From the NCBI GenBank assembly GCA_036604865.1, contig GCA_036604865.1_4856.1: DNA of 47,773 bases. One strand, written 5' to 3'. This document shows, piece after piece, positions 1 through 47,773 of the stretch. The translations under genes were made by a program, and so were the position numbers. This DNA is from a phage. The notes under the pieces are model-generated. The model was not told the DNA's origin. It saw only the letters and a list, made by a program, of their open reading frames with translations, and searched no databases. Position 1 is the first letter of the stretch. The number at the start of each line of letters is the position of its first letter.

Positions 1-72
1 CGTAGCTTAATTGGTTAAAGCAACCGACTCATAATCGGCTGATTGAAGGTTCAAATCCGTCCGTGTCCACCA
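1..72 (+). tRNA. 3-prime 72 nt (including CCA) of the tRNA(CAU) whose full copy lies at 47642-47718; truncated by the window start
   Basis: Bases 1-127 are identical to 47647-47773; T-loop ggttcaaatcc and acceptor 3-prime strand cgtgtcc followed by acca are visible. Confidence 0.6.
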
Positions 73-77
73 AATTA

Positions 78-107
78 AAAGCCGCTTTATGCGGCTTTAT
101 TTATTTC
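78..107. terminator. rho-independent terminator after tRNA (hairpin agccgc-tttat-gcggct followed by T-rich run); also closes minus gene 101-475
   Basis: GC stem 80-96 followed by ttatttatttc; A-rich on the 5-prime side so it can act in both directions. Confidence 0.5.
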
Positions 108-475
108 ACGACCCGCAAAAGCAACTCATGCACAGGTCTTTTCTCTTCCGTTAACATCGGCCTACCGAGCGGCGCTTGCAACTGGATGTAGTTAACGCAT
201 GAATCAATCGGATGCGTCTTAATGTATTCGATAATCTCATTGGCTTTCGCATCGACATCAGCAACGTTGTACTGCCCATGTTTGCCAACAACATACAGCG
301 AGAAGTAGAAGTCACCACCGAGTCCATTCATAACCTGCGTGCCGCCATTGGTTTGCAGGACAATAAATTGCTCATTGCCATCTCCGGTGTCATTCCATAA
401 CTGCAACTGCGAAGTCCACCCATCATACAATCCGGCATCCTGAAGATATGCATCAACCAGTTCAAGTATATTCAC
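101..475 (-). CDS. putative tail terminator / tail completion protein (assigned by position only)
   Basis: 124-aa ORF, last minus-strand gene before the major tail gene across the window junction; no motif recognised. Confidence 0.4.
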   Translation of the reverse strand: MNILELVDAYLQDAGLYDGWTSQLQLWNDTGDGNEQFIVLQTNGGTQVMNGLGGDFYFSLYVVGKHGQYNVADVDAKANEIIEYIKTHPIDSCVNYIQLQAPLGRPMLTEEKRPVHELLLRVVK

Positions 476-870
476 AGTTTCATCTCCTTCTTAATTACGC
501 CATCAACCAGGTCTTTTGTGCGTTGCGCTGCTTTGGTCAGGAATTGTGGTTCACCACCCGGCGACCAGTGCGTGCCATTACCATTACTGCGTGGTTTACC
601 TGCAAGTTTACCGCTGGCATTGTGGACGTAAAGGGCATATTTCGCAGAGTAGCCAACCCTACCAGTGATTCGCGCCCCGCTAACTTCCACAGTATCAAAC
701 TGACTGTTAATCAGCGTTGATGTATCAATTGGCGTCAACGTGGCTGATTCGGTGCGGATGATGTATGTCGCCGATTTCAGAGCGCGAACAGCTTTCGTGG
801 CGATTATCTCATCCACAATCTGCGATGTTCTTTCTACGGCTTGCCGGATGCCACTTAATTTCGCTGGCAT
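472..870 (-). CDS. HK97 gp10-like neck / head-tail joining protein
   Basis: 132 aa; segment YALYVHNASGK...GEPQFLTKAA resembles the HK97 gp10 family signature; ATGA overlap with the downstream gene. Confidence 0.5.
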   Translation of the reverse strand: MPAKLSGIRQAVERTSQIVDEIIATKAVRALKSATYIIRTESATLTPIDTSTLINSQFDTVEVSGARITGRVGYSAKYALYVHNASGKLAGKPRSNGNGTHWSPGGEPQFLTKAAQRTKDLVDGVIKKEMKL

Positions 871-1217
871 TATGTCACCAGTGCGAAATCGGGCGGCTCA
901 TTTCTTTGAAAAGTGTTGCCATAGTTAATCACATTCAGAATCTGGTTTGCGCCAGCCGCCAGCGGGTCAACTTCTGCCACCGTGCCAATCATGATGTAAT
1001 CACCAACCTTCGCGCCAGTGTATTCTGTCCAGAAGGTATTCTTCTGCACAATCTCATTACCTTTCGCGTCGGTCGATATATCATCGTTAAAGCCATAATC
1101 GCACATGATGCTCACTGGCGCGTCAAAAGTAGGCTTTCCATACTTGTCCGTGCCGCTTTTGTGCCATATGGTGCATGGCTGCGTGTAGCTCCAGTTAGCC
1201 AGTGAAGTCATTTGCAT
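870..1217 (-). CDS. putative head closure / head-tail joining protein
   Basis: 115-aa ORF translationally coupled within the head-tail joining block; function by position. Confidence 0.4.
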   Translation of the reverse strand: MQMTSLANWSYTQPCTIWHKSGTDKYGKPTFDAPVSIMCDYGFNDDISTDAKGNEIVQKNTFWTEYTGAKVGDYIMIGTVAEVDPLAAGANQILNVINYGNTFQRNEPPDFALVT

Positions 1218-1600
1218 TTACTCCCACGCACAACCGCAAACCACGGCTTGCCGCTTCCGTCAGGGTCTTCAACCAAATCGCCAGTGCATCCGGCTGTATC
1301 CAGTAGTTTCATCTGATTGTACAACGCCACCCACGGCTTACTGCCATACGCGAATGATTGAGATGCGCCAGATGGTGCGCTCTGACTGGTAACGTAGCGA
1401 CCAGCGGTATTAGCGCTAATCAGGATTGAAGCCCACAACATGATCGCATTTTGTCGGCATTCATCGTTTGGATAGTTCAGCTCAAGGCATTCCTTGATTG
1501 ACTCCACAAGACACAGAATGCCAGACGCATCTGTTGTGGTGATAGTCATCCCGCGAGATGCCATCTGACTGACCAGTTCTTCAGGTGTTGGTGCTGTCAT
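1208..1600 (-). CDS. putative head-tail connector (adaptor) protein
   Basis: ORF track 1208-1636; internal Met (MTAPTPEEL...) at 1600 is the more likely start; position in joining block. Confidence 0.4.
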   Translation of the reverse strand: MTAPTPEELVSQMASRGMTITTTDASGILCLVESIKECLELNYPNDECRQNAIMLWASILISANTAGRYVTSQSAPSGASQSFAYGSKPWVALYNQMKLLDTAGCTGDLVEDPDGSGKPWFAVVRGSKCK

Positions 1601-1865
1601 TTCTCTTTGACTCCCGGACTTTCCACCACATTTCAAATAGATTCTTTATTACCAGAGACAGCGCACCTAGGATTGACGCTACTGCCGCCCACTCTGTCAG
1701 GCTGTGTGGAATCATGGCCTCAAAATAAGATTGCGTGACAGGTGTTTGCTCTGCGACTTTCAGACCAATGCCAGTGCCAATAGAAGCATACCCAGCCTTA
1801 TCAATCACCTGTCCTGTCGTCCCGCTTATAACTTGCTCTGCGGCCTGTCTTAGTGTTTCGTTCAT
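1581..1865 (-). CDS. hypothetical protein with C-terminal hydrophobic helix
   Basis: 94-aa ORF; hydrophobic stretch WAAVASILGALSLVIKNLF; weak ribosome-binding site. Confidence 0.35.
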   Translation of the reverse strand: MNETLRQAAEQVISGTTGQVIDKAGYASIGTGIGLKVAEQTPVTQSYFEAMIPHSLTEWAAVASILGALSLVIKNLFEMWWKVRESKRNDSTNT

Positions 1866-1897
1866 TGCGAGTCTCGCTGATAATATGTTTCCAGCAC

Positions 1898-2338
1898 TTA
1901 TAGATTTGAATCAGCGAAAAAACGATGGCAACCACGCCAAGAATAATGTCCAATTTCGCCACCCCATTTAAAAGTGATGGAAAGGATGAACAGATGGATG
2001 CCGATAATAATAAATGCGTACTGCGCATGAAGCGGCGTTTCTACAGGCGTGATAAATTCCCATACGAATGACTCTATCGCTACCAGCCATTCGTAAAGGC
2101 TCATCGTCAGCACGCAGAGCGCCATCTTTGTACTTTTGCGCAGCGCAATAGCCGGAAACGACCAGACCATAGACTGCGCAAGGTAATACAGATATTCGGC
2201 GGGAAATGAATCAACAAGCACCCATCCAAGATACACAGACATCACCATTGCCGGAATGAACACCAGAAACGCGACCATGCCTGTGCAGGCAAAACCAAGC
2301 ACATACATGATCATGATGGCAACGTCTGCGCCGAACAT
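1898..2338 (-). CDS. multi-pass integral membrane protein, function unknown
   Basis: 146 aa with at least four hydrophobic helices; start codon overlaps stop of upstream small ORF (TAATG). Confidence 0.5.
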   Translation of the reverse strand: MFGADVAIMIMYVLGFACTGMVAFLVFIPAMVMSVYLGWVLVDSFPAEYLYYLAQSMVWSFPAIALRKSTKMALCVLTMSLYEWLVAIESFVWEFITPVETPLHAQYAFIIIGIHLFILSITFKWGGEIGHYSWRGCHRFFADSNL

Positions 2339-2457
2339 TATTTTTTACCGCGCGATGGTGAACGGGTGGAGCCGTTTGGCTTCACTGCGCCAGTTTTGCC
2401 GCCAGTTTTGGTATTGCCAGTAGCGCGTGAGCGAGACGGACCGTTTGTTGAACCCAT
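2338..2457 (-). CDS. small basic protein (39 aa)
   Basis: Not in ORF track (<60 aa); strong SD caggagatttaaacATG; MGSTNGPSRSRATGNTKTGGK...; coupled to the membrane protein gene. Confidence 0.35.
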   Translation of the reverse strand: MGSTNGPSRSRATGNTKTGGKTGAVKPNGSTRSPSRGKK

Positions 2458-2504
2458 GTTTAAATCTCCTGTTGTTTGATTAGCATGATTTTAGCATATT
2501 CCTG

Positions 2505-2533
2505 TTGACGTAGATTGATGGGGCGTTTATAGT
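2505..2533 (+). promoter_or_regulatory. sigma70-type promoter TTGACG-17-TATAGT with TAGATTG motif abutting the -35 hexamer
   Basis: ttgacg at 2505-2510, 17-nt spacer, tatagt at 2528-2533; lies upstream of the plus-strand cassette 2575-4458. Confidence 0.55.
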
Positions 2534-2574
2534 TAGTGACGTAGAAACAACAATAAATGTTAGAGGTGATGAAA

Positions 2575-2748
2575 ATGGAAGGTGAAACAGAAGTTGTGGT
2601 TGTTGATGTTTTTTATCAAGCATCAGACGAAGGCATTCCAGCTCGCTGGTGCTGCGAGTTTATTCGCGATGGATGGACTGATTGTGAATATTTTGATAAC
2701 TCAGAAGATGCATATAACTATGCTTACTCACATGGATTTCAAGGATAA
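2575..2748 (+). CDS. small acidic Cys-containing protein
   Basis: ORF track 2557-2748; ATG at 2575 is best placed after SD agagg; first gene of the plus cassette. Confidence 0.45.
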   Translation: MEGETEVVVVDVFYQASDEGIPARWCCEFIRDGWTDCEYFDNSEDAYNYAYSHGFQG

Positions 2749-2751
2749 ACA

Positions 2752-3561
2752 ATGAAAACACTCAGCAAAATCTATTCAGACAAAGAAACGCGCAACGGCA
2801 TCGCTGTTAACAAAACCTATCTCGTGCCAGTGGAGCAAATATATCTGGAGCCGGGATACAACATCCGTGAAGCAGATGAGCAGCATGTGGAATATTTCGC
2901 GCAGTGCTGGGAATCAGGTCAGCCATTGCCAGCATTAACAGTTATTCCAGATGAGAAGGGAATCCGCATTCTTGATGGGCAGCATCGCTATCTCGGCGCA
3001 CTGCGTGCCATTGAGCGTGGCGCGCCAATCGCTCGCATTGAGTGTAAGGATTTCACTGGAGATGAGGCGGATAAAATTGCCTTCATGGTGTCATCCAGTC
3101 AGGGCAAGCAGCTTGACCCGTTTGAACGTGCAAAGGCTTACACGAGACTGAAAGGCTTTGGCTGGACGAATGAAGAAATCGCCAAGAAGGTGGGTCGTTC
3201 AGTATCTGACGTGCAGATGCATCTGTCACTGGGTGATGTGCCTGCGGAAGTAAAAGCGCGAATCAGTGCCGGGCAAATCAGCTATGCAAATGCCGTAGCA
3301 GTAACGCGTGAACATGGCGATGATGCGGTAAAAGTTATCGACGAGGCAGTCGAAGAGGCCAAAGCACAAGGCAAGGATAAGGTCACTGCAAAAGTGCTCA
3401 AGTCGAAAAAGATTAAGCCAGTAGACCGCCTGATTGAGTTATTGAAGCCAGCCGACCATGTAATTCTCCCCGCTGGTCATGTAGTGGCTGAGGACGAGGA
3501 ATTTATTCAGATTCCTGTTGCTGATATTCACGAGGTTATGGCAATTCTGGAGAAGATGTGA
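2752..3561 (+). CDS. ParB-like nuclease domain protein
   Basis: 269 aa; ILDGQHRYLGALRA matches the ParB N-terminal domain core (DGxHR); SD aagga upstream. Confidence 0.6.
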   Translation: MKTLSKIYSDKETRNGIAVNKTYLVPVEQIYLEPGYNIREADEQHVEYFAQCWESGQPLPALTVIPDEKGIRILDGQHRYLGALRAIERGAPIARIECKDFTGDEADKIAFMVSSSQGKQLDPFERAKAYTRLKGFGWTNEEIAKKVGRSVSDVQMHLSLGDVPAEVKARISAGQISYANAVAVTREHGDDAVKVIDEAVEEAKAQGKDKVTAKVLKSKKIKPVDRLIELLKPADHVILPAGHVVAEDEEFIQIPVADIHEVMAILEKM

Positions 3562-3752
3562 TGAGCAAGTATGAAGAGTTGGACTTGAAGATATTGCAAA
3601 TGCTTTCTGTTAAACCAACCCCTGTTTTTGATATATGGCTTAAGTTTCGTGATGATGTTAGAAACATTACGGTTATTGATCGGAGGATGCAGGTGCTGAA
3701 AAAGAAAGGTTTTGTGTACAACGTTCGTGGATGTGGTTGGGTTAAGCTATGA
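3558..3752 (+). CDS. hypothetical small protein
   Basis: 64-aa ORF with ATGA overlaps to both neighbouring genes. Confidence 0.45.
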   Translation: MMSKYEELDLKILQMLSVKPTPVFDIWLKFRDDVRNITVIDRRMQVLKKKGFVYNVRGCGWVKL

Positions 3753-3922
3753 CACCAGAACAATTCATCGAAAAACAACTTCGTGCCAAGCTGCCTGAAA
3801 TCGACCAGATGGCAATTGATGCGGCAATTCAGTATTACAAGCGCAATCAGAGCGCAAAGAAGGGTGGCATTTTTGAAGAATGCCTGAAGGTTGCAAAGCA
3901 ACACATGATTAAGGTGAAGTGA
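3749..3922 (+). CDS. hypothetical small protein (57 aa)
   Basis: Not in ORF track; fills the gap between 3752 and 3922 with start/stop overlaps on both sides; MTPEQFIEKQLRAK... Confidence 0.35.
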   Translation: MTPEQFIEKQLRAKLPEIDQMAIDAAIQYYKRNQSAKKGGIFEECLKVAKQHMIKVK

Positions 3923-4458
3923 TGAAACTAAAAATCAGCAAACTATTACTTGAATCAGCGTTAATATTTCAGGCGCGCAACGATATTCGTTACTATCTGA
4001 ACGGTATCTGCTTTATGCCTGATGGTCGCATTGCATCAACTGACGGTCATCGCGCATTTATTGGTTGCAGCCATGACAATACGCTGACAAAAAATGTGAT
4101 TATCAAGATTGGCAAATCTCCAACAAAACGCTATGACTACGCCATCATTGACACCAAGTCGAAAATTGCAACGTATCATGATGAAGCTGGCGTGATGGTT
4201 GGCGATGGTATCAGCGAAGAGATTGATGGCCGATTCCCTGACATTGACCGCGTGATACCAAAAGAAACGAAAGCAGCAGAGGAAATAGGATTCAATGCTA
4301 GCTACCTTGTTGATATTGAGAAAGTGGCGAAGCTGTTTAATCCTAAATTCTGTGGTGTCAAATTTGAACTGAATGGGAATACAAATGCCGCAGTTTGCTG
4401 TCTTAGCTCGCCATCTGGAGAGACTGCGAAGATTGTTGTTATGCCTATGCGTCTGTAG
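3922..4458 (+). CDS. hypothetical protein
   Basis: ORF track 3919-4458; ATG at 3922 overlaps the previous stop (TGATG); no domain recognised. Confidence 0.5.
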   Translation: MKLKISKLLLESALIFQARNDIRYYLNGICFMPDGRIASTDGHRAFIGCSHDNTLTKNVIIKIGKSPTKRYDYAIIDTKSKIATYHDEAGVMVGDGISEEIDGRFPDIDRVIPKETKAAEEIGFNASYLVDIEKVAKLFNPKFCGVKFELNGNTNAAVCCLSSPSGETAKIVVMPMRL

Positions 4459-4464
4459 CAATCA

Positions 4465-4490
4465 AAAGCCCCATCACGGGGCTTTTCTTT
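4465..4490. terminator. bidirectional rho-independent terminator (agcccc-atcac-ggggct plus T-run)
   Basis: Hairpin 4467-4483 flanked by A-run and T-run, between convergent genes ending at 4458 and 4493. Confidence 0.55.
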
Positions 4491-4492
4491 TA

Positions 4493-5323
4493 TCACGCCA
4501 GATAAGTATCATCCTCAAACCATGACACATATGCATTGATATTCTGCACCGAAGTATCCAGTGATGTTATGCGAAGCAAATACGTCGTATTTGGTGCCAT
4601 GATAATCTGCTCGCCGAGCTTCGCCTGCGAGTTACCCTGACCCTGATTCGATGCGTTGCCCTCACTGTACGTCGCCGCCACCGTCAGTTGCCCAATACTT
4701 GTGATCGTAGAGCCAGTCAGAAGCTGTGCCGTAACTGCCTGCGGCGTTATATCGTTTGGATTGTTAATCTCCGCCGCCGTACCGCCGGTGGCAACTGCGC
4801 CGCGATAAATTGACGCAACAACACCTTTCCCTGTATAACCAATGATGCGCTGGTTAAATATCACCTGTTTTGTTCCGGTGATAAAGATGCTGTCAAGGTT
4901 TGAGCTGCCAGCAACATCAGTTACTCTGCGCGATGCAGTGAATAGCTTTCCTTGCTTGTTAGCAAACTCTGCATAGGACTGCGCGACAACCTGACTTGAT
5001 GGTACTGATGTGGCAGATCGCCATACCAGGACTTTCAGGGATGCAATGCCAGCTGGTATTTGTGACTTAATCACCTTCAGTCGCAGCGCCACGCCATAAT
5101 AATTATTATTGTTGACGTCAATCCAGAAATCACCGGATGCAAACGGCGATACCATTACGGAAACGGAGCCGCTTGTTAATGGCTCATAGCCACCGGAAGA
5201 ATTTAGCGGCACAATTTGTACCTGCAATGCTGACCAGTCAGCTGACATGGTTTCGCTAAGCAAAACCTCTCCGTCATCCGGAGTTGCGTTTATTTCGTAC
5301 CTGACAGCCATAGAAACCCCCAA
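4493..5323 (-). CDS. putative virion structural protein
   Basis: 276-aa Ser/Thr/Gly/Val-rich ORF downstream of the capsid gene block; no catalytic motif. Confidence 0.45.
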   Translation of the reverse strand: MGVSMAVRYEINATPDDGEVLLSETMSADWSALQVQIVPLNSSGGYEPLTSGSVSVMVSPFASGDFWIDVNNNNYYGVALRLKVIKSQIPAGIASLKVLVWRSATSVPSSQVVAQSYAEFANKQGKLFTASRRVTDVAGSSNLDSIFITGTKQVIFNQRIIGYTGKGVVASIYRGAVATGGTAAEINNPNDITPQAVTAQLLTGSTITSIGQLTVAATYSEGNASNQGQGNSQAKLGEQIIMAPNTTYLLRITSLDTSVQNINAYVSWFEDDTYLA

Positions 5324-5348
5324 TAAAAAACCCGCATAATGCGGGTTC
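5321..5348 (-). terminator. rho-independent terminator on minus strand (cccgca-taa-tgcggg then T-run)
   Basis: Read on the minus strand the hairpin is followed by ttttttatt; lies between genes 5352-5549 and 4493-5323. Confidence 0.45.
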
Positions 5349-5351
5349 AGT

Positions 5352-5549
5352 TTACTCTGCTTTCTTTTTCTTTGTCGTCTTTTGTTGTGGGGTTGCTACT
5401 TCGAAAGACTTTTCCAGTTCTGGCATGACGCGCAGCTTTGACATCAGATGATCAGCAGGCTCCGTGATAACCTCGCCAAGCTGTAACTCACGAATCTTGC
5501 CTTTCTCTTTCACAAAGATTCCGCGTGCGATTACTTCGTATTTAGCCAT
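5352..5549 (-). CDS. hypothetical small protein with Lys-rich C-terminus
   Basis: 65-aa ORF in ORF track. Confidence 0.4.
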   Translation of the reverse strand: MAKYEVIARGIFVKEKGKIRELQLGEVITEPADHLMSKLRVMPELEKSFEVATPQQKTTKKKKAE

Positions 5550-5636
5550 TTAAATATCCCCATGAGTTAATGCTGGTTAATTGTAGCACACTAGTTACTA
5601 TCGTGGTAATATAAAACCAAATTAGGAGTGACTTTT

Positions 5637-6443
5637 ATGAAAACAAGAAAAGAAGCCGCGCAAGAAGCAAGGGTTGCTGGACTGAAGCAATTTGTGTGTG
5701 AATGGATTCCATGCTCCGTATGTGGTGGAACTGTGTTTTTTACAGCATCAGGCGGATGCAAGCATTGCGTATACGAAAGAACGAGAGCAAGAAGATCTAC
5801 TGCTGAATACAAAGAAAAGATGAAGCAGAAAAACAAAGAAGAGTGGTTAAAAAATAAAAACAACCCAGAATTCAAGGCTATTAAGAAAGAAAGAGATAGG
5901 GAGTTTCACAAGAAATACAAAAAAAGATTAAGCTCAGACATAAAAAAGATGGAGGAATTTCTCAGAAGAAGAAGGGATGCGTACCGTAAATGGTATTACT
6001 CTGAGAAAGGCAACAAAAAGGCTCTGGATAACGTCAAGCAATGGCAAAAGAAACACCCCCACCACGTGTTCCTAAGGAAGATGCTTGAAAGAATTGATGT
6101 GAGGTTGTCTGACGTTGCCATTGATAAAACCGTTGATGATGTGCTTGGTTATACAAAAAGTGATTTTATAAAACACATAGAGTCAACTATGGAGCCATGG
6201 ATGAGCTTTGATAATCGTAGTTGCTGGCATATAGATCACATACTTCCAGTGGACTGGTTTGTAAAAAACAACCTTGTCTACCCAGAACTGGTGAATTCAC
6301 TACATAACCTCAAAGCTGAGCCAGCAGAGTTCAACTGGAAGAAAAACAGGAAGTGGCTGCGCAAGGATATGACGCAATGGGAATTCTGCTACATGCTGCA
6401 ATATATGGTGTATGGTGAAATCAGGTATAAAGAAGGGGGCTAA
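5637..6443 (+). CDS. HNH homing endonuclease
   Basis: HNH core CWHIDHILPVDWF; N-terminal Cys cluster; ATG at 5637 after SD aggag; lone plus-strand gene inside the head block. Confidence 0.65.
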   Translation: MKTRKEAAQEARVAGLKQFVCEWIPCSVCGGTVFFTASGGCKHCVYERTRARRSTAEYKEKMKQKNKEEWLKNKNNPEFKAIKKERDREFHKKYKKRLSSDIKKMEEFLRRRRDAYRKWYYSEKGNKKALDNVKQWQKKHPHHVFLRKMLERIDVRLSDVAIDKTVDDVLGYTKSDFIKHIESTMEPWMSFDNRSCWHIDHILPVDWFVKNNLVYPELVNSLHNLKAEPAEFNWKKNRKWLRKDMTQWEFCYMLQYMVYGEIRYKEGG

Positions 6444-6454
6444 TACCCCCTTTA
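6431..6454. terminator. bidirectional terminator (ggggg-ctaata-ccccc)
   Basis: Hairpin 6435-6450 between convergent HNH and capsid genes. Confidence 0.5.
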
Positions 6455-6463
6455 AATTACATC

Positions 6464-7537
6464 TTAAGCCAATGGTGTTTGCGTCCCGTAACCATTAAAC
6501 ACTTTTGACTTCCCTGCAAAATCGCGTCTCACCTGAAGACCAAAAGCTGACCATACCATAAAGTTAAAGTTATCGTGCGGATTGTCACGGGCTGCCGCAT
6601 AGGTGGAAACAGGCTGAGCAACACGCGGACGGATGTACATGTCGTTGCGAACATAGCCAACGAAATGGTTGCCAGTCAGCAGGAAGTTGGTGCCAATCTT
6701 GCCGATGCGACCATTGCCGAACTGAGTGATGTACTGCTCAACCGTGCCGCCTTTGAAGCCAGCTGCATCAGAATACGGACGCATGAAGCTGCGACGTACT
6801 GCCGGGGAAACCCACAGAGTCACCTGCTCAAATACGTTCTGCGCATCCATAATAGCCTGGAAATCCTGATTGAAGAAGGTCACGATTTCGTCTGGCGTTG
6901 CGGTTTGCAGGTCGATATTCAGGCCGCCGGAAGCATTCAGGTTGACCTGAATAGTGTTCGGGTGGTTGGTGATACCGTAGCCAGTGTAAACGCCGTTCAC
7001 GTTCAGAGTCTGGTCGCCGGTCAGCAGATACTGCGCCATGTCAGAACGCAGGTTGAAGGTGACGTTGGCCTGATCGTCCAGCAGTGGGTCGAAGCCTTCA
7101 GACTGCATACCCAGCAGTTCGCGCCATTCGCGGCTGTAGCCAGTCTTGAAGATTGGAATCACATCGCCAGTGTAATCGTAGCGAGTTTTATCCAAATCTT
7201 CCGGTTCCTGACCAGACAGGGTGCGGACGACCTTACCAGCATCGGAAGCAATGCGGCTGATCGCCACAGTCTTACCGATATTGATGTTTGCCGCGATACC
7301 CATCAGGTCAGCCATCATATCCTGACCAGCTTCGTTGCGGAAAACGCGGGTGGTGACGTTGTCCACGTCGCGCCAGTAATCTTTCGTTACCAGCGCGGTG
7401 GCGTTAACACCGTAGGTTTTTGCCAGTTCGGCTTCTGCATTGCAGAACACTTTGCGGTCGATGGTCAGATGTTTCCACTGGTCAGCCACCACTGCGGAGT
7501 TGGCTACCAGGTCTTTGGTAAAAATAATCTTTTCCAT
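6464..7537 (-). CDS. major capsid protein
   Basis: 357-aa ORF with SD ggag, directly downstream of scaffold-like and decoration-like genes; size and position typical of HK97-fold capsid proteins. Confidence 0.6.
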   Translation of the reverse strand: MEKIIFTKDLVANSAVVADQWKHLTIDRKVFCNAEAELAKTYGVNATALVTKDYWRDVDNVTTRVFRNEAGQDMMADLMGIAANINIGKTVAISRIASDAGKVVRTLSGQEPEDLDKTRYDYTGDVIPIFKTGYSREWRELLGMQSEGFDPLLDDQANVTFNLRSDMAQYLLTGDQTLNVNGVYTGYGITNHPNTIQVNLNASGGLNIDLQTATPDEIVTFFNQDFQAIMDAQNVFEQVTLWVSPAVRRSFMRPYSDAAGFKGGTVEQYITQFGNGRIGKIGTNFLLTGNHFVGYVRNDMYIRPRVAQPVSTYAAARDNPHDNFNFMVWSAFGLQVRRDFAGKSKVFNGYGTQTPLA

Positions 7538-7539
7538 TA

Positions 7540-9419
<1,880 letters not shown>

Positions 9420-9435
9420 GGTTAACTCTCCACGG

Positions 9436-9558
9436 TTAGTTTGTGGTCGAATTATAACACAGGGAGATATAGCACCATGAGGCGGTAGCCAGTGCAAACA
9501 ATGGTGAGTCTGTGAGCGCGTATAGCGTGAGAAAGTAAGTGATAGGGATTATATTCAT
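9436..9558 (-). CDS. small hydrophobic peptide (40 aa)
   Basis: Not in ORF track; SD aggagg six nt before ATG; MNIIPITYFLTLYALTDSPLFALATASWCY... Confidence 0.25.
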   Translation of the reverse strand: MNIIPITYFLTLYALTDSPLFALATASWCYISLCYNSTTN

Positions 9559-9611
9559 GGGCTACCTCCTGATTAAATGATAGCAGCCCATGATGAACAA
9601 AAGATATACGG

Positions 9612-9760
9612 TGTTAGTCTGAAATCACATCATCCATGAATGCGAGCGCAGCACCTGACAGGCAGAACAGCGCGCCATAGCAAATCATCTGGTACAGAGT
9701 ATCAGCCTCAAATACCCTTGCGAATGCGTAGGCTGATAGTATCCACAGTAATGGAATCAT
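9612..9760 (-). CDS. small membrane protein (48 aa)
   Basis: Not in ORF track; ATGA overlap with gene 9757-9945; MIPLLWILSAYAFARVF... with a second hydrophobic segment. Confidence 0.3.
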
Positions 9761-9945
9761 GATCTACCCCTGTTTTCTTTGTAGAGTGCGTCGCAGATTT
9801 TTTGATACTCCCTCTGAAACCAGTCTATGTTCCTGTTGTAATCACTGCCTATTGCCTCAATCTTCTTTGTCGCCATTGCGCTTGCTGCATTAATCAATGC
9901 AACCTGAACCTCAATAGGCAGTTCTGGAAATTTTGGGCTGCTCAT
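9757..9945 (-). CDS. hypothetical small protein
   Basis: 62-aa ORF in ORF track; coupled to upstream gene. Confidence 0.4.
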   Translation of the reverse strand: MSSPKFPELPIEVQVALINAASAMATKKIEAIGSDYNRNIDWFQREYQKICDALYKENRGRS

Positions 9946-10268
9946 AACCCTGCCTCCTGCTTTGCGCGGTGAACGTATGACATAAACTTGCCAATCGGCA
10001 TCTCCTTGCGGATTTGCGCCAGAATAGCGCCGTGCAGCATCCTTTCTTCGCCAAAATACAGCTTATCAAGACGGGTTTTAATAAGTGCTCGCGTGCGCTT
10101 CATGTGGTCGCGTGCCTTAAGTGCTTTCTCATGCCATACGCGATCATTCTTCTTATCAGCATACTGCAGTTGACGATCGACAGTTTCGATTTCAAACGCC
10201 AGCTGCACGTCGTAATCTTCAAGCTGAATGATGTCTGCCTTCATAATGTCATTTAATTGGATAATCAT
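9942..10268 (-). CDS. hypothetical protein
   Basis: 108-aa ORF, charged, no motif recognised. Confidence 0.45.
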   Translation of the reverse strand: MIIQLNDIMKADIIQLEDYDVQLAFEIETVDRQLQYADKKNDRVWHEKALKARDHMKRTRALIKTRLDKLYFGEERMLHGAILAQIRKEMPIGKFMSYVHRAKQEAGL

Positions 10269-10516
10269 TTGCTTAACTCCTTAATGACTTCTCTTGCATA
10301 GCGCTGCGCATCACCGTAAGCGTTTGGTGTATATCGTGATGTCTCGTGACCAGCAAACCAACAATTTACAAGTAATTCTTTGATTTCCTGCTCTGTCAAT
10401 TTAATCATTTTGATTTCCTCCACTATCCACCCCATCTTTCTACGGTTACTGGCGATAAACTCATCCGATGTAATAAACAGAGTTCTGCCTGATTTATGCT
10501 TAATAGCCCATCTCAT
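10265..10516 (-). CDS. hypothetical protein
   Basis: 83-aa ORF; ATGA overlap with downstream gene. Confidence 0.45.
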   Translation of the reverse strand: MRWAIKHKSGRTLFITSDEFIASNRRKMGWIVEEIKMIKLTEQEIKELLVNCWFAGHETSRYTPNAYGDAQRYAREVIKELSK

Positions 10517-10676
10517 TTAGTACGTCCTCAGCAAGTTTGCGGAACATGATTTGCACTCTTGCCACCTTGCGCCACTCAGTCTCGGTGAGAATCACATCTT
10601 CCTGCTTCGGCATTCCCGACATTTCGCATGGCGGTAGCAGCTCATACTCTTGTTTCTTGCGTTTGGCTTTCCCCAT
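10500..10676 (-). CDS. hypothetical small basic protein (58 aa)
   Basis: Not in ORF track; MGKAKRKKQEYELLPPCEMSG...; SD aagggg; overlaps both neighbours, so uncertain. Confidence 0.25.
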   Translation of the reverse strand: MGKAKRKKQEYELLPPCEMSGMPKQEDVILTETEWRKVARVQIMFRKLAEDVLNEMGY

Positions 10677-11130
10677 GATGACCCCTTACATTGCGAAGCA
10701 GTGAATTGAACAGGTTGTTCACATTTACTTCATGCTCCTGCCATGAGTAACGCCACAGCTTCTTGTGGTGGTCATAGCTTCGCGTCACATCGCCGTTATG
10801 AAACATAATGCGAATGCGGCTTTTCACGATTCGGTAATCAATGCCAGTTGCGGCGCTGATTTCTTTCACTTCTGCGCCAGCACTATCAAGCAAATGGCAC
10901 TTAATCGCATCATCAATGCCTGCCGCATCATCAGAGACGAAATACTTATACTGCCATTTTCCACCGCGAATCACTGACTTCTCGCGGCGAATGAAGCCAA
11001 GTGCAAGCATCTCATGCAGACGATGCGTTGTAGTGCTTGAATGCTTTCCGCCGCAATTCTTCTCAATGTATGCGCGCGTTGCTCCTGGGTGATTCATAAT
11101 CACGCGCATTATTTGCGATTTATAGTCCAT
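10642..11130 (-). CDS. putative DNA-binding protein (winged-helix-like)
   Basis: 162 aa; two helix-turn-helix-like segments (IMRVIMNHPGATRAYI... and EISAATGIDYRIVKSRI...); inference from pattern. Confidence 0.4.
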   Translation of the reverse strand: MDYKSQIMRVIMNHPGATRAYIEKNCGGKHSSTTTHRLHEMLALGFIRREKSVIRGGKWQYKYFVSDDAAGIDDAIKCHLLDSAGAEVKEISAATGIDYRIVKSRIRIMFHNGDVTRSYDHHKKLWRYSWQEHEVNVNNLFNSLLRNVRGHHGESQTQETRV

Positions 11131-11377
11131 AATCGCGCTCCTCTGCTGCCTGATTGAAGTCGTCTGCGGTGTAGAGGTGTCCGTTGCGGGTATTCCATCT
11201 CTTTACGGCGTTTTCCCGTAAGCTCCAGTAGTCAGTTCCATTTCCACACATCGCACAGGCAACAAAAAATACACCTCCTTGTATATCGCTATAAGCCTCA
11301 TTTTCTCCGCAAAACGGACACTCCAGCAACCCTTCGTCGTTCATCATCGGCATATGTGGTGCGCTCATTTTACCCAC
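11120..11377 (-). CDS. Lar-like restriction alleviation protein (zinc ribbon)
   Basis: LECPFCG...CAMCG...AVKRWNTR matches the Lar family pattern CPFCG...C..CG...A..WN.R. Confidence 0.5.
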   Translation of the reverse strand: MGKMSAPHMPMMNDEGLLECPFCGENEAYSDIQGGVFFVACAMCGNGTDYWSLRENAVKRWNTRNGHLYTADDFNQAAEERDYGL

Positions 11378-11559
11378 TCCCCAAGATTGTTAAATTTAGG
11401 TGTATTGCCAGACCAGTCGATAACATCCTTCTGCTGACTGCGCTTGCGTTGCAGTCGGTTACGCACTTCTCGCAATTCGCACTCCAGCCATTCGCGAGTG
11501 CGTTCAACTTCATTTAGTCGCTGGATTAGCGATTCTTCGTACAGTTCGTCATGCGCCAT
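11365..11559 (-). CDS. hypothetical small protein
   Basis: 64-aa ORF, charged and helical-looking. Confidence 0.4.
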   Translation of the reverse strand: MAHDELYEESLIQRLNEVERTREWLECELREVRNRLQRKRSQQKDVIDWSGNTPKFNNLGEWVK

Positions 11560-11619
11560 TTATAATTTCTCCCGTAGAATTTGATAACAACGTGCTCAAC
11601 GCACAGATAACCTTCATCT

Positions 11620-11817
11620 TCAACCGTTACTGGTTGAACTATAAACCACCGCAGATATAAGTTCGTCAGCCTTTTCACGACCTGCAACCTCCGCCTCAAG
11701 CGCCAGTGAACACATGGCAGTTTCCACAAACTTAATGGTATCCTCGCGAACGTTAAGGATTTCCATAACCTCGCGAACCTCCTTCTGGTATCTCGCTGCT
11801 ATTTCTTTGTATCGCAT
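11620..11817 (-). CDS. hypothetical small protein
   Basis: ORF track 11620-11847; Met at 11817 follows SD aaggtga and leaves the promoter motif outside the CDS. Confidence 0.4.
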   Translation of the reverse strand: MRYKEIAARYQKEVREVMEILNVREDTIKFVETAMCSLALEAEVAGREKADELISAVVYSSTSNG

Positions 11818-11844
11818 TTCCACATCACCTTTTTCGTTGTGGTA

Positions 11845-11890
11845 CAATCTACGTCAATAAGTATTGACTAAATGATGTAGATTGGTCAAC
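11845..11890. promoter_or_regulatory. divergent regulatory region with TTGACGTAGATTG motif (minus orientation) and TTGACT plus GATGTAGATTG (plus orientation)
   Basis: caatctacgtcaa at 11845-11857 is the reverse complement of the motif at 2505 and 14624; promoter geometry here is not canonical. Confidence 0.4.
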
Positions 11891-11917
11891 AATAATTTTC
11901 GAGAAGGAGTAGTAAAT

Positions 11918-12112
11918 ATGCCAAGACCACGACGCGAGCCGATGGACATTATCACCAGCATTGTGGAGAAGCGGCAGCCGCTGACACTCCGTGATGTTCG
12001 CTACTTTGCCCGTTGCTATGTGGCACTGGCTGATATGCCGAAAGATGAGATGTACGATTTGATTCGTGAGAATTTTGATGTTGATGCAAATAATCGGGTG
12101 ACGATGAAATGA
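11918..12112 (+). CDS. hypothetical small protein
   Basis: ORF track 11882-12112; ATG at 11918 has SD aaggag eight nt upstream. Confidence 0.45.
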   Translation: MPRPRREPMDIITSIVEKRQPLTLRDVRYFARCYVALADMPKDEMYDLIRENFDVDANNRVTMK

Positions 12113-12693
12113 AAAAGTGGAAATATCTGAAAGGTTGTGAGGATGATTTTGCTGGCCATAACGCGGCTTATCTTGTAGTTAAGTCAGGAAGGACTGGTGA
12201 TATTTTCTATCTAAGCAAATATTATGCTGGTCGCATTGAAGTGATTGAGGGTTGCGGGGATGTAGTCATTGCATACCGCGAGCCAATTGCCGACGAACAA
12301 GACCTCAACGAATGCATTGGCGCACCGGAAGCCGATGTGAAGCGAGGTGGTTTTATTCCCAACACCACATTTGTTGGCGATTTCCTGCCTGAAGGATATC
12401 CGACTTTTGGACACACTAATTGCCGATGCAAGTCAGCTAAAGTTGGCGAGATTCACATTGACGGGAAACGTGATAAGGCGAAACTTGCAAACAAATACCT
12501 GCACGAGATTAAGCCGGGTTTATTTGTTGACGTGTACGACGTGCTTATGGCATGGAATGTCACCAACCCTGCATTGCAGCACTTAATCAAGAAGGCATTA
12601 CAGGCTGGCGAACGCGGACATAAATCACGCGAACAGGATTTGCAAGACATCATTGACAGCGCAATTCGCGCAAAAGAACTGGAGAGTAAGTAA
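12109..12693 (+). CDS. hypothetical protein
   Basis: 194-aa ORF with ATGA overlaps to both neighbours; no domain recognised. Confidence 0.5.
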   Translation: MKKWKYLKGCEDDFAGHNAAYLVVKSGRTGDIFYLSKYYAGRIEVIEGCGDVVIAYREPIADEQDLNECIGAPEADVKRGGFIPNTTFVGDFLPEGYPTFGHTNCRCKSAKVGEIHIDGKRDKAKLANKYLHEIKPGLFVDVYDVLMAWNVTNPALQHLIKKALQAGERGHKSREQDLQDIIDSAIRAKELESK

Positions 12694-13001
12694 TGGCATT
12701 TTGCGACATCACCATCGCGCAACGAAACGCGAACTACACCAACATCGCTGACACTTCCGCACAACTGGTATCACTGAACAGCGACGGCAGCGCAGTGCTA
12801 AAAATCGGCACGGAAACCGCGCAATTCATCGTGCAGAACCTGTCGCAGGCAAACGCAAAGCAGGTGCTGATTAGCACGGGTAGCGTTCTTTTTCTTGCTG
12901 GCAATTACAATGCGCCGAACCTTGAGTGTTCGCTGGTGCGCATTGTTGAAACTACGGTTGAGGAATCTGCTGATGAACCAGCAACATCAACAGCAGAGTG
13001 A
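12693..13001 (+). CDS. hypothetical protein
   Basis: 102-aa ORF, start overlaps previous stop. Confidence 0.45.
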   Translation: MAFCDITIAQRNANYTNIADTSAQLVSLNSDGSAVLKIGTETAQFIVQNLSQANAKQVLISTGSVLFLAGNYNAPNLECSLVRIVETTVEESADEPATSTAE

Positions 13002-13128
13002 ATCGCCAAAGCCATCGGCATGGTGTGAGAAAATGGAACGCAACGCAAAGGATGGTGATGAAGCGTATGCTTATTTTCAGCTGAAGCAGATGTGGAAGCA
13101 GAGAGAAGAGTCGGAACACACCAGTTGA
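12973..13128 (+). CDS. hypothetical small Gln-rich protein
   Basis: ORF track 12895-13128; ATG at 12973 after SD gaggaa; overlaps the end of the previous gene. Confidence 0.3.
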   Translation: MNQQHQQQSESPKPSAWCEKMERNAKDGDEAYAYFQLKQMWKQREESEHTS

Positions 13129-13130
13129 AA

Positions 13131-13155
13131 CAAGCCCCTTATGGGGCTTTTTTAT
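13131..13155. terminator. rho-independent terminator (agcccc-ttat-ggggct then ttttttatt)
   Basis: Hairpin 13133-13148 and T-run; terminates the plus cassette; overlaps the 3-prime end of the spanin gene. Confidence 0.55.
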
Positions 13156-13630
13156 TGCGTAATGAGTCGTACTGAAGCTGACAACTCAATCCAGCGTTGT
13201 AATACCTGTCAGCTTCTTCCGCTGTTCGTCGATAAGCATCGTTGCTTTCTTCAAGCATCCCTCCAAGCATAATGATGACCTCGCGGGTTGTCTTGCCAGA
13301 TGACTCAGTTCCGGTATATTGGCTTGCGAGCTGGCGGATTCTATCGAGTTCCCCGCGCATCCGCTTAGCACTGGACTCAGCATTAACAGCATCATTACGC
13401 GCAGCATCAATCCTTTGTTGTGCGTCGGCCTGAATCTTTTGCAGTTCTGCATTGCGTCTTTGTTCCTCTTGTTCGTCTGCTGCCTTCCGTTCTGCGATGG
13501 CTTTTGCATATCCAGCGGCATATTGTTGCTCACCATAGCTGGATACCTTATTTGCTACCCACAATGCGCCAGCAGCAACAATTATAATAATTGCCAGTGG
13601 TCGCCAGTATTTAGCGAGAATCGACATCAT
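13139..13630 (-). CDS. i-spanin (Rz-like)
   Basis: N-terminal membrane anchor WRPLAIIIIVAAGALWVA then long coiled-coil; directly downstream of endolysin; contains an embedded lipoprotein ORF. Confidence 0.6.
   Translation of the reverse strand: MMSILAKYWRPLAIIIIVAAGALWVANKVSSYGEQQYAAGYAKAIAERKAADEQEEQRRNAELQKIQADAQQRIDAARNDAVNAESSAKRMRGELDRIRQLASQYTGTESSGKTTREVIIMLGGMLEESNDAYRRTAEEADRYYNAGLSCQLQYDSLRNKKAP
13186..13407 (-). CDS. o-spanin (Rz1-like lipoprotein) embedded in the i-spanin gene
   Basis: Alternate frame inside 13139-13630; signal peptide with lipobox LSGC (MLRVMMLLMLSPVLSGCAG); ORF track 13186-13536, start trimmed to Met at 13407. Confidence 0.55.
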   Translation of the reverse strand: MLRVMMLLMLSPVLSGCAGNSIESASSQANIPELSHLARQPARSSLCLEGCLKKATMLIDEQRKKLTGITTLD

Positions 13631-13850
13631 TGCGCAGCCTCCTGTTTTCCTTTCTCATGCCGTGCATTTTGCCGAACATTGATAACACGAGTACGGAATA
13701 GCTTATCCCTTTAACCACCGAATCTGGTATCTCGGATTTTAGGTCGTCTGGCATAAACATCCATACATGCGTCATGGAGTCAGGCCACAGCTCAAGGTAT
13801 GAGCAAAATGAAAGCCAGACACCAATGAACCAGTTGCTTAGCTTTTTCAT
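13611..13850 (-). CDS. putative holin-like membrane protein
   Basis: 79 aa; two hydrophobic segments and a basic C-terminal tail (KMHGMRKENRRLRND); sits between endolysin and spanin. Confidence 0.35.
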   Translation of the reverse strand: MKKLSNWFIGVWLSFCSYLELWPDSMTHVWMFMPDDLKSEIPDSVVKGISYSVLVLSMFGKMHGMRKENRRLRNDVDSR

Positions 13851-14311
13851 GCCACAGCTCCGCCAGCCTCTTTGTATACCTGAATCAGCTTATCCAGTTT
13901 CTGCTCATGCTGACCATAACCAGCGCCCGGTAATGAAGCCCAGCGGGAGCGGCATTTATGGATAGCACCAGCAATGCGACCAGCCTCAATATCAGCAGTG
14001 GCCTTGCATTCACGGATTAGCTGCATTGCAATGGCGTCCTGCGATGCGGGGGAGAAGTCAGGCAGGCGCAGTTGCTTTTTGTATGCATCATAAAACTTAG
14101 CCAGCACCTGATAGCGCCCGGCGGCGGTGGATTTGATGCCCAGCTTAGGCAGGCTAATCAGCTTGCGCGGGTGATCAGAATAGTCAGTAAACAGTGAGCC
14201 GCCGACAATCACATCATAACCATGATTATTGGTTTTCTGTCGCCCGTTATCAGTCCCCTCGCTGTACGCCAGCATATCCAGAAACGCCTTCATGTTTTTG
14301 CTAATAGCCAT
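13847..14311 (-). CDS. endolysin, lambda R-like lytic transglycosylase
   Basis: KAFLDMLAYSEGTDNGRQKTNNHGYDVIVGG...DYSDHPRK...WASLPGAGYGQ closely parallels phage lambda R including the catalytic Glu in SEGT; ORF track start trimmed to Met at 14311. Confidence 0.8.
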   Translation of the reverse strand: MAISKNMKAFLDMLAYSEGTDNGRQKTNNHGYDVIVGGSLFTDYSDHPRKLISLPKLGIKSTAAGRYQVLAKFYDAYKKQLRLPDFSPASQDAIAMQLIRECKATADIEAGRIAGAIHKCRSRWASLPGAGYGQHEQKLDKLIQVYKEAGGAVA

Positions 14312-14579
14312 ACCAGTAAACCTCTTTTTCAGCTTTGCGTTTTGCTTTGTTGTCGGTCTTCTCGCCCCACACAATAAAGTGCGCAACGGCACATGAGAAG
14401 CAGCGGAGATTGTGTTTCTTCAGGAGCGTTGACTTGCGGAACGTGTCAATGCCAATGTCAGTGGCAAGGCTTGTCAGCGCATCAAACTGATTCTGTGTTG
14501 TCTCGGTAGTGATGTAAGGCGATATATCAACGGCATCGGTGATTCCAAGCGTCTCCACGCCGCGTTGCGATAGTTTCAT
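14301..14579 (-). CDS. hypothetical protein upstream of endolysin
   Basis: 92-aa ORF with strong SD aggagg five nt before ATG; not obviously membrane-spanning. Confidence 0.45.
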   Translation of the reverse strand: MKLSQRGVETLGITDAVDISPYITTETTQNQFDALTSLATDIGIDTFRKSTLLKKHNLRCFSCAVAHFIVWGEKTDNKAKRKAEKEVYWYGY

Positions 14580-14623
14580 TCTGCCTCCTGTTCAAATAAT
14601 GATTAATTCTATCACAACAGGTA

Positions 14624-14652
14624 TTGACGTAGATTGAGTGGTGGTGCATAGT
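14624..14652 (+). promoter_or_regulatory. sigma70-type promoter TTGACG-17-CATAGT with TAGATTG abutting the -35
   Basis: ttgacg at 14624-14629, catagt at 14647-14652; same architecture as the promoter at 2505. Confidence 0.55.
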
Positions 14653-14680
14653 ATCTACATCAAATAGAGAGGTGGTAAAC

Positions 14681-14872
14681 ATGAGTACGCTTGAATTGGT
14701 TGAACGCTCGATAATTACGCTGTGGGTTCTTTCTTTGGCTTTTGGTTTGTGCGCGTTCTATAAACCATGGGCATGGCAAAGAAAAAGCTACTTCGCCATA
14801 ATTTACGGCCCATTCTGCGTTATGAGCATGATTGCGGCGCTATTCTTCGTTATTGATTTGGTGTGGTCATGA
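14681..14872 (+). CDS. small two-helix membrane protein
   Basis: ORF track 14672-14872; ATG at 14681 after SD agagaggtgg; two hydrophobic helices. Confidence 0.5.
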   Translation: MSTLELVERSIITLWVLSLAFGLCAFYKPWAWQRKSYFAIIYGPFCVMSMIAALFFVIDLVWS

Positions 14873-15015
14873 TGGTAATGGTCAAATTCAAAGAAAACGG
14901 ACGCTGCGGAATGTTCGGACTTGAGCAAATCAAAATCCGCCCATGCGGCAAGGTGGCTGCGCCATTTGGCCTGTTGCAGATGCGTGAATGCGAAATTATT
15001 GAATATATTAAGTGA
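14869..15015 (+). CDS. hypothetical small Cys-containing protein (48 aa)
   Basis: Not in ORF track; ATGA overlap with the previous gene; MMVMVKFKENGRCGMFG... Confidence 0.3.
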   Translation: MMVMVKFKENGRCGMFGLEQIKIRPCGKVAAPFGLLQMRECEIIEYIK

Positions 15016-15023
15016 GGTTGGTG

Positions 15024-15323
15024 ATGAAAGAATTTAAAGGTACGCATGGCCCGTGGAATTACTGCGCTGATGAGCCAGATTGGGTTACAGATAGCAATGA
15101 CAATATAGCTGTAGCAAGGGTCACTCGTTACAACGCGGATGCGGAAGCTCAACATGCAAACGCAAAATTAATCGCAGCATCACCGGAACTGCTCGCAGCA
15201 CTCCAGCAATTACTGGAAATCTACGACGACAACTCCGACAAAGTCTGGACAACATCAAGCAAGCGTCGCGCTCTGGGTAATGCGCGTGCGGCGGTTAATA
15301 AGGCATTGGGAGAAACAAAATGA
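15024..15323 (+). CDS. hypothetical protein
   Basis: ORF track 15012-15323; ATG at 15024 after SD gaggttggtg. Confidence 0.5.
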   Translation: MKEFKGTHGPWNYCADEPDWVTDSNDNIAVARVTRYNADAEAQHANAKLIAASPELLAALQQLLEIYDDNSDKVWTTSSKRRALGNARAAVNKALGETK

Positions 15324-15964
15324 AACTTATCGACTTGTTAGTTCAAGAATTGCCTAAGCGTGGCGGGTGGCCTAATGGTGCGGAATACTGTCATCTAACA
15401 CAATACGATCGCCACTGCTTAACCATTGTTTTTTCTCACAAGCAGGTTGGCACAGGAAATAATTCAACAATATCAAAGGAAGAAATGGTTTTTTCTGGTA
15501 TTGGTTACCTTGGCGATACATTGTATGGATGCATAGTTACAGCTAAAGAATACGAATCCGCACTCTCAGCATCGAAAAAGCCAACATGGAACGGAGAAGG
15601 TCTTCCTCCGGTTGGTGCAAAAGTAGAATTCTTCATTAATCCAAAGTTAAGATACCGCAATGCCTGGATTCCTGATGCCGGCACTGAAATGGAAGTTGTG
15701 GCGCACAAAACAACAACGGACGGGAACGATGTTGCTGTTTGCTATTGGGATGATGATGGCGCTGGTCGGTCATGCTGCTTCGTACCGGAAAGCCTAAAAC
15801 CACTACGCACAGAAGCAGATAAGAAACGAGATGCCGCGGCTGAGGCCATTGATCGGTATATGCCTGAATTTATCCCTGACACACCAAATGAGTATTATCA
15901 CGCAAAGAAAATTTACGACGCCATCGCAGCAGGCAAGATTCCCGGCGTGAAACTGGATGATTAA
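15320..15964 (+). CDS. hypothetical protein
   Basis: 214-aa ORF, ATGA overlap with the previous gene; no domain recognised. Confidence 0.5.
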   Translation: MKLIDLLVQELPKRGGWPNGAEYCHLTQYDRHCLTIVFSHKQVGTGNNSTISKEEMVFSGIGYLGDTLYGCIVTAKEYESALSASKKPTWNGEGLPPVGAKVEFFINPKLRYRNAWIPDAGTEMEVVAHKTTTDGNDVAVCYWDDDGAGRSCCFVPESLKPLRTEADKKRDAAAEAIDRYMPEFIPDTPNEYYHAKKIYDAIAAGKIPGVKLDD

Positions 15965-16040
15965 AACAATATTCAGCGTCGTAGAGATATTGTGCTACGC
16001 GATAATAATATTTGTTCTGTGTATGCTGATAAGATAAAAC

Positions 16041-16070
16041 CAAGCCCTCACTTCGAGGGCTTTTTGTTTG
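16041..16070. terminator. rho-independent terminator (gccctc-acttc-gagggc then tttttgtttg)
   Basis: Hairpin 16044-16060 and T-run after the plus cassette; overlaps the 3-prime end of minus gene 16048-16998. Confidence 0.5.
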
Positions 16071-16998
16071 CCGATTGCCATGCCTCACGCTGCTTATCAA
16101 GCCTTTCCTGCGATGACTCAAGAATGACTGGTTTTCCATCCATTAACAATGCTGGAGTTTGAGCGCAGTGGCAATTATATCTATTGCCATTCTCGCTATA
16201 GAACGTGTCAATCTCTTCTGGCGTGTAAAACCGCCCGTGTCTCGCCGCGTGAGTCTGGCGTGTTGTGCGCATTAATGCTGATTGCCACAACATCACTGTT
16301 TCAATACCTAATTCCTCGCGCGCCTCAATGACCTCCCGCCTGTTTGCCTGCCGCAGCGTTCCGGTTATTTCAGTCTGCGCTAACTGCTTCGCGTAACTGT
16401 GAGATACATCAACACGCTTGGCGATGTCAGCCTCAACATCACGAGGATTAGCACCACGAGCAATGCCTTCCATAATGACAGATGCCAGTTGCTGACGGGA
16501 ATAATCACTCAATCCGCGCCAGTCTGAGTAACCTTGCGTGTACGCCAGTTGCAGTCGACTCAGGTAAGGCTCACTGTAGAGTATTGCAGCAATCGGCCTC
16601 TGCTCGGCGTAAACCGGAGACAGACTTGACAGTTCTGAGTTTGCCTTCTGCGTTCCGGCCTGATACGCATCACCAATGAATACGTTAGCCCACATCATGC
16701 CGTGACCGAAATCATCACCTTCAAGCAGGATTTCATCAATCAGCGCCTGTAATTCATCCATGAAAGTGGCGGCCCGCGCACTGCTGAAGTCATAGAAATA
16801 CAGGCCACTTGATTCTGCATTAGCCTGACTACCAGGAATAGTGCGAAACAACTCAAGCGCACGACTCCTTAGTTGTTTGTATTTGCGCGTTATCACCTTA
16901 TCCATTTTCGAAAGGCGAGTCGCAGCGCCTAACGGGTCGGTAAGGCTCTGCGATATGCGCGGTTGCGGAAGTCTGGCGTTAAACCGGAGTATCTTCAT
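16048..16998 (-). CDS. head morphogenesis protein (SPP1 gp7 / Mu F-like minor head protein)
   Basis: 316-aa ORF in the conserved terminase-portal-head morphogenesis order; assignment from size, position and general resemblance. Confidence 0.5.
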   Translation of the reverse strand: MKILRFNARLPQPRISQSLTDPLGAATRLSKMDKVITRKYKQLRSRALELFRTIPGSQANAESSGLYFYDFSSARAATFMDELQALIDEILLEGDDFGHGMMWANVFIGDAYQAGTQKANSELSSLSPVYAEQRPIAAILYSEPYLSRLQLAYTQGYSDWRGLSDYSRQQLASVIMEGIARGANPRDVEADIAKRVDVSHSYAKQLAQTEITGTLRQANRREVIEAREELGIETVMLWQSALMRTTRQTHAARHGRFYTPEEIDTFYSENGNRYNCHCAQTPALLMDGKPVILESSQERLDKQREAWQSANKKPSK

Positions 16999-17899
16999 TT
17001 CCCTTTTCCTCCATGCTTTAAAACCAAATCAGCCGCCTCGTGGGTTGATATATTGAAAAATTCGCTCGCCCCATCAAATCCGGTTAATCCTGCATTTTTA
17101 TGTTTTATTTCTTTATGTATCATTGATTCAGCCCTTCTCGCGTCAGCCCATGATGGGAATGAGTGCTCAGCAACCACGGTAACAGTTTTCCCTGCTGATT
17201 TTGATATGCTCTTCATTCTTCTTTTGGTGTTGTTGCTTATCCCGATCTTGCACATGCCATCCATTTCAGCCACATATAAGTTTGCAGGCTTAAACCCATA
17301 AGCAGTGCATTTATTGCAACCTGATCCCCTTAAGTGTGAGTTTGGTGTCTGGTAAAAATCGCCATGGATATGACATGTTATACATACTTTCCTTGAGCTT
17401 TTCACATAATTAACTTCTCGTATGAGTATCTCTTCCCATGAATTGCTTTTGCTTTTGTTATGAATGATGCTTTATTGTCGCTGAATTTGTCGGACAGATG
17501 CTCAAGTTTGCACAAGGGGCAACCATTACCTGATAAATGGTTGGCTGGTTGCTGGGAAAAATCACCGTGCTTTTGGCATGTTATTACCACCTTTCGGTGA
17601 GTTCCGGTATATACGCACTTGTCATATGAATATTTATCACCATGGACCATTTTAGCCTTGGAGATAAATTCATCATTTGATGCCATCAATTTTCTTGCCC
17701 GAACATCTCTAGCGCAAAGTTCGCAGCCGTAGCCAGCGAGATGGCACTCCGCTTTTTGAGTAAAGTCGCCATGTTTTCTGCACGTTATTGTTACTTGATT
17801 CTTCGTTCCGGAGAATGCCAATTTATCATAAATGTACTTGTCACCATGTTTTTGCTTGGCGCGAGAAATGAAGTCTTCCGTGGTGAGTCTTTTAGCCAT
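16995..17899 (-). pseudogene. T5orf172 (GIY-YIG-like) domain protein with three N-terminal Cys/His repeats, split into two ORFs by a single-nucleotide frame change near 17403
   Basis: Repeats FI(S/T)(R/K)AK..HG.KY.Y.K....(11 aa)..ITC..HGDF.Q....HL.G.GC..C occur three times; the third spans the ORF junction with correct spacing only after a -1 shift at ATGTGAAAAG; C-terminal LYVAEMDGMCKIGISNN..RR resembles the T5orf172 core. Confidence 0.5.
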
Positions 17900-17993
17900 G
17901 ATTAACCCCGTAGTAGGTTCGTAGATTGAGGATGCAGCAGGGTGTCTACGTTCACCTTTTCGTCTGGCCGGACTAGCTGCACTTGTGATTATA

Positions 17994-19418
<1,425 letters not shown>

Positions 19419-19422
19419 TCAC

Positions 19423-19454
19423 CAATAAAAAATCCCATCACGTTGGATGGGATT
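19423..19454 (-). terminator. rho-independent terminator on minus strand (atcccatc-acgtt-gatgggat then T-run)
   Basis: Read on minus strand the hairpin 19432-19453 is followed by ttttttatt; located just upstream of the portal gene. Confidence 0.5.
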
Positions 19455-19488
19455 ATAACACGAGCTTGCAGTGGCTATGGTTGATGGC

Positions 19489-19722
19489 TTATTCTCTCCG
19501 TGATGGCATTGCAATCATCGGTTGCGTTTGTCTTTGCATGATAGATAATAGCTCACCCTTGTAATGTTCTGTAATTTCATTTTGCCCTTTCATGTAAATC
19601 AAGATGGCTTCCTGTTCAGTGACAATTCCTTGCTTAAACAAGGTTATTATTTTCCTTGCCATAGTATCGCAAAGAGACAATTCTTCAAGGTATTGAATCG
19701 GCGTTTCGCAGTTATCCATCAC
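19489..19722 (-). CDS. hypothetical small protein
   Basis: 77-aa ORF in ORF track. Confidence 0.4.
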   Translation of the reverse strand: MMDNCETPIQYLEELSLCDTMARKIITLFKQGIVTEQEAILIYMKGQNEITEHYKGELLSIMQRQTQPMIAMPSRRE

Positions 19723-19847
19723 TCCACCTTTTCCAGTTTATCAATAACAATATCGAACCCTTGTGATTGGAATCTGGCGGCATTCTCGTCCGCCATAAAT
19801 ACTTCGAAAGCATGAGCTGAGTTTGACGCAGCTATCACCATAGACAT
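19719..19847 (-). CDS. hypothetical small protein (42 aa)
   Basis: Not in ORF track; ATGA overlap with gene 19489-19722. Confidence 0.25.
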   Translation of the reverse strand: MSMVIAASNSAHAFEVFMADENAARFQSQGFDIVIDKLEKVE

Positions 19848-19902
19848 TTTGCGGCAACTTCACCACCACCAAGCACTTCAGCATGAATAAAATAAACGCT
19901 CA

Positions 19903-20094
19903 TCACTCAATCTCCTCACCATTAACCCAGCGCTGCAGGACTTCGATAAGCTGCGCGGCCTGATGTTTGTCGATGCCGATAGAGTTAACATCATCACCTT
20001 CACGGAATGAAGTGAGCATAATGATATTGTAATCACCAAAACTATCACTGACTTGCAGTTCATAGCAATTTTTCGTTTCATCAATAATCATCAC
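19903..20094 (-). CDS. hypothetical small acidic protein
   Basis: 63-aa ORF in ORF track. Confidence 0.4.
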   Translation of the reverse strand: MMIIDETKNCYELQVSDSFGDYNIIMLTSFREGDDVNSIGIDKHQAAQLIEVLQRWVNGEEIE

Positions 20095-20095
20095 A

Positions 20096-20302
20096 TCACC
20101 CTCTCAAAAAATCATTCTTGCAGCAGATACCCTTGTACCCACGCTTCTCTTGCAGGTTAACGAAAACATCATCCAGAACGCGCAGCAGGAAATCCTCGTC
20201 GATGTCATACCGACGGCAAATCACATCATCAGGCACACCAGCCCGCGCCAGTGAATAAACCTGCTCTTTTTCCTCCTGTGTGAATCCTGCATAGCTGCGC
20301 AT
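20096..20302 (-). CDS. hypothetical small protein
   Basis: ORF track 20096-20434; Met at 20302 (MRSYAGFTQEEKE...) keeps the promoter-motif cluster intergenic. Confidence 0.35.
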   Translation of the reverse strand: MRSYAGFTQEEKEQVYSLARAGVPDDVICRRYDIDEDFLLRVLDDVFVNLQEKRGYKGICCKNDFLRG

Positions 20303-20329
20303 AGTGATATCTCCGGTAAACCTGATGTA

Positions 20330-20430
20330 GATTATACTATGCGCTCGGTGTAGATTGGTCAAGTGTGGTGATGCGGATTTATCAACAATAATAAATGTTG
20401 ACGTAGATATGATGGTGATGTAGATTGTAA
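20330..20430. promoter_or_regulatory. cluster of four GTAGAT(T) motif copies including promoter TTGACG-17-TAGATT (20398-20426)
   Basis: gatgtagatta, ggtgtagattgg, gacgtagatat and gatgtagattgt lie within 100 bp; last two form a -35/-10 pair with 17-nt spacer. Confidence 0.5.
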
Positions 20431-20471
20431 TCATTGATGCAGCAATGGTGCTGCTGAAAAAAGAGGGCTGG

Positions 20472-21056
20472 ATGATGGGATGCGATATTCATTTATACAA
20501 AGAGAAAATGATTGATGGGAAATGGGTTTCCGCTGACACATGGGTTAAGGAAGATGACTGGGATGGCGCAGAATACTTTGAGGTGCCTTGGCGCGAAAGA
20601 TTCACCGATCGCAACTACAATCTCTTTGGCCTTTTGTGTGGCGGGGTTAGATCTGAGCATCCTTACTCATTCACCGAGCGTGGAATACCGTTTGATGTAT
20701 GCACAGAGATTGCAGAAAATATTAAACGCTGGGGTTGTGACGGCCATTCTCATAGCTATCTTTATCTGCATGAGTTGAAATGCATGTTGGAATTTCTTGA
20801 AACTGTCACGGTGAATGTTTCAGGAATGAAAGATAAAGACCAACTGGAAGAGCTGCGTAAGTCAATCGCAAGCGGCAACCCTGACTGGAAACTATTGTGG
20901 CCATACTGTGGATGGGCAAGCAGTGATGAACACGAAGAGTTCGACATTGATGTTCCAGCAAATGTAATGCTTGGCGATGGCCTTAAAAAAATCATCTCTG
21001 GATTTGATGGCATTGATGGCGAAAATCATCGAATCGTGTTCTGGTTCGATAACTAA
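20472..21056 (+). CDS. hypothetical protein (moron-like insert between terminase and portal genes)
   Basis: ORF track 20445-21056; ATG at 20472 after SD aaagaggg; own promoter and terminator; opposite strand to the structural genes. Confidence 0.5.
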   Translation: MMGCDIHLYKEKMIDGKWVSADTWVKEDDWDGAEYFEVPWRERFTDRNYNLFGLLCGGVRSEHPYSFTERGIPFDVCTEIAENIKRWGCDGHSHSYLYLHELKCMLEFLETVTVNVSGMKDKDQLEELRKSIASGNPDWKLLWPYCGWASSDEHEEFDIDVPANVMLGDGLKKIISGFDGIDGENHRIVFWFDN

Positions 21057-21061
21057 AAGAT

Positions 21062-21085
21062 AAAGCCCTCCAATGAGGGCTTTTC
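21062..21085. terminator. bidirectional rho-independent terminator (agccctc-caat-gagggct)
   Basis: Hairpin 21064-21082 with flanking A-run and T-run, between gene 20472-21056 and the terminase gene end. Confidence 0.55.
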
Positions 21086-22507
21086 TTATCTCCTGCGCCG
21101 GATTAGCATCCCGCTACCGCGCTGAACGATGTGGTCATTTAGTGCATAGCGAACCGCATCCCAGAAGTGGTTGAATGCGTCAACAATATCAGTCAGCACA
21201 TTCCCTGTCAGCTTATCAACCTTATAGCTGTACATTGCCGCTTCATTCTGCATTTCCTTGCATCGTTCGTGAATGATGATACTGTCGCATCCACGCAGCC
21301 ATGTCACACCATCCTCAACACTGCCAGGCCATTTTGTGCATGGATGAATATCAAAACCAGAGCGCTTGATGTGGCTGATGGTTTCAGGTCGAGCGCAGTC
21401 GGCATACCATCGTGCGCGCTTAGCCATCGGGAATGATTGCTCCATCGCAGCTGGTGTATCGGTAATCTCAAGCCCCACCTTGCCGTACTCGCGATTAATA
21501 TAAATGTTGCGCCGCCCACCTGGCAATTCTTCGATGTAAACCTCAACCATTGCGGTCGGATCAGTGGAAAACCCGAAGTCCATGCCGAAGTATGGACCAT
21601 GCCATTCAGGTTTGGCCTCAAAGTTATCAATGCGCCATTTGCCGCCGAAGACCTGCTCGTCACTGCGCTTGTTAAATTTTCCTTCCCAAATCCACATGTA
21701 ACGGTCGAAGTCGACGCGCTTCATCTTATCTTTTGAACGGATTAACTCCTCTGTCATCCATGGGTTATCGGTCCAGTTACACTCAATGATGAGTATTTCA
21801 TCATCCTCGTAAATTCCGTTTACCATTTTGTCGTGCCACGGAGCCACCCAGCGCGTCCATGTGGCGTCGGTTTCTTTGTTGGGGTTGAATGTCACCCATA
21901 TTTCAGCGCCGGGGTTGCGAACGGTAGGCTCAAGGATATCCCATGATGCCTGACTGACGTTTTCAGCCTCCTCAATCCATGCCTTCGTGATGCCAGCAAA
22001 ACCCTTAACACCTGTCACGTTGCGATAAAGACCACGGAAGCGGAACTTTGATTTCGTCTTTTTGTGGGTAATCTTGCCATCAATGCAACGATACTCTTTT
22101 GATTCTCCCTTGCGATCAATCTCGTCCACCAGCTCCTGATAGCTGGAATCTTCAATTGATTGCTGAATCTCGCGGAAGCACCCGATACGCTCGGATTTAA
22201 ATCTTGCCGACTCAGTGAGGATTGTCGACACTGTGCGAGTCTTTGCCGACCCGCGTCCACCATAAACAACCTTCCACGGCTTCGGATAAAGCAGTCGCTC
22301 AAGTTTTGCGGGAATCAGGTGGTCGGCATGAGTAGTTACATTGGTCACATCATCAACGCCAGTGGCAGTCATCCTTAACCGTTTAATGACGTTCTTTTGC
22401 ATGTCACAGATACCAAAGATGGCAGACCCTGCAACATCTGTCATTGCATCATCAATCTGCGCTTCCAGCTTTTCAATTGCCAATGCAGAGAGGCGTTTAC
22501 GAGCCAT
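21086..22507 (-). CDS. terminase large subunit
   Basis: Walker A VYGGRGSAKT near N-terminus; C-terminal nuclease-type motif GMDFGFSTDPTA; 473 aa. Confidence 0.85.
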   Translation of the reverse strand: MARKRLSALAIEKLEAQIDDAMTDVAGSAIFGICDMQKNVIKRLRMTATGVDDVTNVTTHADHLIPAKLERLLYPKPWKVVYGGRGSAKTRTVSTILTESARFKSERIGCFREIQQSIEDSSYQELVDEIDRKGESKEYRCIDGKITHKKTKSKFRFRGLYRNVTGVKGFAGITKAWIEEAENVSQASWDILEPTVRNPGAEIWVTFNPNKETDATWTRWVAPWHDKMVNGIYEDDEILIIECNWTDNPWMTEELIRSKDKMKRVDFDRYMWIWEGKFNKRSDEQVFGGKWRIDNFEAKPEWHGPYFGMDFGFSTDPTAMVEVYIEELPGGRRNIYINREYGKVGLEITDTPAAMEQSFPMAKRARWYADCARPETISHIKRSGFDIHPCTKWPGSVEDGVTWLRGCDSIIIHERCKEMQNEAAMYSYKVDKLTGNVLTDIVDAFNHFWDAVRYALNDHIVQRGSGMLIRRRR

Positions 22508-22643
22508 TGATTAGCCCCTGCAAAACAGTCATCACCTCTTCATCGGTCATTGCTTTATCAAATGTAACGCCGCGACTACTGCTGTTGCGTGGCAATAGCA
22601 CCTCATCACATTTTGATTTATAGTTATTTGCTTCATCATCCAT
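22497..22643 (-). CDS. hypothetical small protein between terminase subunits
   Basis: ORF track 22497-22748; internal Met at 22643 fits between the two terminase genes with short overlaps. Confidence 0.3.
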   Translation of the reverse strand: MDDEANNYKSKCDEVLLPRNSSSRGVTFDKAMTDEEVMTVLQGLINGS

Positions 22644-23055
22644 TCTGCTGCTCCAGTAATTTTTCCAGTCGCTCAAGGCGTGCTGCGAGTTCGGTAACTT
22701 CAGCAATATCAAGCCCAGTCCTGATAACCTCCGCAAATGTCTTTCCAATGTCCACAGGTATAACGCCAGCGGCTATACCACGAATAACGGCGTCAATCTT
22801 CTGAACCGGAGTTCCATCATCAGGAAAGTCCACTTCAAATACTGGAGCAACTGGCTTCGGTAGCGGGCTGAATCGAACGATAAGTTCCTTCATCATTGAG
22901 GTGTCACGTTCAATCATTGCCATCTCAACGATGGTGTCATAGAGCTTTTCTTCGCTAAACCCCTTTCTCTCAAGAGCCTCAACAAGCAACTTTCGCTTAT
23001 CTTTCCCGCGCTTGTTTTGTGGTTGATTTTCTTTACTGAATAGCTTTTTAGCCAT
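22636..23055 (-). CDS. putative terminase small subunit
   Basis: 139 aa immediately upstream of the large subunit; basic N-terminus KRGKDKRK; positional inference. Confidence 0.45.
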   Translation of the reverse strand: MAKKLFSKENQPQNKRGKDKRKLLVEALERKGFSEEKLYDTIVEMAMIERDTSMMKELIVRFSPLPKPVAPVFEVDFPDDGTPVQKIDAVIRGIAAGVIPVDIGKTFAEVIRTGLDIAEVTELAARLERLEKLLEQQNG

Positions 23056-23098
23056 AGATAAAACCTATCAATATTCCGCTTTTTTTCCGTTATTCGAT

Positions 23099-23128
23099 AT
23101 TGTAACAGATTCTACACCATGACGTTAA
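23099..23128 (-). promoter_or_regulatory. candidate promoter for the late operon (TTAACG-18-TACAAT on minus strand)
   Basis: Reverse complement of 23099-23128; spacer contains gtagaat; lies between an upstream terminator and the terminase small subunit start. Confidence 0.3.
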
Positions 23129-23130
23129 TG

Positions 23131-23160
23131 GCAAAAAAGAACCCGCACAAGGCGGGTTAA
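23131..23160 (-). terminator. rho-independent terminator on minus strand (aacccgc-acaag-gcgggtt then T-run) ending the early operon
   Basis: Read on minus strand the hairpin 23140-23158 is followed by cttttttg. Confidence 0.5.
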
Positions 23161-23202
23161 ATGCTGGGTGATGATATGAGTGAAGCAATGGTGGTTATGC
23201 GT

Positions 23203-23376
23203 TTATTGTACACCATCATTATCACGCTTGCCAGCATAGCACCATGCGTTTTCATTACGAGTCTGCACATGAACTATTTCAAGCGCATCAGGGAATGTCT
23301 TTGCGACCTTCGCGATGAAATCGTCCAGCTCGTGCTGCTTTGCGAGTTGCCAGACTTTCTGTTTAGTTGTTTGCAT
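23203..23376 (-). CDS. hypothetical small protein
   Basis: ORF track 23203-23442; Met at 23376 (MQTTKQKVWQ...) preferred; the plus-strand ORF 23161-23409 is Cys-rich and less credible. Confidence 0.35.
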   Translation of the reverse strand: MQTTKQKVWQLAKQHELDDFIAKVAKTFPDALEIVHVQTRNENAWCYAGKRDNDGVQ

Positions 23377-23542
23377 TTGCAAAAGCCCTCGTTGAGCACA
23401 TGCACTTAATGTTATGCACGCCATTGTCAGGCACAACCTCAATGTAATTACCTATCTGCACCATCATGTAATGACATGTCTTCATGCTGTTCCAGTGGCG
23501 TTCCCACATGTTTTGCATTGCGTCGCTGATGTCGTTAAACAT
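23363..23542 (-). CDS. hypothetical small protein (59 aa)
   Basis: Not in ORF track; starts immediately after the stop of gene 23535-23855; MFNDISDAMQNMWERHWNSMKTCHYMM... Confidence 0.3.
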   Translation of the reverse strand: MFNDISDAMQNMWERHWNSMKTCHYMMVQIGNYIEVVPDNGVHNIKCMCSTRAFANANN

Positions 23543-23855
23543 AATGCTGCCACTCCCTTTTAACCCATGCTACGCGATTCTTGTTGGTGTGAATTGTTCC
23601 GTTAATGCTTTCCATACAGTATGAGTTATCTGCGTTATTAAACGGGTAATCACTGCTGAGTCCGGCCTTAATGAATTGCGACTTCATTAACTGCAGCGCC
23701 ATATCCCTTTCCTGGAATCTGCAGCCTTTGTTTGTAAGGTATAAACGTAAAGAACCGCAAAGCCCGATGCGACGACTAAATGGCTCACCCTCTGGTGCGC
23801 CAGCATCAATCCAGTCGGAATATGCTTTATAAAACTCAGCTAATTTATTAAACAT
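23535..23855 (-). CDS. hypothetical protein
   Basis: 106-aa ORF in the minus-strand early cluster. Confidence 0.45.
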   Translation of the reverse strand: MFNKLAEFYKAYSDWIDAGAPEGEPFSRRIGLCGSLRLYLTNKGCRFQERDMALQLMKSQFIKAGLSSDYPFNNADNSYCMESINGTIHTNKNRVAWVKREWQHYV

Positions 23856-23976
23856 AATGTAAAACTCCTGCGATAGCTGCTACCAGTGACAGAACATAAA
23901 CAGCAATGAAGATTTTAGCGCCAGTGGTGTATCGGCGTCGTTGGTGTTTAGTAATCATCACTATCATCCTCATCAT
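23848..23976 (-). CDS. hypothetical small membrane protein
   Basis: ORF track 23848-24087 overlaps the upstream gene; start trimmed to MMRMIVMITK...; C-terminal hydrophobic helix. Confidence 0.3.
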   Translation of the reverse strand: MMRMIVMITKHQRRRYTTGAKIFIAVYVLSLVAAIAGVLHYV

Positions 23977-24334
23977 TGTATTCGATAAACTTTCCAAGTC
24001 GCTGCAACTCTGCGCCAGCCATAAAGTAACCAAGCGACTCTGCTCGCTCTGAGTCGATCTTAAATTCAGAAAGAGGATAACGCTCATAGAATTTGTTAAT
24101 CAAAAACGCCTGGTCGAATTTTGTTGCGTCATACTCTTCGTCGTCATTCTCTCGCCCGAGATATGAGAGCGATGTGACTGCCGCTGCAGTGAACCTGTCA
24201 CTGCCAATCAAACTCTTCAGCACCTCGACATCTTCTTGCGATTTAATTCTGAACGTCAACTGAGCTATGCCAGACACTGATGATGCACCGCCTGCAGATA
24301 ATGCGTTGTAGTGATAAATATATCTATTGCTCAT
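23948..24334 (-). CDS. hypothetical protein with acidic C-terminus
   Basis: 128-aa ORF in ORF track. Confidence 0.45.
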   Translation of the reverse strand: MSNRYIYHYNALSAGGASSVSGIAQLTFRIKSQEDVEVLKSLIGSDRFTAAAVTSLSYLGRENDDEEYDATKFDQAFLINKFYERYPLSEFKIDSERAESLGYFMAGAELQRLGKFIEYNDEDDSDDY

Positions 24335-24397
24335 CCATACATCTCCACTAAAGCGCGCGCCCCATAGAGCGCACTGATAATCAATATGAACTGGTAG

Positions 24398-24700
24398 CTA
24401 TTCACTTTTAGCCAGGCTTTCGAACTTCTGAGTGGTTGTATCAAACTCAAGCAACTTAACCACGTCATCAAACAGGACATAATCGCCACCAGAATCTTCA
24501 GTCATATCAGCGCCACAATCCTGACCGCAAGAGTCACAGCCACCCATATCAAGCTCGTATCGCTTTAGTTTTGCGATATTTGATAAATTCAGTGCCAGTA
24601 CAGCAAGGTCATAAACCTCTTCGGCGGTATAACCTGCACCATGCCCATACATTTCAATGCGAGATATAATTTCTTCTACTCGTTGTTTTGTGATTGTCAC
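24398..24700 (-). CDS. hypothetical protein with Cys cluster
   Basis: 100 aa; GGCDSCGQDCG suggests a metal-binding knuckle. Confidence 0.45.
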   Translation of the reverse strand: MTITKQRVEEIISRIEMYGHGAGYTAEEVYDLAVLALNLSNIAKLKRYELDMGGCDSCGQDCGADMTEDSGGDYVLFDDVVKLLEFDTTTQKFESLAKSE

Positions 24701-25182
24701 TTTTGCTCACCACTCTGTTCTTCCAGAAAAATACGCATAGCTTCAAGCATCTCTTCGGTGTCATACGGTGACAACCTGTCGCGTAGGATGTGTTCAATGC
24801 TGTTAATGAACTTGCGGATTGCTTTGCGTTCAATGTCGGCCAGGAAAGCATCGGTGGCTGGGATTGATAATCCACTTAAGGCCTCATCAACCATTGTGGT
24901 TATAGGGTTTGGATACTTATTGCCATTCCCGGTTGATGCGTAAAACCCTTTCATTATAGCTTCGTTACGGAACCCGGCAGAAGCGATTGCGTTGCAAGCC
25001 TCAAGAACGTTCTCAGACAGCACCGCTCTACTTAGATTCAGAATTGAGTTCTCCGCCGTAAGCGCAGCGCATTCGTATTCTAGTGCCGCATAGTCCTCGT
25101 AATTAACATAAGCACCATCGGTACACTCATCCCTAGACATGCCACCAAAAGCAGAAATGTCATAACGCTTAACTTCGCTCAT
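24697..25182 (-). CDS. hypothetical protein
   Basis: 161-aa ORF; ATGA overlaps with both neighbours. Confidence 0.5.
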   Translation of the reverse strand: MSEVKRYDISAFGGMSRDECTDGAYVNYEDYAALEYECAALTAENSILNLSRAVLSENVLEACNAIASAGFRNEAIMKGFYASTGNGNKYPNPITTMVDEALSGLSIPATDAFLADIERKAIRKFINSIEHILRDRLSPYDTEEMLEAMRIFLEEQSGEQK

Positions 25183-25412
25183 ACCATAATCCCTATAATT
25201 TCTTCGTAATAGCCATCTTCTTCAAACTCAATCTTTGCGATTGTGAGCGCATCCTCATCTGTGATGTCAATCGCTTTGAATTTGCATTTTGCCAGCACGA
25301 TGCAGCCGGAAACGATTAGCCACTTATTCCACCAGTACGCTCGCTTGATTGTCTTGCTTGAATACATTTTGTTCTGCACAAACAAGAACTCGTATGTTTT
25401 TACTTTTCCCAT
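25179..25412 (-). CDS. hypothetical small protein
   Basis: 77-aa ORF in ORF track. Confidence 0.45.
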   Translation of the reverse strand: MGKVKTYEFLFVQNKMYSSKTIKRAYWWNKWLIVSGCIVLAKCKFKAIDITDEDALTIAKIEFEEDGYYEEIIGIMV

Positions 25413-25448
25413 ATCATCACCATTAAAAATAAGAGAGCTGAATCGATA

Positions 25449-25631
25449 TCAGAATACGATAATCAACTCATCCATTACTCTTCGCTTACCTTCACCATTA
25501 AACACGCGCACAACGCGATTTACACGGATTGATTCCATTGCATTACGTGCTTGCTTGCTCATAAAATTCTGCGCGCCAACGTGACCGAGTTCTTGCTCAA
25601 GTTTCTCGCGACGATAGATAGTCTTTGCCAT
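25449..25631 (-). CDS. hypothetical small basic protein
   Basis: 60-aa ORF in ORF track. Confidence 0.4.
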   Translation of the reverse strand: MAKTIYRREKLEQELGHVGAQNFMSKQARNAMESIRVNRVVRVFNGEGKRRVMDELIIVF

Positions 25632-25715
25632 TTATTGCACCTCGTGAGAGTTAATGATTGCCTTAATGCGTCGACGATACCATTGCATGATGTGCTCGTT
25701 ATGCCAGTTGCTCAT
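25632..25715 (-). CDS. hypothetical small protein (27 aa)
   Basis: Not in ORF track; SD aggag six nt before ATG; stop abuts the next start; very short, so uncertain. Confidence 0.25.
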   Translation of the reverse strand: MSNWHNEHIMQWYRRRIKAIINSHEVQ

Positions 25716-25719
25716 TCTG

Positions 25720-25815
25720 TTACTCCTTATACCCTGACTTAGAAACTGCCACTGCGATAATGATGAATGCCACGATAAACAGACTGGCAATAAGTTCAAA
25801 TGCTGCGCCTGTCAT
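25720..25815 (-). CDS. small hydrophobic membrane peptide (31 aa)
   Basis: Not in ORF track; MTGAAFELIASLFIVAFIIIAVAVSKSGYKE; ATGA overlap with gene 25812-25997. Confidence 0.3.
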   Translation of the reverse strand: MTGAAFELIASLFIVAFIIIAVAVSKSGYKE

Positions 25816-25997
25816 TTCTTCGAAGCCTTATATTCATCTTCACTCATCGCATATGCCTCGCAAATCATGTTTGCCGCATCAATGATTGCATTTGAGCGCA
25901 TGTCAGCAGGCAGACTTGCAACCTGTTGTGACAATGCCATGCATATATCGCTGAACAACTTCATCTGGTCAATGTTGTACGTGCTTTCTTCTTTCAT
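25812..25997 (-). CDS. hypothetical small protein, first gene of the minus-strand early operon
   Basis: 61-aa ORF; SD gagggtga; directly downstream of the minus-strand promoter at 26028-26056. Confidence 0.45.
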   Translation of the reverse strand: MKEESTYNIDQMKLFSDICMALSQQVASLPADMRSNAIIDAANMICEAYAMSEDEYKASKK

Positions 25998-26027
25998 CTC
26001 TTCACCCTCGTTTGTTCCGATGAGTTC

Positions 26028-26056
26028 AATCTACATCAACGATGATTCTACGTCAA
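26028..26056 (-). promoter_or_regulatory. sigma70-type promoter on minus strand (TTGACG-17-TAGATT)
   Basis: Reverse complement gives ttgacg (26051-26056), 17-nt spacer, tagatt (26028-26033); opening matches cctgttgacgtaga as at 2501. Confidence 0.5.
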
Positions 26057-26077
26057 CAGGAATGCGTTAAAAACGTG

Positions 26078-26366
26078 CTCGTGGGGTAAATTTTTGCCCG
26101 TGGGGCAGGTCGTGGGGCAGGTCGGTTGCCCCACGTTTTTCATCGTAAATCATTGATTTGAATGTTTTTATTTTTCGTGGGTAAAAAGGGGCAGATTTCA
26201 TACCCATCCCCTTATAAGTATATTCAAATAATCCATTTGTTAATATTATGTTAATTACTATCTATAATATGAATAATAATATTACCCATTAACCCAAATA
26301 ATAATAATTTTATTATATTACATATACTTAGATGAATGTTTCGTGGGGCAGGTTGGTTGCCCCACG
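26078..26366. repeat. iteron-like direct repeats CGTGGGG(C/T)A with inverted CCCCACG copies flanking a ~150-bp AT-rich stretch
   Basis: cgtggggcaggt is tandemly duplicated at 26099-26122 and recurs at 26342-26353, each followed by ttgccccacg; related copies at 26080 and 26176; centre is about 80 percent A+T. Confidence 0.5.
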
Positions 26367-26462
26367 TTAACCCAATTTACCCCTTTTGACGCTTTTTGTT
26401 GTGTTGCAATGCTGGGGAGTAAGTGGTAGTATTTTGGGGAAATAGTTGATTGGGGAGCGGAA

Positions 26463-26735
26463 ATGAGCAATCACGGTGTATTATTAAAGCGCAAATTAAA
26501 CAAACATGGTCGTGGTGCTGGGTGGGTTGCATCATCAAAATCAACCACTGGATACTACGGTGTTGATTACCACAAGGCATCAAAAAAATTCAGAGCGAGA
26601 GTGATGGTACTCAAGAAAAGATATGAGCTTGGTATGTTTGAAACGGCAGAGGAAGCAAACGCTGCTGTTTTGAGAGCCAAGGAATGGTTATCAGAGAATC
26701 CTCATGAGAAATTTGAAACAGAGTACGAGGTCTAA
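26463..26735 (+). CDS. AP2-domain DNA-binding protein
   Basis: GYYGVDYHKASKKFRARV...GMFETAEEANAAVLRAKEWL fits the AP2 fold pattern; first gene of the plus replication module. Confidence 0.55.
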   Translation: MSNHGVLLKRKLNKHGRGAGWVASSKSTTGYYGVDYHKASKKFRARVMVLKKRYELGMFETAEEANAAVLRAKEWLSENPHEKFETEYEV

Positions 26736-28289
26736 ATGATTACAGCTCAAGACATCTTCAACGAAGCAAGGGAATTAAAAGTATCTCCTGCTCGCGTTGC
26801 CTTCCATCATGGCATGACACCAAGCTCAAACATGTGGCTTGACATCAAGGAAGGTAAGGAGCGTGATGTAACGTACTCAGAAACAGAACTGACCAGTGAG
26901 CACCGGACTGATTTACTGTCTCGTTATGCAATCTCAGCTGCTCGCGCCGTTCAGTTCCCAATAAATACATCGTTCATGCATTTACTTGGGTGCGTTGCCA
27001 GCGCAATGACGAGAAACTTTAGCGTTGAGTATTACCATTCAGAGCTTCCAGTTTCTCTTTACGTGGTTACTTCTCAGCCTCCATCAGCTGGGAAAACCGC
27101 CATTAACTCAATGCACATGAATCCGGTGAAGATTGAATATGACAACCTTTCCAAAAAGATGGAAAAGCAGATCATAAAAATAAATCTTCGCATTGAAGAA
27201 CTGATGAAGGCATACAAAGAGGCCAGTAATCAGAATGCAAAGGCACTAATCGGCGACGATATTGCTCGGGAAAAGGAGAAGCTGGAAGAGCTTTATACGA
27301 TTACATATCCACTGACGGACGCAACTCCAGAGGCTGTTCAGCATCAGGCCATTCATGAAGGTGGTTTTTTTAATCTGATAAGTGACGAGGCAAGCGTTCT
27401 TAACACCTGCCTTGGCCTCTCTTACGGAAAAGAAGGTGGAAAGGCAAACGCCGAAGTCATCCTGAAGGGCTGGGATGGCGGATTCATTGGTTCTGCTCGT
27501 GTTGGTCGTGGCGTTTCATCTGGTTACGTGCTTGGAAACATAAGTGTGATTGCGCAGGATGAAAGTATTGATGCCATTCTTGCCGCTGGCGACAGGGGGA
27601 ACGGTCTTTCTGAACGTTTCCTGATGTTGCGAGAGCAATCGATGCTTGGCTATCGCGAACACTGGGACATGGTTAATGACTGCCCTGTAAGCAAGCCAAT
27701 GCCAGACAGCTTGAGGTCGGAATATGCAAGATTTATACATAATGTTGTGTCAGCAGAAAAAACAAAACTGACGCTTCACAATGACTCAGCAAGAATGATC
27801 GGCCTGTTACGAAATCAGTGGGAGAAAAACTTCCTTCCCGGCGGTAAGTGGGACCACGTTCTTCTTCGTGGTGCAATGGGTAAAGCTGATAAGCAAATAA
27901 TCCGCCTGGCAGCAATATTTCACGCTGCTGAAAACTGGTGCGATGGAGGAAGACGGTCAAAAATTATCGGTGAAAATGAAATTAGTCGCGCTATCAGTGT
28001 TTATGACGCACTGACAAAAACATTCACCGACGCCGTGGAATCAAATGGATATGCTGGCGAGCGTTCTGAATTTGATGTTGTTGCCGAAAAGCTACGCTCT
28101 GCCGCTCAGAAAGGAAAAACAAACGTAACGGTGAAGTGGCTTTATGATTCACTTAAAAACGTTCGACCATTCAAAGGGATACCTAAAATTTATGACCGAC
28201 TCAGATCAAGTGTATTGCCATCACTTGAAGAGGATGGTTACTGCGTTTTTATTGGTAATACTGTCCACATTAATCCGAGGTTGAAATGA
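26736..28289 (+). CDS. replication-module protein, possibly DUF3987-like helicase/primase-associated
   Basis: 517 aa; P-loop-like SQPPSAGKT; sits beside primase and helicase genes; family assignment from memory, unverified. Confidence 0.5.
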   Translation: MITAQDIFNEARELKVSPARVAFHHGMTPSSNMWLDIKEGKERDVTYSETELTSEHRTDLLSRYAISAARAVQFPINTSFMHLLGCVASAMTRNFSVEYYHSELPVSLYVVTSQPPSAGKTAINSMHMNPVKIEYDNLSKKMEKQIIKINLRIEELMKAYKEASNQNAKALIGDDIAREKEKLEELYTITYPLTDATPEAVQHQAIHEGGFFNLISDEASVLNTCLGLSYGKEGGKANAEVILKGWDGGFIGSARVGRGVSSGYVLGNISVIAQDESIDAILAAGDRGNGLSERFLMLREQSMLGYREHWDMVNDCPVSKPMPDSLRSEYARFIHNVVSAEKTKLTLHNDSARMIGLLRNQWEKNFLPGGKWDHVLLRGAMGKADKQIIRLAAIFHAAENWCDGGRRSKIIGENEISRAISVYDALTKTFTDAVESNGYAGERSEFDVVAEKLRSAAQKGKTNVTVKWLYDSLKNVRPFKGIPKIYDRLRSSVLPSLEEDGYCVFIGNTVHINPRLK

Positions 28290-28483
28290 TTCCAGAAGAT
28301 GATTGGTATGATGTTGAATGGTTTGATTGCTATCTGTGGCGTCCGCAGATAGGAAGAAATGTTATGGCATTGACTGTTGGTGGTGAAAGAATTCACGCAA
28401 TTTATGATGGTAATAAATTTTTATCATCAAATGATTTGGTTGAAATAATTCACGTTGCATATTGGTGTTATGAGGATGTTTGA
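28286..28483 (+). CDS. hypothetical small Trp-rich protein
   Basis: 65-aa ORF, ATGA overlap with the upstream gene. Confidence 0.4.
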   Translation: MIPEDDWYDVEWFDCYLWRPQIGRNVMALTVGGERIHAIYDGNKFLSSNDLVEIIHVAYWCYEDV

Positions 28484-28557
28484 AATGAGCAAAACACACG
28501 AACTAAAAATCTTACATGAACACTTCTGGCCTAAAGCGCCAGAGTTTAATGAATAAC

Positions 28558-28588
28558 AAAAACCCTCCATATGGAGGGTTTCTTTTAT
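28558..28588. terminator. bidirectional rho-independent terminator (accctcc-atat-ggagggt then T-run)
   Basis: Hairpin 28563-28579 between convergent genes. Confidence 0.55.
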
Positions 28589-29538
28589 CTGCTGACTGAC
28601 ATTTTTTCTATCAACTCGCCAGCGTCATAAATCTTTCTCCTGATTCGCTTCGCCATCATGATAGTGTCCGCATCATCAGGCAGCATCACCGGTAGTCCTG
28701 CGTTTTCCGCAGCGCAAAGTTCATCAAATTTATAATTAACTATGCAGCGCAATCTCGCTTTCACCTCATCGCTAACCGAGCGCACAACCTCCCACATGTT
28801 TTCTGGCGACCAGCAGCACCATACGTGAGCGCCAGTGAAGTAATGGCACTTCCACGCGTCGGCATAATCAGATACCAGGTAAATGAACTTCCCGTTATCT
28901 TCTCCGATTGGGCTTATCGCGCCGCGCGTGAGTTTGCCGTTGATGGCTGAGTCCTTGTTGTACCCTGCGCGGAAAAACGTTTTGAATGAATCACCATCCA
29001 TGCCAATGAATGCCACGTTGCACGGCTTCATTGTGTCAGCTCGCATCATCTCAACCGCAATAAGCTCTCCAGATTTACCTCTGGCAACATTAACGTCGCA
29101 ACCAATACCATTTATCAACGTCCACTCATTCATCTCGACACGCGTCGTTTTAGCCATGATTGCGGCGACTTCCTGTTCGGTGATGAAGTCATCGTTGTAA
29201 TTTATCTTCGGCATCTCCTTCCTGATTGCCTCCAGCTTTTCGCATGGGTGCATGTTCAGGAATCCTCCCAGCGCCTCCAGTGCTTCAGGAAAGCTCATGC
29301 CTGAAAGTTTCATCAGCCAGTTCATGCCGCTGCCGGAGCCGCACTGATTGCAGATTGCACCGCCATCGCCTTTTGTTTCTAAGTTGTCATCAAAGCGATA
29401 TCTGTCTGTTCCACCACAACTTGGACATGGCTGGTGCTTACCATTGAAAACTCTGCTATCCACATTGACGATAGACATGATGGCGGCCTGCCAATTTCCG
29501 AGCATTTTTGGCTCAATGTCTTTCCAGTCGTATCTCAT
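28585..29538 (-). CDS. DNA primase (zinc ribbon plus TOPRIM-like)
   Basis: C4 zinc ribbon HQPCPSCGGTDRYRF...CNQCGSG then acidic motifs (FIGMDGD); ORF track begins with TTG at 29601, Met at 29538 preferred. Confidence 0.6.
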   Translation of the reverse strand: MRYDWKDIEPKMLGNWQAAIMSIVNVDSRVFNGKHQPCPSCGGTDRYRFDDNLETKGDGGAICNQCGSGSGMNWLMKLSGMSFPEALEALGGFLNMHPCEKLEAIRKEMPKINYNDDFITEQEVAAIMAKTTRVEMNEWTLINGIGCDVNVARGKSGELIAVEMMRADTMKPCNVAFIGMDGDSFKTFFRAGYNKDSAINGKLTRGAISPIGEDNGKFIYLVSDYADAWKCHYFTGAHVWCCWSPENMWEVVRSVSDEVKARLRCIVNYKFDELCAAENAGLPVMLPDDADTIMMAKRIRRKIYDAGELIEKMSVSR

Positions 29539-29613
29539 AAATTGACCCTTGATTGTTGGTGTAGATTGAGTATAAGCTAACTGACGTAGAAACATCAACA
29601 AAGGTTAGTTGCT

Positions 29614-31539
29614 ATGACGCATAAAATAGACAAGATGATTTCAGAGATTGACATTAACTTACTGAAATCCTGCTTGGATACTGGTGATATCGAGCCAAGA
29701 CCCTATCAGTGGTTGATATATAAGTTAACTGGTGATGTGATTCGTCATTATGTTGGCCCGAGCTATGTAACGGCAAGTGTAGGTAGTGGAAAGTCACTGA
29801 TGATTGCCATGATAGCAAAGCGTTTTCAGGAAATGGGATATTCAGGGATGATTTTATCAAGACAGGGAGAAATAGTGGAGCAGGATGCGGAAGAGCTATG
29901 GTCGCTTGGTGTTAGAAACTCGCTATTCAGTGCTTCGTTGGGTAGGAAAAGTTCTACTTATCCAATAATCTGTGGTTCTGAGGGTACTGTTATAAATGCT
30001 TTGTTTGATAAAAAGGATGAGTCAGGGAATGTTATTGCAAAAGGTGCGCTCTCTGACTTTTGCCCAAGATTCCTGCTTATCGATGAAAATCATATGGTTA
30101 ATGACATTGATGTTGTTAATAATGGTGATACGCAGTATGCAGTGATAATTAATGAGCTAATGAAAAGGTGCAAAGATAAGCACGGCCATGAGTTGAGAAT
30201 AATAGGTTATACAGGCTCACCGTTTCGCGGAACTACATCAATAAAAGGCGCTTTCTGGAAGAAGGAGATTATCAACATAGACACCAAATACATGGTTGAA
30301 AACGGTTTTCTTGTGCCAACAATTTTTGGTCTTCATGATGTTGATAGTCTGCATTATGACCTTTCAGATTTTCATGGTTCAGATGTTGATGGCACTCAGG
30401 ACTTTACCTCCGAGCAGCTCAAGCAGATGCAAAAAGAAATTCTTGAGCAAGGTACGTTGACGCAGAAAATCATGCTCAAGGTTATGGAGTTGACTAAAAA
30501 CAGAAACGGCGTACTGATTACATGTGCTGGTAAAAAACATTGTCAGGAGGCGGCAAAATACCTACCAGAAGGGAGTTATTCAATAGTTACAGAAGATATG
30601 GGGTCAAAAGCCAGAAGGAAGGCTCTAAAAGATGCATACACCGGGCGCAAAAAATTCACATTCCAGATAGCCGCCCTTACCACTGGCGTAAATATACCGT
30701 TATGGGATACGAGCTGCATATTACGAAAAATAATGTCGCTCACCCTTCTTGTTCAGTTGCTTGGTCGCGGAATGCGCCTGCTGAAGAAAGAGCAAATTGA
30801 TGCCGGGTATCATAAAGAAGACCATTTGGTTCTTGATTTCTCTGGCACGATGTTTGAGCTTGGTCAGTTATATGAAGACCCAATTCTGGAAGAAGCTGAA
30901 GCGCAGCGTTCAAAACGCATTGGTGAACAGGTTCCGTGTCCGAAATGTGGAACAATGAACAGCCCATATGCGCGCCGCTGCATTGGCAAAGATGCATTGT
31001 CGACAGATGGTAGATGCGAAGAGTTTTTCAGTTACATTCGCTGTGGATTTGACAAGCACGGAATCCGTATTTTTGATGATGGCTGCGGCACTAAAAACGA
31101 CCCTACAGCTCGCTATTGCAGACATTGCGATCACGTTTTGCGTGACCCGAATGCGGCACTGAATGAGCGTGCGTATACAGATAATGAGTGGGCTGATGTT
31201 ATGGATTTCAAAGTCCAGTTAACGAAGGATGGAGATGGGATTTTGTATCGCTACTGGATTAATCGTTGTGATGGCAAAGAGGGATGGGCTAATGAGGTTT
31301 TCTATCCATACGGCGGCGCAACTCACATGAAAAACATGTTCAAGGCGAAGGCCATCTTCCCTCACCTTGATGATAAATCAATGGCTGGGAGAATCCTGAA
31401 ATGCCAGAACGCAAAACAATTCATGATGTATGCGGGGTTAATTAAAGCGCCAAAACGCATCACGCATCGGATTAATGATAAAGGTCGCGACATTATCCAC
31501 AGAAAAGAATTTAAAGGAGAACAAAGTGAAGCAGCTTGA
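29614..31539 (+). CDS. superfamily 2 DNA helicase (DExH-type)
   Basis: Walker A ASVGSGKS, motif II LLIDENH, C-terminal Cys-rich zinc-finger-like region; 641 aa. Confidence 0.75.
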   Translation: MTHKIDKMISEIDINLLKSCLDTGDIEPRPYQWLIYKLTGDVIRHYVGPSYVTASVGSGKSLMIAMIAKRFQEMGYSGMILSRQGEIVEQDAEELWSLGVRNSLFSASLGRKSSTYPIICGSEGTVINALFDKKDESGNVIAKGALSDFCPRFLLIDENHMVNDIDVVNNGDTQYAVIINELMKRCKDKHGHELRIIGYTGSPFRGTTSIKGAFWKKEIINIDTKYMVENGFLVPTIFGLHDVDSLHYDLSDFHGSDVDGTQDFTSEQLKQMQKEILEQGTLTQKIMLKVMELTKNRNGVLITCAGKKHCQEAAKYLPEGSYSIVTEDMGSKARRKALKDAYTGRKKFTFQIAALTTGVNIPLWDTSCILRKIMSLTLLVQLLGRGMRLLKKEQIDAGYHKEDHLVLDFSGTMFELGQLYEDPILEEAEAQRSKRIGEQVPCPKCGTMNSPYARRCIGKDALSTDGRCEEFFSYIRCGFDKHGIRIFDDGCGTKNDPTARYCRHCDHVLRDPNAALNERAYTDNEWADVMDFKVQLTKDGDGILYRYWINRCDGKEGWANEVFYPYGGATHMKNMFKAKAIFPHLDDKSMAGRILKCQNAKQFMMYAGLIKAPKRITHRINDKGRDIIHRKEFKGEQSEAA

Positions 31540-31942
31540 CAGCGGTATATGGGTATTTGATAGCGGTTATCGTGGTGAGTGTCCGAAAGAAGAGACTGAG
31601 CAGATGATGTACGGTTGCTGGATGGACTATCAATTCCCAAATGCAATATGGTTTCACGTTCCAAACGAGACGGGAACAAAAAGCGGACCTCAGTTCGTTC
31701 TTAAACGCCAGAAAATGGGCGTAAAACGAGGCGTTAGCGATGTAATCATACTAAGTAATGGTGTAGCTCATTGCGGAGCAGTAATGGAGCTTAAGCGAGC
31801 TGACAGAACAAAATCAAAGGTATCAAAAGAGCAAGCTACGTTTCTTGAGAAGGTGGCTGATCAAGGAAAGTTCGCGGCCATAGCCTACGGCGCTGAGCAA
31901 TTAAAAAAAGCTACACTTTTCTATTTTGGAGTTGACAAGTAA
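31526..31942 (+). CDS. VRR-NUC domain nuclease
   Basis: PD-(D/E)xK-type core GVSDVIIL...MELK; GTG start at 31526 after SD aggag (ORF track 31475-31942). Confidence 0.55.
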   Translation: MKQLDSGIWVFDSGYRGECPKEETEQMMYGCWMDYQFPNAIWFHVPNETGTKSGPQFVLKRQKMGVKRGVSDVIILSNGVAHCGAVMELKRADRTKSKVSKEQATFLEKVADQGKFAAIAYGAEQLKKATLFYFGVDK

Positions 31943-31984
31943 ATCATACCACTTTACAATCCAATCATACCAAAGAGGTGTCGC

Positions 31985-32488
31985 ATGGATAAAGAATATG
32001 TAGATGAATGGCTTGTTGTTAATGCGGATGAGGGCACTGTTTTTTGGCGAAAGAGTAGAGGGCTAGCGAAAGCAGGTAATTCTGCAATACATAAACATGA
32101 AATCACTTCCAGAGGAGGAGCGAAATACAAAGTTATATCATTCGGAAGGAGACAGTGGTTATTACATAGATTTATCTGGACGTATGTTAACGGTGAAATA
32201 CCTGATGGAATGGTTATCGATCACATTGATGGAGACACAAGCAATAATTCAATAAAAAACTTAAGAATTGCCAGTAGGTCTGAGAGTTCATTTAACAAAG
32301 GGATGTTTAAAAATAACACATCTGGCGTAAAGGGTGTTTATTGGGATAAGAGAAATAAGAAGTGGATGGCGTACGGAAGAATAAATGGAAGGATGAAAAA
32401 TCTTGGAAGGTATTCCTCAATTGAGGATGCTAGAAATGCCGCAGATACATTCAGGCGAGTTAATTTTAAGGAATTTTACAGGCGGTGA
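31985..32488 (+). CDS. HNH homing endonuclease with AP2 DNA-binding domain
   Basis: HNH_3-type motif VIDHIDGDTSNNSIKNLR followed by AP2-like GVKGVYWDKRNKKWMAYGRINGRMKNLGRYSSIEDARNAA. Confidence 0.65.
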   Translation: MDKEYVDEWLVVNADEGTVFWRKSRGLAKAGNSAIHKHEITSRGGAKYKVISFGRRQWLLHRFIWTYVNGEIPDGMVIDHIDGDTSNNSIKNLRIASRSESSFNKGMFKNNTSGVKGVYWDKRNKKWMAYGRINGRMKNLGRYSSIEDARNAADTFRRVNFKEFYRR

Positions 32489-32491
32489 ATA

Positions 32492-33430
32492 ATGAGAGTT
32501 TATTTTAACAATGAATTAAGCAATCATGATTACCACGCCGACACAGAGCACATTAATGGTTCTGGTTTGTGGAACATTTATGACAGATGTCCCGCAGCTT
32601 GGCGCTACAAAGACGAAGAAGATGAGCAATCAAAAGCTCTTGTCTTCGGAACTGGCAGCCATACAGCCCTGCTTGAACCTGAGCGTTTTGATGATGAATA
32701 TGCTCGTATGCCAACCAAAGAAGATTTTGGTGATGACCTGCTTGTTACTGTAAGCGATATGAACTCATGGGCGAAAGAGCGTGGCATCAAGGGACTTTCA
32801 GGGAAGTCGAAATCTGAGGTAATCAAAATCATTCAGGCGACTGGCGAACAGGTGAAGATTTACGATGTTATCCGTGAAGAAGCTGAAAAAGCCGCAGCGG
32901 GAAAGAAAATGCTGGAAGGTGGTGATTATGACGCCATTCAGCAAATGCGTGCTGTAATCCACGCAAACAGCTATTACAGCAGTCTTCTTGCTGGTGCTTA
33001 TGCTGAGGTGTCAATTCTTGGTGAGCTTAATGGAGAGAAAGCAAAGGTTCGTTTTGACTGTCTGACAAAAGGTGGTGACATCATTGACTACAAGACAGCG
33101 GTTAGCGCCAAGCCTGATGAGTTTTTCCGACATGCTGCGCGACTTGGCTACTTTATGAAAATGGCGATGCAACACGATATGTTTGTTGCAGCATATGGTC
33201 ACGCGCCGCGTTCGGTAAATCTTTTAGTTCAGGAAAAGAAAGCTCCATTCATTCCTGCGTTAATTCGATTAACGGAAGAGCAATTGCATATAGGTCGAAT
33301 TCAGTTGAATGGTGCTATGGAAATTTACAAGGCGTGCAAAAAAGCCAATTCATGGCCGGGTTACTCAATGGGTAATCCCGTCATCGAAATGGAAACGCCT
33401 GAATGGTTCAAGAAGCAATTTAATTTATAA
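32492..33430 (+). CDS. PD-(D/E)xK recombination exonuclease (RecE-like)
   Basis: ALVFGTGSHTALLEPERF and DCLTKGGDIIDYKT motifs; adjacent to recombination ATPase and SSB. Confidence 0.55.
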   Translation: MRVYFNNELSNHDYHADTEHINGSGLWNIYDRCPAAWRYKDEEDEQSKALVFGTGSHTALLEPERFDDEYARMPTKEDFGDDLLVTVSDMNSWAKERGIKGLSGKSKSEVIKIIQATGEQVKIYDVIREEAEKAAAGKKMLEGGDYDAIQQMRAVIHANSYYSSLLAGAYAEVSILGELNGEKAKVRFDCLTKGGDIIDYKTAVSAKPDEFFRHAARLGYFMKMAMQHDMFVAAYGHAPRSVNLLVQEKKAPFIPALIRLTEEQLHIGRIQLNGAMEIYKACKKANSWPGYSMGNPVIEMETPEWFKKQFNL

Positions 33431-33447
33431 TTAGTGAGGTGATGCAA

Positions 33448-34488
33448 ATGGGTATTCTTAATATTAAACCAGCAGAGCGTTCCGGTTCTCGCGTGGTCAT
33501 CGGTATCTCAGGTCAGTCTGGTAGCGGAAAAACATATAGCGCACTTAAGCTGGCGCGAGGCATGGTTGATTCACCAGAAGAAATCGGATTCCTTGACACT
33601 GAGAATGGTCGCGGTCGCCTGTACTCAAACATCCTTGATGGTAAATTCCTGCACGCTGACATGTATGCACCATTCAGCCCTGCACGTTACCGTCAGGCCA
33701 TTGAAGAATTTCAGGCTGCAGGAGTTAAGGTTCTCGTTATTGATTCAGGTTCACACGAATGGGAAGGGGAAGGCAGTTGCACGGAGATTGCTGAAAAGCC
33801 ACTGCTTAACGGAAAAAAGATGGCTGACTGGAAGCGCGCCAAAGCTGAACACAAGAAGTTCATGAACGCCATGCTGCAAAGCAATATGCATATCATTGTC
33901 TGTCTTCGCGCTCGCCAGAAAACTGACTTCGCAAACCCGAAGGAACCTGTATCACTTGGATTGCAGCCAGTGTGCGAGAAAGATTTCATGTTCGAGATGA
34001 CCGTGAGCATGATGATGCACGATGGAGGCAAAATTCAGGAGTTCACCAAACTACCAGAAGAACTACGCCCAATCTTCTTTGAGTCTGGTCGTGAAAGTGT
34101 TCGTCATGGATACATTGGCGAGGCTCACGGTCGCGGACTCATCAAATGGGTGGACTCTGGCGTTAAAGTTGACGAAGAGTTTGAATCATGGCGATCACGA
34201 CTTCAGCTTTCAGCCGCAAAAGGCATGGAAGGCTTGAAGGAAGAAGCAAAATCAATACCTGACAACCTGAAAGATAAGATTCGCGCAATCTGGCCTTCTC
34301 TGGCCGCTTCTGCTGCAGAATACGATCGCATTGAGTCTTTCATCAATGATGAGCAATTATCTCCTGTGGTAATAACTCCGCAGGATAAATTCAACCCTGC
34401 AAAACTGGCTAAACCACAACATCATCAGCCAGAACAGCAGGAAGAAACAAAAACCGAACATAAACCAACTCCAATTGAAGGATTTTAA
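33448..34488 (+). CDS. RecA-like recombination ATPase (Sak4-like)
   Basis: Walker A GISGQSGSGKT, Walker B LVIDS; ATG at 33448 after SD tgagg (ORF track 33439). Confidence 0.55.
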   Translation: MGILNIKPAERSGSRVVIGISGQSGSGKTYSALKLARGMVDSPEEIGFLDTENGRGRLYSNILDGKFLHADMYAPFSPARYRQAIEEFQAAGVKVLVIDSGSHEWEGEGSCTEIAEKPLLNGKKMADWKRAKAEHKKFMNAMLQSNMHIIVCLRARQKTDFANPKEPVSLGLQPVCEKDFMFEMTVSMMMHDGGKIQEFTKLPEELRPIFFESGRESVRHGYIGEAHGRGLIKWVDSGVKVDEEFESWRSRLQLSAAKGMEGLKEEAKSIPDNLKDKIRAIWPSLAASAAEYDRIESFINDEQLSPVVITPQDKFNPAKLAKPQHHQPEQQEETKTEHKPTPIEGF

Positions 34489-34491
34489 TAA

Positions 34492-34986
34492 ATGGCACGC
34501 GGCGTAAATAAAGTAATTATTGTCGGCACTCTCGGTAACGACCCTGAAGTTAAATATTCTGCATCAGGATCTGCAATTGCTAATCTTTCTGTTGCAACAT
34601 CTGAGCAGTGGAAAGATAAACAAACAGGAGAAAAGAAAGAACAGACTGAATGGCATCGCGTAGTCATCTTCGGGAAACTTGCAGAAGTTGCAGGAGAATA
34701 CCTTCGAAAAGGTTCGCAGGTTTACATCGAAGGACAACTTCGCACTCGTAAATGGTCTGACAGCAACGGCATTGACCGATATACAACGGAGATTGTCATT
34801 CCGCAGATGGATGGCGTAATGCAGATGCTTGGCGGTAAGCGTGATGATTCTGGTCAGCAACAACACCAGCAATCAGGACAACAACCGCAACGACAGCAAC
34901 GACAGCAACAGCAGCCACCAAAACAACAAATCCCACAAGGAGGCAATGAGCCTCCGATGGACTTCGACGATTCAATACCATTCTGA
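34492..34986 (+). CDS. ssb: single-stranded DNA-binding protein
   Basis: OB-fold N-terminus [16 protein letters not shown]...[14 protein letters not shown], Gln-rich linker, acidic tail DFDDSIPF. Confidence 0.9.
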
Positions 34987-35236
34987 TGATAAAACTAACC
35001 CCGCCGAAGCGGGGTTGTGTCACTTACTTACCCGCAATTCCCACCAGTAAAGTTTCGAGGGATTCAATCGTTACTCCAGTCTGACTAGAAGCAGCTCACC
35101 TGATTCATTCATAATATTACCGTAGTTGTAAAGTTAGGAACCCAAATAGGGTCGTATCATAAGATGACTCTTAGATAATACTTAGCATGATGGAGTACAC
35201 CCAGACATAGTGTCTGGTATTACCTGCGAGGTAACT

Positions 35237-35812
35237 ATGTCTATCAAAGATATTTTCCAGAGTGGTAAGGATGTTGTATGTAAAATGAAGGGTGGTTTGC
35301 TGGTCGTGGGGAGTTATGGGGAACGAATAGTTTCTGCTAATAGCATCTCAGAGATTCCTCCAGAACTTCTACCTTTCCCGCCAACAGAGTTAGAAGATAC
35401 TTTCCTCCTGGATTTGTATGCATGGACGGGGAACCAAGCAGTAAATGATCAGTCTTGGTTCAATTACTTTTCATTACCAGGGATATCTAAATCACCTGGG
35501 GGTACAGCAGCTTTAACTATTGAGGAGGGTAATCTTAAGTTCCCTGTTAGAACCAGGAACACCCAAGTGATGTTCAGTGTTCGTATCTCAGGAACTATTG
35601 CAGGAGGTGCTGGTACAGCAAGAGAATGGAGAACACAAGCAAGACGAACCAATGGAACTACGGTAGTGGGTTCAGGCGCTAGTGTTAAAGTACAGGGTAC
35701 GGACATTGCTAACAGAGATAACGTATTAGCTACTTACACACTTGGTTCAACGGACCATTTCATGGTAGATGGTATTCAGTTAGGTATGTTTATAATATCT
35801 CTGGGTAAGTAA
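35237..35812 (+). CDS. hypothetical protein
   Basis: ORF track 35210-35812; likely start MSIKDIFQ at 35237; convergent with the tailspike gene; no motif recognised. Confidence 0.45.
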   Translation: MSIKDIFQSGKDVVCKMKGGLLVVGSYGERIVSANSISEIPPELLPFPPTELEDTFLLDLYAWTGNQAVNDQSWFNYFSLPGISKSPGGTAALTIEEGNLKFPVRTRNTQVMFSVRISGTIAGGAGTAREWRTQARRTNGTTVVGSGASVKVQGTDIANRDNVLATYTLGSTDHFMVDGIQLGMFIISLGK

Positions 35813-35865
35813 TCACCTTAACAGCAGTATCTATTAGGGTAATGCAAACGGTAAACGCTATATAA

Positions 35866-35900
35866 GAAAAGGCCCCGTGAGGGGCCTTAGTTATTTTTAT
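35866..35900. terminator. bidirectional rho-independent terminator (aggcccc-gtga-ggggcct, T-runs on both sides)
   Basis: Hairpin 35870-35887 between convergent genes ending at 35812 and 35903. Confidence 0.55.
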
Positions 35901-35902
35901 TT

Positions 35903-38275
35903 CTACCCCCTATCCGCCCACCAACCAGTACTCGTTCTGTAAAGCATAATAGCCGCCGCCGAAAGCGTCTTATTAACGCGGATGCGTCTTTCAATAGGTA
36001 TTGATGTACTCTCCTGCAAGGTAATCGGCTGAGAAGACGTAGTGCTGACTAATAATACTTTATCCGCATTACCCGTTATCTCATTCAGGGTCATGCTAGC
36101 GCTTAGATAATAAATACCTGCGTTGTTTGAGTTTATGAATGTTGTTGGAGTTGAAACGGTTAGTGTCACTGCCGAGGTTGAGAGCTGCACTGCCGAGCCG
36201 AAAATGTTGGCTTTGAGCGTACGAGAATCTGAATTCCAGAACAGACTCAATTGAGGGATGTCATAAGAAGCACATAAAGCATTTTCCTGTGAACCAATAA
36301 CCGACGGTAACTTCCCCCAACTTTTTGCATAGTTACTAACGCCAGAAAATGCCCCGATAGCCCGGTGTTTAACCCTCAAGAAATTGAAAGTGTTTTGGCC
36401 TTCTGTGATAGACATAAAACCACCAGAACCAACTGGGGTTATTGTGCTGTACCCCGTATAGAGTCCTGGGTCATCAAACATAGTTCCTGTGAACTCAGTC
36501 CAGGAAACCCCGTTATTAGTTGAAACCCATGTCCTTAAATCATTTCTGAATCGATAGTCGTGGTTGTCACCTGTCGGCGCAGTTACGAGCAACACATCAC
36601 GGGAGTCACCATTAGACATTGATGAATATAAGCACATGCCCGCTTTACAATTCGTGGTGTCAATAGATGACTGATAAATCCAATTTACGGAGTCAAAACT
36701 TCGATAGACACGCTGCCGCCCTTTTGTGACGCTGGTGTCGTCGTTATAATAATCACGGATTAGCGCCAGAAGAGATCCATCCCCAAGCTGGGTTATCTGT
36801 AGTTCACCAGCCCCGTTAGACCCTTCTGTCCCACCAGCCAGGATGAGTTGACGATTGTATTTGAAAGTCCCATCGGCGTTTTCAGAAACACGGATATAGC
36901 CGTGATAGAAAACGCCACCATTGAGAATCCAGGCATAAGGGACAAGAAGGTCTCCGTCTCCGGTTACGCAGAGAGGAGATGGAGAGAACCAGGCAGAAGT
37001 AGCATTTTCGGGCTTAACTGAGGTGGTAATATTTACCGGGTTAGTCCATTGGGTGCCGTAGTTATCGCTATAGGTCATCCAGTTCTGGAAAGTAGTGTTA
37101 GGGTCGAAACCAGTAGAGCCATGTCCTACCCCTACCCTGCCGCGCGCGGTGGTATAGAAACACCAGATGCGTCCCCTTTTGTGGTCAAAAGCAAAGCATG
37201 GTTCTGCTGCTTGCTGCTCCCCTTCTGTTGAAATAACAATTGGCGGGTCAAAAGATAGATTGTTGTTTGAGTTTCTAATCTCTATTCTTGACGTTTGGTT
37301 CGCATCTTGACCGGGGTCAAAAGATGTACCAACCAGCACTGTGTACATAAGAAAAACGCGGTTGTTAAATGAGGTGTGAACCATCGACGGCTCTCGATAG
37401 AACTCACCAGTATTTGCGGTGATAGTAGTGTAATTATCTGAATACAAGATGCCACCAGTATTTTTATTAATATATACTGGAAGATTTTTTTGGACTGAGT
37501 CCTGCCCGACGGGTAGAATTTTTACCGTGCCTGACCCGGTGATAGTGACTTCACCATCTGTGGTGTATGTCGGGGCGAGATTTGACTCAATTTTATAAGT
37601 ACCAGTGGGGATTAGAGCCCCGCCAGCCTGGATAAATGCTGCGGTAGAATCGGCAACGCCTGTCCTGTCAGCCCCAAAATCGATCACATTAAACGGTGAG
37701 GTAGCCTTTATCGCTGACATGGCAGAAGGTGAGTCGATCAATATCCGCCACTGCGTACCGCCACCAGTAGTTACCGTATCCCCTGCCTTAAGGGTTACCG
37801 TCTGACCGCTAGATGTAGTCCCGGTAAAAATGTCACCTACGGTATTGAATGTTAATCCAGAAAGAGAACCCAGCTGTCCACGTAATGCTGCATCACCAAC
37901 ACCAATCCACGCACCAACACCAATACCACCAGATGTTTCTGGAGTTGATCCGGCAGGAACAGTTTTAGGAAACTCACCGTCCCAGCGGTAATACTCTCCA
38001 TTGGTTTCATCCTGCAAAACATGATTTGGAAGAGTTAATTCATTGTTAGGAAGTGGCGCGCCAAGCTGAAAGCTCTTTAAAGTGATATATCCATAGTTGC
38101 GGATAGCTTCTTCTGCTGTGTACTGAAATCCAGCAATTGTCCAGCGGCGAACTCCGAACCTGTCGGTGTAGTAATGCGCGTCAGATGTCACTACCTCGTC
38201 GATTTTCCCTGCATTAAATTTAAGGTCGCGCGGGTCTTCTGATGGGATTGGTTTATTGGTTGGTGTGGTAGCCAT
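35903..38275 (-). CDS. tailspike / tail fibre protein with Asp-box (BNR) repeats, probable glycan hydrolase
   Basis: 790 aa, last gene of the tail operon; degenerate Asp boxes YSDNYGTQW and STNNGVSWT; SD aggag before ATG. Confidence 0.6.
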   Translation of the reverse strand: MATTPTNKPIPSEDPRDLKFNAGKIDEVVTSDAHYYTDRFGVRRWTIAGFQYTAEEAIRNYGYITLKSFQLGAPLPNNELTLPNHVLQDETNGEYYRWDGEFPKTVPAGSTPETSGGIGVGAWIGVGDAALRGQLGSLSGLTFNTVGDIFTGTTSSGQTVTLKAGDTVTTGGGTQWRILIDSPSAMSAIKATSPFNVIDFGADRTGVADSTAAFIQAGGALIPTGTYKIESNLAPTYTTDGEVTITGSGTVKILPVGQDSVQKNLPVYINKNTGGILYSDNYTTITANTGEFYREPSMVHTSFNNRVFLMYTVLVGTSFDPGQDANQTSRIEIRNSNNNLSFDPPIVISTEGEQQAAEPCFAFDHKRGRIWCFYTTARGRVGVGHGSTGFDPNTTFQNWMTYSDNYGTQWTNPVNITTSVKPENATSAWFSPSPLCVTGDGDLLVPYAWILNGGVFYHGYIRVSENADGTFKYNRQLILAGGTEGSNGAGELQITQLGDGSLLALIRDYYNDDTSVTKGRQRVYRSFDSVNWIYQSSIDTTNCKAGMCLYSSMSNGDSRDVLLVTAPTGDNHDYRFRNDLRTWVSTNNGVSWTEFTGTMFDDPGLYTGYSTITPVGSGGFMSITEGQNTFNFLRVKHRAIGAFSGVSNYAKSWGKLPSVIGSQENALCASYDIPQLSLFWNSDSRTLKANIFGSAVQLSTSAVTLTVSTPTTFINSNNAGIYYLSASMTLNEITGNADKVLLVSTTSSQPITLQESTSIPIERRIRVNKTLSAAAIMLYRTSTGWWADRG

Positions 38276-38314
38276 TATAATAAATGCTCCTTTGTGAATT
38301 TGATGTATATTGTA

Positions 38315-42115
<3,801 letters not shown>

Positions 42116-42116
<1 letters not shown>

Positions 42117-44491
42117 TATTCGGTTGCTCTCCTGTTGGTGTTGTAGTTTCTTGAGATGGCTTGCCCTATTGGGCCATTTTCCGAAATATCACTAACAATA
42201 GTCTCAATCGTCACGCTGCCGTCACCGTTATCTCTGGCGCTACTGCTAACCTGCGCTGAGCTGTTATTGATGACGTTATTATAAACCACAACGCCACTGC
42301 CACTTCCGGTAATGTCTTTGTTGCTGATAACTGAGCCATCGTTACCGGGAATCATATACTGGCGACCGTTGGAAGCATGGAATATTTCAGGCAAGCCATT
42401 TTCTCCCACTTCGTACATGCTTCCGGCGCTAACAGGGCCACCATTTTTACGCTTGCCAGCAATACCCATCGCCAGTGCTCCGAGAACGGCACCTACCCCA
42501 ATTGCAGCTGCCCCGCCGAATGATCCGATTGATGCTACGATTGCCGCAGGAGTCCATGCCGCCGTGGTGGTGGCTGCCGCAGCAGTGGATGCTGCTGTTG
42601 TGGTTGCCAGTCCTGCCGTTTGCGCCGCCGTTGTGGTTGCCGTTGCCGAAACCTGCGCAGTCTGTCCCATAACAGCAGATTTAACCCACTGCACACCCAT
42701 TTCGACGAAACTATTTACTAGAGAGTTGAGTACCGTAGAGCCGAGACTGCGCATGGCATCCTGAACGCTCATTGTGCCTGTCAATAATCCGGTTATGCTG
42801 TTTGATGCCGTGCTCATTGCCGAATCAAGAGCGGTGCCGAACAGTTGCGCGCCGAGGCTTTGTTGCTGCCACTCAGCCCACATGGCGTCCATTCGCTGCT
42901 GGCGATATTGCGCTTCAATTGCTGCGCGAGTCTGCTCAATCTCTGTTATTTTTTGCGGATATGCTGTGGCGTATGCGTCAAGGTCATCCATGCGCTGCTG
43001 GTATTCACTATCAATGCCAGTTGTTGGCGACGCAATGCCGCGCAATCCCTGATATGACTTTTCTACGCGCTGCTTTTCCTTCTCCGCTTCTGCCTGCTCC
43101 TTCAGTGCATTTTTCTGGTCCCAAATCTTCGCAGCGTACTCGCCAGCAAGTTTTATCTGCTCCTGAGTGGCTGCTTTACCAAGCGATTGCTGCGCGTTGA
43201 GAATGGCTTGCTCGCGGGATAGTTCGCTGGTAGATGTTGCATTGAGCATGGTTTGCTGGCGTAATTTCTCCAGCTTTTCAGCAACTGACTCAGCTTGTCG
43301 TTCTTCGGCGCTTTTGCCTTTTCCTTTGCCTTTTTTGTCTTTGGTTGGTGCTTGTGCAATCTTCAGGTGTTTTGTTGCTTCAGCCTGTTTCTTTGTCTGC
43401 TCGTAACCTTCTTTTGACGCCTTAACGAATCGCTCGACTTGATCGTTATATTGTTTTTGCTTTTCAATATCGTCATCACCAAAAAGCGCATCAACTCCCA
43501 TTTGCGCCCATGCGCCCGGGTTTAATTTCGAGATAACCGTGGCGAGAGATAAAATCTTATCGCTTGTGCTGGTTGATTTATCACCGAGGAAATCAATGTA
43601 TTTTGCCAGCTGGTCGATAATCTCTACTGCTGTTTTTGATGCGCCAGTGGCATCGTTAACGGCAACTACAAGTTTGGAGAATGAAACCTCGAGAGAGCCG
43701 ACAGCCTGATCCATTGTGCGAGGAAGCTTTTCGAACTCAGCATTGACGACGCTTGTTCTGTCCTGAATGGCATTCAGTGCATCTTCTGCCGTCAGTTTTC
43801 CGTCAAGCATTCTGGCCCGAAGTTCACCCATTGAAATGCCAAGTCCAGCCGCAATCTGGCGCGCAAGTTCAGGCATCTGTTCAAGGATTGAGTTAAATTC
43901 TTCTGCACGTACTGTGCCTGATGCGATTGACTGACCAAACTGGCGCAGTGCGTTAGCCATTTCTTCGGTTGATGACCCGCCGATTCGACCTATTTTTTGC
44001 AGGGTATCTGTAAGGTTCAGAACCTGCGCATTTGTCGCGCCAGCCTCTTTCAGTGATGACGTCAATGTTTCCCACAACTTCGTGGTGTCGCTGAGGCTTG
44101 CGCCAGTGGTTGATGCGATATTTGCCAGTGTGCTGAATGTTTCGTTCGCGGTTTTTGCGTCAGTTGACAGGCGAGCAATCCTTGCCTGAAGCTGTGTCAT
44201 GTTATCGGCAACCTCAAGGAATCTCTTTCCCCATTCGATAATCAGTGATACTGATATTGCTCCAGCAAGAGCCGTCATCTGCGTTTTTAAACCAGAAACA
44301 GAGCCAGATAGTCCGCCGAATGTTTTGCCGGTTTTCTTTGCTGCGTTATCAACGCCATTAAGTGTATCGGTTGCTGACGTTCCTGATTTAACGAATCTTC
44401 CAAATTCATCTCGCGCGCGTTGCGTGCCTTTTTTTAGCCCCTCAACATCCATCCCGACTTCATAGACAATTCCGCCGACTTCTTCAGCCAT
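42116..44491 (-). CDS. tail tape measure protein
   Basis: 791 aa, long coiled-coil-like Ala/Gln/Glu-rich regions and Ala/Thr-rich low-complexity C-terminal part; position between chaperone and minor tail genes. Confidence 0.7.
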
Positions 44492-45207
44492 TATGTATTC
44501 CTCGCTTTTTTCGCTTTGCGTTCAGCCAGTTCCTTCATGCGCTCGCGGTCTGCTTTGGCCTGATCATACTCTGCTGCGCGCTCTTCTTTTGTTAACCCTT
44601 TCGGCTCTGGATATTTATTCTTAATCATCATCTGAAACTCTGTCATGGACAAGTTTTCAGCCTCATCGCGCGTCATGTCGAAATGCGTGCGTGCTGAGAT
44701 GATGTATTGCGACGCATGAAATTCGTTTGTGGTTTTCTTGCCCTGCTCTTCCAGTCGCTCAGGCACTTTGAGTGGAGACTTGCCAATGATGCCATGCTGC
44801 ATCAGGTTGCGCGCAATAATAATAATGTCGCTCACTGGCATTACTCCAGGAACATATCTCACACCGCGCGGTGTTGGCTTCCAGCTACCAATCAACACAG
44901 AAATATCATCTTCACAGCATGACTGCATGACAATATAGGCTGCACTCAGCACATGGCGACCATACACGGGCTTACTGATAGTCTTCATAACCTGCATCTG
45001 CGCACCAAATGGCAGGTATTCTACGTGCTGCAACGGTGCAACATAATCAATGCCATTGAGTCTGGCGTACACCTCAACAATTTCCTTTGGTGTGCCAATT
45101 TCATTCATTGCGCGGAATGATGGCTTAAAGAAAAAACTCCTGTCAGAAAGCGAGATGCGCATCTCCCCGATTTCTGTTAGTGGCGTGCGATTGCTCATGT
45201 TTTGCAT
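44491..45207 (-). CDS. putative tail assembly chaperone
   Basis: 238-aa ORF immediately upstream of tape measure gene (TAATG overlap); basic C-terminus; positional inference. Confidence 0.4.
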   Translation of the reverse strand: MQNMSNRTPLTEIGEMRISLSDRSFFFKPSFRAMNEIGTPKEIVEVYARLNGIDYVAPLQHVEYLPFGAQMQVMKTISKPVYGRHVLSAAYIVMQSCCEDDISVLIGSWKPTPRGVRYVPGVMPVSDIIIIARNLMQHGIIGKSPLKVPERLEEQGKKTTNEFHASQYIISARTHFDMTRDEAENLSMTEFQMMIKNKYPEPKGLTKEERAAEYDQAKADRERMKELAERKAKKARNT

Positions 45208-45247
45208 CCTGAATTTGACTGATGTTGATTATATCATCTCAGTGGTG

Positions 45248-45276
45248 TTGACACCTGCGAGGTGGTGATGTAGATT
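45248..45276 (+). promoter_or_regulatory. sigma70-type promoter TTGACA-17-TAGATT
   Basis: Consensus -35 ttgaca at 45248-45253, 17-nt spacer ending gtgatg, -10 tagatt at 45271-45276; 35 nt upstream of gene 45312. Confidence 0.6.
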
Positions 45277-45311
45277 CAAGTCATCGAAACGAGTGATGAA
45301 TGAGGTGAGTT

Positions 45312-45506
45312 ATGGATGTTGTTATTTTGTTGTTTTTTGTTGGATTAGTGATATTTGCTTATCTTCTCCCATCATTTGTGGCATTGCAAAGAAAGCACAC
45401 AAACACGACAGCAATCTGTGTACTGAATATTCTTGTCGGGTGGAGCTTTATTGGGTGGGTTGCAGCACTTGTCTGGGCATTAGTTAACAGTGGCGACAAA
45501 AAATGA
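45312..45506 (+). CDS. superinfection immunity (Imm-like) membrane protein
   Basis: YLLPSFVALQRKHTNTTAICVLNILVGWSFIGWVAALVWAL matches the superinfection-immunity family signature (LPS..A..R.H.N...I..LN.L.GW..IGW..AL.WAL). Confidence 0.6.
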   Translation: MDVVILLFFVGLVIFAYLLPSFVALQRKHTNTTAICVLNILVGWSFIGWVAALVWALVNSGDKK

Positions 45507-45646
45507 ACGAACAAACAAAAGCCGACCTGATTTTCTATACTGAACTGTATGTTGATGCAGGTTACGATTACGAAGAAGCCGAGCAGATGGCGAAAGACTT
45601 GCTTCGTGTGATTGGCGTGATTTTTGACGAGGATAAAGTGATATGA
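45503..45646 (+). CDS. hypothetical small acidic protein (47 aa)
   Basis: Not in ORF track; ATGA overlaps with both neighbouring genes. Confidence 0.35.
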   Translation: MNEQTKADLIFYTELYVDAGYDYEEAEQMAKDLLRVIGVIFDEDKVI

Positions 45647-45996
45647 AAAATTATGAAGATATGAGTGATTCACAAATAGCGCAAAAGGTTTTCTTTTTTG
45701 TGAGTGGCAATCTTTGCCCAAAAGGAGGGTTGGCTCATATCAGTTCAGATGGCTTTTTCTTTTTTGATGACAAGAACATTAAGCGAAAGTTTGACCCATG
45801 CAATAATCCAGAGGATGCCGGTCCTATTATTATTGAAAACAGAATTGGCACCATTCCAGCACCAGATAATGGATTATGGAAAGCCGCACACAGAAAGGTT
45901 GGCAACGATGATACGCCATACCATTTTACTCAAGATAAAAATCCACTCCGCGCCGCCATGATTGTCTTCCTTAAAATGAATGAGGATAAATTATGA
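45643..45996 (+). CDS. hypothetical protein
   Basis: 117-aa ORF in the plus cassette inside the tail module. Confidence 0.5.
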   Translation: MKNYEDMSDSQIAQKVFFFVSGNLCPKGGLAHISSDGFFFFDDKNIKRKFDPCNNPEDAGPIIIENRIGTIPAPDNGLWKAAHRKVGNDDTPYHFTQDKNPLRAAMIVFLKMNEDKL

Positions 45997-46202
45997 GCCA
46001 GTTGATTAAGTGCAGTGAGAGGATGCCACCAAAAATGACAGGGGTTATTGTAGCTACAGAGTTTGGTCATCGAGGCGACTGGCGGATGAAGTGGGCTACT
46101 TATATCCCGGGGCATCCTGACGCTGATGACGGGTGGATAATTCCAGGCGCTTCGTGGAAGCCATCTCACTGGATGCCTCCGCCTAAGCCACCGCAAGAAT
46201 AA
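45993..46202 (+). CDS. DUF551-like phage protein
   Basis: CSERMPPKM...W...HWMPPPKPP resembles the DUF551 pattern (Trp-rich, C-terminal HWMPLPxPP). Confidence 0.5.
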   Translation: MSQLIKCSERMPPKMTGVIVATEFGHRGDWRMKWATYIPGHPDADDGWIIPGASWKPSHWMPPPKPPQE

Positions 46203-46203
46203 A

Positions 46204-46231
46204 ACAAAGCCCCTTTCGGGGCTTTTTCTTT
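46204..46231. terminator. bidirectional rho-independent terminator (agcccc-tttc-ggggct then T-run)
   Basis: Hairpin 46208-46223 between the plus cassette and the major tail gene end. Confidence 0.55.
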
Positions 46232-46232
46232 A

Positions 46233-46949
46233 TCAGGATACGGTGCAAGCCGTGCTGATGATAATTTCAGGGTCAGTAGATGAATCCGTTACTGTGACGG
46301 TGTACACACCAGCGGTAGGACTTGTCAGCGTTGCACCAGATTCACCACCAACAACTACGCCATCTTTGCGCCACACGTAGGTGTAAGGAGAGACGCCTCC
46401 TTCAACAGCGACAGTTAACGGACTGCCGGTGCTGCCAGTTGGCGATAAGTCGGTAGTAAATTTTAGAGGCTCAAGGCTTTCGACGGTGACGCTGTCAGAA
46501 TCGTAAACCTTAAACTCAAGGCTGCCGGTTACGATGTCGTTCGTGCCACCTTCGTAGCTGATACTGGTGATGTTGCAATACGCAGTAACGATAGTGGCGC
46601 CAGTTACCTCACGCACCCACAATGAAGGCTGGCGACGTGCTTTAAGTTCAGTGGTGTAAATCTCAACCAGGCGATGGAAGCCAAATTCATCGCTCGGGTC
46701 ATTCTTGCGGATTTCAACCTCTGCGCTGATGGTCATATCAGAGCTGGTAACGAGAGTGGAAACAAAGCCGCCAGTGGTATCAGCTTCCGACGTAGTGGTC
46801 TGCGGCGAGTAGTCAACGCCTTTACTGGTGGTTGAGCCTAAATACTTCCAGTCTCCCGCCTCTGGAACTGCGTCACCACATCCCTCAGCAAGGAACAGTC
46901 GGGTCATGCGACCGACCAGAACACCTTTATCATTTGCACAAATAGCCAT
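46233..46949 (-). CDS. major tail protein with C-terminal Ig-like domain
   Basis: 238 aa with SD ggaga; C-terminal Thr/Val/Ser-rich beta-type segment TVAVEGGVSPYTYVWRKDG...TVTVTD resembles Big_2-type Ig domains on lambda V-like proteins. Confidence 0.65.
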   Translation of the reverse strand: MAICANDKGVLVGRMTRLFLAEGCGDAVPEAGDWKYLGSTTSKGVDYSPQTTTSEADTTGGFVSTLVTSSDMTISAEVEIRKNDPSDEFGFHRLVEIYTTELKARRQPSLWVREVTGATIVTAYCNITSISYEGGTNDIVTGSLEFKVYDSDSVTVESLEPLKFTTDLSPTGSTGSPLTVAVEGGVSPYTYVWRKDGVVVGGESGATLTSPTAGVYTVTVTDSSTDPEIIISTACTVS

Positions 46950-47000
46950 TTCGATCTCCGAATTGTGTTAGCTGCTAACGTGGTGATTATATCACAGGTG

Positions 47001-47029
47001 TTGACAGTGATTATTTTGTGGTGTAGATT
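47001..47029 (+). promoter_or_regulatory. sigma70-type promoter TTGACA-17-TAGATT driving the non-coding region and tRNA
   Basis: ttgaca at 47001-47006, 17-nt spacer ending gtggtg, tagatt at 47024-47029. Confidence 0.55.
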
Positions 47030-47641
47030 GTATTTCAGATAGTTTTCGTGAGCGACTTTGCGGACTTTTTAGAAACTGACCACAAAGATAAATGCAAACG
47101 ATGATGTTGTTCTGATGGCGGCGTAACAGCCTGTAAGTCAGCAAGGTCTTCCGATTCCTTGTAAACAAATTCGGCGCAGTGGCCCGCTGTGATTAATAAT
47201 GGGCACGCAACAAGCCCAGACGATATCTGAGTGGCTTAAAAAACAGATGGGAGCCGGTGGAATCCCGGCAAGTGGGTCTCATGTACCGAATGAACACATG
47301 ATGACGCGGGGAAAGAACCGTGACAGGAGGGAAGTAGACCCCGCGAACGCAACAGGTAAGAGCATTGGCGCATATAAGTGGAACTCGAACCCATTGCGCA
47401 GGCGACACAGACGTGTGTTTCAGTGCTCTTTCCGTTGTGGTAATGCGGCTATGCGCACGCGGCAAGGTAAAAACGCACTCCATTTGAATGTTGCCTGCTG
47501 GCTTTACCGACCAGCAATCTGGAGGCACCAGAGCCACAACACTTAACATCCAGCATTATCGCAATCATATGTAGGGGTATGTATGGGTTACGGGGCTGGA
47601 TGTTAAGAAAGCACGCTGGCAATGCTTAAACCAGCACTTAT

Positions 47642-47718
47642 GGACGCGTAGCTTAATTGGTTAAAGCAACCGACTCATAATCGGCTGATTGAAGGTTCAA
47701 ATCCGTCCGTGTCCACCA
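47642..47718 (+). tRNA. tRNA with anticodon CAU (Met, or Ile if lysidine-modified), CCA encoded
   Basis: Cloverleaf: 7-bp acceptor stem with one G-U, D arm gctt/aagc, anticodon loop cuCAUaa, T loop ttcaaat, one A-G mismatch in T stem, discriminator A plus CCA. Confidence 0.75.
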
Positions 47719-47773
47719 AATTAAAAGCCGCTTTATGCGGCTTTATTTATTTCACGACCCGCAAAAGCAACTC
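47647..47773. repeat. 127-bp direct repeat of window positions 1-127 (genome closure overlap or terminal redundancy)
   Basis: Exact identity read from the sequence: cgtagcttaattggttaaagc...cgcaaaagcaactc at both ends. Confidence 0.9.
47724..47753. terminator. rho-independent terminator after the tRNA (same element as 78-107)
   Basis: Identical sequence to 78-107 within the terminal repeat. Confidence 0.5.

What the first reader, a model, noticed from the sequence alone, without database searches (positions are those of the whole stretch)
45248..46231. Self-contained plus-strand cassette inside the tail operon encoding a superinfection-immunity-like membrane protein
Between the major tail gene and the tail chaperone/tape measure genes sits a four-gene cassette on the opposite strand with its own consensus promoter (45248-45276) and terminator (46204-46231). 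Its first gene (45312-45506) matches the superinfection immunity membrane protein signature. The others are a 47-aa acidic protein, a 117-aa protein and a DUF551-like protein. A host-protecting exclusion module in a phage that otherwise looks virulent is notable, and the partner genes are uncharacterised.
Basis: partly seen in the sequence, partly recalled or inferred. Interest (0 to 1): 0.6.

Follow-up and report, generated by a model that had tools for sequence, protein, structure and literature searches.

The report
T4 Imm-like gene in accessory operon
A small four-gene operon sits on the opposite strand between two tail genes of a virulent Salmonella/E. coli siphophage, and its first gene is a true relative of phage T4's superinfection-immunity protein; the same cassette is already annotated in dozens of closely related phages, so it is real but ordinary.

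Summary
Four start/stop-overlapping plus-strand genes (45312-46202) lie between the minus-strand DUF6246 gene and the major tail gene. They have a sigma-70-type promoter (45248-45276) and a bidirectional terminator (46206-46225). Both are conserved in about 36 relatives, with invariant promoter hexamers and a variable spacer.

- **Gene 1** is a real homologue of T4 Imm: PF14373 at 65.9 bits, 36% identity to T4 Imm, a two-helix hairpin, and pN/pS 0.09.
- **The other three** are an acidic 47-aa protein confined to this clade, a NinX/DUF2591 protein and a DUF551 protein. All are of unknown function.

The window is a complete genome about 91% identical to Skatevirus/Deseoctovirus-like phages (Bas81, C1, Sf11), where the cassette is already annotated as "superinfection immunity".

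The claimed significance is overstated. T4 is itself virulent, and the family occurs in 1745 phage records, many from lytic groups. The genes are not an obligate module either: Imm is missing in 9 of 38 cassette-bearing relatives, whereas the 47-aa gene is always present.

Exclusion of incoming phage DNA at the inner membrane is inferred from homology only. Interest is low.

Separately, an unannotated structured RNA with a tmRNA-tag-like reading frame (47036-47215) deserves its own look.

The parts
45227..45236 (-). Extended -10 promoter-like element TGATATAATC, upstream of the DUF6246 (tail-chaperone position) gene and back-to-back with the cassette promoter
   Evidence: Exact match, one of three in the genome; another lies upstream of the major tail gene at 46985-46994. 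It is invariant in close relatives and reads TGGTATAAT in the divergent clade. Function is inferred, not shown.
45248..45276 (+). Sigma-70-type promoter of the cassette (TTGACA, 17 nt, TAGATT)
   Evidence: The extended motif GTGTTGACA-N17-TAGATT occurs 5 times in the genome against 0.09 expected. The hexamers are conserved and the spacer varies across about 36 relatives.
45302..45308 (+). Shine-Dalgarno sequence GAGGTGA, ending 3 nt before the imm-like start codon
   Evidence: Read directly from the sequence; conserved in relatives.
45312..45506 (+). imm-like gene: a 64-aa two-helix membrane protein, homologue of T4 Imm
   Evidence: PF14373 at 65.9 bits. phrog_1039 'immunity to superinfection', E 5.8e-24. 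36% identity over 53 aa to T4 Imm, E 6e-12. Two hydrophobic segments. AlphaFold helices 2-27 and 32-63, pLDDT 76. pN/pS 0.09 over 28 alleles.
45503..45646 (+). 47-aa acidic protein (P47), restricted to this clade; the only cassette gene present in every cassette-bearing relative
   Evidence: phrog_17424. Present in 38 of 38 cassettes. pN/pS 0.06. Only 8 clusters among 1.84 billion representative proteins. pI 4.05.
45643..45996 (+). NinX/DUF2591-family protein, 117 aa, function unknown
45993..46202 (+). DUF551-domain protein, 69 aa, function unknown
   Evidence: PF04448 at 56.9 bits. Present in 35 of 38 cassettes, mostly at only 30-41% identity, which indicates allele replacement.
46206..46225 (.). 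Bidirectional intrinsic terminator (AAAGCCCC-TTTC-GGGGCTTT, with T-runs on both strands), shared with the convergent major tail gene
   Evidence: both strands. Conserved in relatives, with a compensatory stem change in the divergent clade.

Best explanation
This is a moron-like accessory operon of a virulent Skatevirus/Deseoctovirus-like siphophage. It lies on the opposite strand between the major tail gene and the DUF6246/tape-measure genes.

**Likely mechanism**
1. Host sigma-70 RNA polymerase starts at the near-consensus promoter 45248-45276.
2. It transcribes four translationally coupled genes.
3. It stops at the bidirectional terminator shared with the convergent major tail gene.

The first product is a homologue of T4 Imm: a 64-aa hairpin of two hydrophobic helices. 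[quoted passage not shown] That would protect the ongoing infection from competitors.

The other three products are soluble accessory proteins of unknown function: the clade-restricted acidic P47, a NinX-family protein and a DUF551 protein. They share the transcript but are not obligate partners of Imm.

**Shown here:** gene structure, homology to T4 Imm, conserved signals, purifying selection, clade distribution.

**Inferred:** transcription from this promoter, membrane insertion, and exclusion activity and its targets.
For: - ORFs and signals are at the stated coordinates.
- PF14373 scores 65.9 bits against a 27.9 cut-off, and T4 Imm itself scores 58.2 bits on the same model. Direct BLASTP to T4 Imm gives 36% identity over 53 aa, E 6e-12.
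- Two hydrophobic stretches are separated by a short basic loop, QRKH. The AlphaFold model is a helix-turn-helix hairpin.
- Promoter hexamers and terminator are conserved while the spacer varies.
- Purifying selection: pN/pS 0.09 for imm and 0.06 for P47.
- The cassette is present in all 38 genomes whose DUF6246 gene is at least 66% identical. It is absent where that gene is 33-47% identical and the major tail gene sits directly next to it, the signature of an inserted moron.
- Cassette GC is 42.8%, against 47-52% in the flanking tail genes.
- The T4 record and a review describe Imm as blocking DNA injection.
- A precedent exists in HK97 gp15, a small inner-membrane exclusion protein encoded by a moron in the tail operon next to the tape-measure gene.
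- Lifestyle: a RefSeq relative has no annotated integrase or repressor. None was found among 10 mid-size ORFs of the window. The P47 gene is never seen on contigs above 200 kb and is mostly on contigs of 20-50 kb.
Against: - I found no experiment on this protein or any close orthologue. Exclusion has been shown only for T4 Imm, in a myovirus whose DNA delivery differs from that of a siphovirus.
- Imm is absent from 9 of 38 cassette-bearing relatives, so it is dispensable.
- The one transcriptome of a phage carrying a family member (Kagunavirus K1B4) places that gene in the late class, and its authors link it to lysis. T4 imm is regarded as an early gene (my own knowledge, not checked here).
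- This protein lacks T4 Imm's roughly 10 N-terminal and 20 C-terminal extra residues.
- The promoter is predicted, not mapped.
Confidence: 0.6

Rival explanations
1. The Imm-like protein is a small inner-membrane protein with a role other than exclusion. Candidates are tuning lysis timing or holin activity, altering membrane potential, or interfering with a membrane-bound host defence. On this view the 'superinfection immunity' label is annotation carried over from T4.
For: Only T4 Imm has been characterised in a family that spans 1745 phage records of very different morphology and hosts. The K1B4 transcriptome places a family member among late genes, and its authors associate it with lysis. 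There is a weak match to a 2TM-TIR defence model over the transmembrane region only (E 0.0027). The protein is little more than the 42-residue family core plus one extra helix.
Against: The K1B4 statement is not backed by an experiment in that paper; it cites the T4 immunity paper. This genome group has a separate canonical lysis cluster of holin, endolysin and spanin elsewhere. The conserved core shared with T4 Imm (LP.F.A, GW..IGW, W) argues for a shared molecular activity.
Confidence: 0.2
2. The cassette is mainly a host-takeover or anti-defence accessory region whose essential component is the universally conserved P47. Imm is an optional passenger in a variable slot for envelope proteins.
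For: P47 is in 38 of 38 cassettes at 91-100% identity within the close clade and is retained at 50-53% identity in the divergent clade, which lacks Imm. It has the lowest pN/pS, 0.06. The slot upstream of P47 holds different envelope-targeted proteins in different relatives: Imm, a 97-aa protein with a signal peptide, a 91-aa protein with a C-terminal membrane anchor, or pairs of these. NinX and DUF551 are typical accessory genes of the lambdoid nin and exo-xis regions.
Against: P47 has no detectable relatives outside this clade and no domain match, so no function can be assigned. No cassette protein matches PADLOC models beyond the weak hit above. This view is compatible with Imm still acting in exclusion.
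Confidence: 0.15
3. The cassette is a decaying, non-functional remnant of horizontally acquired DNA.
For: Gene content varies among relatives, and frameshifted variants occur in databases (P0044, P0049 and P0054).
Against: Imm and P47 are under strong purifying selection. The reading frames are intact and coupled. The promoter, ribosome-binding site and terminator are conserved.
Confidence: 0.03

Closest known systems
Phage T4 Imm (immunity to superinfection; Pfam PF14373)
   Same: Homologous: both match PF14373 over the whole model (65.9 and 58.2 bits), with 36% identity over 53 residues. Both are short proteins with two hydrophobic helices separated by a short basic loop. Both are encoded by a virulent phage.
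   Different: This protein has 64 aa against 83 and lacks T4 Imm's N- and C-terminal extensions. It belongs to a siphovirus with a tape-measure-based DNA delivery system. It sits between tail genes rather than among early DNA-metabolism genes. This genome has no Spackle homologue next to it. Function is untested.
HK97 gp15 moron (YebO-like superinfection exclusion protein)
   Same: A small inner-membrane protein encoded by a self-contained moron within the tail gene cluster, next to the chaperone and tape-measure genes. It blocks genome entry without masking the receptor, and its specificity depends on the incoming phage's tail. This is the best positional and conceptual analogue.
   Different: Pfam detects no similarity: the window protein matches only PF14373 and, weakly, DUF3302. 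gp15 is expressed from a prophage of a temperate phage and lies between the chaperone and the tape measure. Here the phage is virulent, the cassette lies between the major tail gene and the chaperone-position gene, and it is on the opposite strand.
Other exclusion proteins of enterobacterial phages: phi80/N15 Cor and P22 SieA; T5 Llp (my own knowledge)
   Same: Phage-encoded envelope proteins that prevent secondary infection. T5 is virulent and also encodes one.
   Different: Cor and Llp are outer-membrane lipoproteins that block the FhuA receptor. SieA is a larger inner-membrane protein. None belongs to PF14373.
Accessory genes of the lambdoid nin and exo-xis regions (NinX/DUF2591; DUF551, as in Ea22 variant 2 and YfdS)
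   Same: Genes 3 and 4 belong to these Pfam families. DNA-level matches reach Stx phages, Jerseyvirus-like phages and NinX genes.
   Different: Here they sit in a tail-region cassette of a virulent phage. Their function is unknown everywhere.

Membership tests
T4 Imm family (Pfam PF14373 Imm_superinfect) | Sequence match to the family model above the curated threshold | tested here: met
   65.9 bits against a 27.9 cut-off, covering model positions 2-42 of 42. T4 Imm scores 58.2 bits on the same model.
T4 Imm family (Pfam PF14373 Imm_superinfect) | Direct similarity to the characterised member, T4 Imm | tested here: met
   BLASTP gives 36% identity and 51% positives over 53 residues with no gaps, E 6e-12.
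T4 Imm family (Pfam PF14373 Imm_superinfect) | Two hydrophobic membrane-spanning helices forming a hairpin | tested here: met
   Hydropathy peaks at residues about 1-25 and 32-58, separated by QRKHTNTT. AlphaFold helices 2-27 and 32-63, pLDDT 76. This is prediction only.
T4 Imm family (Pfam PF14373 Imm_superinfect) | Location in the inner membrane | not testable with these tools
   Needs fractionation or reporter fusions.
T4 Imm family (Pfam PF14373 Imm_superinfect) | Blocks DNA entry of superinfecting phage | not testable with these tools
   Known only for T4. No experiment on this orthologue group turned up in the literature searches.
T4 Imm family (Pfam PF14373 Imm_superinfect) | Expression early in infection | tested here: inconclusive
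   The conserved sigma-70-type promoter allows host-polymerase transcription from the start of infection, but the same promoter type also occurs elsewhere in the genome. A family member in Kagunavirus K1B4 was classed as late.
Moron (Hendrix/Juhala definition) | Own promoter and terminator flanking the inserted gene or genes | tested here: met
Moron (Hendrix/Juhala definition) | Lies between two genes that are adjacent in related phages | tested here: met
   In relatives whose DUF6246 gene is 33-47% identical, the gap between the major tail gene and that gene is 37-309 nt. The larger values probably reflect truncated alignments.
Moron (Hendrix/Juhala definition) | Nucleotide composition differs from the surrounding genes | tested here: inconclusive
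   GC is 42.8% against 47-52% in the flanks and 46.3% genome-wide, which is only the 13th percentile of 900-nt windows. The DUF551 gene is 52.4%.
Moron (Hendrix/Juhala definition) | Expressed from a repressed prophage to benefit the lysogen | tested here: not met
   There is no sign of lysogeny. A relative has no annotated integrase or repressor, none was found in 10 ORFs scanned, and the cassette is never seen on chromosome-sized contigs. 'Moron-like' therefore describes the architecture only.
HK97 gp15 / YebO family | Sequence similarity to gp15/YebO | tested here: not met
   The Pfam scan of the 64-aa protein returned only PF14373 and a sub-threshold DUF3302 match. gp15 itself was not compared directly.
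NinX (PF10765 / DUF2591) | Match above the curated threshold | tested here: met
   49.3 bits against a 22.6 cut-off. 800 homologues, named NinX or DUF2591 where a source names them.
DUF551 (PF04448) | Match above the curated threshold | tested here: met
   56.9 bits against a 22 cut-off, covering model positions 3-68 of 68.

The most novel reading that the evidence does not exclude
The position just upstream of P47 may be a swap site for envelope-targeted exclusion proteins in this siphovirus clade. Relatives carry Imm, a 97-aa protein with a signal peptide, a 91-aa protein with a C-terminal membrane anchor, or pairs of these. Imm plus the secreted 97-aa protein could then form a two-layer system of inner membrane plus periplasm, analogous to T4 Imm plus Spackle but evolved independently for tape-measure-mediated DNA entry. 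The invariant acidic P47 would be a required cofactor or regulator.
Probability: 0.12. Interest if true: 0.5.

Novelty: already known. Interest (0 to 1): 0.2.

Why it matters
If the Imm-like protein does exclude incoming phages, it would show that the T4 Imm mechanism also works against, or on behalf of, siphoviruses that deliver DNA through a tape-measure channel. Natural imm-plus and imm-minus relatives, which exist in the BASEL collection and in GenBank, would make a convenient test set.

It also bears on phage cocktails. Members of this clade might exclude one another or other therapeutic phages. As a genome-annotation finding, however, it adds nothing to what is already in public records.

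Tried and rejected
**Searches that added nothing**
- Sequence search of the PDB with three of the four proteins (all but P47): no relatives.
- PADLOC defence models: only a weak 2TM-TIR hit on the transmembrane region.
- Word-based and exhaustive profile searches for P47: it is confined to this clade, with 8 clusters among 1.84 billion representatives. No function can be inferred.
- Literature searches for PF14373 and for Kagunavirus or Skatevirus superinfection found no functional test. The 1989 T4 imm paper is not held in the library.

**Ideas tested and dropped**
- The 97-aa secreted protein of relatives is not a Spackle homologue: no similarity by BLASTP or Pfam.
- A temperate or prophage origin was considered and rejected on a relative's annotation, a Pfam scan of 10 ORFs and the contig-size distribution.
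- The overlapping alternative ORF 45293-45487 is a frame artefact. The Pfam match and the conservation lie in the 45312 frame.

**Wasted or negative steps on the tmRNA-like side lead**
- Rfam gives only sub-threshold tmRNA hits.
- ARAGORN gives no tmRNA call.

Full report
**What the window is.** The window is a complete phage genome closed on itself: bases 1-127 are identical to 47647-47773. It is about 89-92% identical at the DNA level to Escherichia phages TanjaMuster_Bas81, C1, swi2 and Sa179lw, Shigella phage Sf11, and Salmonella phages KFS-SE2, VSt472 and Akira. RefSeq classifies C1 as Deseoctovirus. The BASEL paper places Bas77-81 in a cluster formed mainly by genus Skatevirus, small O-antigen-dependent siphoviruses of 46-48 kb. 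RefSeq relative C1 has no annotated integrase or repressor, and a Pfam scan of ten mid-size ORFs of the window found none. The cassette's most conserved gene was indexed in 1545 blocks of assemblies: 702 have a longest contig of 20-50 kb, only 9 reach 50-200 kb, and none is longer. The phage therefore behaves as a non-integrating, virulent phage.

**The observation.** The four plus-strand ORFs are 45312-45506, 45503-45646, 45643-45996 and 45993-46202. Each downstream start overlaps the preceding stop in an ATGA, which suggests translational coupling. The consensus scan finds TTGACA-17-TAGATT at 45248-45276, the joint best site in the region, and an 8-bp GC-rich hairpin at 46206-46225 with T-runs on both strands. 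The flanking genes are a major tail protein (46233-46949, minus; phrog_853), a DUF6246 protein at the position of a tail assembly chaperone (44491-45207, minus) and the tape measure (42116-44491, minus).

**Are the signals more than chance?** Promoter-like sites as a class are not enriched here (9 found, 6.9 expected), so I relied on comparison. I fetched 55 IMG/VR loci through the DUF6246 protein and extracted the region between that gene and the major tail gene. Across about 36 distinct sequences the two hexamers are essentially invariant while the spacer changes: CCTGCGAGGTGG, CCTGTGAGG, CCTGCTAGG, CCTGCCGGGCTG. Two other cassette types keep TTGACA-17-TAGATT with an unrelated spacer. The terminator is equally conserved, and in the divergent clade the stem changes on both sides (GCCCC/GGGGC to CCCCC/GGGGG). 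This pattern is what functional signals should show.

The extended motif GTGTTGACA-N17-TAGATT occurs five times in the genome against 0.09 expected, so it is a phage promoter type rather than a cassette-specific one.

**Correction on the "operon".** The reverse strand of the same intergenic region carries a perfect extended -10 element, TGATATAAT, 20 nt upstream of the DUF6246 start codon. The same decamer, in the same back-to-back arrangement with a plus-strand TTGACA-17-TAGATT, lies upstream of the major tail gene. The two tail genes therefore probably have their own promoters. The cassette sits between two transcription units and shares a two-way terminator with one of them.

**Identity of the genes.**
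- *Gene 1* matches Pfam PF14373 (Imm_superinfect) at 65.9 bits over the whole model, and PHROG 1039 'immunity to superinfection'. I fetched authentic T4 imm from NC_000866. T4 Imm scores 58.2 bits on the same model and aligns directly with the window protein at 36% identity over 53 residues without gaps, E 6e-12. Both proteins have two long hydrophobic stretches separated by a short basic loop. An AlphaFold model built on 19 homologues is a helical hairpin with helices 2-27 and 32-63, pLDDT 76. Across 28 distinct alleles, pN/pS is 0.09. Membership of the T4 Imm family is therefore established at the sequence level. Localisation and activity are not.
- *Gene 2 (P47)* is acidic (pI 4.05) and matches only PHROG 17424, of unknown function. 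A word-based search and an exhaustive profile search of 1.84 billion representative proteins find it only in this clade, 10 and 8 clusters respectively. Its pN/pS is 0.06.
- *Gene 3* is a NinX/DUF2591 protein. A confident model (pLDDT 86.7) resembles only two uncharacterised structural-genomics proteins, 4pup and 1r7l.
- *Gene 4* is a DUF551 domain protein. DUF551 is described as a portable domain of unknown function found in Ea22 variants and YfdS.
- None has a relative in the PDB by sequence (P47 was not searched), and none has a convincing PADLOC match.

**Distribution.** Every genome whose DUF6246 gene is at least 66% identical to the window's (38 including the window) carries an opposite-strand cassette at this site. 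In more distant relatives (33-47% identity) the major tail gene lies directly next to the DUF6246 gene. The cassette is therefore an insertion specific to this clade, a moron in the architectural sense. Its GC content is modestly lower than that of its flanks, 42.8% against 47-52%.

Gene content varies:

| Gene | Cassettes carrying it (of 38) |
|---|---|
| P47 | 38 |
| DUF551 | 35, mostly only 30-41% identical to the window's (alleles are swapped) |
| Imm | 29 |
| 97-aa protein with an N-terminal signal peptide | 22 |
| NinX | 16 |
| 91-aa protein with a C-terminal hydrophobic anchor | 2 |

The slot upstream of P47 always holds one or two envelope-directed proteins. The window has the simplest version, Imm alone. 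The 97-aa secreted protein has the same length and predicted compartment as T4 Spackle but no detectable similarity to it.

**Mechanism.** The best-supported account runs as follows. The host polymerase transcribes the operon. The Imm homologue inserts into the inner membrane. As in T4, where the record describes superinfecting DNA being left in the periplasm to be degraded, it prevents genomes of later-arriving phages from crossing the membrane.

The closest positional analogue is the HK97 gp15 moron. [quoted passage not shown] By analogy, the target here could be membrane insertion of the incoming tape measure. That step is pure inference.

Several points count against over-confidence:
- No experiment exists for this orthologue group.
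- Imm is dispensable in nature (9 of 38 lack it).
- The protein lacks T4 Imm's terminal extensions.
- The only transcriptome of a phage with a family member, Kagunavirus K1B4, classed that gene as late.

**Comparison with what is known, and novelty.** tblastn finds the family in 1745 phage records: T-even phages, Jerseyvirus-like and N4-like phages, Acinetobacter phages and mycobacteriophages. Many of these groups are virulent, as T4 is. An exclusion gene in a virulent phage is therefore the norm for this family.

The very same cassette is annotated in GenBank and RefSeq relatives as 'superinfection immunity protein' or 'immunity to superinfection', together with DUF2591 and DUF551 proteins. 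One record, ASO78B, even annotates both promoters and the terminator.

The finding is real, correctly read and already known at the level of annotation. What this analysis adds:
- the direct link to T4 Imm;
- comparative support for the signals;
- the paired back-to-back promoters;
- the clade-specific insertion;
- the observation that P47, not Imm, is the constant component.

**Side observation that may be worth more than the finding.** The twin plus-strand promoter at 47001-47029 drives about 600 nt with no credible ORF, then tRNA-Met (47642-47718) and a terminator. The first roughly 180 nt (47036-47215) are conserved at the DNA level in 685 phage records from unrelated groups: Gamaleyavirus (N4-like), Kuttervirus, Mooglevirus, and Klebsiella and Erwinia phages. 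The same stretch is found in 656 of 5426 complete E. coli genomes. There it lies in lambdoid prophages between the antiterminator and the holin, and on plasmids of about 90-100 kb next to tRNA-Asn. In the rows listed it is almost never annotated.

It contains a 10-codon frame, GCA AAC GAT GAT GTT GTT CTG ATG GCG GCG TAA, which reads ANDDVVLMAA. This closely resembles the E. coli tmRNA tag ANDENYALAA (quoted from my own knowledge). Among 145 pattern matches, some of them chance hits in AT-rich contigs, 123 carry such a 10-codon frame, with variants such as ANDDLMLMAA, ANEEMYLAVA, ANDEQFLAVA, ANDNTFLAVA and ANDSEVLMAA.

RNAalifold on 72 sequences supports a hairpin with three covarying pairs, and a helix whose loop pairs with sequence after an invariant UGAUUAAUAA. 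That is an H-type pseudoknot whose second stem covaries completely between phage groups.

ARAGORN calls no tmRNA in any of the 145 matched stretches, and Rfam gives only sub-threshold tmRNA hits. I could not identify a tRNA-like domain or a CCA end. Whether this is a divergent or two-piece phage tmRNA, or a mimic of only the messenger part of tmRNA, remains open.

Noticed in passing
window 47036-47215 (+), downstream of the promoter at 47001-47029 and upstream of tRNA-Met 47642-47718: An unannotated, structured, widely conserved RNA-like element with a tmRNA-tag-like 10-codon frame (47094-47126, ANDDVVLMAA then stop). Other phages carry variants: ANDDLMLMAA, ANEEMYLAVA, ANDEQFLAVA, ANDNTFLAVA, ANDSEVLMAA. 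It has a covarying hairpin and an H-type pseudoknot around an invariant UGAUUAAUAA. It occurs in 685 phage records from unrelated groups (N4-like, Kuttervirus, Mooglevirus, Klebsiella and Erwinia phages) and in 656 of 5426 E. coli genomes, in lambdoid prophages between Q and the holin and on plasmids of about 90-100 kb next to tRNA-Asn. ARAGORN and Rfam do not call it a tmRNA, and no tRNA-like domain was found. It may be a divergent or partial phage tmRNA.
   Followed up: partly
window 45221-45280 and 46975-47033: A back-to-back promoter module occurs twice. It pairs a minus-strand extended -10 (TGATATAATC) with a plus-strand GTGTTGACA-N17-TAGATT. One copy lies upstream of the DUF6246/tape-measure genes and the imm cassette, the other upstream of the major tail gene and the tmRNA-like/tRNA unit. 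Both are conserved in relatives. This implies that the tail genes are transcribed from separate sigma-70-type promoters.
   Followed up: partly
window 47350-47438 (+): A long hairpin closed by the complementary motifs CAACAGGTAAGAGCATTG and CAGTGCTCTTTCCGTTG. In prophage-like contigs the same two motifs flank the tmRNA-like element on both sides and also close variable inserts of about 50 nt, some containing a T-arm-like GGTTCGAATCC. These may be processing stems or cassette junctions of phage tRNA clusters.
   Followed up: partly
window 1-127 and 47647-47773: The two ends of the window are identical (the 3' part of tRNA-Met plus its terminator). The window is therefore a circularly closed complete genome of 47,646 bp with a 127-nt assembly overlap. 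The truncated 'second' tRNA at 1-69 is the same gene.
   Followed up: yes
relatives: L002 2368-2661 (+); cassettes of L026 and L038: Relatives carry further envelope-directed genes in the slot upstream of P47. One is a 97-aa protein with a signal peptide, present in 22 of 38 cassettes with or without Imm. It has the same length as T4 Spackle but no detectable similarity. The other is a 91-aa protein with a C-terminal hydrophobic anchor and a weak tailspike N-terminal domain match (E 0.0015).
   Followed up: partly
window 20395-21056 (+): A second plus-strand island among minus-strand genes. A promoter of the same type (ATGTTGACG-N17-TAGATT, 20395-20426) precedes a 203-aa ORF (20445-21056) with no Pfam match, lying between minus-strand ORFs next to the terminase region. 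This may be another moron-like insertion.
   Followed up: no
window 45293-45487 (+): An out-of-frame 64-aa ORF overlaps the imm gene. It recurs in 26 relatives only because it shadows the conserved gene. One database protein (P0044) is a frameshift chimera of the two frames. It is an annotation trap.
   Followed up: yes

Follow-up and report, generated by a model that had tools for sequence, protein, structure and literature searches.

In this study, we describe an RNA element encoded in phage DNA, here called module 1, that resembles the template half of tmRNA and begins with a leader complementary to the tmRNA of the host. From these two properties, we propose that module 1 may be a phage-encoded 'coding piece', derived from tmRNA and without a tRNA-like domain (TLD) of its own, that hijacks the host tmRNA. 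We give this model an even chance. Module 1 belongs to a locus in which a promoter drives a series of small non-coding RNA cassettes, each conserved independently. The window, i.e. the whole stretch of DNA that was analysed (47,773 nt), represents a circular 47,646-bp genome plus a 127-nt assembly overlap, and contains the following features of the locus.

47001..47029, + strand: sigma-70-type promoter (-35 TTGACA 47001-47006, 17-nt spacer, -10 TAGATT 47024-47029)
47036..47212, + strand: module 1, tmRNA-like RNA without TLD, made up of antisense leader, linker, tag frame, stop-codon hairpin and two pseudoknots
47040..47074, + strand: 5' leader, antisense to host tmRNA nt 64-107 (blocks UAGUUUUCGU, GCGAC, UUUGCGG and CUUUUUA)
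47075..47093, + strand: single-stranded linker and resume context (…ACCACAAAGAUAAAU) with invariant U-A-A alignment columns
47094..47126, + strand: tag reading frame GCA AAC GAU GAU GUU GUU CUG AUG GCG GCG UAA = ANDDVVLMAA-stop
47112..47141, + strand: hairpin around the stop codon (helices 3 and 4), outer stem CUGA 47112-47115 / UCAG 47138-47141
47142..47174, + strand: pseudoknot a, stem 1 CAAGG 47142-47146 / CCUUG 47157-47161, stem 2 CCGA 47151-47154 / UCGG 47171-47174
47175..47204, + strand: pseudoknot b, stem 1 CGCAG 47175-47179 / CUGUG 47187-47191, stem 2 GCCC 47182-47185 / GGGC 47201-47204
47213..47349, + strand: inserted module of 137 nt with flanking direct repeat ACGCAACA(A/G)G, missing in phage Sa179lw (47212 joins 47350)
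47349..47440, + strand: long 'punctuation' hairpin (CAACA)GGUAAG-AGCAUUG … CAGUGCU-CUUUCC(GUUGUG) with a branched interior of 53 nt
47434..47540, + strand: 'cargo-2', a tRNA-shaped RNA closed by a stem of 8 bp (GUUGUGGU/GCCACAAC), with four arms of which the last adjoins the 3' strand
47543..47635, + strand: 12-bp hairpin (47543-47554 / 47595-47606) and, between it and the tRNA, a small hairpin (47615-47635)
47642..47718, + strand: tRNA(CAU) with encoded CCA end, an optional cassette (ARAGORN; Rfam 63.4 bits against a threshold of 29)
47724..47752, + strand: intrinsic-terminator-like hairpin (47724-47744) and T-run, closing the locus

Organization of the locus

The promoter matches the consensus at 10 of 12 positions, and both hexamers are kept in Klebsiella-phage relatives (L002 and L098) at just 70% identity. 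Transcription would start at ~47036-47037. Felixounaviruses possess an independent TTGACA...TATAGT promoter at an equal distance from AGUUUUCGU, and in two lineages the promoter ends 7-10 nt upstream of UAGUUUUCGU, i.e. the 5' end of module 1 is exposed. A sequence-only reading of this DNA had proposed a near-consensus promoter, a tRNA(CAU) with a terminator behind it, and a position on the plus strand amid minus-strand structural genes (the major tail gene lies at 46233-46949), and all of this holds. The tRNA(CAU) is present twice in the window because of the assembly overlap of the circular genome; a prophage att duplication as source of the second copy was rejected, since the 127-nt end identity is this overlap.

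Relatives retain, lose or exchange pieces of the locus independently of one another. Phage Sa179lw has modules 1 and 4 but neither the 137-nt segment nor the tRNA, and Bas81 carries a tRNA-Ser and a tRNA-Arg where this phage has a tRNA-Met. The region is mosaic, and its cassettes abut at recurring CACAACAGG junctions.

The tag frame and resume context of module 1

The tag frame has neither a start codon nor a Shine-Dalgarno sequence. Its product, ANDDVVLMAA, compares with ANDENYALAA for the host tmRNA tag. The sequence diversity of module 1 was gathered by regular-expression and BLAST retrieval, and the tag occurs in 37 distinct DNA versions that encode 21 peptides. Every one of them comprises ten codons and a stop, with the consensus A-N-[DE]-[DEN]-x-[MFYV]-[LM]-x-[AV]-A. 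Variability is highest at the third codon position, and the other two frames across the tag are interrupted by stops in 41/42 and 34/42 sequences, respectively. This substitution pattern indicates that the tag frame is under purifying selection and evolves like translated sequence. The sequence-only reading had taken a conserved reading frame with third-position bias among relatives as what would speak against its RNA; such a frame is found here, though only as the start-less, ten-codon tag frame of tmRNA type and for no protein gene. The tmRNA-like tag frame and the antisense match to host tmRNA had not been recognised in that first reading.

In the alignment upstream of the tag, GCAAACGA and U-A-A are invariant. 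The A-U-A at -6 to -4 of the resume codon occurs in every module 1 variant and also in host ssrA. In E. coli tmRNA, U85/A86 (-5/-4) are the frame-setting nucleotides and are functionally important.

RNA structure of module 1

In the alignment, 92.5% of cells are paired in the module 1 structure, compared with 26-44% in slid controls. Compensatory changes occur at 17 pairs, and the observed values were matched by none of 500 shuffles. The stop-codon hairpin is an analogue of tmRNA helix 5; its pair 90:116 is represented by G-C in 17 sequences and by A-U in 16. In pseudoknot a as well as in pseudoknot b, stem 1 shows compensatory changes at 3/5 pairs and stem 2 at 4/4. A PK1 counterpart is missing from module 1; instead, the upstream segment is antisense to the 3' strand of host PK1.

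ARAGORN detected no tRNA-like domain in the window, nor in any of 60+ related loci, and the tRNA-domain pairs were unmatched in Rfam alignments of module 1. An Rfam search, which the sequence-only reading had suggested as a check, recovered the tRNA(CAU) and no large-RNA family, and its tmRNA models match module 1 below threshold. These models are tmRNA_permuted (RF04321; 27.3 bits, gathering 47), beta_tmRNA (RF01850; 18.4-23.8 bits among the loci and 18.4 in the window, gathering 84) and tmRNA (RF00023; 12.1 bits, gathering 47). Each locus tested gave such a sub-threshold match to one of the three over the tag region. As neither ARAGORN nor Rfam found a TLD, a complete tmRNA, standard or permuted, was rejected. 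The layout of a permuted gene was not found either: there is no acceptor strand and no upstream acceptor piece, and the promoter adjoins module 1. In a related locus (L011), ARAGORN read 'ANDNVFLAVA' as a tag with resume consensus; its lone 'permuted' tmRNA call, at the same locus, was assembled from parts of ordinary tRNAs and was discarded. A helix closing module 1 (5' CAGUGCUCUUUCC / 3' GGUAAGAGCAUUG) was considered as tmRNA P2 or as an acceptor stem with G3:U70. It was rejected because covariation pairs each GGUAAG strand with the following CUUUCC strand (L039).

Complementarity of the leader to host tmRNA

The target of the leader in host tmRNA comprises the 3' half of PK1, the resume region and tag codons 1-6, in colinear order. 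The colinear antisense alignment scores 36, compared with 14.8 +/- 2.3 for shuffled sequences (n = 2000, maximum 27; z ~9). RNAduplex predicted -46.6 kcal/mol against tmRNA nt 42-107 and, for the 38-nt leader, -35.1 kcal/mol versus -23.6 +/- 2.5 when shuffled; the significance of this leader energy is moderate (z = -4.6), the best of 1000 shuffles reaching -34.2. In cofolding, the ddG was -12.4 versus -3.1 +/- 2.1 with a shuffled leader. All leader variants (35/35) are predicted to pair with host tmRNA, over 23-41 bp and with z-scores of -3.8 to -8.2, and their antisense score has a mean of 33.7 for host tmRNA versus 12.1 for their own tag. Pairing with the module's own resume region, for which RNAalifold proposed 6 invariant pairs, is not supported as the main role of the leader, since the antisense score to its own tag was at background.

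The target segment of tmRNA is invariant in the 31 Enterobacterales sampled, and therefore host-phage covariation of leader and tmRNA is uninformative. A host-like tmRNA target is absent from 1.12 Mb of phage DNA, which includes the whole genome of the window. In sense orientation, module 1 shares just an 8-nt identity with enterobacterial ssrA. Taken at sequence level, the leader would thus qualify as a trans-acting antisense RNA, with conserved complementarity to a host transcript that lies above chance and above self-pairing.

Distribution of module 1

Module 1 is carried by 737 phage records and by 656 of 5,426 E. coli genomes. Carriers include P1, lambdoid prophages and Felix O1-like, Kuttervirus, N4-like and Chaseviridae phages. 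Close relatives share it at 95-99% identity, unrelated phage families at 70-87%, and module 1 recurs by itself in families otherwise dissimilar to this phage. It occurs alone in Marshall, and without downstream tRNA-like cassettes in Aeromonas phage phiA050 and Pantoea phage SSEM1. The element is unannotated in the phage records that carry it, and our literature searches found no published description of it.

Cassettes downstream of module 1

Within the 137-nt module, a stem of 5 bp encloses a loop of 7 nt (GCCGG-UGGAAUC-CCGGC), and the fold of the module is unexceptional (z = -1.0). Segments of Gamaleyavirus and Klebsiella phages match its first 59 nt at 86-97% identity. The long hairpin that follows folds with z = -3.6 on the plus strand versus -1.5 on the minus strand. 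Its family (55 distinct members) shows compensatory changes in 15/19 pairs and a conserved U·U mismatch, and the flanks also pair, though they were not used for selection. The 5' strand of these hairpins pairs with the following 3' strand, as in L039, and their interiors are hypervariable. Such hairpins probably serve as signals for processing. Two candidates were rejected in this context. A hammerhead ribozyme in the interior of a related hairpin (L019, CUGACGAG…CGAAAC) was unconfirmed by Rfam, and a T-arm-like motif on the minus strand (47380-47392) gave no tRNA or tmRNA call, the plus strand folding better.

Cargo-2 has a fold z-score of -2.5 and belongs to a family of 30 distinct members, some of which (L087, L003 and L098) have canonical D and T arms. 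None of the 30 encodes a CCA end, and G3:U70 is missing. Further downstream, the complementarity between 47545-47554 and 47595-47604 that the sequence-only reading had pointed out proved to be part of the 12-bp stem. This hairpin region (z = -3.8) is 95-99% identical in relatives with a tRNA-Met. Counterparts of the tRNA(CAU) in relatives are annotated either as Met or as Ile2. The long covarying hairpin, the tRNA-shaped RNA and the tRNA are best described as separate, exchangeable cargo. The covarying long hairpins and tRNA-shaped cassettes point to an uncatalogued cassette system for phage small RNAs.

Proposed mechanism

Since its leader is antisense to host tmRNA, module 1 probably docks on and reprograms the ribosome-rescue RNA of the host. 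Once the RNA has been transcribed (in other phages, once it is freed from a long hairpin upstream), its leader would anneal to host tmRNA. Annealing is predicted to open PK1 and to sequester the resume codon and the first tag codons of the host within a duplex. The phage resume context and tag frame would stay single-stranded ~20 nt from the anchor, compared with ~25 nt for the host resume codon. Host Ala-tmRNA/SmpB would then enter stalled ribosomes as usual, and the ribosome would resume on the phage template, add A-ANDDVVLMAA and terminate. Host tmRNA and phage RNA together would form a natural two-piece tmRNA whose coding piece comes from the phage, provided that a ribosome/SmpB complex can load a template tethered at this position by base pairing alone. 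Candidates for the pay-off are an altered fate of the tagged proteins, or a rescue that survives damage or blocking of the host template. The benefit of a tag swap is questionable because the phage tags still resemble ClpXP/SspB degrons. The tRNA-shaped cassettes that often adjoin module 1 leave room for an acceptor piece supplied by the phage. The broader proposition, that a widespread class of phage RNAs parasitises ribosome rescue through a chimeric host-phage two-piece tmRNA and puts a phage-specified peptide on stalled products, is advanced tentatively, at slightly less than even chances.

Trans-translation by tmRNA/SmpB is the main bacterial ribosome-rescue pathway and influences the growth of several phages. 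In the literature searched, no phage factor that acts directly on the tmRNA template is described. If the model of a hijacked tmRNA is true, P1, lambdoid prophages and Felix O1, Vi1-like, N4-like and Chaseviridae phages would share a small RNA that rewrites rescue tags, and hosts would thus be taken over in a new way. Such an RNA would also be natural proof that a one-piece tmRNA can work with a template provided in trans, offer a design for programmable tagging, and account for part of the unannotated 'tRNA-region' DNA in ~1.5% of sequenced phages and 12% of complete E. coli genomes.

Alternative explanations

It is conceivable, though rather unlikely, that module 1 is only an antisense inhibitor. 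The leader would then block or destroy tmRNA, e.g. by RNase III acting on the ~40-bp interrupted duplex, and the tag frame, not being decoded, would be retained through some other constraint, e.g. RNA structure or the binding of a protein. An inhibitor would fit the complementarity to tmRNA nt 64-107 and the predicted pairing that opens PK1 and buries the resume codon. Disruption of PK1 impairs E. coli tmRNA, which is compatible with inhibition as much as with hijacking, and tmRNA is already tied to phage development, as it affects lambda-immP22, Mu and P22. However, the tag frame evolves as if translated, with synonymous third-position changes, a fixed number of ten codons, a constant stop, an AN[DE]…[AV]A peptide and closed alternative frames. 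The U(-5) and A(-4) relevant for SmpB are invariant as well. Moreover, a template blocked without a substitute would presumably trap ribosomes on tmRNA, which would harm the phage too. Even as an inhibitor only, module 1 would be the first phage antisense RNA against tmRNA.

An autonomous phage two-piece tmRNA, in which module 1 joins a phage acceptor piece (cargo-2 or a tRNA-like hairpin interior) and works independently of host tmRNA, appears improbable. In many arrays, module 1 is followed by tRNA-shaped cassettes with long acceptor-like stems, a T-arm adjoins the 3' strand in several long-hairpin interiors, and the 3' tail of module 1 (CACAAC) is complementary to the 5' GUUGUG of cargo-2. 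Nevertheless, no conserved partner emerges: the hairpin interiors are hypervariable, cargo-2 has neither G3:U70 nor an encoded CCA, module 1 is solitary in phiA050, SSEM1 and Marshall, and neither ARAGORN nor Rfam detects a TLD. An autonomous system would also leave unexplained why the leader matches host tmRNA and not a phage sequence.

The sequence-only reading had suggested a large structured ncRNA or a processed leader for expression or maturation of the tRNA(CAU). The region is indeed non-coding by ordinary standards, promoter-driven, RNA-structured and read towards the tRNA; it lies as a whole between a single promoter and a single terminator, and several segments fold better than shuffles. 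A single RNA of ~600 nt is nevertheless very improbable, as the pieces are inherited independently and no large-RNA family of Rfam matches. The idea of a tRNA leader fails likewise on pieces that are kept, dropped or swapped one by one: close relatives keep module 1 without this tRNA (Sa179lw) or with others in its place (Bas81), and hundreds of other phages have module 1 without it. Still less credence is due to a non-functional relic, be it a captured fragment of bacterial ssrA or a recombination scar in a tRNA-cassette region. The mosaic region and its repeated cassette junctions would suit a relic, but the sense similarity to enterobacterial ssrA is distant (the 8-nt identity), and conservation with compensatory changes across unrelated phage families and purifying selection on the tag frame argue against loss of function. 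A real gene for 115 (+) or 118 (-) amino acids at 47193-47549 can practically be dismissed: the ORFs exist (47199-47546 on the plus and 47193-47549 on the minus strand) and some GenBank records annotate 'hypothetical proteins' over homologous stretches, but neither ORF has a Pfam or PHROG match, both cross the 137-nt indel, whose length is not divisible by 3, and segments swapped among relatives, and the underlying DNA shows RNA-level covariation with G·U-containing folds that favour the plus strand. The GC enrichment noted in that reading is modest: 47200-47500 has 0.54, whereas the adjacent tail gene has 0.50-0.53 and the stretch 46900-47200 has 0.40-0.42.

Comparison with known systems

Small stable RNAs are known from phage tRNA clusters, e.g. 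the species 1 and 2 RNAs of T4 (rnaC/rnaD). Like these and like GOLLD and ROOL, the locus encodes non-coding RNA among phage tRNA genes; it differs from them in having no sequence or Rfam similarity to them and, in module 1, a tmRNA-type template. GOLLD, ROOL, group I introns and ribozymes (Rfam 15) gave no match at the gathering threshold or at E <= 10. A cobalamin riboswitch, a group I intron, an RNase P-type RNA and other known families were rejected as candidates, with no Rfam match in the window and 12 related loci.

With bacterial tmRNA (SsrA; RF00023, clan CL00001), module 1 shares a start-less frame opening with a GCA resume codon preceded by U(-5)/A(-4), a ten-codon AND…AA tag, a stop codon inside a hairpin, and downstream H-type pseudoknots. 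Unlike tmRNA, it has no TLD (acceptor stem with G3:U70, T-arm, CCA) and no PK1, and it is ~175 nt long instead of 363 nt, with two pseudoknots and a 5' segment antisense to host tmRNA. The best Rfam similarity of module 1, over the resume and tag region, is to models of two-piece tmRNAs, which occur in Alpha- and Betaproteobacteria and cyanobacteria (RF01849-51, RF04321). As in these, the template lies on a separate RNA that is base-paired, here by prediction, to the tRNA-like part. However, in known two-piece tmRNAs one gene yields both pieces and the coding piece provides the 5' acceptor strand, whereas the predicted partner of module 1 is an intact one-piece host tmRNA, bound at its template region and not at an acceptor stem.

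Phage-encoded tmRNAs were described in the mycobacteriophage Bxz1 group and Bacillus phage G, and mycobacteriophage DS6A has a TLD-only RNA (PMC4131195, PMC11915505). Among RefSeq viral genomes, ssrA was confined to mycobacteriophages in a 2014 survey (PMC4131195). Module 1 likewise appears to be a tmRNA-derived phage gene, and DS6A is a precedent for half a tmRNA. The tmRNAs of the Bxz1 group and phage G are complete and that of DS6A is the tRNA-like half, whereas module 1 represents the half with template and pseudoknots and has an antisense arm.

The prophage anti-sRNAs AgvB/AsxR and DicF are base-pairing RNAs that act on host RNAs. Module 1 resembles them as a (pro)phage RNA that is complementary over a long stretch to an abundant host RNA, and differs in its predicted target, tmRNA, in carrying a decodable template and in that no Hfq-type module was identified in it. 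In P1, module 1 is located directly 3' of a dicF-like region.

Organization of the locus

The phage genome is circular (47,646 bp). Window positions 1-127 are an exact 127-nt terminal repeat of 47647-47773 in the circular assembly, so that the tRNA gene at 47642-47718 appears a second time at the beginning of the window. Relatives of the phage are Buchananvirus Sa179lw, Akiravirus, Shigella phage Sf11 and the BASEL phages Bas77-81. A sequence-only reading had proposed one structured, promoter-driven RNA of about 600 nt, co-transcribed with tRNA(CAU). Its promoter, tRNA and terminator-like hairpin were confirmed, as was the position of this plus-strand locus between minus-strand structural genes; the complementarity that it quoted belongs to a 12-bp stem, and the GC excess of the region is present but slight. 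BLAST of the stretch against four relatives divides it into modules, and the plus-strand locus comprises:

47001-47029, promoter (TTGACA-17-TAGATT)
47036-47212, module 1, a tmRNA-like RNA without tRNA-like domain (leader 47040-47074, tag frame 47094-47126)
47213-47349, insertion of 137 nt bounded by ACGCAACA(A/G)G repeats
47349-47440, long hairpin of the family GGUAAG-N7…N7'-CUUUCC
47434-47540, tRNA-shaped RNA closed by GUUGUGG/CCACAAC; 3' of it, in this order, a 12-bp hairpin, an optional tRNA and a terminator
47642-47718, tRNA(CAU)
47724-47744, terminator-like hairpin

The part 46950-47212 is kept in all four relatives (identity 95-98% in three close relatives, ~70% in a Klebsiella phage), Sa179lw lacks 47213-47349, and 47350-47634 is partly common to the relatives compared. 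The tRNA slot, which precedes the terminator, is empty in Sa179lw and holds tRNA-Ser and tRNA-Arg in Bas81. This modularity argues against both a single large RNA and a leader of the tRNA. The region was also considered as a protein gene: the ORFs at 47193-47549 are indeed open on both strands; they have no relatives in Pfam or PHROG and cross indels and swapped segments of close relatives in the BLAST comparison. The first 59 nt of the insertion also occur in Gamaleyavirus and Klebsiella phages. The CACAACAGG motif joins cassettes of other phages too, suggesting that recombination at CACAACAGG junctions exchanges cassettes.

Module 1 resembles a tmRNA template

In a permissive Rfam scan, 47003-47175 matched tmRNA_permuted (27.3 bits, E = 0.0016) and beta_tmRNA, both sub-threshold, and all related loci tested gave similar sub-threshold matches to tmRNA models. 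What matches is a start-less frame, GCA AAC GAU GAU GUU GUU CUG AUG GCG GCG UAA, whose product is ANDDVVLMAA, compared with ANDENYALAA for the host tag. Tags of other phages include ANDEQFLAVA, ANDNVFLAVA, ANEEMYLAVA and, in P1, ANDDLMMVAA. In all 37 distinct DNA sequences of this frame, its length is 10 codons plus stop; variation is highest at the third codon position, all four synonymous forms of the final Ala codon occur, and stops interrupt the two alternative frames in nearly every sequence. Module variants show little or no variation in A-U-A at -6 to -4 and in GCAAACGA, and both are identical in host ssrA; U85/A86, at these upstream positions, are known to determine the reading frame of E. 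coli tmRNA.

In a 36-sequence alignment, two H-type pseudoknots and a hairpin spanning the stop codon were well supported, with 92.5% paired cells versus 26-44% for slid partners. Compensatory changes were found in 17 pairs, all four pairs covary in the second stems of both pseudoknots, and none of 500 shuffles was as good as the observed structure. This covariation makes a relic an unlikely reading of module 1. ARAGORN found no tRNA-like domain in the window or related loci, and the tRNA-domain pairs of the Rfam tmRNA alignments were unmatched. Sequence comparison shows module 1 to be a translatable-looking tmRNA template without the tRNA-like part.

ARAGORN did call a 'permuted tmRNA' in a Felixounavirus; the tag was recognised, but the tRNA domain was pieced together from neighbouring tRNAs. 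The stretch used in this spurious call (contig L011, minus strand, ~2478-2518 onward) holds a tRNA 3' half (T-arm, ACCCUUC-G-CCA) followed after 4 nt by the complementary 5' half (GAAGGGU and D-arm), an arrangement resembling that of a permuted or split tRNA.

Antisense match of the leader to host tmRNA

At the 5' end, the leader blocks UAGUUUUCGU, GCGAC, UUUGCGG and CUUUUUA are conserved; taken in order, they are reverse-complementary to four stretches of E. coli tmRNA: ACGAAAACUA from tag codons 3-6, GUCGC across the resume codon, and CCGCAAA and UAAAAAG from the 3' strand of pseudoknot PK1. RNAduplex gave -46.6 kcal/mol for the 60-nt segment 47036-47095 against tmRNA nt 42-107, and -35.1 for the 38-nt leader versus -23.6 +/- 2.5 for dinucleotide shuffles. 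The reverse-complemented leader aligned locally with ssrA, colinear over nt 67-106, with a score of 36 (shuffles 14.8 +/- 2.3, maximum 27, n=2000). All 35 distinct leader variants were predicted to pair with the target (23-41 bp, z -3.8 to -8.2), some in another register, e.g. GCGGCUGUUUUUA against UAAAAAGCCGC. The mean antisense score was 33.7 for the host versus 12.1, the background level, for the module's own tag region. The target is essentially invariant among 31 Enterobacterales tmRNAs, and 1.12 Mb of phage DNA, whole window included, held no host-like copy of it. Nested cofolding kept the leader:tmRNA duplex (ddG -12.4 vs -3.1 +/- 2.1). A promoter ends 7-10 nt upstream of the leader in two lineages; in others, a long hairpin lies upstream and takes up the first leader bases in its stem. 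Judged by pairing and conservation, the leader is shown to be a conserved antisense arm directed at the host tmRNA template.

In the favoured model, the phage RNA would dock on host tmRNA and mask its resume codon while presenting the phage resume codon ~20 nt from the common anchor. SmpB and the tRNA-like domain of the host would then bring ribosomes to the phage template; should this hijack model hold, the system would be of a new kind. If the phage RNA only inhibited or destroyed host tmRNA, the leader pairing would be explained, but not the coding-type conservation of the tag frame. An autonomous two-piece tmRNA, completed by a phage tRNA-like cassette, would lack a conserved partner, and module 1 is also found alone.

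In surveys of tmRNA, the only phages listed with one are mycobacteriophages, Bacillus phage G and a few more, with a form in DS6A consisting of the tRNA-like domain only (PMC4131195, PMC11915505); for STGO-35-1, a close relative, the published paper mentions tRNA-Met alone (PMC8954984). Our literature search turned up no account of a phage RNA that is template-only and antisense to tmRNA. We file module 1 under tmRNA, as a previously undescribed variant.

Distribution of module 1

Searched alone, 47030-47215 matched 737 phage records, nearly all unannotated under the match. Carriers include Kuttervirus, Felixounavirus, Gamaleyavirus, Klebsiella, Erwinia and Serratia phages and phage P1. In P1 (NC_005856), the module lies directly 3' of the terminator of the annotated dicF-like region and upstream of trnA/trnT (1393-1494 and 1501-1700). 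Because it is placed downstream of the C1-controlled Pban promoters, it may be expressed once C1 repression lifts. Among complete E. coli genomes, 656 of 5,426 carry the module, and most copies lie on P1-like plasmids or within lambdoid prophages. In a lambdoid prophage of E. coli E2865 (L250, 3646-4717), it lies between the Q antiterminator and holin genes, in a non-coding gap of ~1.07 kb; this slot is where Stx phages carry tRNAs and stx genes. Aeromonas phage phiA050 (tag ANDSEMRVAA) and Pantoea phage SSEM1 (ANDNEMRAAA) share the module design, both with a protein gene directly 3'.

Neighbouring RNA elements

The long hairpins, in fuller form (CACAACA)GGUAAG-N7 … N7'-CUUUCC(GUUGUGG), divide RNA cassettes in phage tRNA regions at many loci, and the family is not in Rfam. 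In a set of 55 distinct hairpins, compensatory changes affect 15 of 19 pairs, a U·U mismatch is conserved and the flanks pair too. P1 has three (approximately 1672-1739, 2111-2185 and 2613-2679). Their interiors are hypervariable (30-100 nt) and often end in a T-arm-like hairpin by the 3' strand, which suggests tRNA-like or RNase III-type processing signals. One interior (locus L019, ~190-230 nt past the module start) holds a hammerhead-like core, CUGACGAG-stem-CGAAAC, with no Rfam hammerhead at E <= 1.

The tRNA-shaped RNA at 47434-47540 belongs to a family that occurs at the related loci L087, L003 and L098 and counts 27 further distinct members. Canonical D and T arms, with a large insert replacing the anticodon arm, are present in some of them; no member has an encoded CCA or G3:U70. 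The tRNA(CAU) has A·C and A·G mismatches in its anticodon and T stems, respectively; the same gene in relatives is annotated tRNA-Met or tRNA-Ile, the candidates being Met elongator and lysidine-dependent Ile2. In Klebsiella phage RSU-F4K5 (L002, 2602-3572), a transposase/TnpB-like 'RNA-guided endonuclease' gene lies ~500 nt past the ncRNA array.
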